This document shows, one piece after another, positions 1 through 64,000 of a stretch of 64,000 bases of DNA. Origin of the DNA: Okamejei kenojei (taxonomy: Eukaryota); assembly GCA_035221665.1 (NCBI GenBank), contig CM069137.1, positions 79,050,001-79,114,000 on the forward strand, given 5' to 3'. Position 1 is the first letter of the stretch; every line of letters starts with the position of its first letter. The notes beneath the pieces are model-generated. The model made no database searches, was not told the origin of the DNA, and worked only from the letters and a program-made list of their open reading frames with translations. The translations under genes were made by a program, and so were the position numbers.

Positions 1-660
1 CATCTACCATTTATCTGTCCATTTTTGTAGCTGAATTATATCCTGCTACATAGGTTGACAGCCTTCCTCACAGTCCACAACTCCAGCAATCTTGGTGTCA
101 TCTGTAAACGCACTAACCAACCTGTCCATGTTTACGTCCAAGTCATTTATGACAAACCGTTGTCTCAGCACAAATCCCTGTGGAACTCCACTGGCCATGC
201 ACCTCCTATGCACCTCCACCTTCCACCACAACCCTGTCTTCCAACAGTAAGCCTTATCCAAATCAATATGACCAAGTAACTGATAATCCCGTGTACCCAA
301 ATCTTCTGGATCAGCCAACCACTGGGAACTTTATTCAACTTTATGATGTCTCATGCAGACAACATCCAGTGACCTACCTCTCATTCAGCATCTTCATCAG
401 CTCCTCAAAAAATGCGATCTAGTTAGTAAGACCTGACCTACCACGTAGGAAGCCATACTGACTGTCCCTAATTAACCCATCTCTTCCAAATGGGAGCAAA
501 TCCTATCCCAACGAATTCTCTCCAATAGCTTCCATACCATTGACATCAGGGTCATCAGCCTATAATTCCCTGGATTCCCTTTACTTCTCTTCTTAAATAA
601 AGGAACAACATTAGCTACTCTCCAGTCCTCCAGGATCCTGCCTGTGGCTTTATCCCAGGA
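1..660 (-). mobile_element. CR1 LINE RT fragment
   Basis: DWRVANVVPLFKK..KGNPGNYR; SGVPQG; INDLD; DDTKI. Confidence 0.9.
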
Positions 661-664
661 TCGA

Positions 665-935
665 ACAGTCAAACATTAGAGGGGTAGGTCTAAAGGTGAG
701 GAGAAAAGTTTAAAGATGTTACACGAAGAGTGGTGGATGCCTGGAACCTGCAGTCAGGGAAAGTGGTGGAAGCAGATACAATAGGAATGTTTAGGAGGCA
801 CTGAAATAGAAAGATAAACAGGCAGGGAATGGAGGGAATACAGACCACATGCTGGCAGATGGGATTAGTTTAGATTGGCACCATGGTTGGTATAGGGATG
901 GTGGGGCATAGGGCCTGTACATGTTCTATTATTCT
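665..935 (+). mobile_element. CR1 3'-end fragment
   Basis: gagtggtggatgcctggaac...gtggtggaagcag and a gggcctgt-type 3' UTR. Confidence 0.75.
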
Positions 936-1164
936 ATGGTAGCCCAAAGACTTGCTAGTCATGCACCACTGAAGTTCTGATGATGCAGGATCATCAGAGT
1001 GTTACTACACACCAAAACAGACTATGTCACGCTGTCCCACGCTGTAATGCATCTATCATGCTATCTCCCATATACCTGGCCCGACCATTGCTCCCAATGC
1101 CTCTCTGTGCCTTCCTCGCAAGGCACACTGCCACACAGCTTTGCATCATCAGGAAGACATATAC

Positions 1165-1420
1165 TCATGTTATAGGAGCAGTATTAGGCCATTCGGCTCA
1201 TTGAGTCCACACCATCATTCAATCATGGCTGATCTATCTTTCCCTCTCAACCCCATTCTCTTGCTTCTCCCCATAACCACGGATACTCTTACTAATCAAG
1301 AATCTGTCAATTTCCACCTTAAACATTTCCATTGACATGCTCTCCACAGCTGTCTGTGACAATAAATTCCATAGATTCACCACCCTCTGACTAAAGAAAA
1401 ATATCTCCTCGTCTCCTTTC
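1165..1420 (-). mobile_element. CR1 3'-end fragment
   Basis: FFSQRVVNLWN..SQTAVE ORF2 C-terminus and 3' UTR. Confidence 0.8.
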
Positions 1421-1705
1421 TCTGATGATGGGACACAACTGGCAACCAATCAAAGCCTCAACCTGTTGTGAGTGTTCAGACTCTGACTCTCTGCATCTCG
1501 CCTGAACCAGTGTGGAGTTAGGCAGCTGGATTTAAATGGGAGCCATGAGTTAATATAACCCAGGTCCCATTTCTGAATCTCCAGGCAAATTTCAAGCTCA
1601 CACACATACTATTTTCTCAAAAACTGTCTCTCCATTCTAGCTGGGCAAACCTTTATGACTGCAAAGGAATAGACAATAATTGGAATGGAGCTGAATAAGG
1701 AAACG

Positions 1706-2362
1706 CAAGAATCATAGAGTGATACAGTATGGAAACAGGCCTTTTGGTCCAACTTGCCCAAACCGACCAACATGCCTCATCTACACTAGTCACATCTGCC
1801 TGTGTTTGGCCCATATCCCTCTAAACCTGTCCTATCCATGTACCAGTCCAAATGTTTCTTAAATGTTACGATACTACCTGCCTCAACTACCTGCTCCAGC
1901 AGCTCATTCCATACACCCACCACCCTCTGTGTGAGAAAGATTCCTATTAAATCTTTCCCCCCCTCACCCTAAACCTATGTCCTCTGGTTCTCAATTCCCT
2001 TATTCTGCACAAGAGACTCTGTGCATCTAGCCAATCTATTCCTCTCATGATTTTGTACACCTCCTCGTTTGATCACCCCCTCATCCTCCTGTTCTCCAAG
2101 GAATAGAGTACTAACCTGCTCAAGCTCAATCTCTCCCTATAGCTCAGGCCCTTGAATTCTGGCAACATCCTTGTGAATCATTTCTGCACCGTTTTCATCT
2201 TGACAACATCTTTCCTACAACATGGTGCCCAGAATTGAACACAATATTCTAAATGCGGCCTCACCAACATTTTATATAACTGCAACATGATCTCCCAACT
2301 TCTATACTCAATACTCTGACTGATGAAAGTGCCAAAAGCATCTTTGACCACCCTATCTACCT
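1706..2362 (-). mobile_element. CR1 3'-end fragment
   Basis: 3' UTR aaacaggcccttt...; ORF2 C-terminal coding remnant. Confidence 0.85.
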
Positions 2363-2512
2363 GCGGTCACGCCAGATAAAAATGGTCAAGGAAGAAAACA
2401 GCAGTTGATTGGAAGAATGTGGGATGCATTAGAATGACTGTGCAGTTGGGATATCAAGGAAAGGCCGTAAAGATCAATCTTGCAAACGGAAAGCATAAAT
2501 GTAGCATTCATT

Positions 2513-2820
2513 AGGGTGGCATGGTAGCGCAGCGGTAGAATTACAGCGCCAGGGACCCGGGTTCTATCCTGACTATGGGTGCTGTTTGTGCGGAGTTTGT
2601 CCGTTTTCTCTGTGAACTGCGTGGGTTTTCGCCGGGATCTCTGGTTTCCTCCCACACTCGAAAGATTTACAGGATTGTAGGTTAATTGGCTTGGTATAAA
2701 TGTAAATTTCCCTAGTGTGTGTATGATAGTGTTAGTATGCGGGGATCGCTGGTCGGAGTGGACTCGGTGGGCTGGAGGACCTGTTTCCGCTCTGTATCTC
2801 TAAGCTCAACTAAACTAAAG
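2513..2820 (+). mobile_element. tRNA-derived V-SINE (HE1-like)
   Basis: A box tagcgcagcggtaga, B box gggttctatcc, central gagtttgt...gtttcctcccaca domain, CR1-derived tail ending (ctaaa)n. Confidence 0.85.
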
Positions 2821-3322
2821 TTCACTTGTTCTGAATGCCCAACTTTGAAAGCGAACACAAAGGTAGCACACCAAATTGTGGAAAGTATTGTTGACAGTAA
2901 ATTACACAACAGCATTTTCCATTCTGTGGGCAACTGCACGTCACACTATTTGGCACAGTCTTACAAACAAATAGCAAATATCATATCAACGTTATTACAG
3001 GCCTTCTCAGAAATGTACTTTAATATTTGCTTTCTACATTGACCTACTGAGTAACAAAGGAACACAAACGTCTTTCATATCCTGTCACTTCTGAGAACTG
3101 ATAACGATTCCATACGCAGAAATTCACAGAGCAAATTCCATTAAATGTGTAAGCATCAAATTATTCCTTGAGGTCTGACCACACGTCTGACTCAGGCCAT
3201 CAGAAAGCAGTCAGAAGATGTTGATCGCCCTGATTGGAAAAACAGTTGTTTTCAACTTTACTCTAAATAATAACTGATGCATTTTCCTAAAGTGTTACTA
3301 CCTAATCAGTGAATGGAGTTAC

Positions 3323-3631
3323 CATTCCATGGTGGTCCATGTTGAATCAGAGTGTCTGCTGCATTAGCATCATGGTCCCAGTTTGCGGAATCACAGCTGG
3401 TGGCATGGAGATGTCTTTGCTGAATAGGGTTGCTGGAAGCTGTTGAGAGCTGGCAAGCCTGGTTGACAAGTGACTTGGATGGAGAACTATGCCTTCCCAG
3501 GATCTCTTTGTCACATTCCATATTTATTTTATCATCTGTTGCCATTAGATTCTCAGTGCTGTCATCATTGTTCTGGTGTTGGTCATCATTCTCGTTTTGT
3601 TCTGTAGTCTCCCTTGTTTTTTCTTCTGTAT
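3323..3631 (-). CDS. PDE1A: Candidate PDE1A C-terminal exon (309 nt, phase 1-1): DTEEKTRETTEQNENDDQHQNNDDSTENL...HGPPWN(G); alternatively reads through to TGA at 3306
   Basis: Strong acceptor (poly-T tract then gctag); open frame compatible with the phase-1 end of the 15553 exon; possible donor gtaact; non-repetitive acidic low-complexity sequence. No homology I can recognise. Confidence 0.6.
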
Positions 3632-3705
3632 CTAGCAAAAAAAAAATTTAAGGAAAGAAAAAGAGAATATCTATGATGACGATTAAGAAAATAAACATTG
3701 ATCTT

Positions 3706-3945
3706 TAGTTTAATTTAGTTTAGAGATATAGCGTGGAAACAGGTCATTTTGCCCATCGAGTCCACACAGACCAGCAGTCATCTGGTACAATAGCTCTAAT
3801 CTACACACTAGGGATAATTTCCAGGAAGCAATTAACCCTCAAACCTGCACGTCTTTGGAGTGTGAGAGAAACTGGAGCGGTCACAGGGTGAACGTATAAA
3901 CTCCACACAGACAGCACCCAAAGTCAGGATTGAACCTGGATCTTG
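3706..3945 (-). mobile_element. HE1-like SINE
   Basis: (tttag)n tail and central domain in reverse orientation. Confidence 0.8.
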
Positions 3946-4114
3946 AGCATTCACTGCATATAGCCCCACTCATTCTTCTGGGCCTACTTGTGTCTATCCA
4001 CAGGAACTACAGTGGGCCTAAACATATTACCTCTTTTTTTATTTTAATTACTATAAAACAACATTTGGAATGCTCCTCCTGGCCCAACTTTCTCGGTGAG
4101 AAATGTTGTTTTTC

Positions 4115-5519
4115 AGTTTAGTTTATTGTCGTGTGTATAAAATACAGTGAAAACCTTTTTGTTTTTTGTTGTGTGCTGATCAGTCAGCAAAAAGACAATA
4201 CATGATTCCGATCAATCCATTTCCAGTGTATAGATACATGATGAGGGAACAGCGTTTAGTGCAAGGTAAAACCAGCAAAGTCCAATCAAGGATAGTCTGA
4301 GGGTCATCAAAGAGGTAGATAGTAGTTCAGCACTGCTCTCTGGTTGTGGTAGGATGATTCAGTTGCCTGATAATAGCTGGGAAGAAACTGTCCCTGAATC
4401 TGATGGTTAGCGTTTCCACACTTCTATACATTTTGCCTGATGGGAGAGGGAAGCAGAGTTGCCAGGGTGCGACTCATCCTTGATTATGCTGCTGACCTTG
4501 CCGAGGCAGCGTGAGGTAGAAATGGAGTCAATAGAAGGGAGGTTGGTTTGTGCGGCGGTCTGCGCTGCATCCACAATTCACTGCAATTTCTTGCAGTCTT
4601 GGATAGGGCTGCTCCCAAACCAAGCTGTGATGCATCCTGATAAAATGCTTTCTATGATGCATCTGTAGACATTGGCGAGAGTTGTAGGGGAAATGCCAAA
4701 CTTCCTAATGGGCCTGCCCCACTTTAGGCGAATTTTCTGGCGACTGCCGGCGACTGCCAAGTTGCCAGCGGTCACCTGAAAAACCAGCAACTGGAACGGC
4801 GACTGTTAGAGTGGAACACACACACACACACACATCGCTTCATTCACCAGCCCGTAATGCAGGCTGGGGACAGGGCAAGCAGGGGGAGTGCTGTCTGAGT
4901 GAATTTGCACGGTGATACCGCTATGAACAGGAAGGTTGGCGCTGTAATTAAGACGGGTAAAGCACAGTGTACGATAAGCCCTTCAAAAGAGGGAGGGAGA
5001 GGGTGGGGGGGAGAGGGAGCAGAAGGAGGGAGAAGGGGGGAGAAGGGGGGAGAAGGAGTGGAGACAACTTTTAAGAAGCCAGAGATGCACGGCTGTGAAG
5101 CTCGGCGGACATTTCACATTACCGGTCGGTTATCCTTGGTCTGAAAGCTACTGCTCACGTTTTTTTCCCCAATGAGCCAATGAAATTCACCGGTCAGCAC
5201 TGGCTACAACCTACGAGAACCTTCGACCTCCTGGCGACCCTCTAGGACCTCCTGGCGACACCACCTACGGCACGAGAATTCTCGCTGCTCTCCATGGCGC
5301 CTTCATTCTAGTCGCCGCTAATTTTTCAACATGTTGAGAAATTCACGGTGACCATAATAAGACCGCGACTAGTTCCCAGAATGCGGGACCATGAAGGCGA
5401 TTCCCAGGCAACCACCCGCGAACATATGGCGACCATGTGGCAACTGAATAGTCTCCTGCAGTCGCCTAAAAAGTTGCCTAAGTGGGACAGGCCCATTGGC
5501 CTTCTAAGGAAGTAGAGGA
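4115..5519 (-). mobile_element. L2/Rex-Babar-type LINE 3' fragment, split by a MITE
   Basis: RKFGISPTTLANVYRCIIESILSGCITAWFG; the LINE sequence resumes at 5498-5519 after the insertion. Confidence 0.75.
4709..5495. mobile_element. Non-autonomous DNA transposon (MITE), probably PIF/Harbinger
   Basis: ~45-bp imperfect TIRs (tgggcctgccccactttaggcg... and ...cctaagtgggacaggccca); flanks taa/ttg resemble a TWA-type TSD; no ORF. Superfamily is an inference. Confidence 0.75.
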
Positions 5520-5933
5520 TCAAGTATGCTTATTGTTACACATCTCCTGTTTGTCTCCTAGCCCAGAGTATCTACAAACTAACCCCCAAATGCAGAGCTC
5601 CATTGGGATGTCTATTGGCACCCTACACCATGCCATGAGTATCCAGATAATGCCACGCACTCTCTTGTGCATCTCCTGTTCTGGGTGAAAATTTCAAGCC
5701 TTTGGCCGATGACCAAATTTTTAGCCCTCAAACTTTTCTGCGTGTGTGTTTTTTTGCATAAAAAATAGTTACCCAGCTCCCTATTGGAAAACTGGGAATG
5801 TGTTTCAATTCACAAAAGCTTTTGCCTGTTTATGTTTTGGAAACATAGCGTTTATCCACTCAATGAATGTCAGTGGTAGGGAAACAGGCATTTGTCAATC
5901 TCATGGATCAAGTGTCAACAGCAAATACGTATA

Positions 5934-6430
5934 GAATCACAGAGTCGCAGTCATACAGTGCGGAAAAAGGCCCTTCAGCCCAACTTGCCCACACCGACGA
6001 ACATGTCCCATCGACACCAGTTCCACCTACCTCCATTTGGCCTATATCCCTCTAAACCTGTCATATCCATGTACCTGTCCAAATGTTTCTTAAACATTGT
6101 GATATTACCTGCCTCAACTACCTCTTCCGGTGGCTCGTTCCATACACCCGCCACCCTCTGTGTTAAAAAGTTACTCCTCACGTTCCTATTAAATATTCTC
6201 CCCCCCCACTTTAAACCTATGTCCTCTGGTTCATGATTCTCCTATTCTGGGCAATAGACTCTGTGTGCCACTTGATCCATTCCTTTTATGATTTTGTACA
6301 CCTCTATTAGATCACCTACACGGTTACAGGGAGAACATGCAAATGCCACATAGACAGCATCTGAGGTCAGGATTGAACCCGGAACTCTAGTGCTGTGAGG
6401 CAGCAGCTCTATCAACTGTGCCACTGAGTT
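5934..6430 (-). mobile_element. CR1 3' end joined to an HE1 SINE 5' fragment
   Basis: RSNFLTQRVAGVWNE..EEVVEAG; SINE head at 6320-6430. Confidence 0.8.
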
Positions 6431-6767
6431 GCTCTAATTGAATGGCACCTTGGTGGTGATCCTGTACTATGTGGATGCAGAATGTCCCTTTCACCCTATG
6501 TCCCTACCTACCATTTTGAGCCAAGCAGAGGCACAGATGTGGCACTGGCTGTGGCAAAGCAATAAAAGAGCGTTGTCTGACACTCGAGCGAGAAAGCGAG
6601 CCAAGTATAATTTTACTGCGGAGTCATGTGAGTGACTTCGTGAAGACCCCGCCAGCACGCATGCGCGGCATATCGTCGCGCGCATTCGGCAGGCTGAGGG
6701 GGGACTGCGCTCTCTCCTCCGGCTCCTTCATAAGGCCGGTAGGTAAGTATTGCTTTTACTCCACAGG

Positions 6768-8563
6768 ATGGACAAAGGCAAGAAGAAGGCATCGCTGTCG
6801 AGGAGCCGAGCCTCGACCAGCCAAAGGCCCTTGTCCCCGGAGCTGCAAGCAACACTGGCAGCTTTGAGGCATGTGGGGGCTGGATTGCGGAAGTCGGGCG
6901 CTCCCGCTGATTCAGGGGCCGACTCACCCGAGTGGTTTATCGTGCCGGAGCTGGATATGGATCCAGACTTCGTGCCCCCTTCCCCCAAGAAAAGAGGGGG
7001 AAAACAGGTACGTGGCAAGGGGTCTCGCTTTCCACAAGCAACCCCTCCCCGAGCTCCAGAAGACCCGAGGGGGCTGGGCCGGGGGACAGCTGCACGACAG
7101 GGGAGCCCTGCAAATGTGCAAAACGTACCACAGCCAGGGAATCTGCCGTAGTGCAGTCTGGCAACATCACTGCTGCGTCGAGTAGGCCTGCTGGAGCAGA
7201 TACCGCCGACAACACACACCGTCAGGCTGCGGTCAAGGGCGGAGGTGGCAGCAGGAAGCGGTCGGTCAGCTCAGCTCTGGGTGCGGCAGACCATGCGCCT
7301 CCACGCCAAAAGATGGGCAAGTGTGGAGGTAAGCCTGCACGGACTCCGGGGAGCCAGGTTTCGGGGACCGGCGCCGATTCAACTCACCTGCCTTCATATC
7401 AGACAGGTGGGCCGCCACAGTCTGGGAGAAGACAGACTAGCGGAGAGTCCGTGCGGGAGTCGTATGATCCTACTTGGGCTGTAGGTCACGACGACCTGCC
7501 ATTGGACCCTAAACAGCACCCTAAGGGGGTGTGGTCCGATGGTGGAAGCCCCAGTGATTTTGCAGGGCCTGGGGAAGTCGGCTTGTCCGCTGCAGATAGC
7601 AGGGACGGTTGCATTGAGCGGTTGGAGCTCTTAGTGGAGCAACTCCTCCAGCGGGACCGGGAACGAGAAGAGCGGGACTCGCGGGCATCCACTAGCCGTG
7701 CAAGGACACCACTCAGCACCTCATCGTCTCCAGCCAGAAGCATGAGTGATTGCCCAGCTGCTGCGTTTGAAGACGACCCGGGACAGCCAATGACCGCTGA
7801 GCCAGAGCATGAGGAGGATATGCTGGAAGTGGTGAGTAAGTTTGCCGCTACCACCCAGACAGGTGAACCTCTGCACCACAAATTGGCGGGCACCATTGAT
7901 TACCTGACTACGCACCAACATCAGAGTCAGGTTCTCAATGATACCTTGGAGAAAATAAAACCGCCCGAGAACTGCATCAACCTCAGTGTGCCCTTGGTTA
8001 ATGCCCAGATCTGGGGACACTTGAGTACGGCCACAAGGATGCAGGATGTCCGCCTCCAGCGTATCTTAAAAGTTCTCTCCACAGGCATAACGGCGTTTGC
8101 TAGGACCCTGGACGGGGATAATGTGTCCAGTGAACAGCAAGATGCACTGGCACTCCTATGCAACGCCCAATATGAAATAAACTGCCTGCGTAAGAGCTCC
8201 ATAAAGCCCACACTCAAGCCCAAATTCGCGGGGTTGTGTCGACCATCAACCGCTCCACCGCCGCATCAGTTATGCGGAGACCTGTCCAAACAGGTGAAGG
8301 AGTTGGACAAGGAGGCCAAAACAGCGGGCCTCATGAAACCTCCGTCAACCAGAATTCACCCATATCACCGGCAACAGCCTAATACAACTTGGAAACCACG
8401 GCTGCCGGATAGGGCACAAAGACCCTACCTACCTCCATCGCATCAAACACAACGACCTTTATTAGGGCAAGGCCAACAGCGGCCTGCATGGAAAATGCAG
8501 CCGCCGCCCCGTCAACCTCCACAACCTCAACCCAAAACACCGTACGTACGGAACCGCCGTTAA
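6768..8563 (+). pseudogene. DIRS ORF1 (gag-like), probably with one frameshift near 7100-7150
   Basis: ATG at 6768 (MDKGKKK...) frame stops at 7151; the overlapping frame runs to 8563 with typical DIRS ORF1 content (PENC..L.VPLVN..IW, D.RLQ, P/Q-rich tail). Confidence 0.75.
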
Positions 8564-8565
8564 CC

Positions 8566-10491
8566 ATGGAGGTAAGGGGGTCTGGTTCTTCTCACGCCGT
8601 AGCATCTTCTCCCGCACGAATAGGTGGGCGATTACGGGCTTTCTTGGACATATGGAAAACTGTCACCACAGATGAGTTTATTTTACAAAGTGTTCAAGGA
8701 TATGTTATAGAATTTATTGGAGGTATAAATCCCCCTACTCAACATTCGCCTCATAGGAAGTTTTCTCTATCCCAAAAAGAGGTAGAGGCAGGCCATGCTG
8801 AAATTATACGGCTAGCAGAAAAAGGGGTAATTGGCAAAACCGAGCATGAACCTGTTGAGTTTGTGTCTAATATTTTCACCAGAATTAAAAAAGATGGGGG
8901 ATGTCGGATTATAATAGACTTAACTGAGTTGAACACTTTTGTACAATATACCCATTTCAAAATGGATACTTTAGAAACAGCTAGGCAGATGCTTTACCCA
9001 GGGTACTTTATGGCATGCATCGATTTGAAAGATGCATACTATACGGTGCCCATTGCTGAGGCTCACAGGAAATTTCTGAAGTTTGTCTGGAAGGGTCAAT
9101 TATGGGAGTACAAGGCATTACCCAATGGAATCACCACAGCCCCTAGGCTGTTTACCAAATTGGTAAAACCTATATTGGCTCTTCTCCGCTGACAAAATTA
9201 TATGGTAATGGCATATTTGGATGATATTCTTATAGTAGGGCAGACCCTCCAATTGGCAATTCAAGGAGTGGCTGCAACCAAGGCTCTGTTCGAGAAGTTG
9301 GGGTTTGTAATCCATCCAGACAAATCAAAATTGCACACGGTACGGGTTATGGATTATTTGGGGTTCACTCTAGACACCAAATTAATGAAGATTACCATCC
9401 CAACTAATAAAGCTCCTGCTATAATAGAAGAGTGCCACAATCTTGCTTGCGCCAGGGTACCAACTATTCGGCAAACAGCAAAAGTTATAGGCAAATTGGT
9501 AGCTACATTCCCAGCTGCACAATTCGGACTTCTACACTACCGAAATTTACAAAGATCAAAAATCATCGCATTAAAAACAAATGCTGGGCACTTTGATCGG
9601 CCAATTCGGTTACCACCGGAAGCTAGAAACGAGCTACAATGGTGGGTTGACAATATTAGAGAGTGTCATAGACCCATCATAGTAAGCAACCCAGATGTTG
9701 TGCTACAAACTGACGCAAGTGCACAAGGCTGGGGAGCCACTGATACGATGTCCAGTTGTGGTGGCAGATGGAACTCTCATGAGTCTACCTTCTTGGAGTC
9801 ACATGGGAATAAATTATATAGAAATGCTGGGGGCATTTCATGGATTGCGGGCTTACTGTACTAATTCACGGGATTTACATGTCCACCTTCAAATAGATAA
9901 TACTACAGTGGTGGCTTACATCAATCATATGGGTGGTATCAGGTCGCTATCTTGTGATGAATTGGCTAATACAATTTGGCACTGGTGCATTGAAAGAAAT
10001 ATTTGGATTACTGCGACCTATTTGCCTGGGAAGCTTAATACAGTTCCAGGTCACGAGTTTTCAATGACAACATCGAGTGGATGTTGAACCCCCAAATTTT
10101 TGGAGATATTATAGCTCATTTTGGGACACCAGATATTGACCTATTTGCGTCCAGGCTGAACCATCAGATGCCAACGTATGTGTCATGGGAACCAGACCCT
10201 GGGGCATTAGCAATGGATGCATTTTCTATCCATTGGGGGAAATGGTTTTGCTACGCTTTTCCCCCATTTTGCCTCATCAGTCGGGTATTGCAGAAAATTA
10301 AACTGGACTCTGCAACTGGCATATTGATCATTCCCGACTGGCCTACACAGCCATGGCACCCGATGGTCATTAAAATTTTAAAACAACCATGGATGGCGAT
10401 TGGGAAACACCCCAAATTGATTACTCACCCCATTACGGGGGTTAGTCATCCTTGCCATGGTCATTTAAACTTGTTGGCCTGCAGGTTTTGA
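8566..10491 (+). pseudogene. DIRS ORF2: reverse transcriptase, RNase H and DNA adenine methyltransferase-like domain
   Basis: RT motifs IDLKDAY, LPNG...AP, YLDD; RNase H TDAS..GWG, DNTTVVAYIN; MT-like DLFASRLN, YAFPPF. Broken by TGA at 9190 and frameshifts near 9810 and 10045. Confidence 0.9.
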
Positions 10492-11513
10492 AAAGACCAC
10501 TCATCCGGGCATCTTCACGAGCCATAGACCTTATCGCCGCATCATGCTGAGAGTCAACTCGGAAACAGTACCTCACCCAGATCAGAAAGTGGGAGGCATT
10601 CTGTGCCCGGACCAACAAGTCTTCAAACTCAGCAACAATACCAGATGTCCTGGAGTTTCTAGCGGGCCTCCATTTCGATGCTGGCCTCAGCTACAGTGCC
10701 ATTAACAGCGCCAGGAGTGCGCTGCCCTCATACCTGGATATAGGTATCAGCTCCAACCACCTGGTGTCTAAACTAATGAGGGGAGTGTTCAACACCAACC
10801 CTCCACGACCCAGATATACAGTAACCATATAACCATATAACCATATAACAATTACAGTACGGAAACAGGCCCTCTCGGCCCTTCCAGTCCGTGGACCATT
10901 TATTTCCCCTAGATCGTGCTGACCCTACTTAGGAGCTGGGCTCCAATGGATGAGCTACCACTGAAACAGCTCACCCTCAAGGTGGTGATGCTGATGGCAC
11001 TGACTACAGCCCAACGAGTCCAGACGTTACAAAAACTGCGATTGGACAGCATGGTGGCCACCCCTGGTCAAATAAATTTCTTTGTCAAAGAATTATTAAA
11101 ACAGCACAGGCCAGGGGCGCATGGGCTGCAGTTGGAATTTCGGGCGTACCCTGTAGATGCCACTCTCTGCATAGTCACCCATCTCCACCACTACATCCGA
11201 GTTACTGAGTATCAGGATGAAGGAACAGGGGCTCCTCATCAGTCATAAACCTCCGCATCATCGGGTGACTACACAGACTATCGCCAGGTGGCTCAGGGTG
11301 GTGCTGGATGCAGCAGGAGTTGCTACTGACATCTTTAAGTCTCATTCCACCAGGGCTGCATCCACATCAGCGGCGAGGGCCATGGAGGTGCCCATGGACC
11401 ACATTCTTGCCACGGCGGGTTGGGCCAGTGAAGAAACCTTTCAATGGTTCTATAACAAGCCACTGGTCGCCCCTGCGACATTCGCAGAAGCTATCCTGGG
11501 AACCGCTCAGTGA
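10485..11513 (+). pseudogene. DIRS tyrosine recombinase
   Basis: STRKQY...W..FC, AQRVQTL, HSTRAAS, AGW.SE.TF..FY motifs. Broken by TGA at 10548, a CR1-tail insertion and a frameshift near 11215. Confidence 0.88.
10822..10912 (-). mobile_element. Very short CR1 3'-end insertion with (AACCATAT)n tail, inside the DIRS YR gene
   Basis: Matches the 3' end of the CR1 at 49180-49255 and the copy at 46053-46220. Confidence 0.8.
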
Positions 11514-12794
11514 ATGTCTGTCCCCGAATTAGGGGTTATTTGTTGTTTATTTGATTAATAAATTGTGTTGATTTTTCAGCCAGTTTCGATTGAACTCCAT
11601 TAACAGCCTTCCTCCATCAGAATGGCGGCAGTGTGATAAGCATGGACGTTGTCCAGGGTGTGAAATCACAGAGCTTTGAAATCTTCACGAAGTCACTCAC
11701 GTGACTCCGAAGTAAAATAGTAAGATTAAACGAGAACTTACCAAGTTTGAAGGTTGATCTGTATTTTACGAGGAGTCGCGGTGAGGGATTTCGTGCCCAC
11801 CGCTCCCACCCTCTATCATAAGGTCAACCAGGTAGTTCTACGTTTTCATCTTGCTATTTTTTAGTCATGATTTGTTTTCTGTGATTCCACACCGCTGCTT
11901 TGAAGGATGCCGCGCATGCGTGCTGGCGGGGTCTTCACGAAATCCCTCACCGCGACTCCTCGTAAAATACAGATCAACCTTCAAACTTGGTAAGTTCTCG
12001 TTTAATCTTACTATTTTTATGCACACATTTCTTCCACCGTCTCCCACCACCCAGCGGGCCTCCTTCCCTTACCTCCATATGCCATCTCCCATCCCCATCC
12101 CATATTTCTCTTTTATCTCCATCTTTCATTGTTTTATCTGGGGCATATGACAATAAAACATTCTTGACTTGACTCTTCAATATTGAGAAATGAGGAGAAA
12201 CAGGGAAATCTTGGAATGTATGCCCACAGATCCTCAAAGGTTGTAGAACAGATCGATAAGGTGGTTTAAAATGCGTAGAGGGTGTTTTTCTTCATTCACT
12301 GGGGCATAGCCAGTGTAAAAGCCAGAAGATTGTTGTTAAAATATTCAGGACCATTAACATTTAAACATAAATCTCTAGTTGATGGGTCTTGAAATTTTGT
12401 TACGACAAATTTGGTAATTAATTTCAAAATATTTCTTGATTTCAGAATAAGAAAACATCCAGTTAATGGCATAAAAGTAGGACATTTTGTGGTGAAAGTT
12501 ATTTTTACTCGAGTTATGTAATAGAAATAAAATCTATCTGCGACCAACTGTGCTGCTATGTTGCTGCTCTAGTCTCATTTTCTCTAAACTCTAGAGATGA
12601 GTGTGTGAGGTGCAAGTTGAACCAGGTTGAAGCATAATGCACACAGAAAATGTCCCTTCAATTCCCTACTGGGCAAAGGACAAGTGCTTTTCACAATTAA
12701 ACACACGGGAACAGAAAATAAATCATCAAAAATTAGTGTAAAACTATTCCATGGATTTAGGAGATACAAGGATTCCAAGGATTTAGGATTTAGT

Positions 12795-12897
12795 GTCAGT
12801 CTGAAGAAGGCTCTTGACCCGAAACATCACCCATTCCTTCTCTCCAGAGATGTTGCCTGTCCCGCTGAGTTACTCCAGCATTTTGAATCTATCTTCA
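12795..12897 (+). repeat. Penelope-derived terminal repeat with hammerhead-like core
   Basis: ctgaagaaggctcttgacccgaaacatcacc followed by the family body cctgtcccgctgagttactccagca. Confidence 0.7.
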
Positions 12898-13549
12898 GGG
12901 AAATAAAATTTACAGTTTTTCAAGCCTGGTTAAGATTCTATGCAACGAGCCATTGCATTCGTGAAGAGCTACTTCTGGAGAGTATTAATAAAGCCCAGAG
13001 AGCAAAATGGTCCAGGTCTCCCACAGTTAGATAATTGTCTGGCAACTCAGTAGTTAAACTTGGTCCCAGCTTCTGTACCAATCACATAGTCACTTACTGT
13101 GAGAGATTTAGCATCAACTAGTTAAAGATTACATTTACTGACATCATCACATCATCAAAGCATATGACGTGCTCTTCCTGGAAAATTAAGCAATGGTCTT
13201 GATGGTTCATTAGTAAAACTAATCTCTGTCTGGTGACCAGGATCAAGGCAATTACAATCAACCAGCATGTAAAGATCCATTGAAGCATTAAATTCAAATT
13301 CCACAAAAATTAAACTTTATTGTGGCGCTTTCAGAGTATGCTTCACCCAAAACACCACGTCTGCTTGCCCTTTGCATCCAAGCCCATCTCCACTCTGTGT
13401 TGTGTTTTTAATCATTAACAAACTATTGCATTCTCCAATCTAGATAGTCTGTAGTTACTTTCATACAGGAGAAACTGTATTTAATTGCTTGTAGAATAAT
13501 TTAATTTAATCTATTTTATGTACAAGAATATGTAGGTTGTTTGCATAGC

Positions 13550-13658
13550 GGGGTGGGAGATTGTAACCTTCACGTGGTCCGCCCTGTTTCAACGAATCCA
13601 ATCAACCTGGCGTGTCCTACAACTTTAGGCTGTGCACGCTATACGCAAGAAGAAGAAG
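13550..13658 (+). mobile_element. 109-bp non-LTR retroelement 3' fragment with (GAA)n tail
   Basis: Flanked by a perfect 10-bp TSD tttgcatagc (13540-13549 and 13659-13668). Family not identified. Confidence 0.75.
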
Positions 13659-13899
13659 TTTGCATAGCTCTATACGGTACAGACAAAGACGGCTATACAT
13701 TTGCTATTTGCCATTTAATGTTAGCTAATGACAATGGAGGTGATACTTATGTTGATGCCATTGACTTAATGCAGATGGAAGCAGTCATGTGCAGAACTGG
13801 ACAACAGACAATAACAAATCATCAGTTTTATTTTGCACGCAGCTCAATTTACCTTAAATGAAAAAGAAAATCAGGGAAGTAAAAATGCTGAAAAAAAGA

Positions 13900-15055
13900 C
13901 GAAGTGCTGGAGTAACTCAGGCAGCAATTGTGGAGAATATGATAGGTGACATTTCGGTTGGTACCTTTCTGTCCGAAGAATCAATCAGTCTGAATAAGGG
14001 ACCCAACCCGAAACGTCACCTATCCATGTTCTCCCGGGACGCCATGTGACAATAGACAATAGACAATAGGTGCAGGAGTAGGCCATTCGGCCCTTCGAGC
14101 CTGCACTGCCATTCAATGTGATCTTGGCTGATCATCCCCAATCAGTACCCCGTTCCTGCCTTCTCCCCTTATCCCCTGACTCCGCTATTTTTAAGAGCCC
14201 TATCTAGCTCTCTCTTGAAAGCATCCAGAGAACCTGCCTCCACCGCCCTCTGAGGCAGAGAATTCCACAGACTCACCACTCTCTGTGAGAAAAGTGTTTC
14301 CTCGTCTCCGTTCTAAATGGCTTACTCCTTATTCTTAAACTGTGGCCCCTGGTTCTGGACTCCCCCAACATCAGGAACATGTTTCCTGCCTCTAACGTGT
14401 CCAAGCCCTGAACAATCTTATATGTTTCAATGAGATCTCCTCTCATCCTTCTAAACTCCAGAGTGTACAAGCCCAGCTGCTCCATTCTCTCAGCATATGA
14501 CAGTCCCGCCATCCCGGGATTAACCTTGTAAACATACGCTGCACTCCCGCAATAGCAAGAATGTCCTTCCTCAAATTAGGGGACCAAAACTGCACACAAT
14601 ACTCCAGGTGTGGTCTCACTAGGGCTCTGTACAACTGCAGAAGGACCTCTTTGCTCCTATATTCGATTACTCTTGTTATAAAGGCCAACATGCAATTCGC
14701 TTTCTTCACTGCCTGCTGTACCTGCATGCTTACTTTCATAGACTGATGTACAAGGACCCCCAGATCCCGTTGTACTTCCCCTTTTCCCAACTTGACGCCA
14801 TTTAGATAGTAATCTGCCTTCCTGTTTTTGCTACCAAAGTGGATAACCTCACATTTATCCGCATTAAACTTCATCTGCCATGCATCTGCCCACTCCCCCA
14901 ACCTGTCCAAGTCACCCTGCACTCTCATAGCATCCTCCTCACAGTTCACACTGCCACCCAGCTTTGTGTCATCTGCAAATTTGCTAATGACCTGCTCAGT
15001 TACTCCAGCACTTTGTATGCTTTTCTCAGTGAGCCAGCATCTGCAGTTCCTTGCT
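13900..15055. repeat. Inverted pair of Penelope-derived repeats interrupted by a CR1
   Basis: Minus copy 13903-13970; plus copy starts at 13988 and resumes at 14988-15055 after the CR1. Confidence 0.7.
14047..14988 (-). mobile_element. 5'-truncated CR1 LINE with (GACAATA)n tail
   Basis: LGEWADAWQMKFNADKCEVIHFG...LVRPHLEYCVQFWSP; little divergence from a typical CR1 ORF2. Confidence 0.92.
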
Positions 15056-15552
15056 TCTAGGTTAAAATGCTGATTTCCCTACAGCCCAATTAGGGTTACC
15101 ACTGATATCTTGAGGTTAGATAAGACTCCTTCCATGGTTCCCACCCCCCTGCCAAACTAAGTTGAACTTTCCCCAGTAACACAGGACGATGAGGTCTAGT
15201 AATCCCGACATTATTATGTTCAAGGACTAACTTTTTAATCACTTTCCTGGCGCTGTAAAATCTGCTTGCATGGCCTTGCCCTTATCTTTCCTTACCTTCA
15301 CGGCTCGTAACATATATGTCAGAAATTAGACAATGGAAATCTCACAAGCTACTCACCAGTCAGCTGCCTGTTATAATTTTTCAAACTCTTTCAAACCCTT
15401 GTCTTTTACTCAGTTAACACTGATAACTTCACAGATTAAAGTGGGATAGATACCTTAAATTCTGGATGTTCGCTGGAGTAATAACCAGAAACCTTAAAAG
15501 ATTAATGTTTGTATTGACGGCACAATTAGATTCCAAAATGAGCTCCACGCAC

Positions 15553-15741
15553 CTTGAATTGCCAGCTCTTTCCATTTTTCTTTATTTTGCTGAATTATGT
15601 CCATCCAGTTCAACTTAAAGCATTTGAGGTCCACTGTAGATACCAAATACTCTGTGGAACAGCCTCCATCTGATGCAAAGCTCCTTACGCTGTGCCTTCG
15701 GGTTGAGTCTGGAGTTGGTTGCTACTCCAATATTGGTAAGA
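15553..15741 (-). CDS. PDE1A: PDE1A exon (189 nt as assembled, with an apparent +1 frameshift): LTNIGVAT / TPDSTRRHSVRSFASDGGCSTEYLVSTVDLKCFKLNWMDIIQQNKEKWKELAIQ
   Basis: Acceptor ttttgttaaag, donor gtgcgt. The 3' part matches recalled PDE1A VDLKSFKNNLVDIIQQNKERWKELAAQ, but that frame is offset by one base from the phase-2 entry frame. Confidence 0.85.
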
Positions 15742-16249
15742 CTTTAACAAAACCAAAAGATATTTGTGTTAATTGTCCAGACAAAGAAAATGTTTAAATC
15801 TTAGGTCATTATTTAACAAGGGTGTCCAAAGTAGTCTAAAATAAGGTCATAAGGTCATAAGTAATATGAGCAGAATTAGGCCATTCGGCCCATCAAGTCT
15901 ACACCGCCATTCAATTGTGGCTGATGTATGTCTCCCTCCTAACCCCATTCTCCTGCCTTCTCCCCCAAACCCCTGACAATCATACTAATCTGGTAACCCG
16001 TGCTAAAATAGGGAGTATTAAAAGTGGGCAAAAAGTGTTGGAATAATTCAGCAAGACAGGTAGCATCTCTAGAGAATGTCAGAAGAAGGGTCCCGACCCA
16101 AAACATCATCTATCCATCCATGCTCCAGTGATGCTGCCTGACCTGCTGAATTACTCCAGCACCTAGTGTCCTTTTTGTAACTCCAGCATCTGCAGTTCCT
16201 TATATCCACAATGTTAAAAGTGGGTTGAGTATACAATTAGCTTCTGTAA

Positions 16250-16620
16250 TGACCCAATGGTTTGAACATTGATTTCGCAAATTTCAAGGAACCCCGTCAT
16301 TCCTTCCCTCCCCCCTCCCTCACCCTAGTTGTCCTACTAGTTCCACTGTTCGCATTCTTGTATCCCTTCATTATCACCTCTTACCCAACCAACAATGGGC
16401 CATTAAAGGCTCCATCCTTCCTTGGTCATCTGTTGTCAGCTCTGCTTTGCTCTGACCTTCTCCCACCTCCAGTTCCCCTCCTCTACTTTCAGCCTGAAGA
16501 AGCATCCCGACCTGAAACGTCACCAATCCTTTTTCTCAATGATGCTGCCTGACCCTCTGAGTTACACCAGCACTTTGTGTCTATCTTCAGTATATTCCAG
16601 CACCTGCAGTTCCTTTCTAC
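16250..16620 (+). mobile_element. Penelope-like element 3' end (GIY-YIG C-terminus plus terminal repeat with hammerhead core)
   Basis: PNGLNIDFANFK end of the endonuclease; ctgaagaagcatcccgacctgaaacgtcacc at 16494-16524. Confidence 0.7.
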
Positions 16621-17957
16621 ACAAGGGATATACCTATGTAATCTGATCTACATATTTCTAAATGTTATAGATGACAACATGGCTAGGAGTGACTTCTTAA
16701 AGTCTAGCCTAAATTTTAGCAATTTTAAAGCTAAACATGAGAAAAGGCCTTGTCCTCTTTGGTCATAAAGTTGTTTTTGAAGTTTTTGTTTTAAGTTTCA
16801 AAACAAAACTGCAGATGCTGGAGATCTGAAATAGAAAATGCTGAGGATATTCAATATTTCTGGCAGAATCTATGGAGAGAGAGAAAGATCAATTTAATGG
16901 GTCAGATCAACAAACTTTCATTGGAACAGATGGGAAGTGGCAGCTTGAACCAGGAACAAAATATCCTCACATTGAGAGCCAGTGGGACTTAAAGCCAGGA
17001 GGTTGTGGAGTGTGGGTGGGGAATGGTCGGGGTGGTCAGGGATAAAGGCACACGGTGAGCAGCTCCCCAGAGAGCTGACTACCCAGCAGCCAACCCTTTA
17101 CTTCTGGGTCATGCACTGTAAATGCTTCTCTGTACAGGCCACCCAGGGACAGTCAAACATCTCAGCCTTTCACACAACATCTGGACCCACAAAGACGATT
17201 GAAATGGTGATCAGAGAGTACAGAGCAGAGAGTGCTGCGATCTCTCTGCTCAGCTCCAGCTCTGTGACTGTTGACTAAGTCATGAGTGCACTCGAATCTG
17301 CCAGCTCTTTCTCTGGTCTCCCTGGCATGACGTGGCTCTGCTCCTGTGATCTGCCAAGCTCTGACCTTTGTCACCTCTGTGCATTATACCCCATCTGGTC
17401 TTAGTGCTTCCTGACTATCCCAGCGACCCATTCCTCCCCATCTGCCAACTCTATTGTGCTCTGTTTCCCATCTGCTTCTGAAATCTCCTGAGAGTCTGTC
17501 TGCTTCTGTCTTGGTCCATATAAGGCTGAATCACACTTCTTCACCATGTCCTGTGCAAGATTGGAAACATTAAGCTCGACCAACCTTTCATAATGTGCAT
17601 TTGGACAACTCTGAGGAAATATGGGATAACTTTCACATCTGACATTACAATCCTAGGCAGCTAAACCAGGAAAAAAAAACACATGTATCGGGCAATTCCA
17701 AAATTAATTGTAGGAAGCTGCAATATAATTGTAATATCAAGGTTAGAAATACTGCATCATTATTATCCAGAAAACTCCACAGTGTAACACTAGATGGTGC
17801 TACATCATAAATTACAGAAACCTCCTCAAAATACTATCCGAAGTTAAAAATCTCAGTGATAACATTTACATTTTAACCTTCCATGGTTATCTCGATCAAG
17901 AAAGAATGATGCCATTAGGCACATTGTTACTCCTCAATTAATTTTGGTACTTATAGA

Positions 17958-18345
17958 TCCTGGGTGTGCATACCTCAGAAGATCTATCTTGGACCCAGCA
18001 CATTGATGCAATCATAAAGGAAGCCCATCGACACCTCTACTTCCTTAGAAGATGGAGGAAATTTGGTATGTCGATAAATAATCTCTTGAGCTTCTGCAGG
18101 TGCACAGTAGAGAGTATATTGACTGGTTTGGTTCCGCAACCGAATGCTCAGGAACAAAGAAGATTACAAAAAGCGGTGAACACAACCCAGTCCTTCACGG
18201 GTACTGACCTCCCTACCATCAAAGAGATCTATAGTAGCAGCCTCAAAAAGGCAGCCAGCATCATCAGAGACCCACACCACCCTGGCCATGCTCTCATTTC
18301 ACTCCTGCCATCGGGAAGAAGGTGTTGGAGCCTGAAAATGGTCAC
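17958..18345 (+). mobile_element. L2/Rex-Babar-type LINE RT C-terminal fragment
   Basis: LGVHTSEDLSWTQHIDAIIKEAHRHLYFLRRWRKFG...DPHHPGHALISLLPSGRR. Confidence 0.85.
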
Positions 18346-18353
18346 TGTATATA

Positions 18354-18454
18354 CAGTGCATTCAGAAAATATTCAGACCACTTTTTCCACATCTTGTTTC
18401 ATTACAGCCTTATTTTAAACTGGATTAAATTCATGTTTTTAAATCATCAATCTA
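18354..18454 (+). mobile_element. Tc1-family transposon terminal inverted repeat fragment
   Basis: TA followed by cagtgcattcagaaaatattcagacc...ttacagccttattt..ggattaaatt; resembles fish Tc1 TIRs (recalled). Confidence 0.7.
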
Positions 18455-20009
18455 GTGTGTAAAGGGTGTTGAGAACGTGGGATATTATAGAACCAGGGTG
18501 AACAGATTGATGGCCAGCATGGAATCGGTGGGCCGAAGGGCCTGTTTCCTTGTTGTATCTCTAAAGTAGCTGCATTGTTTTCAGAACACTGGAGTGTGCA
18601 AGGAAGCTTGATAAAGGTACTTAAAATCGGGAGGGGTGCAGAGAAAGCTGTTGGGGAGAAACAGCTCTCATTGGTACAGGCATGAAGAAATAATGGACAA
18701 AGAATGAAGGTGATTGACTAAAGAATCAAAAGTGACATGAAGAAATGTCCTTTTGTACGATGGGTTTCTGGAATGCACTTTATGTGACAAAGTTGATTGA
18801 CTGAATGATTGCCTTGGAGTTGTGCTCTTGTGATTATTGGCAGCAGGGGCAAGTAACAAGACCAGCATAACGGCGAAAACAGTTACAATGCCCGCGTCAT
18901 TGTGTCTAACAACCAGCGTTTCAACTGCTCTGTGGCATGTGAGTCCTCCACTCAAAGTCTGAGTGTCACAGAGGAAGCTCATCTGACTGCTGTGAAATGC
19001 AAACTGCTGCCATTGTAGTTTTAACTATCAGTGTTCAAAGCAGCTCCAGCATTTCACAACCTTTCAGCATCAAGTCCTTCAGTCGCTGGAAGATGAAAAC
19101 GACAGTGGCCCCAAGGCAGTCTGGCAGAGTCCTCCTCATAGATCAATGTGAGTCTATGTGAGTCGAGAGTGGGGTCGCAAAGCAGGGCTCTAAATGGCTG
19201 GGGAGACAGTGGGGGCAGGGGATGAATCAGCAGGTCATTCCATTCACACAGTTTACATTTTATATTTGTTTTCTTGTTCTTAAAATCAGTGGATATTTTT
19301 AAGGCAGAGAGAGATCGATTCTTGATTAGTATGGGTGTCAGAGGTAATGGGGAGAAGGCAGGAGAATGGGGTTAGGAGGGAGAGATAGATCGGCCATGAT
19401 TGAATGGCAGAGTAGGCTTGATGGGCCAAATGGCCTAATTCTACTATTCCTTATGACCTTATTAAGTTTCTGGCACTCCATGGTGCTTTGGAGATACGGG
19501 AGGGATGTCATTAGTGGGCCAGGGGTTTATTGTCGTTTCATTATTACGTGACCTCTGTTGGTCCAGAAAAATAGATAATCCAGAAAGGGTCTGGAACTGA
19601 GGATGCCGGATAAACGGAGTTCTACCTGTATATTTTCTCCCTGCATATTATGAGATGCAATCTAGTTTGACTCTTCTGTGCAGTATTAAGGAAGAACTAC
19701 ACTGACGTCTGCACTGCCCACACACATTCATTGCTCTTCTTCAAATAGGGGCATGGGAAGATTTAATTAAAATTAATTTAATTAAAAATAAAGCACAAGA
19801 GCTTTTCTGGTATCCTGACCAAAACCTCTATCACATCCAACACCAGATTAATTAATCATTTAACTCATTCCTCTTTCTTGAAGATACTCAGAGCAGCACA
19901 GAGGCACAGCGGTAGAGCTGCTGCCTCACAGTGTTCCAGATCCGGGTTCGATCCTGACCTTGGGTGTTATCTATGTGGAGTTTGCACGGTCTCTATGTGA
20001 CCGCATGGG

Positions 20010-20742
20010 CAGTGCCAGCCTTAAGCCAATTAGACCAATTGCTCCCAATTGGGCCCTGCGCCTGAGGGGGCCCCGCACTAGGCTGGTGGGCAACACACTC
20101 TATCCCCTCAGCAGCGACCCCAGTAGGTGGAATTCCTCACCGACAACAACACAGCCCCGCTGTTGACTCTCAATGCTGTCACCACTTTCCGGGATACTAT
20201 TCCCGTATCCCTTTCTGCACACACACTTACCGGGATTTTACACCCGGGACACGGGGGACCTGTTACTACAACTTTACTTCAGACAGTTACAGTGCACCCG
20301 CCAGTGGATGTGTACACACGCCTGATGTGTACACACGCCTGATGTTACCAGGATAGTCACTGACTGAGCAGCTGACTCTTATCTGGAATTAGTCAGTCAA
20401 GGTGCATCTGAAGCAAACAGTGCCGTCCGCTCCCAAAGGCAGCAGTTACCAAATGGAATAGCATTTGATTTACGGCACACACTCACATGCATAAACTTAT
20501 GGACACAATAGTTCCTTCATTGTTACGTCTACCAAGGTACAGTGAAATTATTTTGCATAGAGATCAGTGCAATTATTGCTGCACCCAAGTACACTGCCCG
20601 GTTAGCACATAATGCACAGAACCAGGAGTCGCCAGGTGTTGCCGTTATTTCACTATCCCAACTGCAGGTGGCTATGAAGGCCTGTTGTAGCCATCGTATC
20701 AACAGAAACATCACGTCCCCTTACTCTCCCCATTCGCACACA

Positions 20743-20822
<80 letters not shown>

Positions 20823-21403
20823 AATACAGGACCCAATGGTAAGCCACGGCTGCGATTGGTACGTATAGTAACTAACAAGTGTGTCGGAAAAACAGTGGTC
20901 AATATCAGCTTGACAAGGCTGAAGCTTGAGATGCTGCCGGGAGCAGTCATGCGGCGAAAGCTTGGCGGCAGTGACAGCAGGTCACATTCCCCGCTCCCCC
21001 CTATTACCAACCTTGGGGCCTTCCGATTCCCGCCCTTCATTCCCACCCATCGGGAGGGAGCAGTACAGGGACGACATTCTCCCTTACCACAGACTGAAAC
21101 ATTGATTGCAAGGAGCTGGTTGCAACCGCAGAGCCCATACAGAATATTAGTAAACCTTCGATAAATAACACGTGGAATAATGCAGTTTAATGGTAATTAG
21201 CAGCTACGGTAAAGATTGGAAGCCAGCGGAGGTACTGACAGTCAGACGAGTGCAGGAGAGATTACGACAGTGTATAATCATTCGCACCTTAGTGTACAAT
21301 TTCATAATATACACTAAATAACAGGGCTGACAGACCTTGGCTGGGAACCTGAGGCTCACCAAAATTGTTCCCAATTGGGCCCCGCACTTCCTAAGCACTC
21401 CTG
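20010..21403. mobile_element. Non-autonomous hAT-like DNA transposon
   Basis: Perfect 8-bp TSD cgcatggg (20002-20009 and 21404-21411); CAG...CTG ends; subterminal motif cccaattgggccc at both ends. Confidence 0.8.
20747..20815. repeat. (GT)n microsatellite
   Basis: About 34 uninterrupted units. Confidence 0.98.
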
Positions 21404-21652
21404 CGCATGGGTTTCCCAAAGACGTGCGGGTTTGTGGGTTAATTGGCCTTGGTTAATTGCCCCTAGTGTGTAGTGGGATAACTAGTGTGTAGTGGGATAA
21501 CTAGTGTCGGTGCTGGCTCAAAGGGCTGAATAGCCTACTCCTACACCTATTGTCTATTAATGAGTGATCAATGGTCGGCGTGGGCTCAGTGGCCTGAAGG
21601 GCCTGTTTCTAAGCAGTATCTTTAAACTTAATTAAACTAAACTAAATAACAT

Positions 21653-21940
21653 AGTTTAGTTTAAAGATACCGCATGGAAACAGCCCCTTCGGCCCATCGA
21701 GTCCACACTAACCAACGATCCCTGCAGATTAACACTATCCTACACACACTAGGGAAAATATTACATTTATACCAAGCCATGTCTTTGGAGTGTGGAAGGA
21801 AACCGAAGATCTTGGAGAAAATCCACGCAGGTCACGGGGAGAACATACAAACTCCGTACAGACAAGCACCGGTAGTCAGGCTCGAACCCGGGTCTCTGGC
21901 GATGTAAGGTAGCAACTTTACCACTGCACCACCATGCCAT
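21653..21940 (-). mobile_element. HE1-like SINE, tail-to-tail with the previous copy
   Basis: Full head, central domain and tail in reverse orientation. Confidence 0.85.
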
Positions 21941-22684
21941 GACGCTTCTTCAAAGCAAACATTAGTAGTGGAGCACTTTATGACATTCTTGGTATAAAAG
22001 GCATCATAGAAATACTAAACTTTCCCCTTCCATTCTATTGTATATCTATTCAGCTTTCAGCTATTTCTTGTATTTGTGAAACAAAACACGTAGTGCAAAA
22101 CTAGCTGCCCTGTCACCCTCAATGATTGCAGTGCCACGAGCAATACTCTGAAGGCAAAAGTTCACAGCAGTTGCAACGTTCTTTAAAATGGAATATGAAT
22201 TTTCATTTAGTAATGCACAAAGTGTTTTAAATCCCAAACCTTTCCACAGAGTTAAATGGATATCAAAACAACACCTGTATGGCACTGTAACAACTCAATG
22301 AGATGCTGGTGAATCACAGCAGAGTCTTGTAGCAATTACCATCATGAATGCATAAGGAGGAATTTTTGCCATGATGCACGACAAAAATCAGCATCAAGAT
22401 CTGAAAATAACCGTCAGCAGTTGTTGAAACTATTTACATTTGGCATTTTAAAATGTCCCGTTGATTTTCTTGCCTGCCTGTTCAGTTTATTGTGTGCAAT
22501 GTTTCAATGACCTGTGATAATGCGCATGTGATATGATTCTGTGAAATTGTCCATAGAATATTTCATCCAGTCTCTGCACAGTGAGACAAGAGAATAGTAA
22601 AGCCAAAATCACTTTGGTTAGGCTGCATTCAGAGAATTTGCTTCAGTCTGATCGCCCCATTCAGGAAGAATGTGGAGGCTTTAG

Positions 22685-22960
22685 AGTTTAGACGTTAGAG
22701 ATATAGCATGGAAACAGGCCCTTTGGCCCACGGTCCACCCCAACCTGTTAGTACACTAACACGATCCTACACATAAGGGACAATTTTACAATTTTACTGA
22801 ACCCAGTTAACCTACAAATCTGTACATCTATGCAGTGTAGGAGGAGCCATGGTCACGGGGAGAATGTACAAACTCCGTACGTTCAGCACCCTTTGTCAGG
22901 ATCGAACGTGGGTCTCTGGTGCTGTATGGCAACAACTCTACTGCTGCCCATCTGTGCCTT
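22685..22960 (-). mobile_element. HE1-like SINE nested in a CR1 fragment (22630-23170, plus strand)
   Basis: SINE tail and head; CR1 sequence ggaagaatgtggaggctt...ttggaaagggtgtagagaaggtttacc continues across it. Confidence 0.75.
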
Positions 22961-23579
22961 CCCTTTGGAAAGGGTGTAGAGAAGGTTTACCAGAAAGATG
23001 CTTGGATTTGATGATATTAGTTAGAAGGCGAGTTCGGACAGACTTGGATTGTTTTCTTTGGAATGTCAGACGTTAAGGGAAATCTCATACAAGTATATAA
23101 AATTATGAGAGGCATAGATGGAGTAGACAGTCCAAACCTTTTTCCCAGGATGCAAATATCAATGTGCTGCCAATGCTTTAAAAAAAATGAACAGCTTGTA
23201 TAGCTTTTTAAATATTTTATCTGCATTTATATGTTGCTGCATTCAAAGCATTGAACACGTTTGACTGCTGACTACGCTGTTAGAATGGCTTTGAGTAGCT
23301 GGAACTTGTCCTGTCCAGCCCCCCTACCATCACACAAGAACATTAATGGGGTAATGGTCAGTTTCTTTCCCCACATTCACACTGGGGAAACCAAATAGGA
23401 TAATTCCATAAGCTTTTCATTGGACGGTGGTACGTGCAAAGGCCTCAGCAATTTCTTCAAATTCTGGGCAAAAGTTACTCAATGCCCAAAGCAATGGAGG
23501 TTGGAAACTTTCACCAACGTTAACCATCATCATACTAGTGTGGCCAGAGTATTGGAACAGACCTGCCATGCTTGTTATG

Positions 23580-23850
23580 TAGAAACAAGGAACTGCAGGT
23601 GCTGGTTTACACAAAAAGACACAAAGCACTGGAGTAACTCAGTAGGTCCAGCAGCATGTCTGGAGAACATGGATAGGTGGTGCTCCGGGTCGGGACCCGT
23701 AATGTTACCTATCTATGTTCTCCAGAGATAAACACAAAATGTTTGAGTAACTCAGTGGGTCAGGCGCCATCTCTGGCGAAAAAGAATAGGTGACGTTTCG
23801 GGTCTGGACCCTTCTTCGGACCTTGACCCACTGAGTTACCGCAGCACTTA
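23580..23850. repeat. Cluster of Penelope-derived repeats including a minus-strand hammerhead-like core (23789-23820)
   Basis: Reverse complement reads ccgaagaagggtccagacccgaaacgtcacc. Confidence 0.7.
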
Positions 23851-24241
23851 ATTTTCTCCTGTTCTCCTGACATGCTCATTAGATTTCCTCTAAAGATCAG
23901 ATTGTATTGTCTGTCAAGAGATGTTTGATTTATTACCCTACATGGCCAATCAGCAGGAATAGATGGTGATTATGATTATCAGTGTAATAATTGTCATGAC
24001 TGGTAAGCTAAATATTATCAATCTCAATCGAATAAGTTCAGGACTATTCCAGCTTTTAATTCTGTCCTTGGTATACATAACAATGAGCAAAAACATCATA
24101 GAGAAATGGATGATATTTACACCAACTAAAATGGAGCAAAGAAAGGATGTTGCTCAAATTCCTTCATCCTAATTTCAAATGTTGTCGCATCAAAACACAA
24201 ACAATAGCAATAAATCCTTGTTAAAAAAGTATTACACTAAC

Positions 24242-24359
24242 CTTTGCCGTTGAAAGGCAGACTCAGATTGAGAAGCTTCCTCTATAAGAGGTGTTATTAT
24301 TTTTTCTGCTATATCTGTCAGAACTGAGAAGGTTGGCTCCACAATAAAATCAATAAAAC
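24242..24359 (-). CDS. PDE1A: PDE1A exon (118 nt): FIDFIVEPTFSVLTDIAEKIITPLIEEASQSESAFQRQ(S)
   Basis: Acceptor tgtctccaccag, donor gttagt; phase 1-2; GFIDFIVEP motif. Confidence 0.94.
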
Positions 24360-25239
24360 CTGGTGGAGACAAAAAAAATCACTATTAGCACTAGCTCAGA
24401 GCTAGATAAACAGATGTCCTCAAATACAAAGTGAAGTTTACACAGCCTTGTATGCTCTTCGACGCCGTGAGTCACAGTCGGATGCAGAAGGACAAAATGA
24501 CTTTCAAATTTCCTCATAGTACGAAGTAGTCAAAAATATGGAAGTTAAACTTTGTTAAAACTGACATTTAGCTTGAGCACTAACAATTGAGATTTCACAG
24601 AAGAGTATGATTTTTGCAATGCATAATAAAATGAATGGTCATGACAGCTTGAAGGACACAACATACAATTGGTTTCAGCTCACTTGGGTTCTCAGTAATT
24701 CCTACCATTTATTTACGTTTATCCTAGATATACGGATAATGTATAATTTCCTGGCAAATTACTTAAAAGATTCAATTTGACGTATTGTTTGGAATGATGG
24801 CTTTTGAAACATTTTTTGATGCATTCTGGATAACAAAATATCTTAAATTATAAACATCTTAACTACAACAGAGAAATTCTGTGACACATTGATAATATGA
24901 TGATTATTGTATTCACATGACTAATGTAAATTTGTAAGAATGTTTTTAGCCAATAAATGATGCAGATTCTGCTATTAGAGACTCCGTTTTCTATATAAAA
25001 TAATTTTTTTTTCATTTTTGGTAGTTGCTGAAAACTTGCATGGCTATCTCCCAAGTTGGTGTCATTATCTTTCTATCTTTAACTTGCCCTGGGTCCGTGG
25101 AGAGAGCTCACTGTAAGCAGGGTTTGGAGAATAGGTAAAGGGGCTGAAAGTTTCACATTGAGAATATTAGTAGCCAGAAAAATCAAAGGTGGCTGCAAAA
25201 CATCTTAGAGGCTCTTCCCTTTTCACATGTTGCATGCTA

Positions 25240-25790
25240 GTGTTCTTGATGTGGGCTCCTGTACATTGAGAACAAAGCAGACACGGCAACCGTTTCACTG
25301 TCCAGTCAACCTAGGTCGGCGGGATCTCCCGGTTGACAACTGTTTCAACTCCCCTTCCCATACTGACCTTTCTGTCCTGGGCCTCCTATTTTGCCAGAGT
25401 GAGGCCACACACAAATTGGAGGAACAGCACCTCATATTTCACTTGGGTAGCTTATCTTCCCTAATTTTAAGTAATTTCTACTAACACTCCCCTCCCCTCT
25501 TGCCCCCTTCCCTCATCCTAGTTATTTAACCAGTTCCACGGTTTACCACATTATATCTCTCTTGAGATCACACCTTCCCTCGCGAACGATGGACCTACCA
25601 GACACCGTCCACTCTGAGGTCATTTGTGGCTGGCCCTGACTGGTCCTGGTCTTTTCTCACCTCCAGCTCTTCATCCCCTCCCCCCACCCCCTACTTTCAG
25701 TCTGAAGAAGGGTCCCAACCCAAAATGTCACTTACCCTTCTTCTCCAGAGATGCTGCCTGAATCGCTGATGTATTGCAGCACTTTGTGTA
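25240..25790 (+). mobile_element. Penelope-like element 3' portion (GIY-YIG C-terminal region plus terminal repeat)
   Basis: DLPVDNCFNSPSHTDLSVLGLLFCQSEATHKLEEQHLIFHLGSL; hammerhead-like core at ~25700-25731. Confidence 0.78.
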
Positions 25791-25827
25791 AATCTAACAC
25801 TATATTAATGCTGTGAACAAAACTCAA

Positions 25828-28270
25828 GGTTGCACAGTGGCGCAGCTGATGGAGCTGCTGCCTTACAGCTAGAGATCTAGGTTCAATCTTCAATGTGTGG
25901 AGTTTGTATCTTCTCCCTACAATCACTTGGGTTACTTTTGGATGCTCCGGTTTCCTTCCACATTCTAAAGATGTGCAACTTATTGGTTAATTTGCCTCTG
26001 CAAAAATTGCCCATGATGTGTAGTGAGCAGATGATACAGTGGGATAACACACTGTAGAACTCGTGTAATCAGGTGATGGTTGCCTAGCGTGCACTCGGTG
26101 GGCCGAAGAATCTCTTTCCATAATACGTCTCTAAATTAAACTAATGAGGAAAATTGAGTTTAAAGTAGCGTTTAAACTCAATTTTCAAGTTGCAAAGGTA
26201 CAATGAGGCAGTCTTTCCTCGTACCATGCAGAAAGGCACAATGTGAACTTTCCGACCCATTTCACCTTGATTGACACCGATTGCTAATCTCTTAATGTTA
26301 CACCAGTTTCCTTGCCTGACCTGCGCATCCAAACCTCCAGCCAAGCCTTAATACTGCTGCTTTAGACCAGAACTGTTATCACATTTACATCTGGAAAGTA
26401 GGGCCAGGATGGCTGGGACAGTGACGCAGCTGGTAGAGCTGCTGCCGCACAGCATTAGGGACCCGGGTTCGATCCTGACTTTGGGTGCTATCTGTGCGTG
26501 GAGTTTGCATGTTCTCCCTGTGACCATGTGGGTTTTCTCCGGGAGCTCCATTTTCCTCCCACATCCCAACGACTAATCCTTCACTGTCTTGGATAAAGTA
26601 CTTGGGGAAATTTATTGATAGAGGAGAGGATTATTTTCCACTCCCGGGCAGATATAAACACTGCTTATCTGGAAGGCTGGATAACCCTGTCGCACATGAG
26701 ACCTTTATGGACATCAGCCCCAGTTTCCATATATTTGAACCATGAAAATAGCTTTTCCTCTCACAGCTGATGTGCAGTTTGGTTTAGTTTAGTTCAGTTT
26801 AGTTTAGAGATACAGCATGGAAACAGACCCTTCGGCCCACTGAGAACACGCCGACACGCGATCCCCGCACGTTAACACTATCCTACACACTGCAGGGACA
26901 ATTTGTATTTGTAGAAAGCCAATTGACCTACAAACCTGTATATCTTTGGAGGAAACCAAAGATCTCGGAGAAAACCCACACGGTTACGGTTACAAACTCC
27001 GTACAGACAGCACCCGTAGTCTTGATCGAACCCAGGCCTCTGATGCTGAAAGCGCTGTAAGGCAGCAACTCTACCGCTGCTCCACCGTACCACTCCTAAA
27101 CTCCATTCTTGAACTCCATACCAGCAGTGGCCATTGCATTCGACTCTTTCATCGGAAAGAGTGTTCCTGCAAGGACTTGCCAATGTCCTGGCAGTTCAAA
27201 GGACAGAATCACAGTCATAGCTGGAGGCCCCACAGAGGTCAGCCGAGAGTGCAGATCGGACGCAGCCTACAGCAGTCCAGCAGTGGAAGGCATCAATAGC
27301 AACACCAAGCCAGGCCAAACACTGCAGCACCGCCAGGACAACAGGCCTTTTAGACCAGGGTAAGACTATATTTTTAAGAAATGTGAAACTGGATTAATAT
27401 AAATCGCGTTGGAAACATGACGACTTCTTGTGTAATCTACTAGTCTCTTACATTACAATCGTTGTACCCTTGTACTCGGGTATGATTGTGCTTAGGTGAA
27501 CTAAGATTATACTGAATTGAATGCAACACAAAGAATTTCACTGTATCCAGATACATGTGACAAAAAGGTACCACTGAACCATTGAGAGCTACAATAAGGA
27601 AACAGGGCCTTTGGCCCACTGAGGGCAAATCAACCATCAACCACCCATTGACACTAATCCTGCATTAATCCCATTGTTTTTTATTCTCCCTACATTCTCA
27701 TCAATTTGCCAGATTCTATCACTCGCCTACACACTATGAATAATGTACACGCATTACTTAATCTGCTAACCTGCATAACTTTGGGATGTGGGAGGCAAAC
27801 CATGCACGCTCTACACAGTCTCTGACACTGATGCAGAGGCTCTATTATGTGTGCCACTATGCAGAGACTGAACAGTTTAAGGGAATGTGCACCACAGGAG
27901 GCAAAGATGGCATAAACTCAGATGAAAGTGTTTCATTCGGCTTAGGGTTTGGTTTAATATTGTCACATGTACCAAGGTACATGTGGGTGACACAGAGGTA
28001 AAGTTGCTGTCTCTGGACATGAGTTTGATCCTGTCTAAGGGTGCTGTCTGAATGGAGTTTGACCCATACAGACAGACCCATACATGTGACCGCATGGGGT
28101 TTTCACCGGATGCTCCAGTTTCCTCCCACACTGCAAAGTTAGTATGTTAATTGGCTTCAGTAATAATTGTAAATTTTCCTTAGTGTGTAGGATAGTGTTA
28201 GTGTACGGGGTGATCGTTGGTCAGCACTGACCTGGTGGGGCAAAGGGCCTCTTTCTCTAAAGTCTAAAGA
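25828..28270. mobile_element. Cluster of HE1-like SINEs: 25828-26140 +, 26415-26570 +, 26780-27095 -, 27590-27810 -, 27985-28270 +
   Basis: Each shows the tRNA-like head and/or central domain and tail. Confidence 0.8.
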
Positions 28271-28644
28271 CTACGGTACATCAAAGGTAAATGTGCAGGC
28301 AATTGATGAACCAACTCTTAAATGGGCCTCTTTAGTGACTAGAGACTCTAAATCAGCTACTAAATTTCATCAGTCAAGTGGAATTGATGGCATAAAAGAT
28401 ACGTGCTGGGAAGTGCCTCGCTGATGCTCTCAGTTTGTAACTGTATCAGAGGTGGATGGAAGGATCAGTGAAGAGGGCGAGAGGGTAGGGGGGAATGAAG
28501 GAACAGGCAGAAATATCGACTGGGGTGGGGGTGAGGGCAGGAGGGGACATTGATATTGGAGGACATTTCCATTGTGTTTGGCAGTTTTAAACAACGTTAT
28601 AACCGTGGGACAGTACTGAAGGAATTCTTGTCCATATGGTAAGC

Positions 28645-30720
28645 AAGAGTCATAGAGTCATACAGCATGGAAACAGGCCTTTGGCCAAATCTGTCCATGT
28701 CGACAAAATGCCCCATTAAGCAGATCCCATTTATCTGCATTTAGCCCATATCTCTCTAAACCCTTTCTATCCATGTCCCTGTCCAAATAGCTTTCAAATG
28801 TTGTTATTGTACCTGCCTCAACTACTTTCTCGGGAAACCCACCAACCACTGTGTGAAAATGTTGCTCCTCAGGTTCCTATTAAACATTTTCCCTCCCACC
28901 TGGGAAAACATGCATTTAGCACGAAACACCAAGAACCTTGATATAATCACTCCACCCCTTTCAGAATAATTTATTATTCACGTCCCAGACGTTACAAATC
29001 CAAACACTTACCGATCTGAGATTGAGCTACCATTGTGGATTTTCGGTCACAAAGTGGAGAAAATGGTAACCCTAAGTCTGCCTCATTGTCACCCTGCAGA
29101 GAGAATAATGAAAGAAATCATTACGTTAAAATAAAACAACTATATATTTAAATTGAACCGATAATGCAAATGTAAATCTGCATGCATGCTTTGTGGGGCA
29201 GTGGGATGAGAATTGTGGAATTATCTGCTGTGAATGGTGTCCTGAAACAAATAATATCACCATTTTCATTAACATGACTTTCTCGTGAGAACCAGATGTA
29301 CTCAACGAGATTAAACAGTATCTAAGTGTTTAGCTGTTTGTTCAATAGTCCGGTCAATAGCTGATCAATAACCTGAATCAATTTAGGGTCATAAGGTCAT
29401 AAGGAATAGTAGAATTAGGCCATTTGGCCCATCAAGTCTATTCCGCCATTCAATCATTGCTGATCTATCTCTCCATCCCAGCCCATTCTCCTGCCTTCTC
29501 CCCATCTGTACTAATCAAGAACCTATCTATCTCTGCATCAAAATATTCACTGATTTGGCCTCCACAGCCTTCTGTGGCAAATAATTCCACATTCACCACC
29601 CTCCAACTAAAGAAATACCTCCTCATCTCCTTCCTAAAAGAACATCCTTTAATTCGGATGCTATGACCTCTAGCCACCAGTGGAAACATCCTCTAAGTAA
29701 GCGCACCCATGGAAAGATGCAGGTCAAAATAAGATTGTAATATAAAGCATTTTGTTATTTTCTCAATGTTCCCCCATCGACTACATCATTAGAAAGATTG
29801 ATTGCGATTTTTTAAGTACTGAGCTTTCATTTAGAACAGATCAGAATTTTTTAAATGTTAATTTCTTGCAGTTATTATTTGGTTTAAAAAAAATAGCGTG
29901 ACTTAAAGAGAGGATGTCTTCTTATTTTTTCTTAAGTGGGGAGATAATATTTAACTTTTAATTAGACTATTATCTGGAATACAGTGCAATGAATGCTGAT
30001 TATCTTTGAAGCATGAGCAACCTTGTATCTTATGGACCAGTGACACCATCACAAAACATCACATCATTACACTTATTACATTGTGCTGCAAGACCCACAA
30101 AGTCTACTATACGTCATCAGCATTAATATTTAAAAAGAAATGGGAAATTAAAATCAAAATTAATTTCTTTTAACTGAAATATCCAAACCCTGTAAATGTC
30201 CTGAAATGGTAGCTTTTAATCATTAATTCCAAATGGACCCACAATGCATTCAGAGCATAAAATTAATACCTGACACCTAGCAGGCTGTTAATAATGAGAA
30301 AGACACTGTCCATGATCTCATGTCATAAGATCATGTGATAGGAGTAGAATTCAGCCATTCGGCCCATCAAGTCTACTGCCATTCAATCATGGCTGATCTA
30401 TCTCTCCCTCCCAACCCTAATCTCTTGCCTTTCCCCATAACCTCCGATACCTGTACCAATCATGTCTCCATTCAACAAAGCTACTTCTCCTGTGATATAA
30501 TGTTACTTAGTTCAGGGGATGCCTCCATGTAATGTGCACCTTGGGGTAATTGATTGCTGTGTTGTATTTGAAAAATGCAGAGCAAAGTTAATATCTGCTC
30601 ACAGAAACAGGCTCATCAGCTCCAAGTTGCCATGCCGACCAAGATGCCCCATCTCCACTAGTCCCTCTTGCCTGCATTTGGACCATATCCCTCAAAACGT
30701 TTCCTATTAATAACCTTGAC
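28645..30720 (-). mobile_element. Several short CR1 3'-end fragments: 28645-28900, 29388-29695, 30325-30460, 30600-30710
   Basis: CR1 ORF2 C-terminus and 3' UTR; tails such as (ataaggtc)n. The 29012-29093 exon lies among them. Confidence 0.7.
29012..29093 (-). CDS. PDE1A: PDE1A exon (82 nt): GDNEADLGLPFSPLCDRKSTMVAQSQI(G)
   Basis: Acceptor tctctgcag, donor gtaagt; includes the invariant substrate-binding Gln (SQIG). Confidence 0.96.
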
Positions 30721-31000
30721 AATCTTGACACAAATCTTGTCAAGCAAGAAATAATGTGACTCACTGCCTTGCTGAGTTAAGATAGGGCGTGAGAACTGTA
30801 ACAAACACGGGTATCACAAAGTTGTGTTGGGATCTGTGCTTGGGATCGAACAATGAATAGTATGCTCTTCATTAACTGTTGCACAATATTCTCCTGACAT
30901 GACGTTGGCTTGATAAAAACACAATTTCTGTAATAAAATACATATTGAATAAAAGAGGTTCTTAGAGCATGTGTGCTTCACATCAACATCAAGCCTTTAC

Positions 31001-31121
31001 CTGTCGAAAGAATTCTTCCATCAATGTCATTGTCCACCGGTAGTGCTGATCCCAGGACTTTGCAGGATGGCTTATATCGGCGGCATGCAGCATTAGTGAC
31101 ATGACTTTAGCTTTGTCAGTC
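31001..31121 (-). CDS. PDE1A: PDE1A exon (121 nt): TDKAKVMSLMLHAADISHPAKSWDQHYRWTMTLMEEFFRQ
   Basis: Acceptor tgtttcag, donor gtaaag; HAADISHP and EEFFxQ motifs. Confidence 0.96.
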
Positions 31122-31248
31122 CTGAAACATCAAGGGCATTGAACTGAGTTGCTGCATTGAAGGACTGTGAGGAAACTGTATTGCATATGACATGGTTATA
31201 AGCTTTCTGTTTTTGCAAGAAATTGTCAAGAAAAGGAGATTGTCTCAC

Positions 31249-31350
31249 CCTTCAGGCTGCTGTAAAGTATTTCTCATGGTCTTGATTTGTTGGAAATGAC
31301 AAGACATGTCGGTTGATAAAACCATTTCTATCACCAAAGATCGCAGATCC
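31249..31350 (-). CDS. PDE1A: PDE1A exon (102 nt): DLRSLVIEMVLSTDMSCHFQQIKTMRNTLQQPE(G)
   Basis: Acceptor aaacag, donor gtgaga; TDM motif. Confidence 0.95.
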
Positions 31351-32064
31351 CTGTTTGATTCATAAAACATGACGTGATGCTATGACTAGCTGATAATGCA
31401 AAAATACAAGAATAGATCTGGCATCTAGCTTTCTTTCCATGTCTAGATTAAAAGGATGGGAAAATATATAAAAAGGTGCTGAACTTCGAAAGTTCCCATG
31501 ACTTACTGCAGGTCAACCCTGAGTTACGTGAAAAGCTGACGTGCCAGCGTGTCTGATTATTCACACTCAAGTCAAACGTACAGGATTAATTCTTGTTATT
31601 AAATTGAAGAATGTGACTTTTCTGCTATTCTGGCTAATTAGTTTAGGTTAGAATGATGTCATGAATGATCACCCTTTAACCTGTGGATGGCACTAATATC
31701 TGCTGCATCTGGATCTACGTAACTAAGCACGGAGCTCATGTGTCAGTTTTCTGATCCTGATGGATATGCAGGCAGCTAAGTGTTTGAAGATCTGGTGGGG
31801 ATGTTTTGCAGCTACCTGACCCCCTCTAATCAACATTTAGGCAGCCTTCTAAATGGCGCCAAACATTCCTGTCCAAATCATACCCTCCACCCACCCTTAA
31901 TACTATGTGTAAAATATTGCCATGACTCTTTTGGGTGTGTTCATTGTCCTAAGGCTGCCTAGTCTCTTGGTGTAACACCAAATATATAATAACACCCAAA
32001 GCTCAGAGACTTAGATTTATGCCACGGCTTATCCAGTGTTTATTCCCAATCTGTCTCACCTTAC

Positions 32065-32190
32065 CTCCAATCATCTTTCGACAAATTGCACATGATGTTC
32101 ATTTCCTCTTCCTGCATTAATCGGTACGCAGCGCTTACGTGATAGTTTTCAAGAACAGATCGATCGTTGTACAAGATAGCTACACCTGAT
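32065..32190 (-). CDS. PDE1A: PDE1A exon (126 nt): SGVAILYNDRSVLENYHVSAAYRLMQEEEMNIMCNLSKDDW(R)
   Basis: Acceptor ctaacag, donor gtaagg; RLMQEEEMNI..NLSKDDWR is PDE1A-like rather than PDE1B/PDE1C. Confidence 0.95.
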
Positions 32191-32394
32191 CTGTTAGTAA
32201 ATTAAATAGCATATTGTAATTTACATTAACTCCTCTGTTCAGGGTGAAAATGCCGACAAATCATCTGATAGTAAATAGACGCTAAAACTATGAACAACTA
32301 AAATATGTCCTTTTTTTAATTTTAGTGGAAGAACTAATCCATTTGAGTTGATAGTATGGAGTTAAAAATGATATCAGGAGTTACTCAGAGAGAA

Positions 32395-32680
32395 GTTTAG
32401 ACATACAGTGCAGAAACAGGCTCTTTAGCCCACACCAACCAGCGATCCCCACACATTAACACTATGCTACACATACGAGGGACAATTTACACTTTTACCA
32501 AGTCAATTAGCCTACAAGCCTGTACATCTTTGGAGTGTGGGAGGAAACTGAAGATCTCAGAGAAAACCCACGCAGTCACGGAGAGAATGTATAAACTCTG
32601 TACAGACAACACCCACTGTCGGGATTGAACCCATGCCTCTGGCAAGCGCTGTGAGGCAGCAACTCTACCATTGCACCAAT
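32395..32680 (-). mobile_element. HE1-like SINE
   Basis: Full-length copy in reverse orientation. Confidence 0.85.
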
Positions 32681-33719
32681 GTGCTATAATGTTGAAATTA
32701 AAATAGTAAATAGTAAAGGATGTTATTTAATAACATTATCTGGAAGGCTTGCTAATATTAGTCTGGTTATCTCTAGGAACCTTGCTGGGATCTTATCAGA
32801 TAATCCACAAGATAACTTAGTAGCATCAATAAATAATGATCAAGCTGGAGCAGTTCAATAACTGTTATTTGATCGTAAGGTTTAAGTCACTGGATAAAAA
32901 TAGATGGAATATTTTGACTGGTTATATCTCACAGCAGACTGCCAATATGTTGAACTACCACCTAAATTAAAGTGAGTTCACTAATGGAATAAGTATCTTC
33001 TTTCTGCCCATCTCCTGGCTCATGACTAAGGTACTCATTATCTAATTAATAATTAGATACATGAAATTTGCCTATTTTATTAAAAAAAACATTGGGCAAA
33101 ACAAAGATATGAGTGACTGACAAGCCATGGAGATCATCAGGTGAGTCCCTTAATTACTTTAAAAATTTTGCAGCTTGTGAATCTAATAGCTTGAAAGCCA
33201 AAATACAAAGTCAATCAATCAATCACATTATATTGATTAAGTTTTATTATTAAAATGACAGAAATACAGTAATAAAATAAAATAATTATGAGCTACCCCC
33301 CTCCCCCCACCCCCCTCAGAAATAATAAAATGGTGGAAAAAATATAATATAAAATGTAACATAGTAAAATATAATATAAAATGGGCAAATAGTTAAAGGA
33401 ACTTTGTGGGCAGACATTAATATGATTGGAACACACTTAAAAGTTCATTAGTAAAAAAAGGAACAGCAGATGCTGGTTTACAAAAAAAGGCACGACAAGC
33501 TAGGGTAACTCCTAGTAACTCCCGCAACTTCTTGATTAGAACAGATGTCAAGGGTTATAGGGAGAAGGCATGAAAATGGGATTAGGAGGCAGAGATTCTA
33601 CTCCTATAACTTATGAACGTGAACTCAGCAGGTCAGGCAGCAACCCAGGAGAACATAGACAGGTAACATTTCACATTGTTCTCATTGACTTAAAAGAGAT
33701 GAAGTGATTTCCATTTATG

Positions 33720-34772
33720 TAGGTATGTTACAAAACTTACCTTTAGCGGCGCTGCAGTTCTGTTACTGGCCGTGTGCGCGACTTTGGCGCCTTTGAGGGG
33801 GGGGGGGGGGGGGCGGGGTTAAAATGCGGTTTTCCAGTCCCTTCCGGAGTTATATTTTCTCGGGGTGCGAGCTTTCGCTAAAGATTTGTTCTGAACGCTG
33901 GTATGTTAAATTTTTTTTTTTAATCACCCGACTATTTCAGCACTGGAGTAAAATAAAAATTAGCTTCTAATGCCATGAACGATGAACGCCGACAACGGGG
34001 ATGGGTTTTACGTAGGGGACAGGTAAAGGAAAGCCGTTTAATTTTTCATATAAACTTGCTTGTTAAGATGACCTTAATCAACATTTCATGTTGCGAAACG
34101 GTGATTTATTCCCCATACGAACCGGCAGTATTTTACCTGCTGATATGGGGTTTAAATTCACCGCAACAGCAACGTTCCAATCCATCGCGTTCCATAAAAT
34201 CCCACTTGCAAGCTGGCCATTAATTTACGGGCATTAAACACAGAATTCCTTCAATCAATTGGCCTATAAATTCATAACAATGAGATTTTAAAATCATGTT
34301 ATATTGTGAATTCTTGTGTGAATGTCATTTGGACACTTAGGCTTTTTTTAAAATGTTAATATTTTCTTAAGAAATGGATAGATGTTTAGATCTGGTAATT
34401 GAATTTTGTAATTAGCTACAATTGGGTAACTAACTAATTATATGCTTTAATTTCAGGTCATCCAAGAAAGATTGTTTCATATTTGTTTCAGAATGCTTCA
34501 ATCTACAATAACTGAAAATGTATTTCAGTTCTCTTAATTTTTAAGAAAGTTATGGGCTTTTGACTGTCCTCGATCGCAACTTTTATGTTAAGTCAATGGA
34601 AAAGCAATAGGGAACAAGATGCTAATTTCTGAGTATGAAAATGGCCATAACTTGTTTAATACTGAAGATAGGAAAGTGAATTAGGTGTCAAATTAAACTT
34701 ATTTTTATGCTTTATCTGATGGGATAAACAGCAGACTTGATTTTTAAAATCTCAAAATGTTGTAACATTGCT
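33720..34772. mobile_element. Non-autonomous hAT-like DNA transposon
   Basis: TIR aggtatgttacaa / ttgtaacattgct; TSD catttatg(t) at 33712-33720 and 34773-34781; internal poly-G run. Confidence 0.75.
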
Positions 34773-35054
34773 CATTTATGTGTAAAGGTAATAACAAGAA
34801 GGGTTATTAATGAAGAAGGGTCCCAACCCGAAGCATCACCTTCAGAGATGCTGCCTGATCCGCTGAGTTACTCCAGCGGTTCTTTTTTTTAAGAACCATT
34901 GTGTTGGTTGCTGTACGTACATGTGCCTATTATGCGACAAGTGTACCAGCTGCCATACAGTAATGGCATTTGAATGACTTCCATACACAAGCTGGCAGCT
35001 AACACCTTTCTGAGGTCTCTTTTTATAAAATGTCATTGTATAAAATTGTATATA

Positions 35055-35826
35055 AACCGCCAAGGTCACCGAACGATTGGCAGCCCCGCCAACAGTCTGT
35101 TTGTTTTTTCATCTTTTTTTAATTTTTAGTGCATTTTATAAGTCTATGTAAATGTTTTCCGGTTTGTTTTATGTGGGGGGAGGTTGTGGGGGGGGTCGGG
35201 GGAAACTTTTTTTTTCAGTTTCTTACCTTGCTGGAGGCGCGATGTTTCCAGGTCGTGTCTCCGGTCGCTCTGCAGCCTACCATCGATGGAGCTGGAACGC
35301 CTCCTCGGACTGACTTTGGCCCCCACCGTGGGGCACAAACTTAATATCAGAGCCGATCCCTTGCCTGGCATCGCCCCAACCACGGCCTGCGGACTTACCA
35401 TCAAGAGCTCGCAGTCGGGAGAGGCCAGTTGGGAGCTCAGACGAACGCAGAGGATCGACCAGCCCGAACACGGGGTTCAATCATCCGGCACTGGGGAGCT
35501 GACATCCCCCCGATGCAGGAGCTGGATCGCCCTGATGTGGAGGGCCCAAAACGCCGCCGGCTACGGGAGTCAAAATCGTCCCGTCAATGGAGGGCTCGAG
35601 GCCCCCGACCGCAGGAGAGCAAAGGGAAGAGATTGAACTTTTTTTTTCGCCTTCCAATACAGTGAGGAATGCGGAGGAGTCACTGTGCTGGATGTTTATG
35701 CTAAAATGTGTTTTGTGTGTTCTGTTGTTTTTTATTTGTATGACTGACTTGGCAAAATGAAATTCCTCGTATGTTGCAAATCATACTTGGCTAATAAAGT
35801 ATTATTGTAATTGTGATTGATTGTGA
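35055..35826 (+). mobile_element. Unclassified non-autonomous retroposon with GC-rich core and LINE-like tail
   Basis: Ends aattcctcgtatgttgc...ggctaataaagta followed by (attgtg)n; no credible ORF. Confidence 0.55.
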
Positions 35827-36020
35827 TCTGTGGCATGCCAGCTGCTCTTCAGAAATGGGACATTTAATTTAACTTCCAGTAGCCTTATTTGGACAGAATT
35901 GGGATGGATCTTTTGGGCATGACCCAAATTCTAGACTAGAAACTGCAGGCAGAAGGTACAGGCTTATTTCATTTTGAGAAAACGTTATTCCTTAAGATTC
36001 TAGAAGCAGCGGTTACGGTT

Positions 36021-36483
36021 TAGACAATAGGTGCAGGAGTAGGCCATTCGGCCCTTCGAGCCAGCACCGCCTTTCAATGTGATCATGGCTGATCATCCCA
36101 ATCAGTACCCCGTTCCTGCCTTCTCCCCATATCCCCTGACTCCGCTATCTTTAAGAGCCCCATCTATCTCTCTCATGAAAAGGGGTACGTTTAAGGATAA
36201 GGGGGAGGCCATTTAGGACTGAGATGAGGAAAAGCTTTTTCACCCAGAGAGTTGTGAATTTGTGGAATCCTCTGCCACAGAAGGTTGTGGAAGCCAATTC
36301 ACTGGATGTTTTCAACAGAGAATTAGATATAGCGCTTGGGGCTAACGTAATCAAGGGGTATGAGGAAAAAAAGCAGGAATGGGGTACTGATTTTGGATTA
36401 TCAGCCATGATAATATTGAATGGCGGTGCCGGTTCGAAGGAGCGAATGGCCTACTCCTGCACCTATTTTCTATGTTTCTATGT
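36021..36483. mobile_element. Two CR1 3' ends joined in opposite orientation (36021-36172 -, 36180-36483 +)
   Basis: Both end in ...ggcctactcctgcacctatt; RKSFFTQRVVNLWNPLPQKVVEA. Confidence 0.85.
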
Positions 36484-36965
36484 CATGATATTTGTTACTC
36501 TTGCAGATCTCCAGAAGTACATTGCTTAACCTTTTGCAAAGCCACACAAATAATTGTTGAAAAATTAGCCATGAGAAAAAATGGACTTCAAAATATAGCG
36601 TTCTGCAATGTAATGTGAGCTGTGGTATCTGAAGACATTACGGTAGAAATTGGAGTTGCGGTGCAGAGAAGGTGATATAGAACTGAACCTCCACCCAAAA
36701 ATCCATTTACTTGATCTTTGCTCCAAACCATTCCATCAAAGGCATCCAGTGAAAGTCCGCCCACTCGCACTGCTCTCCATTTAACACCACCAGCCAAGAC
36801 AAAGTTTAAAACCTCCACTTTATGTCCAACGATTAATCAGCGTGGAAATTTGTATGCCTTTACTACAAAGATCCACAAACTGAGAAGCATTTTAATACAG
36901 TACAGAGTTGTATAAACTTATGAAAATCAGACGTAAGTTTTAATCTCGTCATCGTTGGTTCCTAC

Positions 36966-37066
36966 CTGGTTTGAATGTGGAAGTTATTTGTGGTCCCTGT
37001 ATGCTCATAGTCATGAATGGCGGCAGCAAAGAGCATGGCTAGGATATCCAGTTCTGTAAACCAGTG
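36966..37066 (-). CDS. PDE1A: PDE1A exon (101 nt): HWFTELDILAMLFAAAIHDYEHTGTTNNFHIQT(R)
   Basis: Acceptor tctgttgcag, donor gtagga; HDxxHxGxxN metal-binding signature. Confidence 0.96.
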
Positions 37067-37409
37067 CTGCAACAGAAAGGTTATAACTGGGGAAAGTTGC
37101 TTGTGATTTACTCGACCATGATGAGAAAATATGATATCATAAGTTGGATATCATTCACAAAGCACAAAAGGTATCTTACATACCCATGGCTGATTGCCAT
37201 GGGACAAACTGTTCATTGAACCCAATAAATAAAGTGCCATCCTTTAATGCCAATGAGTTGTCCAAGCAACAGGACCTCTGTGGAGAACGCATTTGGAATG
37301 AGTCGGGACATTGCCATAACACTTAAACAAAAATGCCATTGTCCATACTTGCTGCCTGCTTCTCCCATTCATTGTGATAGTGGCTCAGCATAAAGGGATT
37401 GCTCAGGTG

Positions 37410-37720
37410 TAGAAATAAGGAACTGCAGGTGCTAGTTTACAAAAAAAGACACAAAGTGCTGGAGTAACTCAGGCTGCATCTGTGAAGATCATGGATAGCT
37501 GATGTTTTGGGTCAGAACCCTTGTTTAGATTGATTGTAGGGGAGGGGTAGGGAAAGCTGGAAGAGAGGAGAGGGAGGACAAGTGTGGCAGGTGATAGGTG
37601 AACACAGGCGAGGGATAACGGGGGTTTGACAGGCCTCTGATTGGACAAATGCCAAAGATGAAAGAAACAGGTGTGAGATGAAATAATTGAAGGAATGTAC
37701 GTGGTGGGGAGAAATATGTG
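37410..37720 (-). mobile_element. Penelope-derived terminal repeat, degraded
   Basis: aaggaactgcaggtgct...tgctggagtaactcag...gggtcagaaccc. Confidence 0.65.
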
Positions 37721-39884
37721 TAAGTCCAGGCGGGGCACAGGGGAGTTGGGGAGAGGAACAGGCCTGACAGTCAACTGAACCCACACTAACAATGAAGCAA
37801 AGGGTGGTAGATATGGAACGAGTTGCCAGAGGAAATAGAATTAGATCCCATCACGATTTTTAAAAAAAACATTTGGACAGGTACACGAGTAGGATAGGTT
37901 TAGAAGGATAATGGCCAAAGGCAAGCAGGTGGGACTAGTGTCGATGGGGCATGTTGGTCGGTTGGCCTGATTTTGCACTGAATGACTCTATGGGGTTGAG
38001 AGGTAAAGATAGATTAGCCAAAATTGAATGGCAAAGTAGATGGGCCGAATGGCCTAATCCTGCTCCTATGACTTATGAACGTGAACTTTCAGCTCGAGAC
38101 CCTTCTGATGTCTGAAGAAGGCTCCCGACCCGAACTGTTACCTATCCATGTTACTCTGGCACTTTGTGTCTTATTTTAACTTCACGTAGATTTCCAGGCA
38201 GCACTTGTGTAGCCACAGTGCAGATCGTCTTTGAGAGGTGCAAGGTAGCTTTAACCTATAGCACTGGCTACCTAATGAAATGTCTGGCAATTGAACAGTC
38301 CAATTCTTATTGATTTAGACCTTTATAATCATTATAATTAGCTGACAGCATGGTTAGCATGCTGCATAAACGACACTGAGCAGACTTGTGTTAATCCCAC
38401 ACTTCATACCCATGTTGGAGCCTGGAAATGTAAATTGCGTGCAAAATCCAATTTGTTGCAGGAACAAACCGACATGAATGAACATTTATCAAGCCTTTCA
38501 GTATCCGTGGCAAAATACACTTGAGATGACAAGTCTTACATCTAAATGACTTGAAACTAAACATAAAATGCAGCTGGGCACCTGATGATTGTGTTTATTA
38601 CAAAATTGAGGCCCATGCACAAAAGCAGCCTTGTTTGTTACAATGCATGAACAATTTAAATGGAAGACCAAACAATTTATTTGGAACAATTAAATGTATT
38701 TTGTGATCAGGCTGAAAAATATCTTCCTTCAATTAATTATATTACTAAATGTAATATAGTTTAACAATAAGCATAGGTGCAATGTGTCACTAAATGCCTG
38801 GAAGTCAAGTGCCATTTCATACTCCATTACATTCTCTTTAAGGGTAAACCATCAGTGCATGCAGGCAGCTTGGAGAATAATAAACCTGGCTTAGTTGAAG
38901 TGAATAGGAAGGAAGAAGACTGAAGGGTCTCGACCTGAAACGTCACCCAGTCCTTCTCTCCAAAGATGCTGCCAGTCTCGCTGAGTTACTCCAGCTTTTT
39001 TTGTCTATCTATAGTTGAAATGAGTATGGTTTGTAAAAGATAGAATCTCTGGTTGACCTCAAATTAGTGAAATATTGTGTGCTGAAGTAGCAGGCGCAAG
39101 AGGAAAGTATGATAGGGTTGAGGTGCGGAGCACAATGCCATCATTGTTAGCTAATGTTAGTTCAGAATCTTTCTGAAACTTTCAACTTTGTGAAGTGGCC
39201 GCTGACTTCATTTGCAGCTTTCAACACTTTCCACATCGGTTAAAGATATTTATTATTAACGTCGATCAATCAATAAACATCCAAAGAAGCAAATTGAAAA
39301 TATGCTACAACTGCGTGTGACTAATCTCTTTCACAATTTATCAGTGTAGCCAAGTTGCCTCTTATAAATCTTTCTCGTCCATCTTGCCTGTCAAAAAAAT
39401 CATTGCTGTGATTGCAGAACAGATTAGCTACATTTTCCCCATCTTATAAAAAAAGAAAAGATAATTTATTTATGCTACCTCAAATACCTTATATTTCAAT
39501 CATACACACATTCTATTAGAGGCAGAGCTTGGTTTCAATTTTTATTATTAATTGTTTCTGCTTTGCACCGAATGTAACAGATAGATCATGTAACAAAATC
39601 CCATTTAAGAGCCTCAAATCTTGCGGCTTTAGTATGGTTAGTTGCCTTAATCATAGTCCATTTAAATGGAGTGTCCCCTCAACTCTAATGTCTTTGTATA
39701 TGATTCTTTCATTAGGAATGTGCAAGAGTTGTTTTAAACAGTTCCACAATGCAGAAGGGGATTGAAGCAACAAAACAGATAATAATTCTATAATTAGCAC
39801 TGCAATGTAAAATGTTATGATGGGGTATACTATCTATGTAACAGGTTGCAAACTGGCTGGCTGTCTTGGGAAACCGTATTAAGT

Positions 39885-40924
39885 ATCAGTCCGAGTCAGC
39901 ATGGATTTATGAATGGGAAATCATGCTTGACTAATCTTCTGGAATTACTTGAGGATGTAACTAGGACAATGGACAAGGGAGAGCCAGTGGATGCAGTGTA
40001 CCTTGACTTTCAGAAAGCATTTGATGTTTATGTTTCTATAAGATCCCATCTCATCCTTCTAAATTCCAGCTAATACAAGCCCAGCCGACCCATCCTTTCA
40101 TCATACGTCAGTACCGGCATCACGGGAATTAACCTGGTGAACCTTCGCTGCACTCCCTCAATAGCAGTAATGTCCTTCCTCAAATTAGGAGACCAAAACT
40201 GCACACAATACTCCAGGTGTGGTCTCACCAGGGCCCTGTACAACTGCAATAGGACCTCCTTGCTCCTAAACTCAAATCCTCTCCCAAATGGATTTCTTCA
40301 CTGCCTGCTGTACCTGCATGCTTAATTTCAGTGACTGATGTACAAGCTCACCCAGGTCTTGTTGCACCTCCCCTTCTCCTAATCTGACACCATTCAGATA
40401 ATAATCCGCCTTCCTGTTCTTGCCACCAAAGTGGATAACCTTACATTTATCTACATTATACTGCATCTGCCATGTACCTGCCCACTCACCCAACCTATCC
40501 AAGTCACCCTGCAGCCTCATAGCATCCTCCTCACAGCTCACACTGCCACTCAGCTTTGTGTCATCCATAAACTTAGAGATGTTACATTTAATTCTCTCGT
40601 CCAAATCGTTAATATATATTGTAAACAACTGGGGTCCCAGCACCGAGCCTTACAGCACCCCACTAGTCACTGCCTGCCATTCTGAAAAGGACCCATTAAT
40701 TCCTACTCTTTGCTTCCTGTCTGCCAACTAGTTCTCTATCCATGTCAATATCCTACCCCTAATACCATATGTTCTAGTTTTGCACACTAATCTCTTGTGT
40801 GGGACCTTATCAAAGGTTTTTTGAAAGTCCAGATATACCACATCACTGGCTCTCGCTTATCTATTCTACTTGTTACATCCTCAACAAATTCCGAAGATTT
40901 CCCCTTCATAAATCCATGCTGACT
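39885..40924. mobile_element. CR1 RT fragments: 39885-40025 (+) and 40030-40924 (-)
   Basis: [26 protein letters not shown]; LGPQLFTIYINDLD..DDTKL. Confidence 0.88.
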
Positions 40925-41242
40925 GTTTCTTCTTGGAATATATCCATTTTAAAGTATTTTCAGGTTAAACCATCATTTTACTCAGCATGCTCATCGAAAC
41001 ATTAAAGCAAAAATCCGCTGGGCAGTTGCTTCTGTTGCTTTAGATGTCACCCTCTTAAAACAGTTGTGTTTAAATGCCAGAACGAAAATAGCTTGCAATG
41101 CGAATGGTTTTGCATTGATTTTTTGGTAATCTTCCAAGAATGAGTTGAACAAAACTGTTTCTCAAAGTGTTGAACTATCCAGCGCAAACCTAAATGCAAA
41201 TTCCTGGCAAAAAGGAATGAAGCTATGCTGACAATCTCTTAC

Positions 41243-41383
41243 CATAATGCCAGTGTGGAGCATGAGATAATGCACGGTCTGGGCCACATCTGCTGCATGG
41301 ATTAAGTTATGGTAAGGATTCTTGTACTTGCTATAACCTGCCTCCAGGGCTTCAACAAAAGTTATTAGTGAAGACACAGGGAT
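41243..41383 (-). CDS. PDE1A: PDE1A exon (141 nt): IPVSSLITFVEALEAGYSKYKNPYHNLIHAADVAQTVHYLMLHTGIM
   Basis: Acceptor tttttatatag, donor gtaaga; contains the class I PDE YHNxxHAAD motif. Confidence 0.96.
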
Positions 41384-42065
41384 CTATATAAAAAAAATAC
41401 TTGAGATTAGGAGACGGGGTAGCATGCATTCAATCACAAACTTTAAATACTGTTACAAAATATTAAGATTCCAAAACCAAGCACTGTTAATAAACAAATG
41501 TTAAAATTCATTGTTGGTCATTCAAATACTTGCCAATCAATAATAATTTAAAGTCCATAAAGAAACTTGCACAAACAATAAAAGATCATTAGTTGTTTAA
41601 AACAACAATAAACAGCTAATATTTTTACATGTCTATATATGTGGACTAGATACTTCTAAAAGCTCAATGACAGTTAATTAAAATACCACATAATTAATTT
41701 GATAAGAATTTTTCAATTAACTTACTCTGTCCAATTCACAATTATTCTCCAGAAAGAGATTAATATTATGAAATAGCTGACATTCTATAGCCTATTATAT
41801 ATTACTGTTGGGAAAAAGGCATGTTTGACTCAATTAGTTTGGAATTAAGAACTGATTAGTGTTTGATAGTTTTGTATTGGCAATTTTGCATGCTTATTAG
41901 GCAATATCAGACATTTGCCATAGACATTGCAATTTTATACTACATTTTAATCTACTACTTTTAGTTTTCTTGTTTTCAGCCATAGGCATTAACCTTACAT
42001 TGAATCCGCAGGGGTGCTACCAATTTTCTAAAACACAGCTTTTACACGTATTTAATAAAGCAAAT

Positions 42066-42365
42066 TTTAGTTTTAGTTTAGTTTAGTTTAGTTTAGTTGA
42101 TATACAATGTGAAAACAGGCCCTTTAGTCCACTGAGCCCACTCTGACCATCGATACACTAGTTCTATGTTTTCTCACTTTAACACTAGGGACAATTTACA
42201 GAAACCAAGTAACATACATATTTAGGTTATAGCAAGTACAAGAATCCTTACCATAACTTAAACCTGCATATTTTTGGAATGTGGGAGGAAACCAGAGTAG
42301 ACAGAGAAACCAATGGAGTCACGGGGAACTCCACACAGACAGCACCCGGAGTCAGGGTCAAACCC
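42066..42365 (-). mobile_element. HE1-like SINE carrying a 38-nt exon-derived insertion
   Basis: (tttag)n tail and SINE body, interrupted at 42220-42261. Confidence 0.8.
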
Positions 42366-43954
42366 AATCTCCACTGCACCTGTATCCACCCATCACTTGC
42401 CAGGCTATGTCCCACCCATCACTTGCCGAGCTATGTCGCACCCAGCTATTGTTTCTCCGCTACTACAATCAGACGTGGAAGGGTTTTGACCTTAAACACT
42501 GTCTATCCATGTTCTCCAGAGATGCTGCCTGACCAACAGGGTTGCTCCAGCACTTTGTGTCTTTCCTCCAACAGTCTTGCTGACCCTGGGTCGGAAATTG
42601 ATCACTGTTGCTTGTTAACTATTGACGACTCAGAGATGAGAACTGAGAAATCCTGCAGCCATTGATCTATTGACAGCAGTTTGGAAGATTAGGACTTCCT
42701 CACTCAAGTATTTACTGCCATTAAATAAGCTCACCCTAAATCCTGAGAATCGTTAAATTTAATGATGTCAAATTCATTTAAGTTACCAGGCTTAAGAACA
42801 CTAGCTTCTGTTTGCCTGAGTGGTTACAGGGCTGATCCAAAGGTTTGAAGAGCACAGACATGATTCTTTGTCCTCTCACAGGCAATTCTAATAACCCACT
42901 AGAAATGTGTGTGAAGGACACCAGTGAATGTATGGATTTTCTTTCTAGTATAGTGTATTAGCAAGTGAGACATTATTGTACTTGCTCAGTCCTCCGATGA
43001 TCAATACGTAATCTAGGTTGGCCAACACCGAATAAAGCTTCTGGCGCTAATAACAAAAACTTCATTTAGTTTAGAGTGTTGAGATCAATGTGCATTTGCT
43101 ATTTAGGGAGACAGTCTTTGTTATTTGATCTATTCCACATGTTCTTTGATCCGCATTCCCTTTGTCCTGTTTTCACACCTCACACTTCCTTATCTTTACA
43201 CTTCCTTACCTATGTGCCTCCCACTCCCCTGACATCAGTCTGAAGAAAGGTCTCAACCCAAAACGTCATCTATTCCTTCTCTCCGGAGATACTGCCTGTC
43301 CCGCTGAGTTACTCCAGCATTTTTTGTCTATCTTCGAATTAAACCAACATCTACAGTTCCTTCCTACACAGTCTTTGTTATTTGACATCTGATTTTAAAT
43401 GTTGACAGTGGCTGACCTTGGAGCACTGCCATTTCGGTGAGTCCGCTAAGTATTTTGGACTTGTATTTCTCAGCCTGATTTTAAAAAAACATGGCAGTGA
43501 TTATAATGTCTGCCATGCTCAGTACTGCATCAGCATCCACCCGGTTCAAAGTGTCCACAGAAGCAAAACGACACAAAACAAGAGGAAAAATCTGTAGAAA
43601 CCTAATCCTAACACAAACTATATTCTACTTTATCCGCTGAACGTGTCTGCGTAGTCTTTCGGTGATAGGGTTTTAATCCCACAGTTCCAGGGTTTTATTT
43701 GTTGATGCCAGGGAATGTTGCATCATCGTGTACATCTGTTGTCTAATGTCTGCCAGAATGAATAGATTATTTTTAAGTAGATATTATTCATGATAAACTA
43801 ATTACATACATTACAATGTCCTGCATTTGATGGGCTGCCACATACATTTGGATTAAAACCTGGTAGATTTAACAAGAGTTTTTGTGTTGGTATTGACTTT
43901 TGTTAACCATTGGATTTATTTTAATTTAATACGAAGCTGTAAAAGTGTCCTGAC

Positions 43955-44071
43955 CCTGAAGCGATTGATAAGGTCGTATCGGGTGAACAGCTCATGCACG
44001 ATGAACTTCAGTGCGTGGTCTCCACTGGCTTCATTGAGTGCGAACACATTAAATGACCACTTATCAACATC
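43955..44071 (-). CDS. PDE1A: PDE1A exon (117 nt): DVDKWSFNVFALNEASGDHALKFIVHELFTRYDLINRFR
   Basis: Acceptor ctcccacag, donor gtcagg; phase 0-0; separated from the previous exon by a 91-nt intron. Confidence 0.95.
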
Positions 44072-44162
44072 CTGTGGGAGAGAGAAGAGATAGAAAATGT
44101 AGTCAAATTGGTCAATTCTTCCCAACCTCATCATAAGTTTTAAAATGAGTGTTGCCACACAC

Positions 44163-44229
44163 CTTTAGAGCAGATATCACTGATGCTGGATAAGTCAGTC
44201 CTATCATGTTCGATGTCCTTCGGTACATC
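44163..44229 (-). CDS. PDE1A: PDE1A exon (67 nt): MYRRTSNMIGLTYPASVISALK
   Basis: Acceptor ttcaag, donor gtgtgt; phase 2-0; continues ERMYRR. Confidence 0.93.
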
Positions 44230-44651
44230 CTTGAATTCAAAACGATAAAGGTATAAATCTTGTCAACAGATTTCATCAGCATCCCTAACATCTAATCTAT
44301 AATTCCCTGCTCATTCTGGTAACAAAGACAATGGGAACTTACGTGTAGTAAGATTTTATTAAACTGCATGCAAAAAAGGGAATGTCACTGTCACTCGGTA
44401 CATGTAAGAATAAAGTAACATTGAACCATGAAGCTTGGATTATCAGTTTTCCTTTAACGCAATTATTAATAATATAGTTTAAAGATGTTTCATTCAAGAG
44501 CAATGAGGAAAAGGGTGATGTTTGTCAGGAACTGCGTGGTTGGCAGTATCTCCTACACAATGTCACAAGTTGGCAAATCATGTACCATGATCCAATAGGT
44601 AATTTAGGGGAAAATTATGATGTTGTATCATAAACATAGAAAAAATGACCC

Positions 44652-44850
44652 AAAGTGCTGGAGTAACTCAGCAGGTCAGGCAGCATCTCTGAAGAAACTG
44701 GGTAGGTGATGTTTTGGGTCGGGACTCTTCTTCAGACTCGTTTTGGGTCAGGACCGTTCTACCGACCTTTCTCCAGAGATGGTGCCTGACCCGCTGAGTT
44801 ACTTTGCAGTTTGTATCTTTTTTTGTAAACCAGCATCTGCAGTTCCTTGT
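44652..44850. repeat. Inverted pair of Penelope-derived repeats
   Basis: Minus core 44706-44738 (agtctgaagaagagtcccgacccaaaacatcacc); plus body 44768-44850. Confidence 0.7.
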
Positions 44851-45594
44851 ATCATAAACATACATGGTCAAATACAGGAATTAGAATGTTCATGTAAATG
44901 TGTGACCCAGCAGGTTTTTGATGAAGTTTCAAATTGTACATTAGTCACAGCCAAACATATTTAAACCCTAGTCAAAGGTAAGTTTTAGAAATGCCCTTTG
45001 CCTAATCTTTTGCTGCACTTCTCTCTGTACCTCAGTTGCTTTTTTGAAACGTCCTCTTTTTTTGCTAAGTTTCGGCATGACAACTTAAGCATGTATATTC
45101 TTTTGGGGGGTTTCCCAATTTACTGAGGAGGGGGAGAGTTGGTGGTGTTGATGATGATGGAGGTGACTGCAGCAATCAGCAACTCTGATGTGCCGGAGCA
45201 CAATAGATGAGCCTGCTGCTCAAGATAGACCAACATAGTGATCTTCTAAATCCAAGTGAAGCCACAATCAGCACGGAAGCATGGATTAACCCATTTGTAC
45301 ACTGCGGATATACGTTTGAGAGATTGTATGCTGAGTATAATCCCTATGGGGTTTATCCTGATGCATTTGATGAAATTTACTTCCCTGTTAAATCCTGTAA
45401 CTTAAGCAGAAACCAGTTACATAGTATTATCTGATCTGCACTCACTGTGGTTTGCACTCTATTCAAAGGTTTGGGTATCATTATTGTCATCCACTTATAA
45501 ACTTGCATTGTAAGTTCTGATACAGCAGTAAAGTTCATTGCTCTATCTTTTGTACTTGAATATGACATGATTGCATTTATGTGCAGACATCAAG

Positions 45595-45750
45595 TGCAGG
45601 AGGAACTCAGCGAGCCAGGAAGCATCTCTGGAGAAAAAGGATGGGTGACGTTTCGGGTTGGAACTTTTCTTTAGACAGAGGTGGTGCTCTCCTTAGCTTT
45701 CATGAAGGAACCCATCTGAAGAATGGTTCCAACCCGAAACGTCACCCATC
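45595..45750. repeat. Inverted pair of hammerhead-containing repeats
   Basis: Plus core ctgaagaatggttccaacccgaaacgtcacc at 45716-45746; minus core 45644-45676. Confidence 0.7.
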
Positions 45751-46052
45751 TCCTTCCTAAAGGTGTGCCCTTTTATTCTTGAGGCTATGCCCTCTGGTAC
45801 TAGACTCTCCCACTAGTGGAAGCACCCTCTCCACATCCACCCTATCCAGGCCTTTCACAATTCAGTAAGTTTCAATGAGGTCACCCTCATCCTTCCAAAC
45901 TTCAGCGAGTACAGGCCCAGTGCCATCAAACACTCATCATACACTCATCATATGCTCATCACAGAATGATAACAGTGTAAAGCATGGAAACAGGCTATTC
46001 AACCCAACCCACGCATGGCAGCCAGTGAGAACCCTTCTGTATTAATCTAATC

Positions 46053-46220
46053 ATATAATCATATAACCATATAACAATTACAGCACGGAAACAGGCCCTC
46101 TCGGCCCTTCCAGTCCGTGTCGACCATTTGTTTTCCCCTAGTCCCATCTACCTGCTCCATTCCCTCCATACCCCTCCATTCCCTTCACGTCCATATACCT
46201 ATCCACTTTACTTTTAAAGG
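46053..46220 (-). mobile_element. CR1 3' end with (AACCATAT)n-type tail
   Basis: Same subfamily as the 47476-49258 element. Confidence 0.8.
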
Positions 46221-47475
46221 ATCTCACTCTCAGTCCATGGCCCTCTTTACCCAAGAATTAAAGTGTTCATTGGAAAAGTGGGCAGTAACCCAGCTTTACG
46301 CATTCTCTCAGGTACTTCCAATTCTCTGAAGGTATTTCTCATATCCATTCTGAATCTCTTCCCCCTTCCCCAAAACCTATGAGCTCTATTTATTTTTCTA
46401 CCTCTGATCTAGCGAACCGTTTCCTCCAGTCAACCATATCAATGCCCCTGGTAATTTCATATACCCCATTCATGACCATTTAATTTCCTCCACACCGATT
46501 TGAAAAGACTGAGTTTCTCCCATCTTTCCTCATAAATTAACTGCTCCACTACTGGGAAGAATATTATAAAATTTAAAGGTATGATTCTTCACATCAGTCT
46601 CTTTAAATGCTTAAGTAAAATGAGGCCAGAAAAGTGTAGCCCTCTACAATCAACCATAGTACAATTCCTTGAGCATTGTCTGCTTTGATCTGTCTTTTTC
46701 ACATCTTACATGGTCTTTGACACTTTCCATATCTCTAGTTTCCCTCTCTGCTGAATCTCAGTCAGAGGAAAGGCCTCAACCCGAAACATCACCCATTCCT
46801 TCTCTCCAGAAGCTGCCTGTCCCGCTTTTCTCCAGCATTGTTTGACTATCTTAGCTGTAGCTCTTGCGTATTTTCTGCTATTGATCAGTCTTCATTTCAA
46901 TTTACAGACTAATGCCCAAGTTATTGATCTTCCTATAATAGCTACAACATCCCAGTGCCATTTGAATAAACAGAATTAACATCCATCAGTCTTCAGTTGC
47001 TTCCTGCTGAGCTTCTGTCTGTTCTGTCTAATGATCCTGCTCTCTTTAACTTCAGTAATTGCCTCAACCTTCTCATATGCCTCACTGTAGCTGTGGGACC
47101 CAACCCTCTGCAGATAGTTTAGACCAACCCCATGGAGCTGACCACACTTCCCCACCACTGTTAATATTGACCAAATTAAAGACACCATAAAATGGAAGAT
47201 CCCTGCATTTGTCAGAATTACTTAACCCGTGTCAGCTGAAATTTACAGGCTTTGGATGGCGCCAGCCAGTCACGGCTTAGATTGATATGCTGGATGTTGA
47301 TGGATACAGGTGTTCTCCTTGTTTCTCCTAACTTGATAAAATGTATAGTAGTTTTGCAAACGAACCTTAAATGCATCACTTTGATTGGATCGCTGCAAGG
47401 GCATTGTAAATAGTATAAATAATGTTGCGAGATGGTTATCCTGTTAATTGTTGATTGGTTCATTAGAGATTGGTT

Positions 47476-49258
47476 CATTAAAATTGGACCATTAGAGAAC
47501 CAGAATGGACAGCTATCTGCAGAGCCAAAAGAGATGGGGGAGATATTGAACAATTTCTTTTCTTCGGTATTCACCAAGGAGAAGGATATTGAACTCTGTG
47601 AGGCAAGGGAAAAAAGTAGAGTAGCTTATGGAAACTATGAGATTCAAAGAGGAGGAAGTACTGACACTTTTGAAAAATATAAAAGTGGATAAGTCTCCAG
47701 GTCCTGACAGGATATTCCCTAGGACATTGAGGGAAGTTAGTGTAGAAATAGCAGGAGCTATGACAGAAATATTTCAAATGTCATTAGAAACGGGAATAGT
47801 GCCGGAGCATTGGCGTACTGCGCATGTTGTTCCATTGTTTTAAAAGGGTTCAAAGAATAAACCTAGCAATTATAGACCTATTAGTTTGACGTCAGTGGTG
47901 GGCAAATTAATGGAAAGGATACTTAGAGATAATATATATAAGCATCTGGATAAACAGGGTCTGATCAGGAACAGTCAACATGGATTTGTGCCTGGAAGGT
48001 CATGTTTGACAAACCTTCTTGAATTCTTTGAAGCGGTAACTAGGGAAATTGATGAGGGTAAAGCAGTGGATGTTGCCTATATGGATTTCAGTAAGGCCTT
48101 TGACAAGGTTCCCCATGGAAGGTTGGTTAAGAAGGTTCAATCTTTGGGTGTTAATGGTGGAGTAGCAAGATGGATTCAACAGTGGCTGAATGGGAGATGT
48201 CAGAGAGTAATGGTGGATGGCTGTTTGTCAGGTTGGAAGCCGGTGACCAGTGGGGTGCCTCAGGGATGTGTGTTGGGTCCACTGTTGTTTGTCATGTACA
48301 TCAATGATCTGGATGATGGGGTTGAAAATTGGAGAAGTAAGTATGCAGATGATACTAAGATAGGTGGTGTTGTGGATAATGAAGTAGATTTTCAAAGTCT
48401 ACAGAGAGATTTGGGCCATTTGGAAAAGTGGGCTGAAAGATGGCAGATGGAGTTTAATGCTGTTAAGTGTGAAGTGCTACATCTTGGCAGGACAAATCAA
48501 AATAGGACGTACATGGTAAATGGTAGGGAATTGAGGAATGCTGTGGAACAGAGGGATCTAGGAATAACTGTGCATAGTTCCCTGAAGGTGGAATCACATG
48601 TAGATAGGGTGGTAAAGAAAGCCTTTGGTGTGCTGGCCTTTATAAATCTGAGCATTGAATATAGGAGTAGGGAAGTAATGTTAAAATTGTACAAGGCATT
48701 GGTAAGACCAATTCTGGAGTATGGTGTACAATTTTGGTTGCCTAATTATAGGAAGGATGTCAACAAAATAGAGAGAGTACAGAGGAGATTTACTAGAATG
48801 TTGCCAGGGTTCCAGCAACTATGTTACAGAGAAAGGTTGAACAAGTTAGGTCTTTATTCTTTGGAGCGCAGAAGGTTAAGGGGGGACTTGATTGGGGTCT
48901 TTAAAATGATGAAAGGGATACACAGAGTTGACGTGGATAAGCTTTTCCCATTGAGGGTAGGGAAGATTCAAACAAGAGGGCATGACATGAGAATTAAGGG
49001 AAAGAAGTTTAGGGGTAACGTGAGGGGGAACTTCTTTACTCAGAGGGTGGTGGCTGTGTGGAATGAGCTTCCAGCAGAAGTGGTGGAGGCAGGATCGATT
49101 TTAACATTTAAAACTAAAGTGGATAGGTATATGGACGTGAAGGGAATGGAGGGGTGTGGTCTGAGTGCAGGTAGATGGGACTAGGGGAAAACAAATGGTC
49201 GGCACGGACTGGATGGGCCGAGAGGGCCTGTTTCCGTGCTGTAATTGTTATATATGGT
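47476..49258 (+). mobile_element. 5'-truncated, young CR1 LINE with a 432-aa uninterrupted RT ORF (47886-49184)
   Basis: [44 protein letters not shown]; complete 3' UTR. Confidence 0.95.
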
Positions 49259-49739
49259 TGAAATGTTGAGCCTTGGAGGAACTGTTTGAATCCCAAGGCA
49301 CATGTTGCACTATTCATTTCTGTTGGTTTCATTCTGGAAGCTTCTTCCAAGTACAATGTATTTAAGATTATGTTATTGGGCTGGGGAACTGTCAATTATG
49401 ACTGTTGTTATCAATATGTTTGATTGGATTGTACAGAGACCACCTCCATGTAGTTCGGCCCCTCAAGGTTCGGAGACCTATAAAAGGCAACCCCACGACG
49501 TCCTTTGTCGATCTTCTGGAAGAGCGCTTGGGACTGCGTGACCTTTTGGAGTGTCTCTGCTTGCACAAGGCTAAAGGGGTTGGCCAAGCAGATACAAGGA
49601 TCGAACCCGCGGAGGAGACCCAAGTGGTCCAAAAAGCCTCAAACACAGCCCCCTGCACCGGTTCCTCAGCCACACATTCACCTGCCCTAACCTCCTAATC
49701 CTACACCCATTAGCACATGCATGGGCACATGGCACTGGA

Positions 49740-50905
49740 AGTAATCCAGAGATTACTACCTTTGAGATCTGTTTTTTAATCTCCTCCCTAAATCTCTATA
49801 TACACTCTGCACAACCTCATCCATTTTTGGACCTGTGTCATTGGTACCAATCTGCACCATGACCTCTGGAGTTTCACCTACCCGTTTGGAGAGTTTTCTA
49901 CTTAACCTTACAGGCATCTTTGATCTTGGCACCTTGGAAGCAAGCATCCTGGTAACTATTTTATTACCAGAGAATCTCCTGTCTGTCCCTCTAATTATCG
50001 CATCACCTATTACTATATCTCTCACTGACTCCAGTCGGCCCTGCTGTGCATCAGAGCAAGTTATGAAGCCATACATCTGCCTGCTGTAGCTGCTCTCCAA
50101 TGAGCTCATTCCCTTCAACCGTATCCAAAACGATATCCATGCTACTGAGAAGAATGACCACAGGGCAATCCTGCTCTCTCAGCCCACCTCTTCCACCTCT
50201 CTTGGTGGGTACCCACCAATGTGCCATCTACAACTTAGATGTGACCACCTCACTGAATCCCCTGGGGTCAAGGAAAGAGCGTTCACGTCACAGCCCTGTT
50301 TCTACCAATCTTTCCACCACCACGCACAAGAAGTGACAAGACAGACACCATTGTATGCAGATGCCGAGAAGATTGTTCATCTCGGGCTGAACAACTTCTA
50401 ATCTTGTGTGTGGACTCGATAATAACAATACTGAATCCCCTATCAATGATGCTCTCAACATCACTGCTGCTTCTGAGCGAGTCCAATTGTGGCTCCAGTC
50501 AGTCAGGAGTTGCAGTCAGACTTTAGACATTGGTGATACAGCACAGAAATAGGCCCTTCAGCCCACCAAGTCCATGTCGACCAGTGATCACCCCATACAC
50601 TAGCACTATCCTACACATTAGGGACAATTTACAATTTCTTCTTACTGAAGCCAATTAACCTACAAACCTGTACGTCTTGGGGGCGAGGGTGGAAACCGGA
50701 GCACTCGGAGAAAACCCACGCAGTCACAGGGAGAACGTGCAAACTCCATACAGACAGCACCCAGGATTCAGCCTGGTCTCTGGCGCTCTAAGGCAACAAC
50801 TCAACTCCTGCACCACTGTGCTGTCCTGTGGATGTATTTTCCACAGTTAGTCACCAGAGACACTGAAAGCCTCCCTCATCTCCCACATCCTGCAGGATGA
50901 GCATA
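49740..50905 (-). mobile_element. CR1 5' region: ORF1 zinc-finger-like and SGNH esterase remnants, split by a SINE (50520-50825)
   Basis: IVIGDAIIRGTDRRF and VQIGTND (SGNH blocks); CSSCRMWE at ~50880-50903. Confidence 0.75.
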
Positions 50906-51039
50906 TAATTGTCACGTGCCATCCCGACTACGACATGGCCAAAGAAAAATAATTGACCTTATCTTACCTATCACTGCTCAGCCTCCTTGTCAAAGCCTCT
51001 TGAGATAAAACCTCACCACTTACTACACAAACATATGGA

Positions 51040-51250
51040 ACGAGGGTGGGTGTATGGAACGCGCTGCTGGAGGAGGTAGTTGAGTCAAGTACTATTGCAA
51101 TGTTTAAGAAACATTTAGACAGGTACATAGATAGGTTTATAAGGATATGGGCCAAATGCAGGCAGGTGGGACTAGTATAGATTGGACATGTTGGTCAGTG
51201 TGGGCAAATAGGGTGGAAGGGCCTGTTGCCACGCTGTATGACTCTATGGC
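51040..51250 (+). mobile_element. CR1 3'-end fragment
   Basis: gagggtgggtgtatggaac...gggcctgtt...ctgtatgactctatg. Confidence 0.8.
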
Positions 51251-51312
51251 TTTAAGACTCTATATCACTTGCAGCTCAAATATCATAACATTGTGGATTC
51301 CCGTCCGTTTAC

Positions 51313-51495
51313 CGTTCCACGAAAATGCCGGCTTGAACAGCGTGAACAATGCTGCGGAATCTCGGCTTCTCCACGGGTCGTCTTCTCATCACGCCCATCT
51401 TCCTGGTGAATGTGGATGCCAGCCAGTCGCGAACCTCTGATGGCACGGAGTCTGACTGGATGTCACCGAGTTCGTCCTCAGTGTCCAGGAGACGC
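51313..51495 (-). CDS. PDE1A: PDE1A exon (183 nt): RLLDTEDELGDIQSDSVPSEVRDWLASTFTRKMGVMRRRPVEKPRFRSIVHAVQAGIFVE(R), covering the inhibitory region and second CaM-binding segment
   Basis: Acceptor ttcttcaccag, donor gtaaac; phase 2-2; PDE1 signatures VRDWLASTF and KPRFRSIVHAVQAGIF. Confidence 0.96.
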
Positions 51496-52974
51496 CTGGT
51501 GAAGAAACAGAGAATAGAGCTTCACACCTGGAGCTTCCGTCCCTAAAGAAACAGTAAGGCACAAACTGCCCGTTGAGTACTTTGATAATTTAGCTTGAAT
51601 ACTAGAGCAAATGAGCTGTCTGAAAGAAAGAAAGTAAATCTTTCTTCAAAATTACCTTAATTATGACCAATATTCTAGAATGGGTTAAAATCCCTGCCTT
51701 GTGACGCATTGATATCTTTTTTTTTAAATTGTGTTTCCTCCTTCTCCTTATTGAGTGCAGTAACCTTTTTTTTTACAAATATCACAGACATATTTTAATT
51801 ACATGATATTTTAATCATCAAGCCAAATTGTTTTCCGGGTCAGCACGCTTCATACTGTTCCATTCAATACGTACTGTAACTGTTATTCTGTTAACAATAA
51901 TTACATCATGATTTTACTTCGGAGTCACGTGAGTGACTACGTGAAGAAGCCCCGCCTGGCGCATTATTGGCATTACATCGACGCTGACGGCAGAGCAAGA
52001 GCTGCAGAGGCAGCTCCTCTACAGCGGTAGGTACGGGCCCGCAGGTAAGTACAGTTGCATTACTTACAGGGCATGTCCAAACTCCGTGGCTGGTGTATAG
52101 AGCCACTAGGAGTTAAAAAGAAACGGAATTTAAAAGAAAAAAATAATATAAAAGTCCGGGTGGAAAAAACGGAGTTTAAAAAGCGTCCCAGGGGAAAACT
52201 CAGTGATCGGGACGGCAGATTAGTGCGGAGCCGGTTCCGATACCGGTGGCCGTTAAAATTAACGTTAGGGAGACTTTAGTTGCTCCACAAACTTTTGGCT
52301 ATGAGGAAAAACGGAGTTTAAAAGTTAAAAATAAAAGAAAATACTCCGGGGGAAAAAACAGAGTTTAAAAGTTAAAAAGAAAAGAAAAAACTCCGGGTGG
52401 AAAAACTCCAGTGGGGAGGAAAATATTTAAAAAAGTCAGAGAGGCCATGATTCAAAAGTTCTAATAAAAAGGCTTCCAGACAAAAAAGCTTTATGGCTTA
52501 AAATTAATGGAGAAAGACTCCAAAAATAAAAAAAATAAAAATTCAACCAAAGGATTTAAAAAGGCCCAGAATATTCCCAAAAACAGACCCTGAGGGGTTT
52601 CCATATATTAATATATATGGTGGAATTTATCAATGTGGGAATATCTACCTCGGATTGTTTTGGAGGTAGTCTACTTGAGGAAAAACTCAGGAGTAACCAG
52701 GGCAGTAAAAGAATATGAAAAAAAACTGACCCTACAGGTGCATTGATACTGGTGGCTGGTCATAAAGTACCCACCACAGCACAAATATATATACAGGTGT
52801 ACTAGGTACGATACCTGAATGAAGGAGTGAGGCCATGGAAAGTAACCATGGAAACCAAAATTAATTGGTCTCTCACCAAAGCTGTTATGGTTGAAACAGC
52901 AGAGTTATTGATAAAACTTTTGTTGTTTGGCATGTGGATTCAGGGATAGTATCAAAGCAAAGGATGATGCGTAC

Positions 52975-54435
52975 AAAGCAGCATATGGGAGAAATTCAGA
53001 GATCATTAATTAGGAAAGGAAAAATAGATTATGAAAGGAAACTGGCAGGGAACATAAAAACTGACTGCAAAAGTTTTTATAGATATTAGTTAAAAACAAA
53101 TGTAGGTCCCTTGCAGTCAGAAACAGGTGAGTTGATCATGGGGAACAAGATATGGCGGACAATTGAATAACTACTTTGGTTCACTATAAATAATCTGTAG
53201 CAGGGGACTGTGGGTCACCAGGTCAGTCGGGACCGATAAATCCCCAGGGCCAGATAGGCTGCATCCCAGAGTACTTAAGGAAGTAGCTCAGGAAATAGTG
53301 GATGCATTAGTGATAATCTGATTCTGGAGTAGTTCCTGAGGATTGGCAGCAAATGTAACCCCTCTTTTTAAGAAGGGTGGAGAGAGAAAACGGGGAATTA
53401 CAGACCAGTTAGTCTAACATCGGTAGTGGGGAAACTGCTAGAGTCAGTTATTAAAGATGGGATAGCAACATTTGGAAAGTGGTGAAATCATTGGACAAAG
53501 TTGGATTTACAAAAGGTAAATCATGTCTGACGAATCTTGTGGAATTTTTCGAGGATGTAACTAGTAGCTTGGATGTGGTATATCTGGACTTCCAAAAGGC
53601 TTTCGACAAGGTCCCACATAAGAGATTAGTATACAAACTTAAAGCATACGGTATCAGTATAGAGAACTGGCTGGCAAACAGGAAGCAAAGAGTAGGAGTA
53701 AATGGTCCTTTTCACAATGGCAGGCAGTGACTAGTGGGGTACCGCAGGGCTCAACCCCAGCTATTTACAATATATATTAATGATATGAGGGAATTGAAGG
53801 CAATATCTCCAAGTTTGCGGATGACACTAAGCTGGGGGGCAGTGTTCGCTGTGAGGAGGATGCTAGGAGACTGCAAGGTGACTTGGATAGGCTGGGTGAG
53901 TGGGCAAATGTTTGACAGATGCAGTATAATGTGCCACTTTGGTGGCAAAAACAGGAAAGCAGACTATTACTTAAATGGTGGCCGATTAGGAAAAGGGGAG
54001 ATGCAGCCCTGGGTGTCATGGTACACCAATCATTGAAAGTAGGCATGCAAGCAGGCAGTGAAAAAAGCGAATCTTTCATAGCAAAAGGATTGAGTGTTGT
54101 ACAGAGATTATTGCGTACAGTTTTGGTCTCCAATCTGAGTTATTGCCATAGTGCAGAGAAGGTATGATTCATGTCAGGACTGTCCTTATGAAGAAAGACT
54201 GGATAGACTGGTTTATACTCTCTGGAATTTAGGAGATTGAGAGGGGATCATTAGATGCAGGAAGGATTGTTCCCGATGTTTTTTAAGGATAAGGGGGAAA
54301 TTTTAATGTTTTTTCACACAGAGAGTGGTGAGTCTCTGGAACTCTCTGCCACAGGAGGCCAGTTCTACAAGGGGATCAAAAGAATACGGGATACTGAGTT
54401 GATCAGCCATGATCATATTGAATGGCGGTGCAGGC
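52975..54435 (+). mobile_element. CR1 LINE RT region nested in the second DIRS, with many small deletions
   Basis: [39 protein letters not shown] and CR1 3' UTR pieces. Confidence 0.85.
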
Positions 54436-56682
54436 TTGGTTTCTACAACGGTGAATCCCCCATAGACATAAGGAAATACGATTTCAAAGTATTTCAAGCT
54501 GGTGCATGGCATCACTAATGGGAAAGACTATTGGTCATTAAACTTTGGCAAAATTATGATCCAATGTAAAGATTTGATAATGGATCAAAAACAAAGGCAG
54601 GAGTATGATAAATAAATATTGCCTTATGTGAACCCATATTGATGAAATCCCAATTGTGGGAGATTACAGGTGTGTTATGATATTACAAAGGATCTAAAAA
54701 TTGAATTTTAGGTTTGCACCCAAAATATCTCCAATAAAGAAGAGGTATGTAAATTTGTACCATAAATTTCCCCAGGGAAAAAGAAGATGTGGTGGTAAAG
54801 CCATACGAGACATCATTTTAAATACACTTTTACAGTGTAAAAACATTTTATAAAAATGGACATCTTCAACATTGAAAAACAGTTGTTATTAACAATTTGT
54901 TAATCATTACTATAAGACTCGAAGGATTGGTATTTAGTACCAATTTATTATCATATTTACAGGTACTGGAAATTAATTCGAATGGGTCAGCTGTGCAAGT
55001 TAAGACATTGTCTAATGGATTAAACTCAGTTCTAGGCTGTTCACATAATTATTGGAAAAACAATTGCACTGATAAGAAGATCAGCACTTGCACTATGAGG
55101 ACATGGTCATGGTTTATCTTGATCACATTTTAAATTGGAAGGTTGATCAGGAGTCAGCTGCAAATTAGCTGACTCCTGATCAACTGCAGCAATTATAAGC
55201 TTGTTGTGAGGCAACGGTCCTGACCCATCCAATAAAAACTATGTTTTAGGCATTCATAAACATTCCTAAATTACTATTCTGGGTTTAGGAGTAATTCAGC
55301 ACCATATGAGGGGGAAAAATGTTTCCGAGCTACAAATATGTCTCATTGCTTTGTTGACAAACTTTGTCCCTCCATCAGAGAAGGAGATTAGGTAAAAGAG
55401 TAAAAAAGTTCCAAAAAAGGGAAAATACAAGCATTATAAGAGTATGCAGGCCTTTTGACAGGCCTATGCAATAACCAAAGGATACGTTATCAGAATTAAA
55501 ATGGTGGATAGAAAAGGTTCCACAAGCTGCTTTAAATATATAAGCTTAGCAGCCGTTGCAAGCTGAAGCAAGTATTATCGGATGATGGATAGCTTCTGTG
55601 ATTATTTGGGCTAAGATAAGTATAATATCTATTCTTATCAACTTAATATTTGATATGTCCCTTGTTTAGGGGACTATGGACAATAACACCAGGGAATTGC
55701 AAATTGATTGTCCTAAGAAATTTTTTCTCCAAACATTTGTATTAATTATTGGAGTATCAGGAGCTTTTTATGGATTAAATGCCTATTGTTCTACTATGAA
55801 AGTGTGCATGTCAAATCAGGTGAACAAAACCACGGCTGTGGCATATATCAATCACATGAGTCAAGTAAGATCATTATCAAGTGATTATCTGGGTAACCAG
55901 ATGTGACATATTCTAAAACTGTTTTAGTTCAGCTGTTTATCTCTAAGGAAGAGACAATGTTGTCGCAGACAACAAATCATGGGAAAAAACATTGTCAGTA
56001 ATATGGATCACTTACCATTAATCTGGTTGTATCCAGATTAAATCACCGATTTCTCAAATGTTTCTCATGGGAAAACCGAGATCAGGAGAGGTGGATGCAT
56101 TTCACTAAATTACATGAGGAAAGATGTTCTTTTATGTTCCTCATTTTGTCTGATAGGGCAGTGTCTGATGAAAATGTAGCAGGACGCTGCCAGGGGCGCT
56201 TTGGTGGCCCAAACCGGACCTTCATGGTTGTCATTAATGTTGAGAGTGATGTTGAACCAGTTATGATGACTCATAGTTGCAGTAATTTATTGTTGTACAA
56301 ATTCATCCAGGGCATGAAGATATGAATTTGGCTACCTGCAGGTTTGACCAGACCATTATAACAGTTTGACGGTCAAAGAGGTCTATGAATGTTTTAACTA
56401 ATATAACAATATAACAATTACGTACAAAAGGAATGTTATACCTGCAATTTGGAGAAATAGCTTTAAAAAACAATATTTTGTTTATAAGAAATTGGAAGTT
56501 TTTTGCAGACAGTAAAAATTATTTTATCATATTAGATATATGGGAGTTCCTTGTGGATTTCATTTTTTCTTAGCATCTAAGTGATAGAGCCAATAATAGG
56601 GCTCATAGTGTTTATCGTCATATTTAGGACAAATTGCTGACCAAGAATTTATCGGGCTCATTCGTAATATCCCGATATGAAA

Positions 56683-56687
<5 letters not shown>

Positions 56688-56713
<26 letters not shown>

Positions 56714-56717
56714 GTGA

Positions 56718-56753
<36 letters not shown>
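56688..56753. repeat. Compound (TA)n/(TG)n microsatellite
   Basis: Directly visible in the sequence. Confidence 0.95.
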
Positions 56754-58619
56754 ATCTGTCCAAAGTTGAAATACAGAAGTTGGGAGATCAGCATAGTCCT
56801 GACTTGCCTTAGGCAATGGACTCCAGTTCTATCAATGATTCAAAAAATTAACATTGAAAGTAAGAATGCTCATGACTTTAGTATCAGCATAAGAGTGCAA
56901 ACATTGCAAATGTTACATTATATAATTGCATGTGGCTACAGATTACATTATCTTATATGTTTATGAATTTACCAAACAAAGCAGACCAAGAAGAGGTGGA
57001 ACCAAGGTAAAATTTAAGCATTTCCTGTCGGCCAAAAATTGTGTGTGGGTCAACATTGACTCAATATGTTAAAGTAGGTAAGAGTCTCTGTGGTGGTGAG
57101 ACAGCACTACTTATTACACACAAAAACCACATTAAGTATCAGTGAAAACTGATGGTTGTAGATAATTATATTCTAGATGGTTAAAACATGTTTAAAACTC
57201 AGTAGAACTAGACATTGAGATGTGGAAAATCACTCCATTAAGGAGGCAGATACATTCACAGGAATGGCACAGGATGGGCAGGTCTAGCAAATATTCAAGT
57301 AAAAAAAATATTAAAGTTACAAGGAGTAAAAAAAATATTAAAGTTACAAGGAACCAGTCACGGTGTCAGGATTGGACACGGAGTGTTGGGTTCTCTGTAA
57401 TTGTTGCTTTGTTTATACTATCAAATTATATTATCAATTGATATTTTGGTGATAAATTTGCCTTTCAGTGAAAAGGGCATTATTTTCATTCTTTTATAAG
57501 GGAAAACATTTATCACATAAACTGAGGCAATGTTTGGGAAAAAATGTGTTATTTGCTCATTACTGTGTTGATTGAGCCAGATTGCCGTATGGAATGAGTC
57601 TACGACATAAAAAACACAGAAGCTACAAAATCTTCACATAGTCACTCACGTGACTCCAAAGTAAAATATTAAGATTAAATGAGAACTTACCAGTTCGAAG
57701 TTTGATCGTTATTTTATGAGGAGTAACGATGAGGGATTACGTGCCCTCCACTACCGACCCTCATAAAATAAATGATCATCTGGTAGTTCTAAATCTATGT
57801 TGAGCCTTACTATCTTACTCCGGCTATTATGTTCTGTGTTTTTCATGCCGCTGCTTTGAAGTATGCCAATCAAGCGCCAGGCGGGGCTTCTTCACGTAAT
57901 CCCTCATCGTTACTCCTCATAAAATAACGATCAAACTTCGAACTGGTATGTTCTCGTTTAATCTTACTATTCTACCAGTCAATGCGCTCAACTGCATATG
58001 TCATCCATTGGTGCAGTTATTTAAAACTCTTTTGAATCTCTTTATTTTTCTTCTGTTCTTTGTCTCCTCATGATACTATTTATAAACTTGGAAGATTTTG
58101 CATTTGATTCCCTTAATATGTAATACATATCTCCTATTTCAAAATTCTTTCTGTGACACTGTTTCCATGTTATTAATCTGCAATATTGTGTTTTACAAAA
58201 GATGTCACAAGACTATGCAACATCCATTACACATCTCTTGTTTGTCTTCCAGTTACAATTTCCAAAAGGTACATGACTTCACTTTTAACTTGCAACCATG
58301 TCCCTTTTGTCACCAGTGGAAACATGTCAACATTTATCCCACCATACCTCCTCAGGTTCTTGAATGTTTTACCCCTAAGATCAACCCTAAATTCCAAAGA
58401 ATTCAGATCCAACTTGTTTAGCTGCAGGTGATAGAACAATCTCATTCAAGTTATTAGCCTCATTTAATTTCACATGAATCCTTGATTTTGGGCTCAAGGT
58501 GGCAATGCGCCTATGTTTTTGGTACATGCTTCTCCTAGCATCTTCAAACAATCTTAGTGTGGATGGCACACACAAAACAGCTAATTACATTTCAAGAACG
58601 TCAGGGATCAAACAAGTAA

Positions 58620-59227
58620 TGTAAGGGTTAAACAGTCTGTGTGAGCTAAAATGGAGTTGTTAGCTAAATTAGCAGCATTGCATTTTGAACCCTGCTTAGG
58701 AAAACAAGCAGATGTTTTTGAAGAATGTTTGGGCTAATTCAAAGGGACTAGTAGATCATAAGGACACCTGCGAGGTCACTAAGATAAGCTTTACTTTCCC
58801 AGAGACATCCGAGACTAGCTCGGTGTATGGTAGGACACATAACTCACACCATTATGGTACCAAGGAGGATAGCTAGCTTGACACATAAGTTGTTCTTAGA
58901 GATAAAATTTATTATATAAATACATGCTTCTACCATGAGAACATGAGCTTCATCTTCGTGAGAGAAACGATCTTCACCAAGGAGAGAGAGAGAACGAGGA
59001 AGAGCTTGAACCATGGTGTGTGCCGGTGCCATCCTGTGCAGACAGGAGACTCGAATACGCAGAGGGGAGCAAGACCTGTTATTTTGTATTGTTTCTTTAT
59101 TGATAGTTGATAATGTTTTTGTGTTTTCCATGTGTTTTGCTTGAATAAATAGTTATTTGCACTCTGCACCTTGAGCTTTCTCCATTCATTGATCTGACTC
59201 CTTGAATCCTGCATATATTTCTTTACA
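58620..59227 (+). mobile_element. Candidate solo LTR
   Basis: TGTAAG...TTTACA ends; tatataaa at ~58913; aataaa at ~59144. No clean TSD. Confidence 0.5.
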
Positions 59228-59256
59228 AGTGCAGCTTAACTCTTGTTCCTATTTAG

Positions 59257-60076
59257 CAGTGACGGAAATCACTATCAAAATATGGAGGGGACCGGGGGAC
59301 AGGGGGGACACAATTTCTTGGCAGCCGCGCGTGCATGCGCACACTCACACACACACGTGAGGCTTCGGAGGCCTCAGCCTTAGGCCCTGTGAACGGTAAT
59401 TACAGCTCAATCCAGCGCTAAATGCAGCTCAACTCTGTCTATCTCGCCGGGTTAACCTACAGCTCTGCCTGGACTGACAGAATACCAGTCCGGAGCTGTG
59501 GAGCTAGCACTGCTTCTCCGCACTGGCTGTAAGCCTGGGCCATATTTCCCTTAAGTCCAGGCAGGGCTGTAGGTTAACCCGGCGGGACAGGCAGAGTTGA
59601 GCTGGGTTTAGCGCTGCTTCTCTATGCTGGCTGTGGGCCTGGGGGAACAGCGCCCATCTAATTCCCGACCACCCCCAGGCATGGGGAGGGGCACTCGGGT
59701 GGGGACAGGGCAGTTCGGCAGCGATTGCAGCGTGGGAGAGCCGGCCCAGATCGATCCTGGCTGCGGATGAGGCACAGGTCTGTGTCCAGGACTGCCATTG
59801 TGACCCTATGACCTGGGCACGTGTCCCTCCTCCAATCATCGCGCTGAATCATCATGTCCCGCCCCCATTGCCTGCTGACCGACATCTCTCTTGTCCAATC
59901 GGCGCCCTCGATCAGCAGTCCCACCCCCACTGTCTCGCGGAAAGCAGAGATTTCACCGCTTTTCGTCCGATTTTAAAATCCGGATTACAAAAAATGAGGG
60001 GAGGGGGGATCGTTCCCCACCGCTCAAAACAGGACGGGGGCGTCCCCCCTGGCCCTCCCCGGGATTTCCGGCACTA
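59257..60076. mobile_element. Non-autonomous hAT-like DNA transposon, GC-rich
   Basis: TIR cagtgacggaaatc / gatttccggcacta; TSD ctatttag / atatttag (7 of 8 match). Confidence 0.8.
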
Positions 60077-60211
60077 ATATTTAGGATAGCTCAGTATATA
60101 ATTTTTACAGTCATATTGGGATGGGTTGTATTCAGATCAGTCACCTTGTTATGGACATAAAAGGCTGGAGTAACTCAGTGAGATAGGCAGCATCTCTGGA
60201 GAGTAGGAATG

Positions 60212-60246
60212 GGTGACGTTTCGGGCTGAGACCCTTCTTCAGACTG
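60212..60246 (-). ncRNA. Minimal type I hammerhead ribozyme motif within an inverted Penelope-derived repeat pair (60160-60365)
   Basis: Minus strand reads GU-CUGAAGA-A-GGGU cuca GCCC-GAAAC-GUC-AC: intact core, palindromic ACGU stem III, GUC cleavage triplet. Activity untested. Confidence 0.6.
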
Positions 60247-60514
60247 AACGTTTCGACCCAAAATGTCACCCATTCCCTCTCCAGAAATGCTTCCTGTCCC
60301 GCTGAATTACTCCAGCATTTTTTGTTTCACTTTGGTTTAAACCAGCATCTGCAGTTCATTCCTACAATAGTCAACTGTTATATGTCCTTTTTGATGGTGT
60401 TTTCCTTTGACTAAGTAAGTCACGCCGATTTTTGTCAAAATATACACAATATGGGCATTATGAATAAATCACCCGTAAAACATAGGGTGCCAAAATTTAA
60501 AGGCATCAACTCAC

Positions 60515-60588
60515 CTTGTCTCATCAATGTAAACTGCTTCCAGTTTTTACTAGTGGCTGCATTTCTGACCAGTTCTAATGTGTTGATG
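60515..60588 (-). pseudogene. Partial duplicate of the PDE1A 60900-61013 exon (pseudo-exon)
   Basis: ctggaagcagtttacattgatgagacaag|gtgagt copies the 3' end of the real exon (LEAVYIDETR). About 80 nt of downstream intron (to ~60430) is also duplicated. Confidence 0.8.
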
Positions 60589-60899
60589 CTGAAAAGCAAT
60601 CCTTGCTAGATTTTCAAGTATAACACAAATAATTTACAAGGAGAGGGGAGTCAGCAATCTTATGTACATCTGTAGTTAAAAAAAATGCCCTTTTAATATT
60701 GTGCACATTTTTTTTTAATTCATTCCAAAAGATGTAGGCTTTGCAGGCTGAGCCAAAAATATTAATAAAATGTTTGTTTTCAGATTGTAAACAGGGAATG
60801 TAATTATTGTCAACATACACACAAAATGAGCATTAAAGACTGTGAATAAATCACATGCAAAACTCTATAGGGTGCCAAAATATAAAGGCAACAACGCAC

Positions 60900-61013
60900 C
60901 TTGTCTCGTCAATATAAACTGCTTCCAGTACTGAGGCTGCATATTCAATATTCTTCTTTAAATCTGTCACATTGATCTCACCTCGCTCTAGCTGTTTCAC
61001 AAGACATCTTAGC
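60900..61013 (-). CDS. PDE1A: PDE1A coding exon, first one in the window (114 nt): (R)LRCLVKQLERGEINVTDLKKNIEYAASVLEAVYIDET(R)
   Basis: Manual translation; acceptor atttcag, donor gtgcgt; phase 2-2. Near-identical to recalled PDE1A LRCLVKQLERGDVNVVDLKKNIEYAASVLEAVYIDETR. Confidence 0.95.
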
Positions 61014-62139
61014 CTGAAATAGAAAGAGATTACATTATACATCTTTTGAACACACAAAGTGAGGGTTACTTTCCATTTTTTACAACACTTTATCCTAAAG
61101 GGCTGTAAAGTCTTCATTAACAGAAGAAGAAGCATGAAAAGTGAGGGCATCTCTTTTAGTTGATGTTCTGCTAATTACTTCAGGGCTCTGATCCTAAGAA
61201 AGGTATTACAAAAAGTTTAATGAATCTCATATAGGGACTTCTTCAATTACAATGGTAATGGATCAAGTTACTACTACATAGAGTGAAATCGCAGAGTTAA
61301 ATCACTTTATTCTACACTGAAGCTGTAGATCAACAGTCGTCATTGCATTTGAACTTGCATTTGAACCATTGTATGTGCGATCCTATCCAAGCTTAAGGTC
61401 CGCAATGCTTTTTCCCTTTGAGCTATTGCAACGTATTCACATGTGCTCTGTTTGTTTCGACTTCATAAAGCAATTCTAAAATTATTAACGAATATTGAAG
61501 ACTGAACCTTAACTTTATAGTCTGTCTTATCTTCATCCTGAATATCAACCCATTTTAAAAGGAGACAAAAGCCTTCACATAGCACACAAGTACTGTACAA
61601 GGAGATACACCATTGATAATACAACACAAAGACCAAGTAAGCGTGATTGATATTTGTACCAATGGCTCAATGATATTTAGATTTCTGCCACGTAAGACGA
61701 TTGTTCCTTGCAGCTAACAATAAGAGGAAAATATTGAATATTGCTGTGCTCATAAGCATGATGGAGTTTCATCAGAACAGAAATTGGTTAGATATTTCTG
61801 TTGGAAGTCAAAATAGATTCCAAAGCATCAATGTAAGTCTGTCATGTAAATAGATCCAGCCCTGTGGATGCAGCAAGTAGCTATTAGGCTGAGAAAATCT
61901 CCAAAGAGCAAGGAACTGCATTTACTGATATCCAATGCAGGTAGAATAATATTATTGTTTGACTTAGAAATTCTTGAAACCTCATGGTAAACTGATGGAA
62001 ACATCCTAGACGTGGGATTCAAATAGGATAGCTGCCAAAAAACACCAGCTGGGATTGTGACATATGATAAACATGAGCCTATTTGTCTCAGTGAAGAGGA
62101 AGCACATTTCTGCTGTCTGCTCATTAAAATGCAATGATT

Positions 62140-62210
62140 TCAAGTTAAGTCACTTTTATTTCTATAGCACATTTAAAAAACAACTCTCGTTGGCCAAAGT
62201 GCTTTACATT
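62140..62210 (-). mobile_element. L2 LINE-type 3' terminus
   Basis: Reverse complement tgtaaagcactttggcc...tttaaatgtgctatagaaataaaagtgacttaacttg. Confidence 0.65.
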
Positions 62211-63524
62211 GGTGGAGGTCCGAACGTTATACAACATTTCAATGTTCAGCCATTTCTAAACATGCATTTGAAAGCTTTAGCACATTGCACTCTGGCCTAA
62301 TTTCCTAAGTGGCATATACACATTAAAGTTTTGCTTGTATTAGTTAAAACTAGATGCACCTCTTAAATGAAAGTCTCAGGAGAAAGTCATACATTGTGGG
62401 TTGCCAAAAGATTCATGTGACAATGAGGGTGAGAGCCAACACGACGGTATTCTGAAGTTACCTTTGCTGGAAAAGGGGCGAGATATTGGAATCCACAGGG
62501 ATCCAGGCTAGGCCCAATGGTCATATTCAGAGGATGGTGAAAGGAGTTTGCGATGGAGGCCAATGCTGGTTAGAATGGCCCAAGAAGGTGGATGACCCCA
62601 GACACCTGGTCAAGGTTCAGGGAATGGAGCTACGAATGTCATGCCCCAGAAAACACGCCATCAACCCCACACATTACTCCATGCGTTACATTCTCGCCAC
62701 GGTACCTGCAACTAACATTCATCTGCTCCAACCTGCACTGCAAAACGTAGCATCTCTGCAAGTCCCACAGAGCCAACGTGTATAGCCAACTCTTCAACAT
62801 AACATTCCTGTTTGTCAGATCCAGATGCACAATTGCCTAGACCCTCCGTCCTCCACCTGCTCCATAGTGGCAAGGACTGAGACTTCATGGCAACAAGATT
62901 TTGCAGCACTTTGCAAGCATCCGAGGATCTTGGACCTTCTCTGCTGAGTGTTACAAGTCACCAATTCCTCCACCTTCTGTCGTGGGGTAGACTGACTCCC
63001 TCCCCCCCCCCCCCCCCCCCCCCCCCAGCCCCCACACATCTTTACACATTCCCAATCCTTTCCATTCGTCACTTTGATACCACCAAAGTGCTCCAAGTAG
63101 CAGGAATTTGATTTAATGCAATACCCCACTGCATCTCAGAATGAGCATGGCTTCTGTCACATGGACTTTGCCACATGTGCTTTGGGGACAAAGGGAAGGG
63201 AAGAGCGACATGATCAGTCTTGTCATCCAGCAGCTATTTTTACTTTGGGTGAAAACTTGACAATAGACTGCTGCATCATGACTTCATCCAGGATATCAGG
63301 CCTGAAATGTCAGGACATGTTGACCATGGTGGGCAATGAAGGAATGGAACCATTTCAACTTGAAGAAAGCCGACAGGTGCGGGGTCTGCAGAAACCTTTT
63401 CCAGGTTGTCAAATAGCATCATCTACCATAATGTAAATCGTCTACCAAATTACATCGTCTACCACAATGTAAATCATCATGGTAGACGATGATATTTGCC
63501 TGCATTTACGGCAAGCCTTCAAAC

Positions 63525-63925
63525 ACAAAAACAAAACAGAATACAGAAAGAACTCAACAGGCCAAGCAGCATCTGTGCAGGCAAAAGGTGTATGTGGAAC
63601 GATTTGGGTCAAGAGGAAAGAGGAACTGTACGAGGGAAAGGCTAGAGAGAGGCTGGTAGGTGGCAGGTGGAAACAGATGCAAGAGGGACGAGGGCAGGTG
63701 GACAGATGGGAGAGGGATAGGACAGTGGCTGCTGGGTGATGAGCAGAAGCGGTAATGAGCAGATGGAACCAGGCATGGGAGGGGGTGGGGAAGGCACAAC
63801 TAAAGAGAGAAGAAAACTATTTGGACAGATGTGCGTGCGTGTGCGTGCGTTTGTGTGTGTATGTGCGAGTGTGAAGAACACCAGAATTACGTGTTACCTG
63901 AAATTGGAAAATTGGAAAATATAAT
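63525..63925 (-). mobile_element. Degraded Penelope-like 3' end and terminal repeat
   Basis: ...FSNFR* end of GIY-YIG at ~63894-63912; repeat body gcagcatctgtg...aactca at 63545-63580. Confidence 0.55.
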
Positions 63926-64000
63926 CTAGTAGATGAGATGGGGAGCTTACAAAATACCTGCAGTTGACCTATGGAAAACTAAGAGAGTGGGTGGAGATTT

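Follow-up and report, generated by a model that had tools for sequence, protein, structure and literature searches.

The PDE1 exon and its neighbours

The window, the whole 64-kb stretch of DNA analysed here, carries on its minus strand part of a gene for a class I phosphodiesterase with a PDEase_I domain, which as judged from its sequence is PDE1, the family to which it is closest, and which we take, from its residues, to be the PDE1A paralogue. The coding exon at the centre of this study (41243–41383 on the minus strand; 141 nt long and in phase 0 at either end) lies at the start of the catalytic domain. Its ends are given by spliced contigs, as are those of the upstream coding exon (43955–44073, minus strand) and of the downstream coding exon (36966–37066, minus strand), which bears the HDxxH metal-binding motif and matches Pfam PF00233 above the cut-off (E 5e-11). 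The 141-nt exon alone matches the start of the same Pfam family below the cut-off, and its best PDB matches are catalytic domain structures of PDE1B (E 2e-16). One paralogous PDE1 exon was found elsewhere in the genome (L152, G000:C4:115918298–115918438), with 72% protein identity.

Within the exon, the segment 41302–41339 (minus strand) encodes YSKYKNPYHNL (in the context G-YSKYKNPYHNL) and includes the histidine of the YHN motif; it has 16 adenosines on the transcript strand. The corresponding histidine of PDE4D, His160, is the proton donor according to the accessible part of PMC12839185, and the motif suggests that the two residues are equivalent.

An antisense copy of the exon in the preceding intron

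The intron upstream of the exon in the transcript contains, at 42224–42261 (minus strand), the exact reverse complement of 41302–41339. All 38 positions correspond and 884 nt separate the two arms; a match of this length would be expected by chance in a 64-kb window with a frequency of ~1e-13. A pattern search allowing up to three mismatches placed the 38-mer at only these two positions in the 2.76-Gb genome. The perfect antisense copy reported in the preliminary description is thus upheld, and the search rules out a SINE subfamily that bears the 38-mer. BLAST stretches the match between exon and intron to 46 nt at 95.7% identity. An origin from the paralogous PDE1 exon was also ruled out, since 11 of the 38 positions differ. 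No antisense arm was found near the neighbouring exons or the paralogous exon, where the longest antisense match is 10–11 nt; the absence of an arm within 4.9 kb of the paralogous exon rules out an ancient, family-wide structure.

Anatomy of the insertion in the host SINE

The intronic arm lies inside a SINE at 42099–42365, which we presume to be HE1-like and to lie on the minus strand. HE1 elements are mentioned for elasmobranchs in the portion of PMC2911107 that was available, and a repeat of this type would make the organism a cartilaginous fish. The host element is a high-copy dispersed repeat with 48 matches in the genome search, 30 of them given as loci, and it is against the 29 loci other than the window's own that the site was assessed, its ancestral state being judged from these sister copies elsewhere in the genome. 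The site is empty in all 28 of the sisters that could be aligned. Against their majority line the window's SINE shows an insertion of 42 columns and is otherwise identical at 119 of 139 positions (85.6% outside the insert). The copy therefore interrupts the SINE as first described, but the net insertion is 42 nt (42218–42259) rather than 38, and was made without loss of SINE bases.

The inserted sequence has two parts, as seen directly in the alignment to the empty copies: ~6 nt that repeat adjacent SINE bases, and the exon copy. The extra 6 nt stand at the left junction (42218–42223, plus strand) and belong to a 7-nt direct repeat in which 42217–42223 equals the SINE's own 42267–42273; they probably stem from an initial round of templated synthesis that was aborted. 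The final 2 nt of the 38-nt arm belong equally to the SINE, giving microhomology at the right junction. Here (42260–42268, plus strand) 8 of 10 positions of the SINE agree with the flank of the template (41294–41303), the exceptions being a mismatch and a gap, and an anchored score as high as this was reached at 30 of 4000 random sites. At the left junction no microhomology with the exon template was found. The insert has neither poly(A) nor a target-site duplication of the classical kind, the 7-nt repeat not directly flanking it, and a class 1 TSIP or LINE-mediated retrocopy was rejected on these grounds.

The host SINE differs from the sister majority by 14.4%, whereas the insert differs from the exon at none of 38 positions (P = 0.003 if the two were equally old). 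The insert is therefore the younger, and from these sequences it is likely to be much younger than the element that it interrupts.

Presence in related organisms

Four DNA runs (X1, X3, X6 and X9) and three RNA-like runs were sampled, of 24 runs. The question of misassembly was addressed with public DNA contigs, and the insertion proved real: it is present in two samples of organism A and in its relatives, organisms B and C. The left junction lies within a 70-nt contig in each of X1 and X3 (organism A) and X6 (organism B), with 0, 0 and 1 differences, respectively. The exon contigs of these three runs break at 41310 and at 41331/41339, as a true 38-nt repeat predicts. One of the organism A samples may be the source of the assembly; X3 differs from the window at 41891 and 42007, both in the intron, and so likely comes from an individual other than the one assembled, and it has the insert.

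In organism C (X9), one contig spans the site and the insert is at least in part present. This contig has 40 gap letters, 15 of which could be placed, and organism C therefore cannot lack the whole 42-nt insert. The comparison of organisms has 25 substitutions and 3 gaps beyond those listed, and the changes given here for organism C are at least those listed. Among them is an A>C change at 42241, which would place an A:G mismatch in the RNA stem; the exon contig of organism C is unbroken and has no listed change at the partner position, 41322, and the substitution is thus uncompensated. The insert matches the exon at 38 of 38 positions in organism A and at a minimum of 31 of 31 in organism B.

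Local divergence amounts to 26 differences in about 1062 nt between A and B and 34 in 898 between A and C (2.4–3.8%). Neutral change at these rates would give 1.4 differences in 38 nt between A and C, where at least 1 was observed, and 0.8 in the 31 judgeable nt between A and B, where none was observed (P = 0.47). The substitutions in the arms fit neutral drift and would also fit weak constraint, 38 nt giving little power to separate the two. Outside the paired segment, near the start of the exon, an A>G change at 41376 in organisms B and C replaces Val by Ala.

Predicted stem and observed transcripts

Folding predicts that the two arms pair in the pre-mRNA. The whole 38-bp stem over the exon that had been proposed appears in both the minimum-energy and the centroid folds, with a mean pair probability of about 0.99 in two contexts and a predicted duplex energy of − 61.3 kcal/mol. 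Editing would be non-synonymous at 14 of the 16 adenosines of the exonic arm and could convert the His to Arg. The genome has five loci for ADAR-family deaminase genes (PF02137), taken together without sorting into ADAR, ADAD or ADAT. Skipping of the 141-nt exon would, as stated previously, keep the reading frame. In the predicted structure the stem is inside the exon, with the acceptor 44 nt and the donor 59 nt away and only the acceptor region in the loop; it neither loops out the exon nor covers either splice site. The insert also makes a donor-like site, ATG/GTAAGG (42246–42254, minus strand), that differs little from the donor of the exon itself, ATG/GTAAGA. With a SINE AG 12 nt upstream of it, this might define a stop-containing micro-exon (42246–42264, minus strand).

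Transcripts were assessed in the three RNA-like runs, which come from two studies, have depths of 5.4, 8.1 and 14.2 and do not state their tissues. The runs are not on record as RNA, and X18 and X19 are flagged as 'probably DNA'; we treat all three as RNA, since in each the contigs pass from exon to exon over both introns, with joints at the predicted splice sites, and no retrocopy is seen in the genome. In each run a single contig links 43955 with 41383 and 41243 with 37066, without extra bases. The exon shows 0, 0 and 2 differences in these runs, the listed one, at 41276, being a genomic variant shared with organism C. No T>C change on the plus strand, the counterpart of A-to-G in the RNA, was seen in the majority contigs of any of the three runs, at a depth of 5–14 and in contigs that drop rare variants. 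The joint from 43955 to 37066 expected of skipping is absent among the 15 joints listed (a further 187 being unlisted), and the contigs that include the exon are unbroken in all three runs. The donor-like site and its micro-exon are likewise unused in the three spliced contigs. Majority editing or skipping is therefore absent in the three runs sampled, a result that bounds majority forms only.

Frequency of local copies in the genome

We scanned, in addition to the window, 120 ten-kilobase loci (1.2 Mb), 40 of them beside the window and 80 distributed over 16 contigs, for local copies of this kind, taking each locus by itself. Seven candidates were checked genome-wide, and four were unique, two inverted and two direct. 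The first inverted case (L117:4298–4515/4994–5204; G000:C7:40.004 Mb) is a duplication of 218 nt at 90% identity, adjoined by a second inverted pair of 90 nt, and looks like an older multi-step template-switch event. The second (L090:1584–1641/7622–7679) is a 58-nt copy 6 kb away with sharp edges and 91% identity. The unique direct copies are both non-tandem (L105:5735–5825/6522–6612, 91 nt at 100%; L080:4615–4749/4886–5019, 135 nt at 97%) and are likely to be recent templated insertions. The remaining three candidates (L084, L137 and L140) were dropped as multicopy repeats genome-wide. Candidates outside this genome-wide check were L077, L097 and the second pairs in L117 and L080, together with L100 and L144, which were left out because they looked repeat-like.

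Scaled up from two inverted loci in 1.2 Mb, the genome would have some 4,600 (95% range 560–16,600), and from this ~15–440 cases that copy an exon would be expected by chance per genome, assuming 35 Mb of coding sequence. Both inverted loci are older, at 90–91% identity, and the scan contained no other sharp, perfect and unique inverted copy; young perfect ones are therefore rarer.

Several repeats of other kinds were noted. Those at L137:1156–1342 and L140:7216–7361 are young multicopy direct repeats, often paired about 2.5–6.5 kb apart, as are the LTRs of active retroelements. The window itself has two perfect inverted repeats, at 11714–11795/11936–12017 (82 nt) and 57688–57743/57893–57948 (56 nt), with arms spaced about 140–150 nt apart. 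Related sequence occurs at 6637 and 51911–51962, and these repeats look like the terminal inverted repeats of a young MITE family.

Discussion

The 38-nt copy is a real germline insertion into an older SINE, in our view probably a templated one that has been tolerated and likely has no regulatory role. We reach this reading because the sister SINEs are empty, because of the form of the junctions, because the change in organism C is uncompensated, because the exon is included and unedited in all three runs, and because of the base rate of local copies. Three observations weigh against it to some degree. The insert has been kept in at least three organisms 2.4–3.8% apart, which also fits weak constraint; the predicted stem is very stable, and such pairings, when conserved, are enriched for editing in human in the available text of PMC8052449; and the RNA evidence concerns majority forms at a depth of 5–14.

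The same origin might have been followed by a minor, unselected effect, in which a few percent of transcripts are edited, lack the exon or use the donor-like site in an ADAR-rich tissue. The Q/R site of GRIA2 is one example of an exon–intron editing-complementary sequence (ECS). In NEIL1 a complementary sequence in the upstream intron can direct recoding, K242R, as set out in the accessible part of PMC4053975, and together with the enrichment of editing in very stable conserved pairings (PMC8052449, as available) this makes incidental editing plausible. The pairing probability of about 0.99 and the ADAR-family loci point the same way. The three spliced contigs show neither T>C nor the micro-exon, although they bound majority effects only, and on balance we consider a minor effect unlikely, if by no means far-fetched. 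What is shared with the NEIL1-type ECS, as far as the text of PMC4053975 consulted describes it, is a stretch of intron, lying upstream, that can pair with coding sequence in the pre-mRNA; the duplex predicted here differs in being perfect rather than interrupted, and the arm is young and lineage-restricted, with one uncompensated substitution.

As to origin, the local templating suggested in the preliminary description is supported by sister SINEs that are empty, by an insert in two parts and by microhomeology at the junction, and the junctions make template switching during the repair of a break or fork the most likely source of the insert. The repair would have begun with a break, or a fork that stalled, near 42260, from which a 3′ end was freed; this end may then have annealed some 0.9 kb away, at the interrupted microhomology next to the exon, and been extended by about 36 nt, for which the template would have been the gene's sense strand. 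The other end would have made the short aborted copy of adjacent SINE sequence, and joining of the two ends would have left the 42-nt insertion with every SINE base retained.

Known systems resemble this scheme in part, and are cited here from the accessible sections of the papers. Germline MMB-TIs (MMBIR/FoSTeS, PMC8421209) show microhomeology at their junctions; like the present insert they are short inverted insertions with a nearby template, more than one template and no gross rearrangement. The template search of that study was within 100 bp, whereas here the template is 884 nt off and is a coding exon, and the left junction lacks microhomology. Insertions by polymerase theta arise by multi-round synthesis; their tracts seldom exceed 10 bp, and in the study concerned less than 0.1% of repair used distal templates (PMC7165422, in the sections available). 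A short AT-rich direct-repeat piece taken from beside the break in several rounds recalls these TINS, but only the 6-nt piece fits that description, the main tract being about 36 nt from 0.9 kb. The missing microhomology at the left junction, and a length and distance that exceed the polymerase-theta tracts and the 100-bp range of MMB-TIs as reported in these partial texts, count against a template-switch origin. In the four-point template-switch model, local switches make perfect inverted repeats without selection, according to the portion of PMC5453318 at hand; the event here differs in its second small templated piece.

Alternatively, the patch might have been copied from the gene's own RNA, in the manner of a class 2 TSIP. 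This proposal concerns the origin only; it is compatible with a neutral outcome and overlaps the other readings. Copying that started at the microhomeology end would need the sense strand as template, and the insert resembles class 2 TSIPs, as characterised in the available part of PMC5110952, in being a patch at a presumed break without poly(A) or a classical target-site duplication. However, a single exon contains the whole copy and no splice junction is crossed, so that RNA is not required, and a local DNA template simply explains the distance of 884 nt. TSIPs are moreover reported to be templated from distant regions, whereas the template here is local and the insert is shared between organisms rather than polymorphic in two samples. 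We therefore regard an RNA template as distinctly unlikely. Template switching on DNA remains the reading that we prefer.

The proposal that the insert is an editing or exon-skipping switch is not supported, since the majority contigs of all three runs include the exon without T>C and the change in organism C is uncompensated; for minor isoforms these observations carry little weight. An exapted, selected switch that lowers PDE1 catalytic activity in some tissue or condition would draw on the perfect stem over catalytic codons, on in-frame skipping, on the retention of the insert in three organisms and on the role of the YHN histidine as proton donor in PDE4D (His160, in the consulted part of PMC12839185). 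Against it stand the uncompensated change, the normal majority transcripts and the 15–440 coding copies per genome expected by chance, and we think it very improbable. Furthermore, a perfect duplex would be expected to undergo editing at many adenosines rather than at one site, which also counts against such a switch. It is an equally long shot that a repair accident created an ECS from the exon itself, and that in one clade of cartilaginous fish it now drives tissue-specific recoding, the catalytic His to Arg included, or loss of the exon in frame. The literature on PDE1A editing or recoding, on templated insertion in PDE1A and on editing in cartilaginous fish contained nothing on this locus in the main texts covered, among which subscription papers were scarce. 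An assembly artefact can be practically dismissed, given contigs over the left junction in X1, X3 and X6, the repeat-like breaks of the exon contigs and the X9 contig that spans the site.

If an ECS did arise here, the locus would be a datable case of how exon–intron editing structures come about; and should editing or skipping come to light, it would serve as a natural experiment on the origin of an ECS, since the event, its template and the empty ancestral site are all visible. Taken as a tolerated repair scar, the insert marks a group of related fishes by a clean shared-derived character, and it suggests that lineages can tolerate a perfect 38-bp exon–intron duplex over catalytic codons across two or more speciation events. 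Just beyond the SINE lies a short degenerate tandem repeat (42376–42450), in which organisms B and C differ by several small indels.
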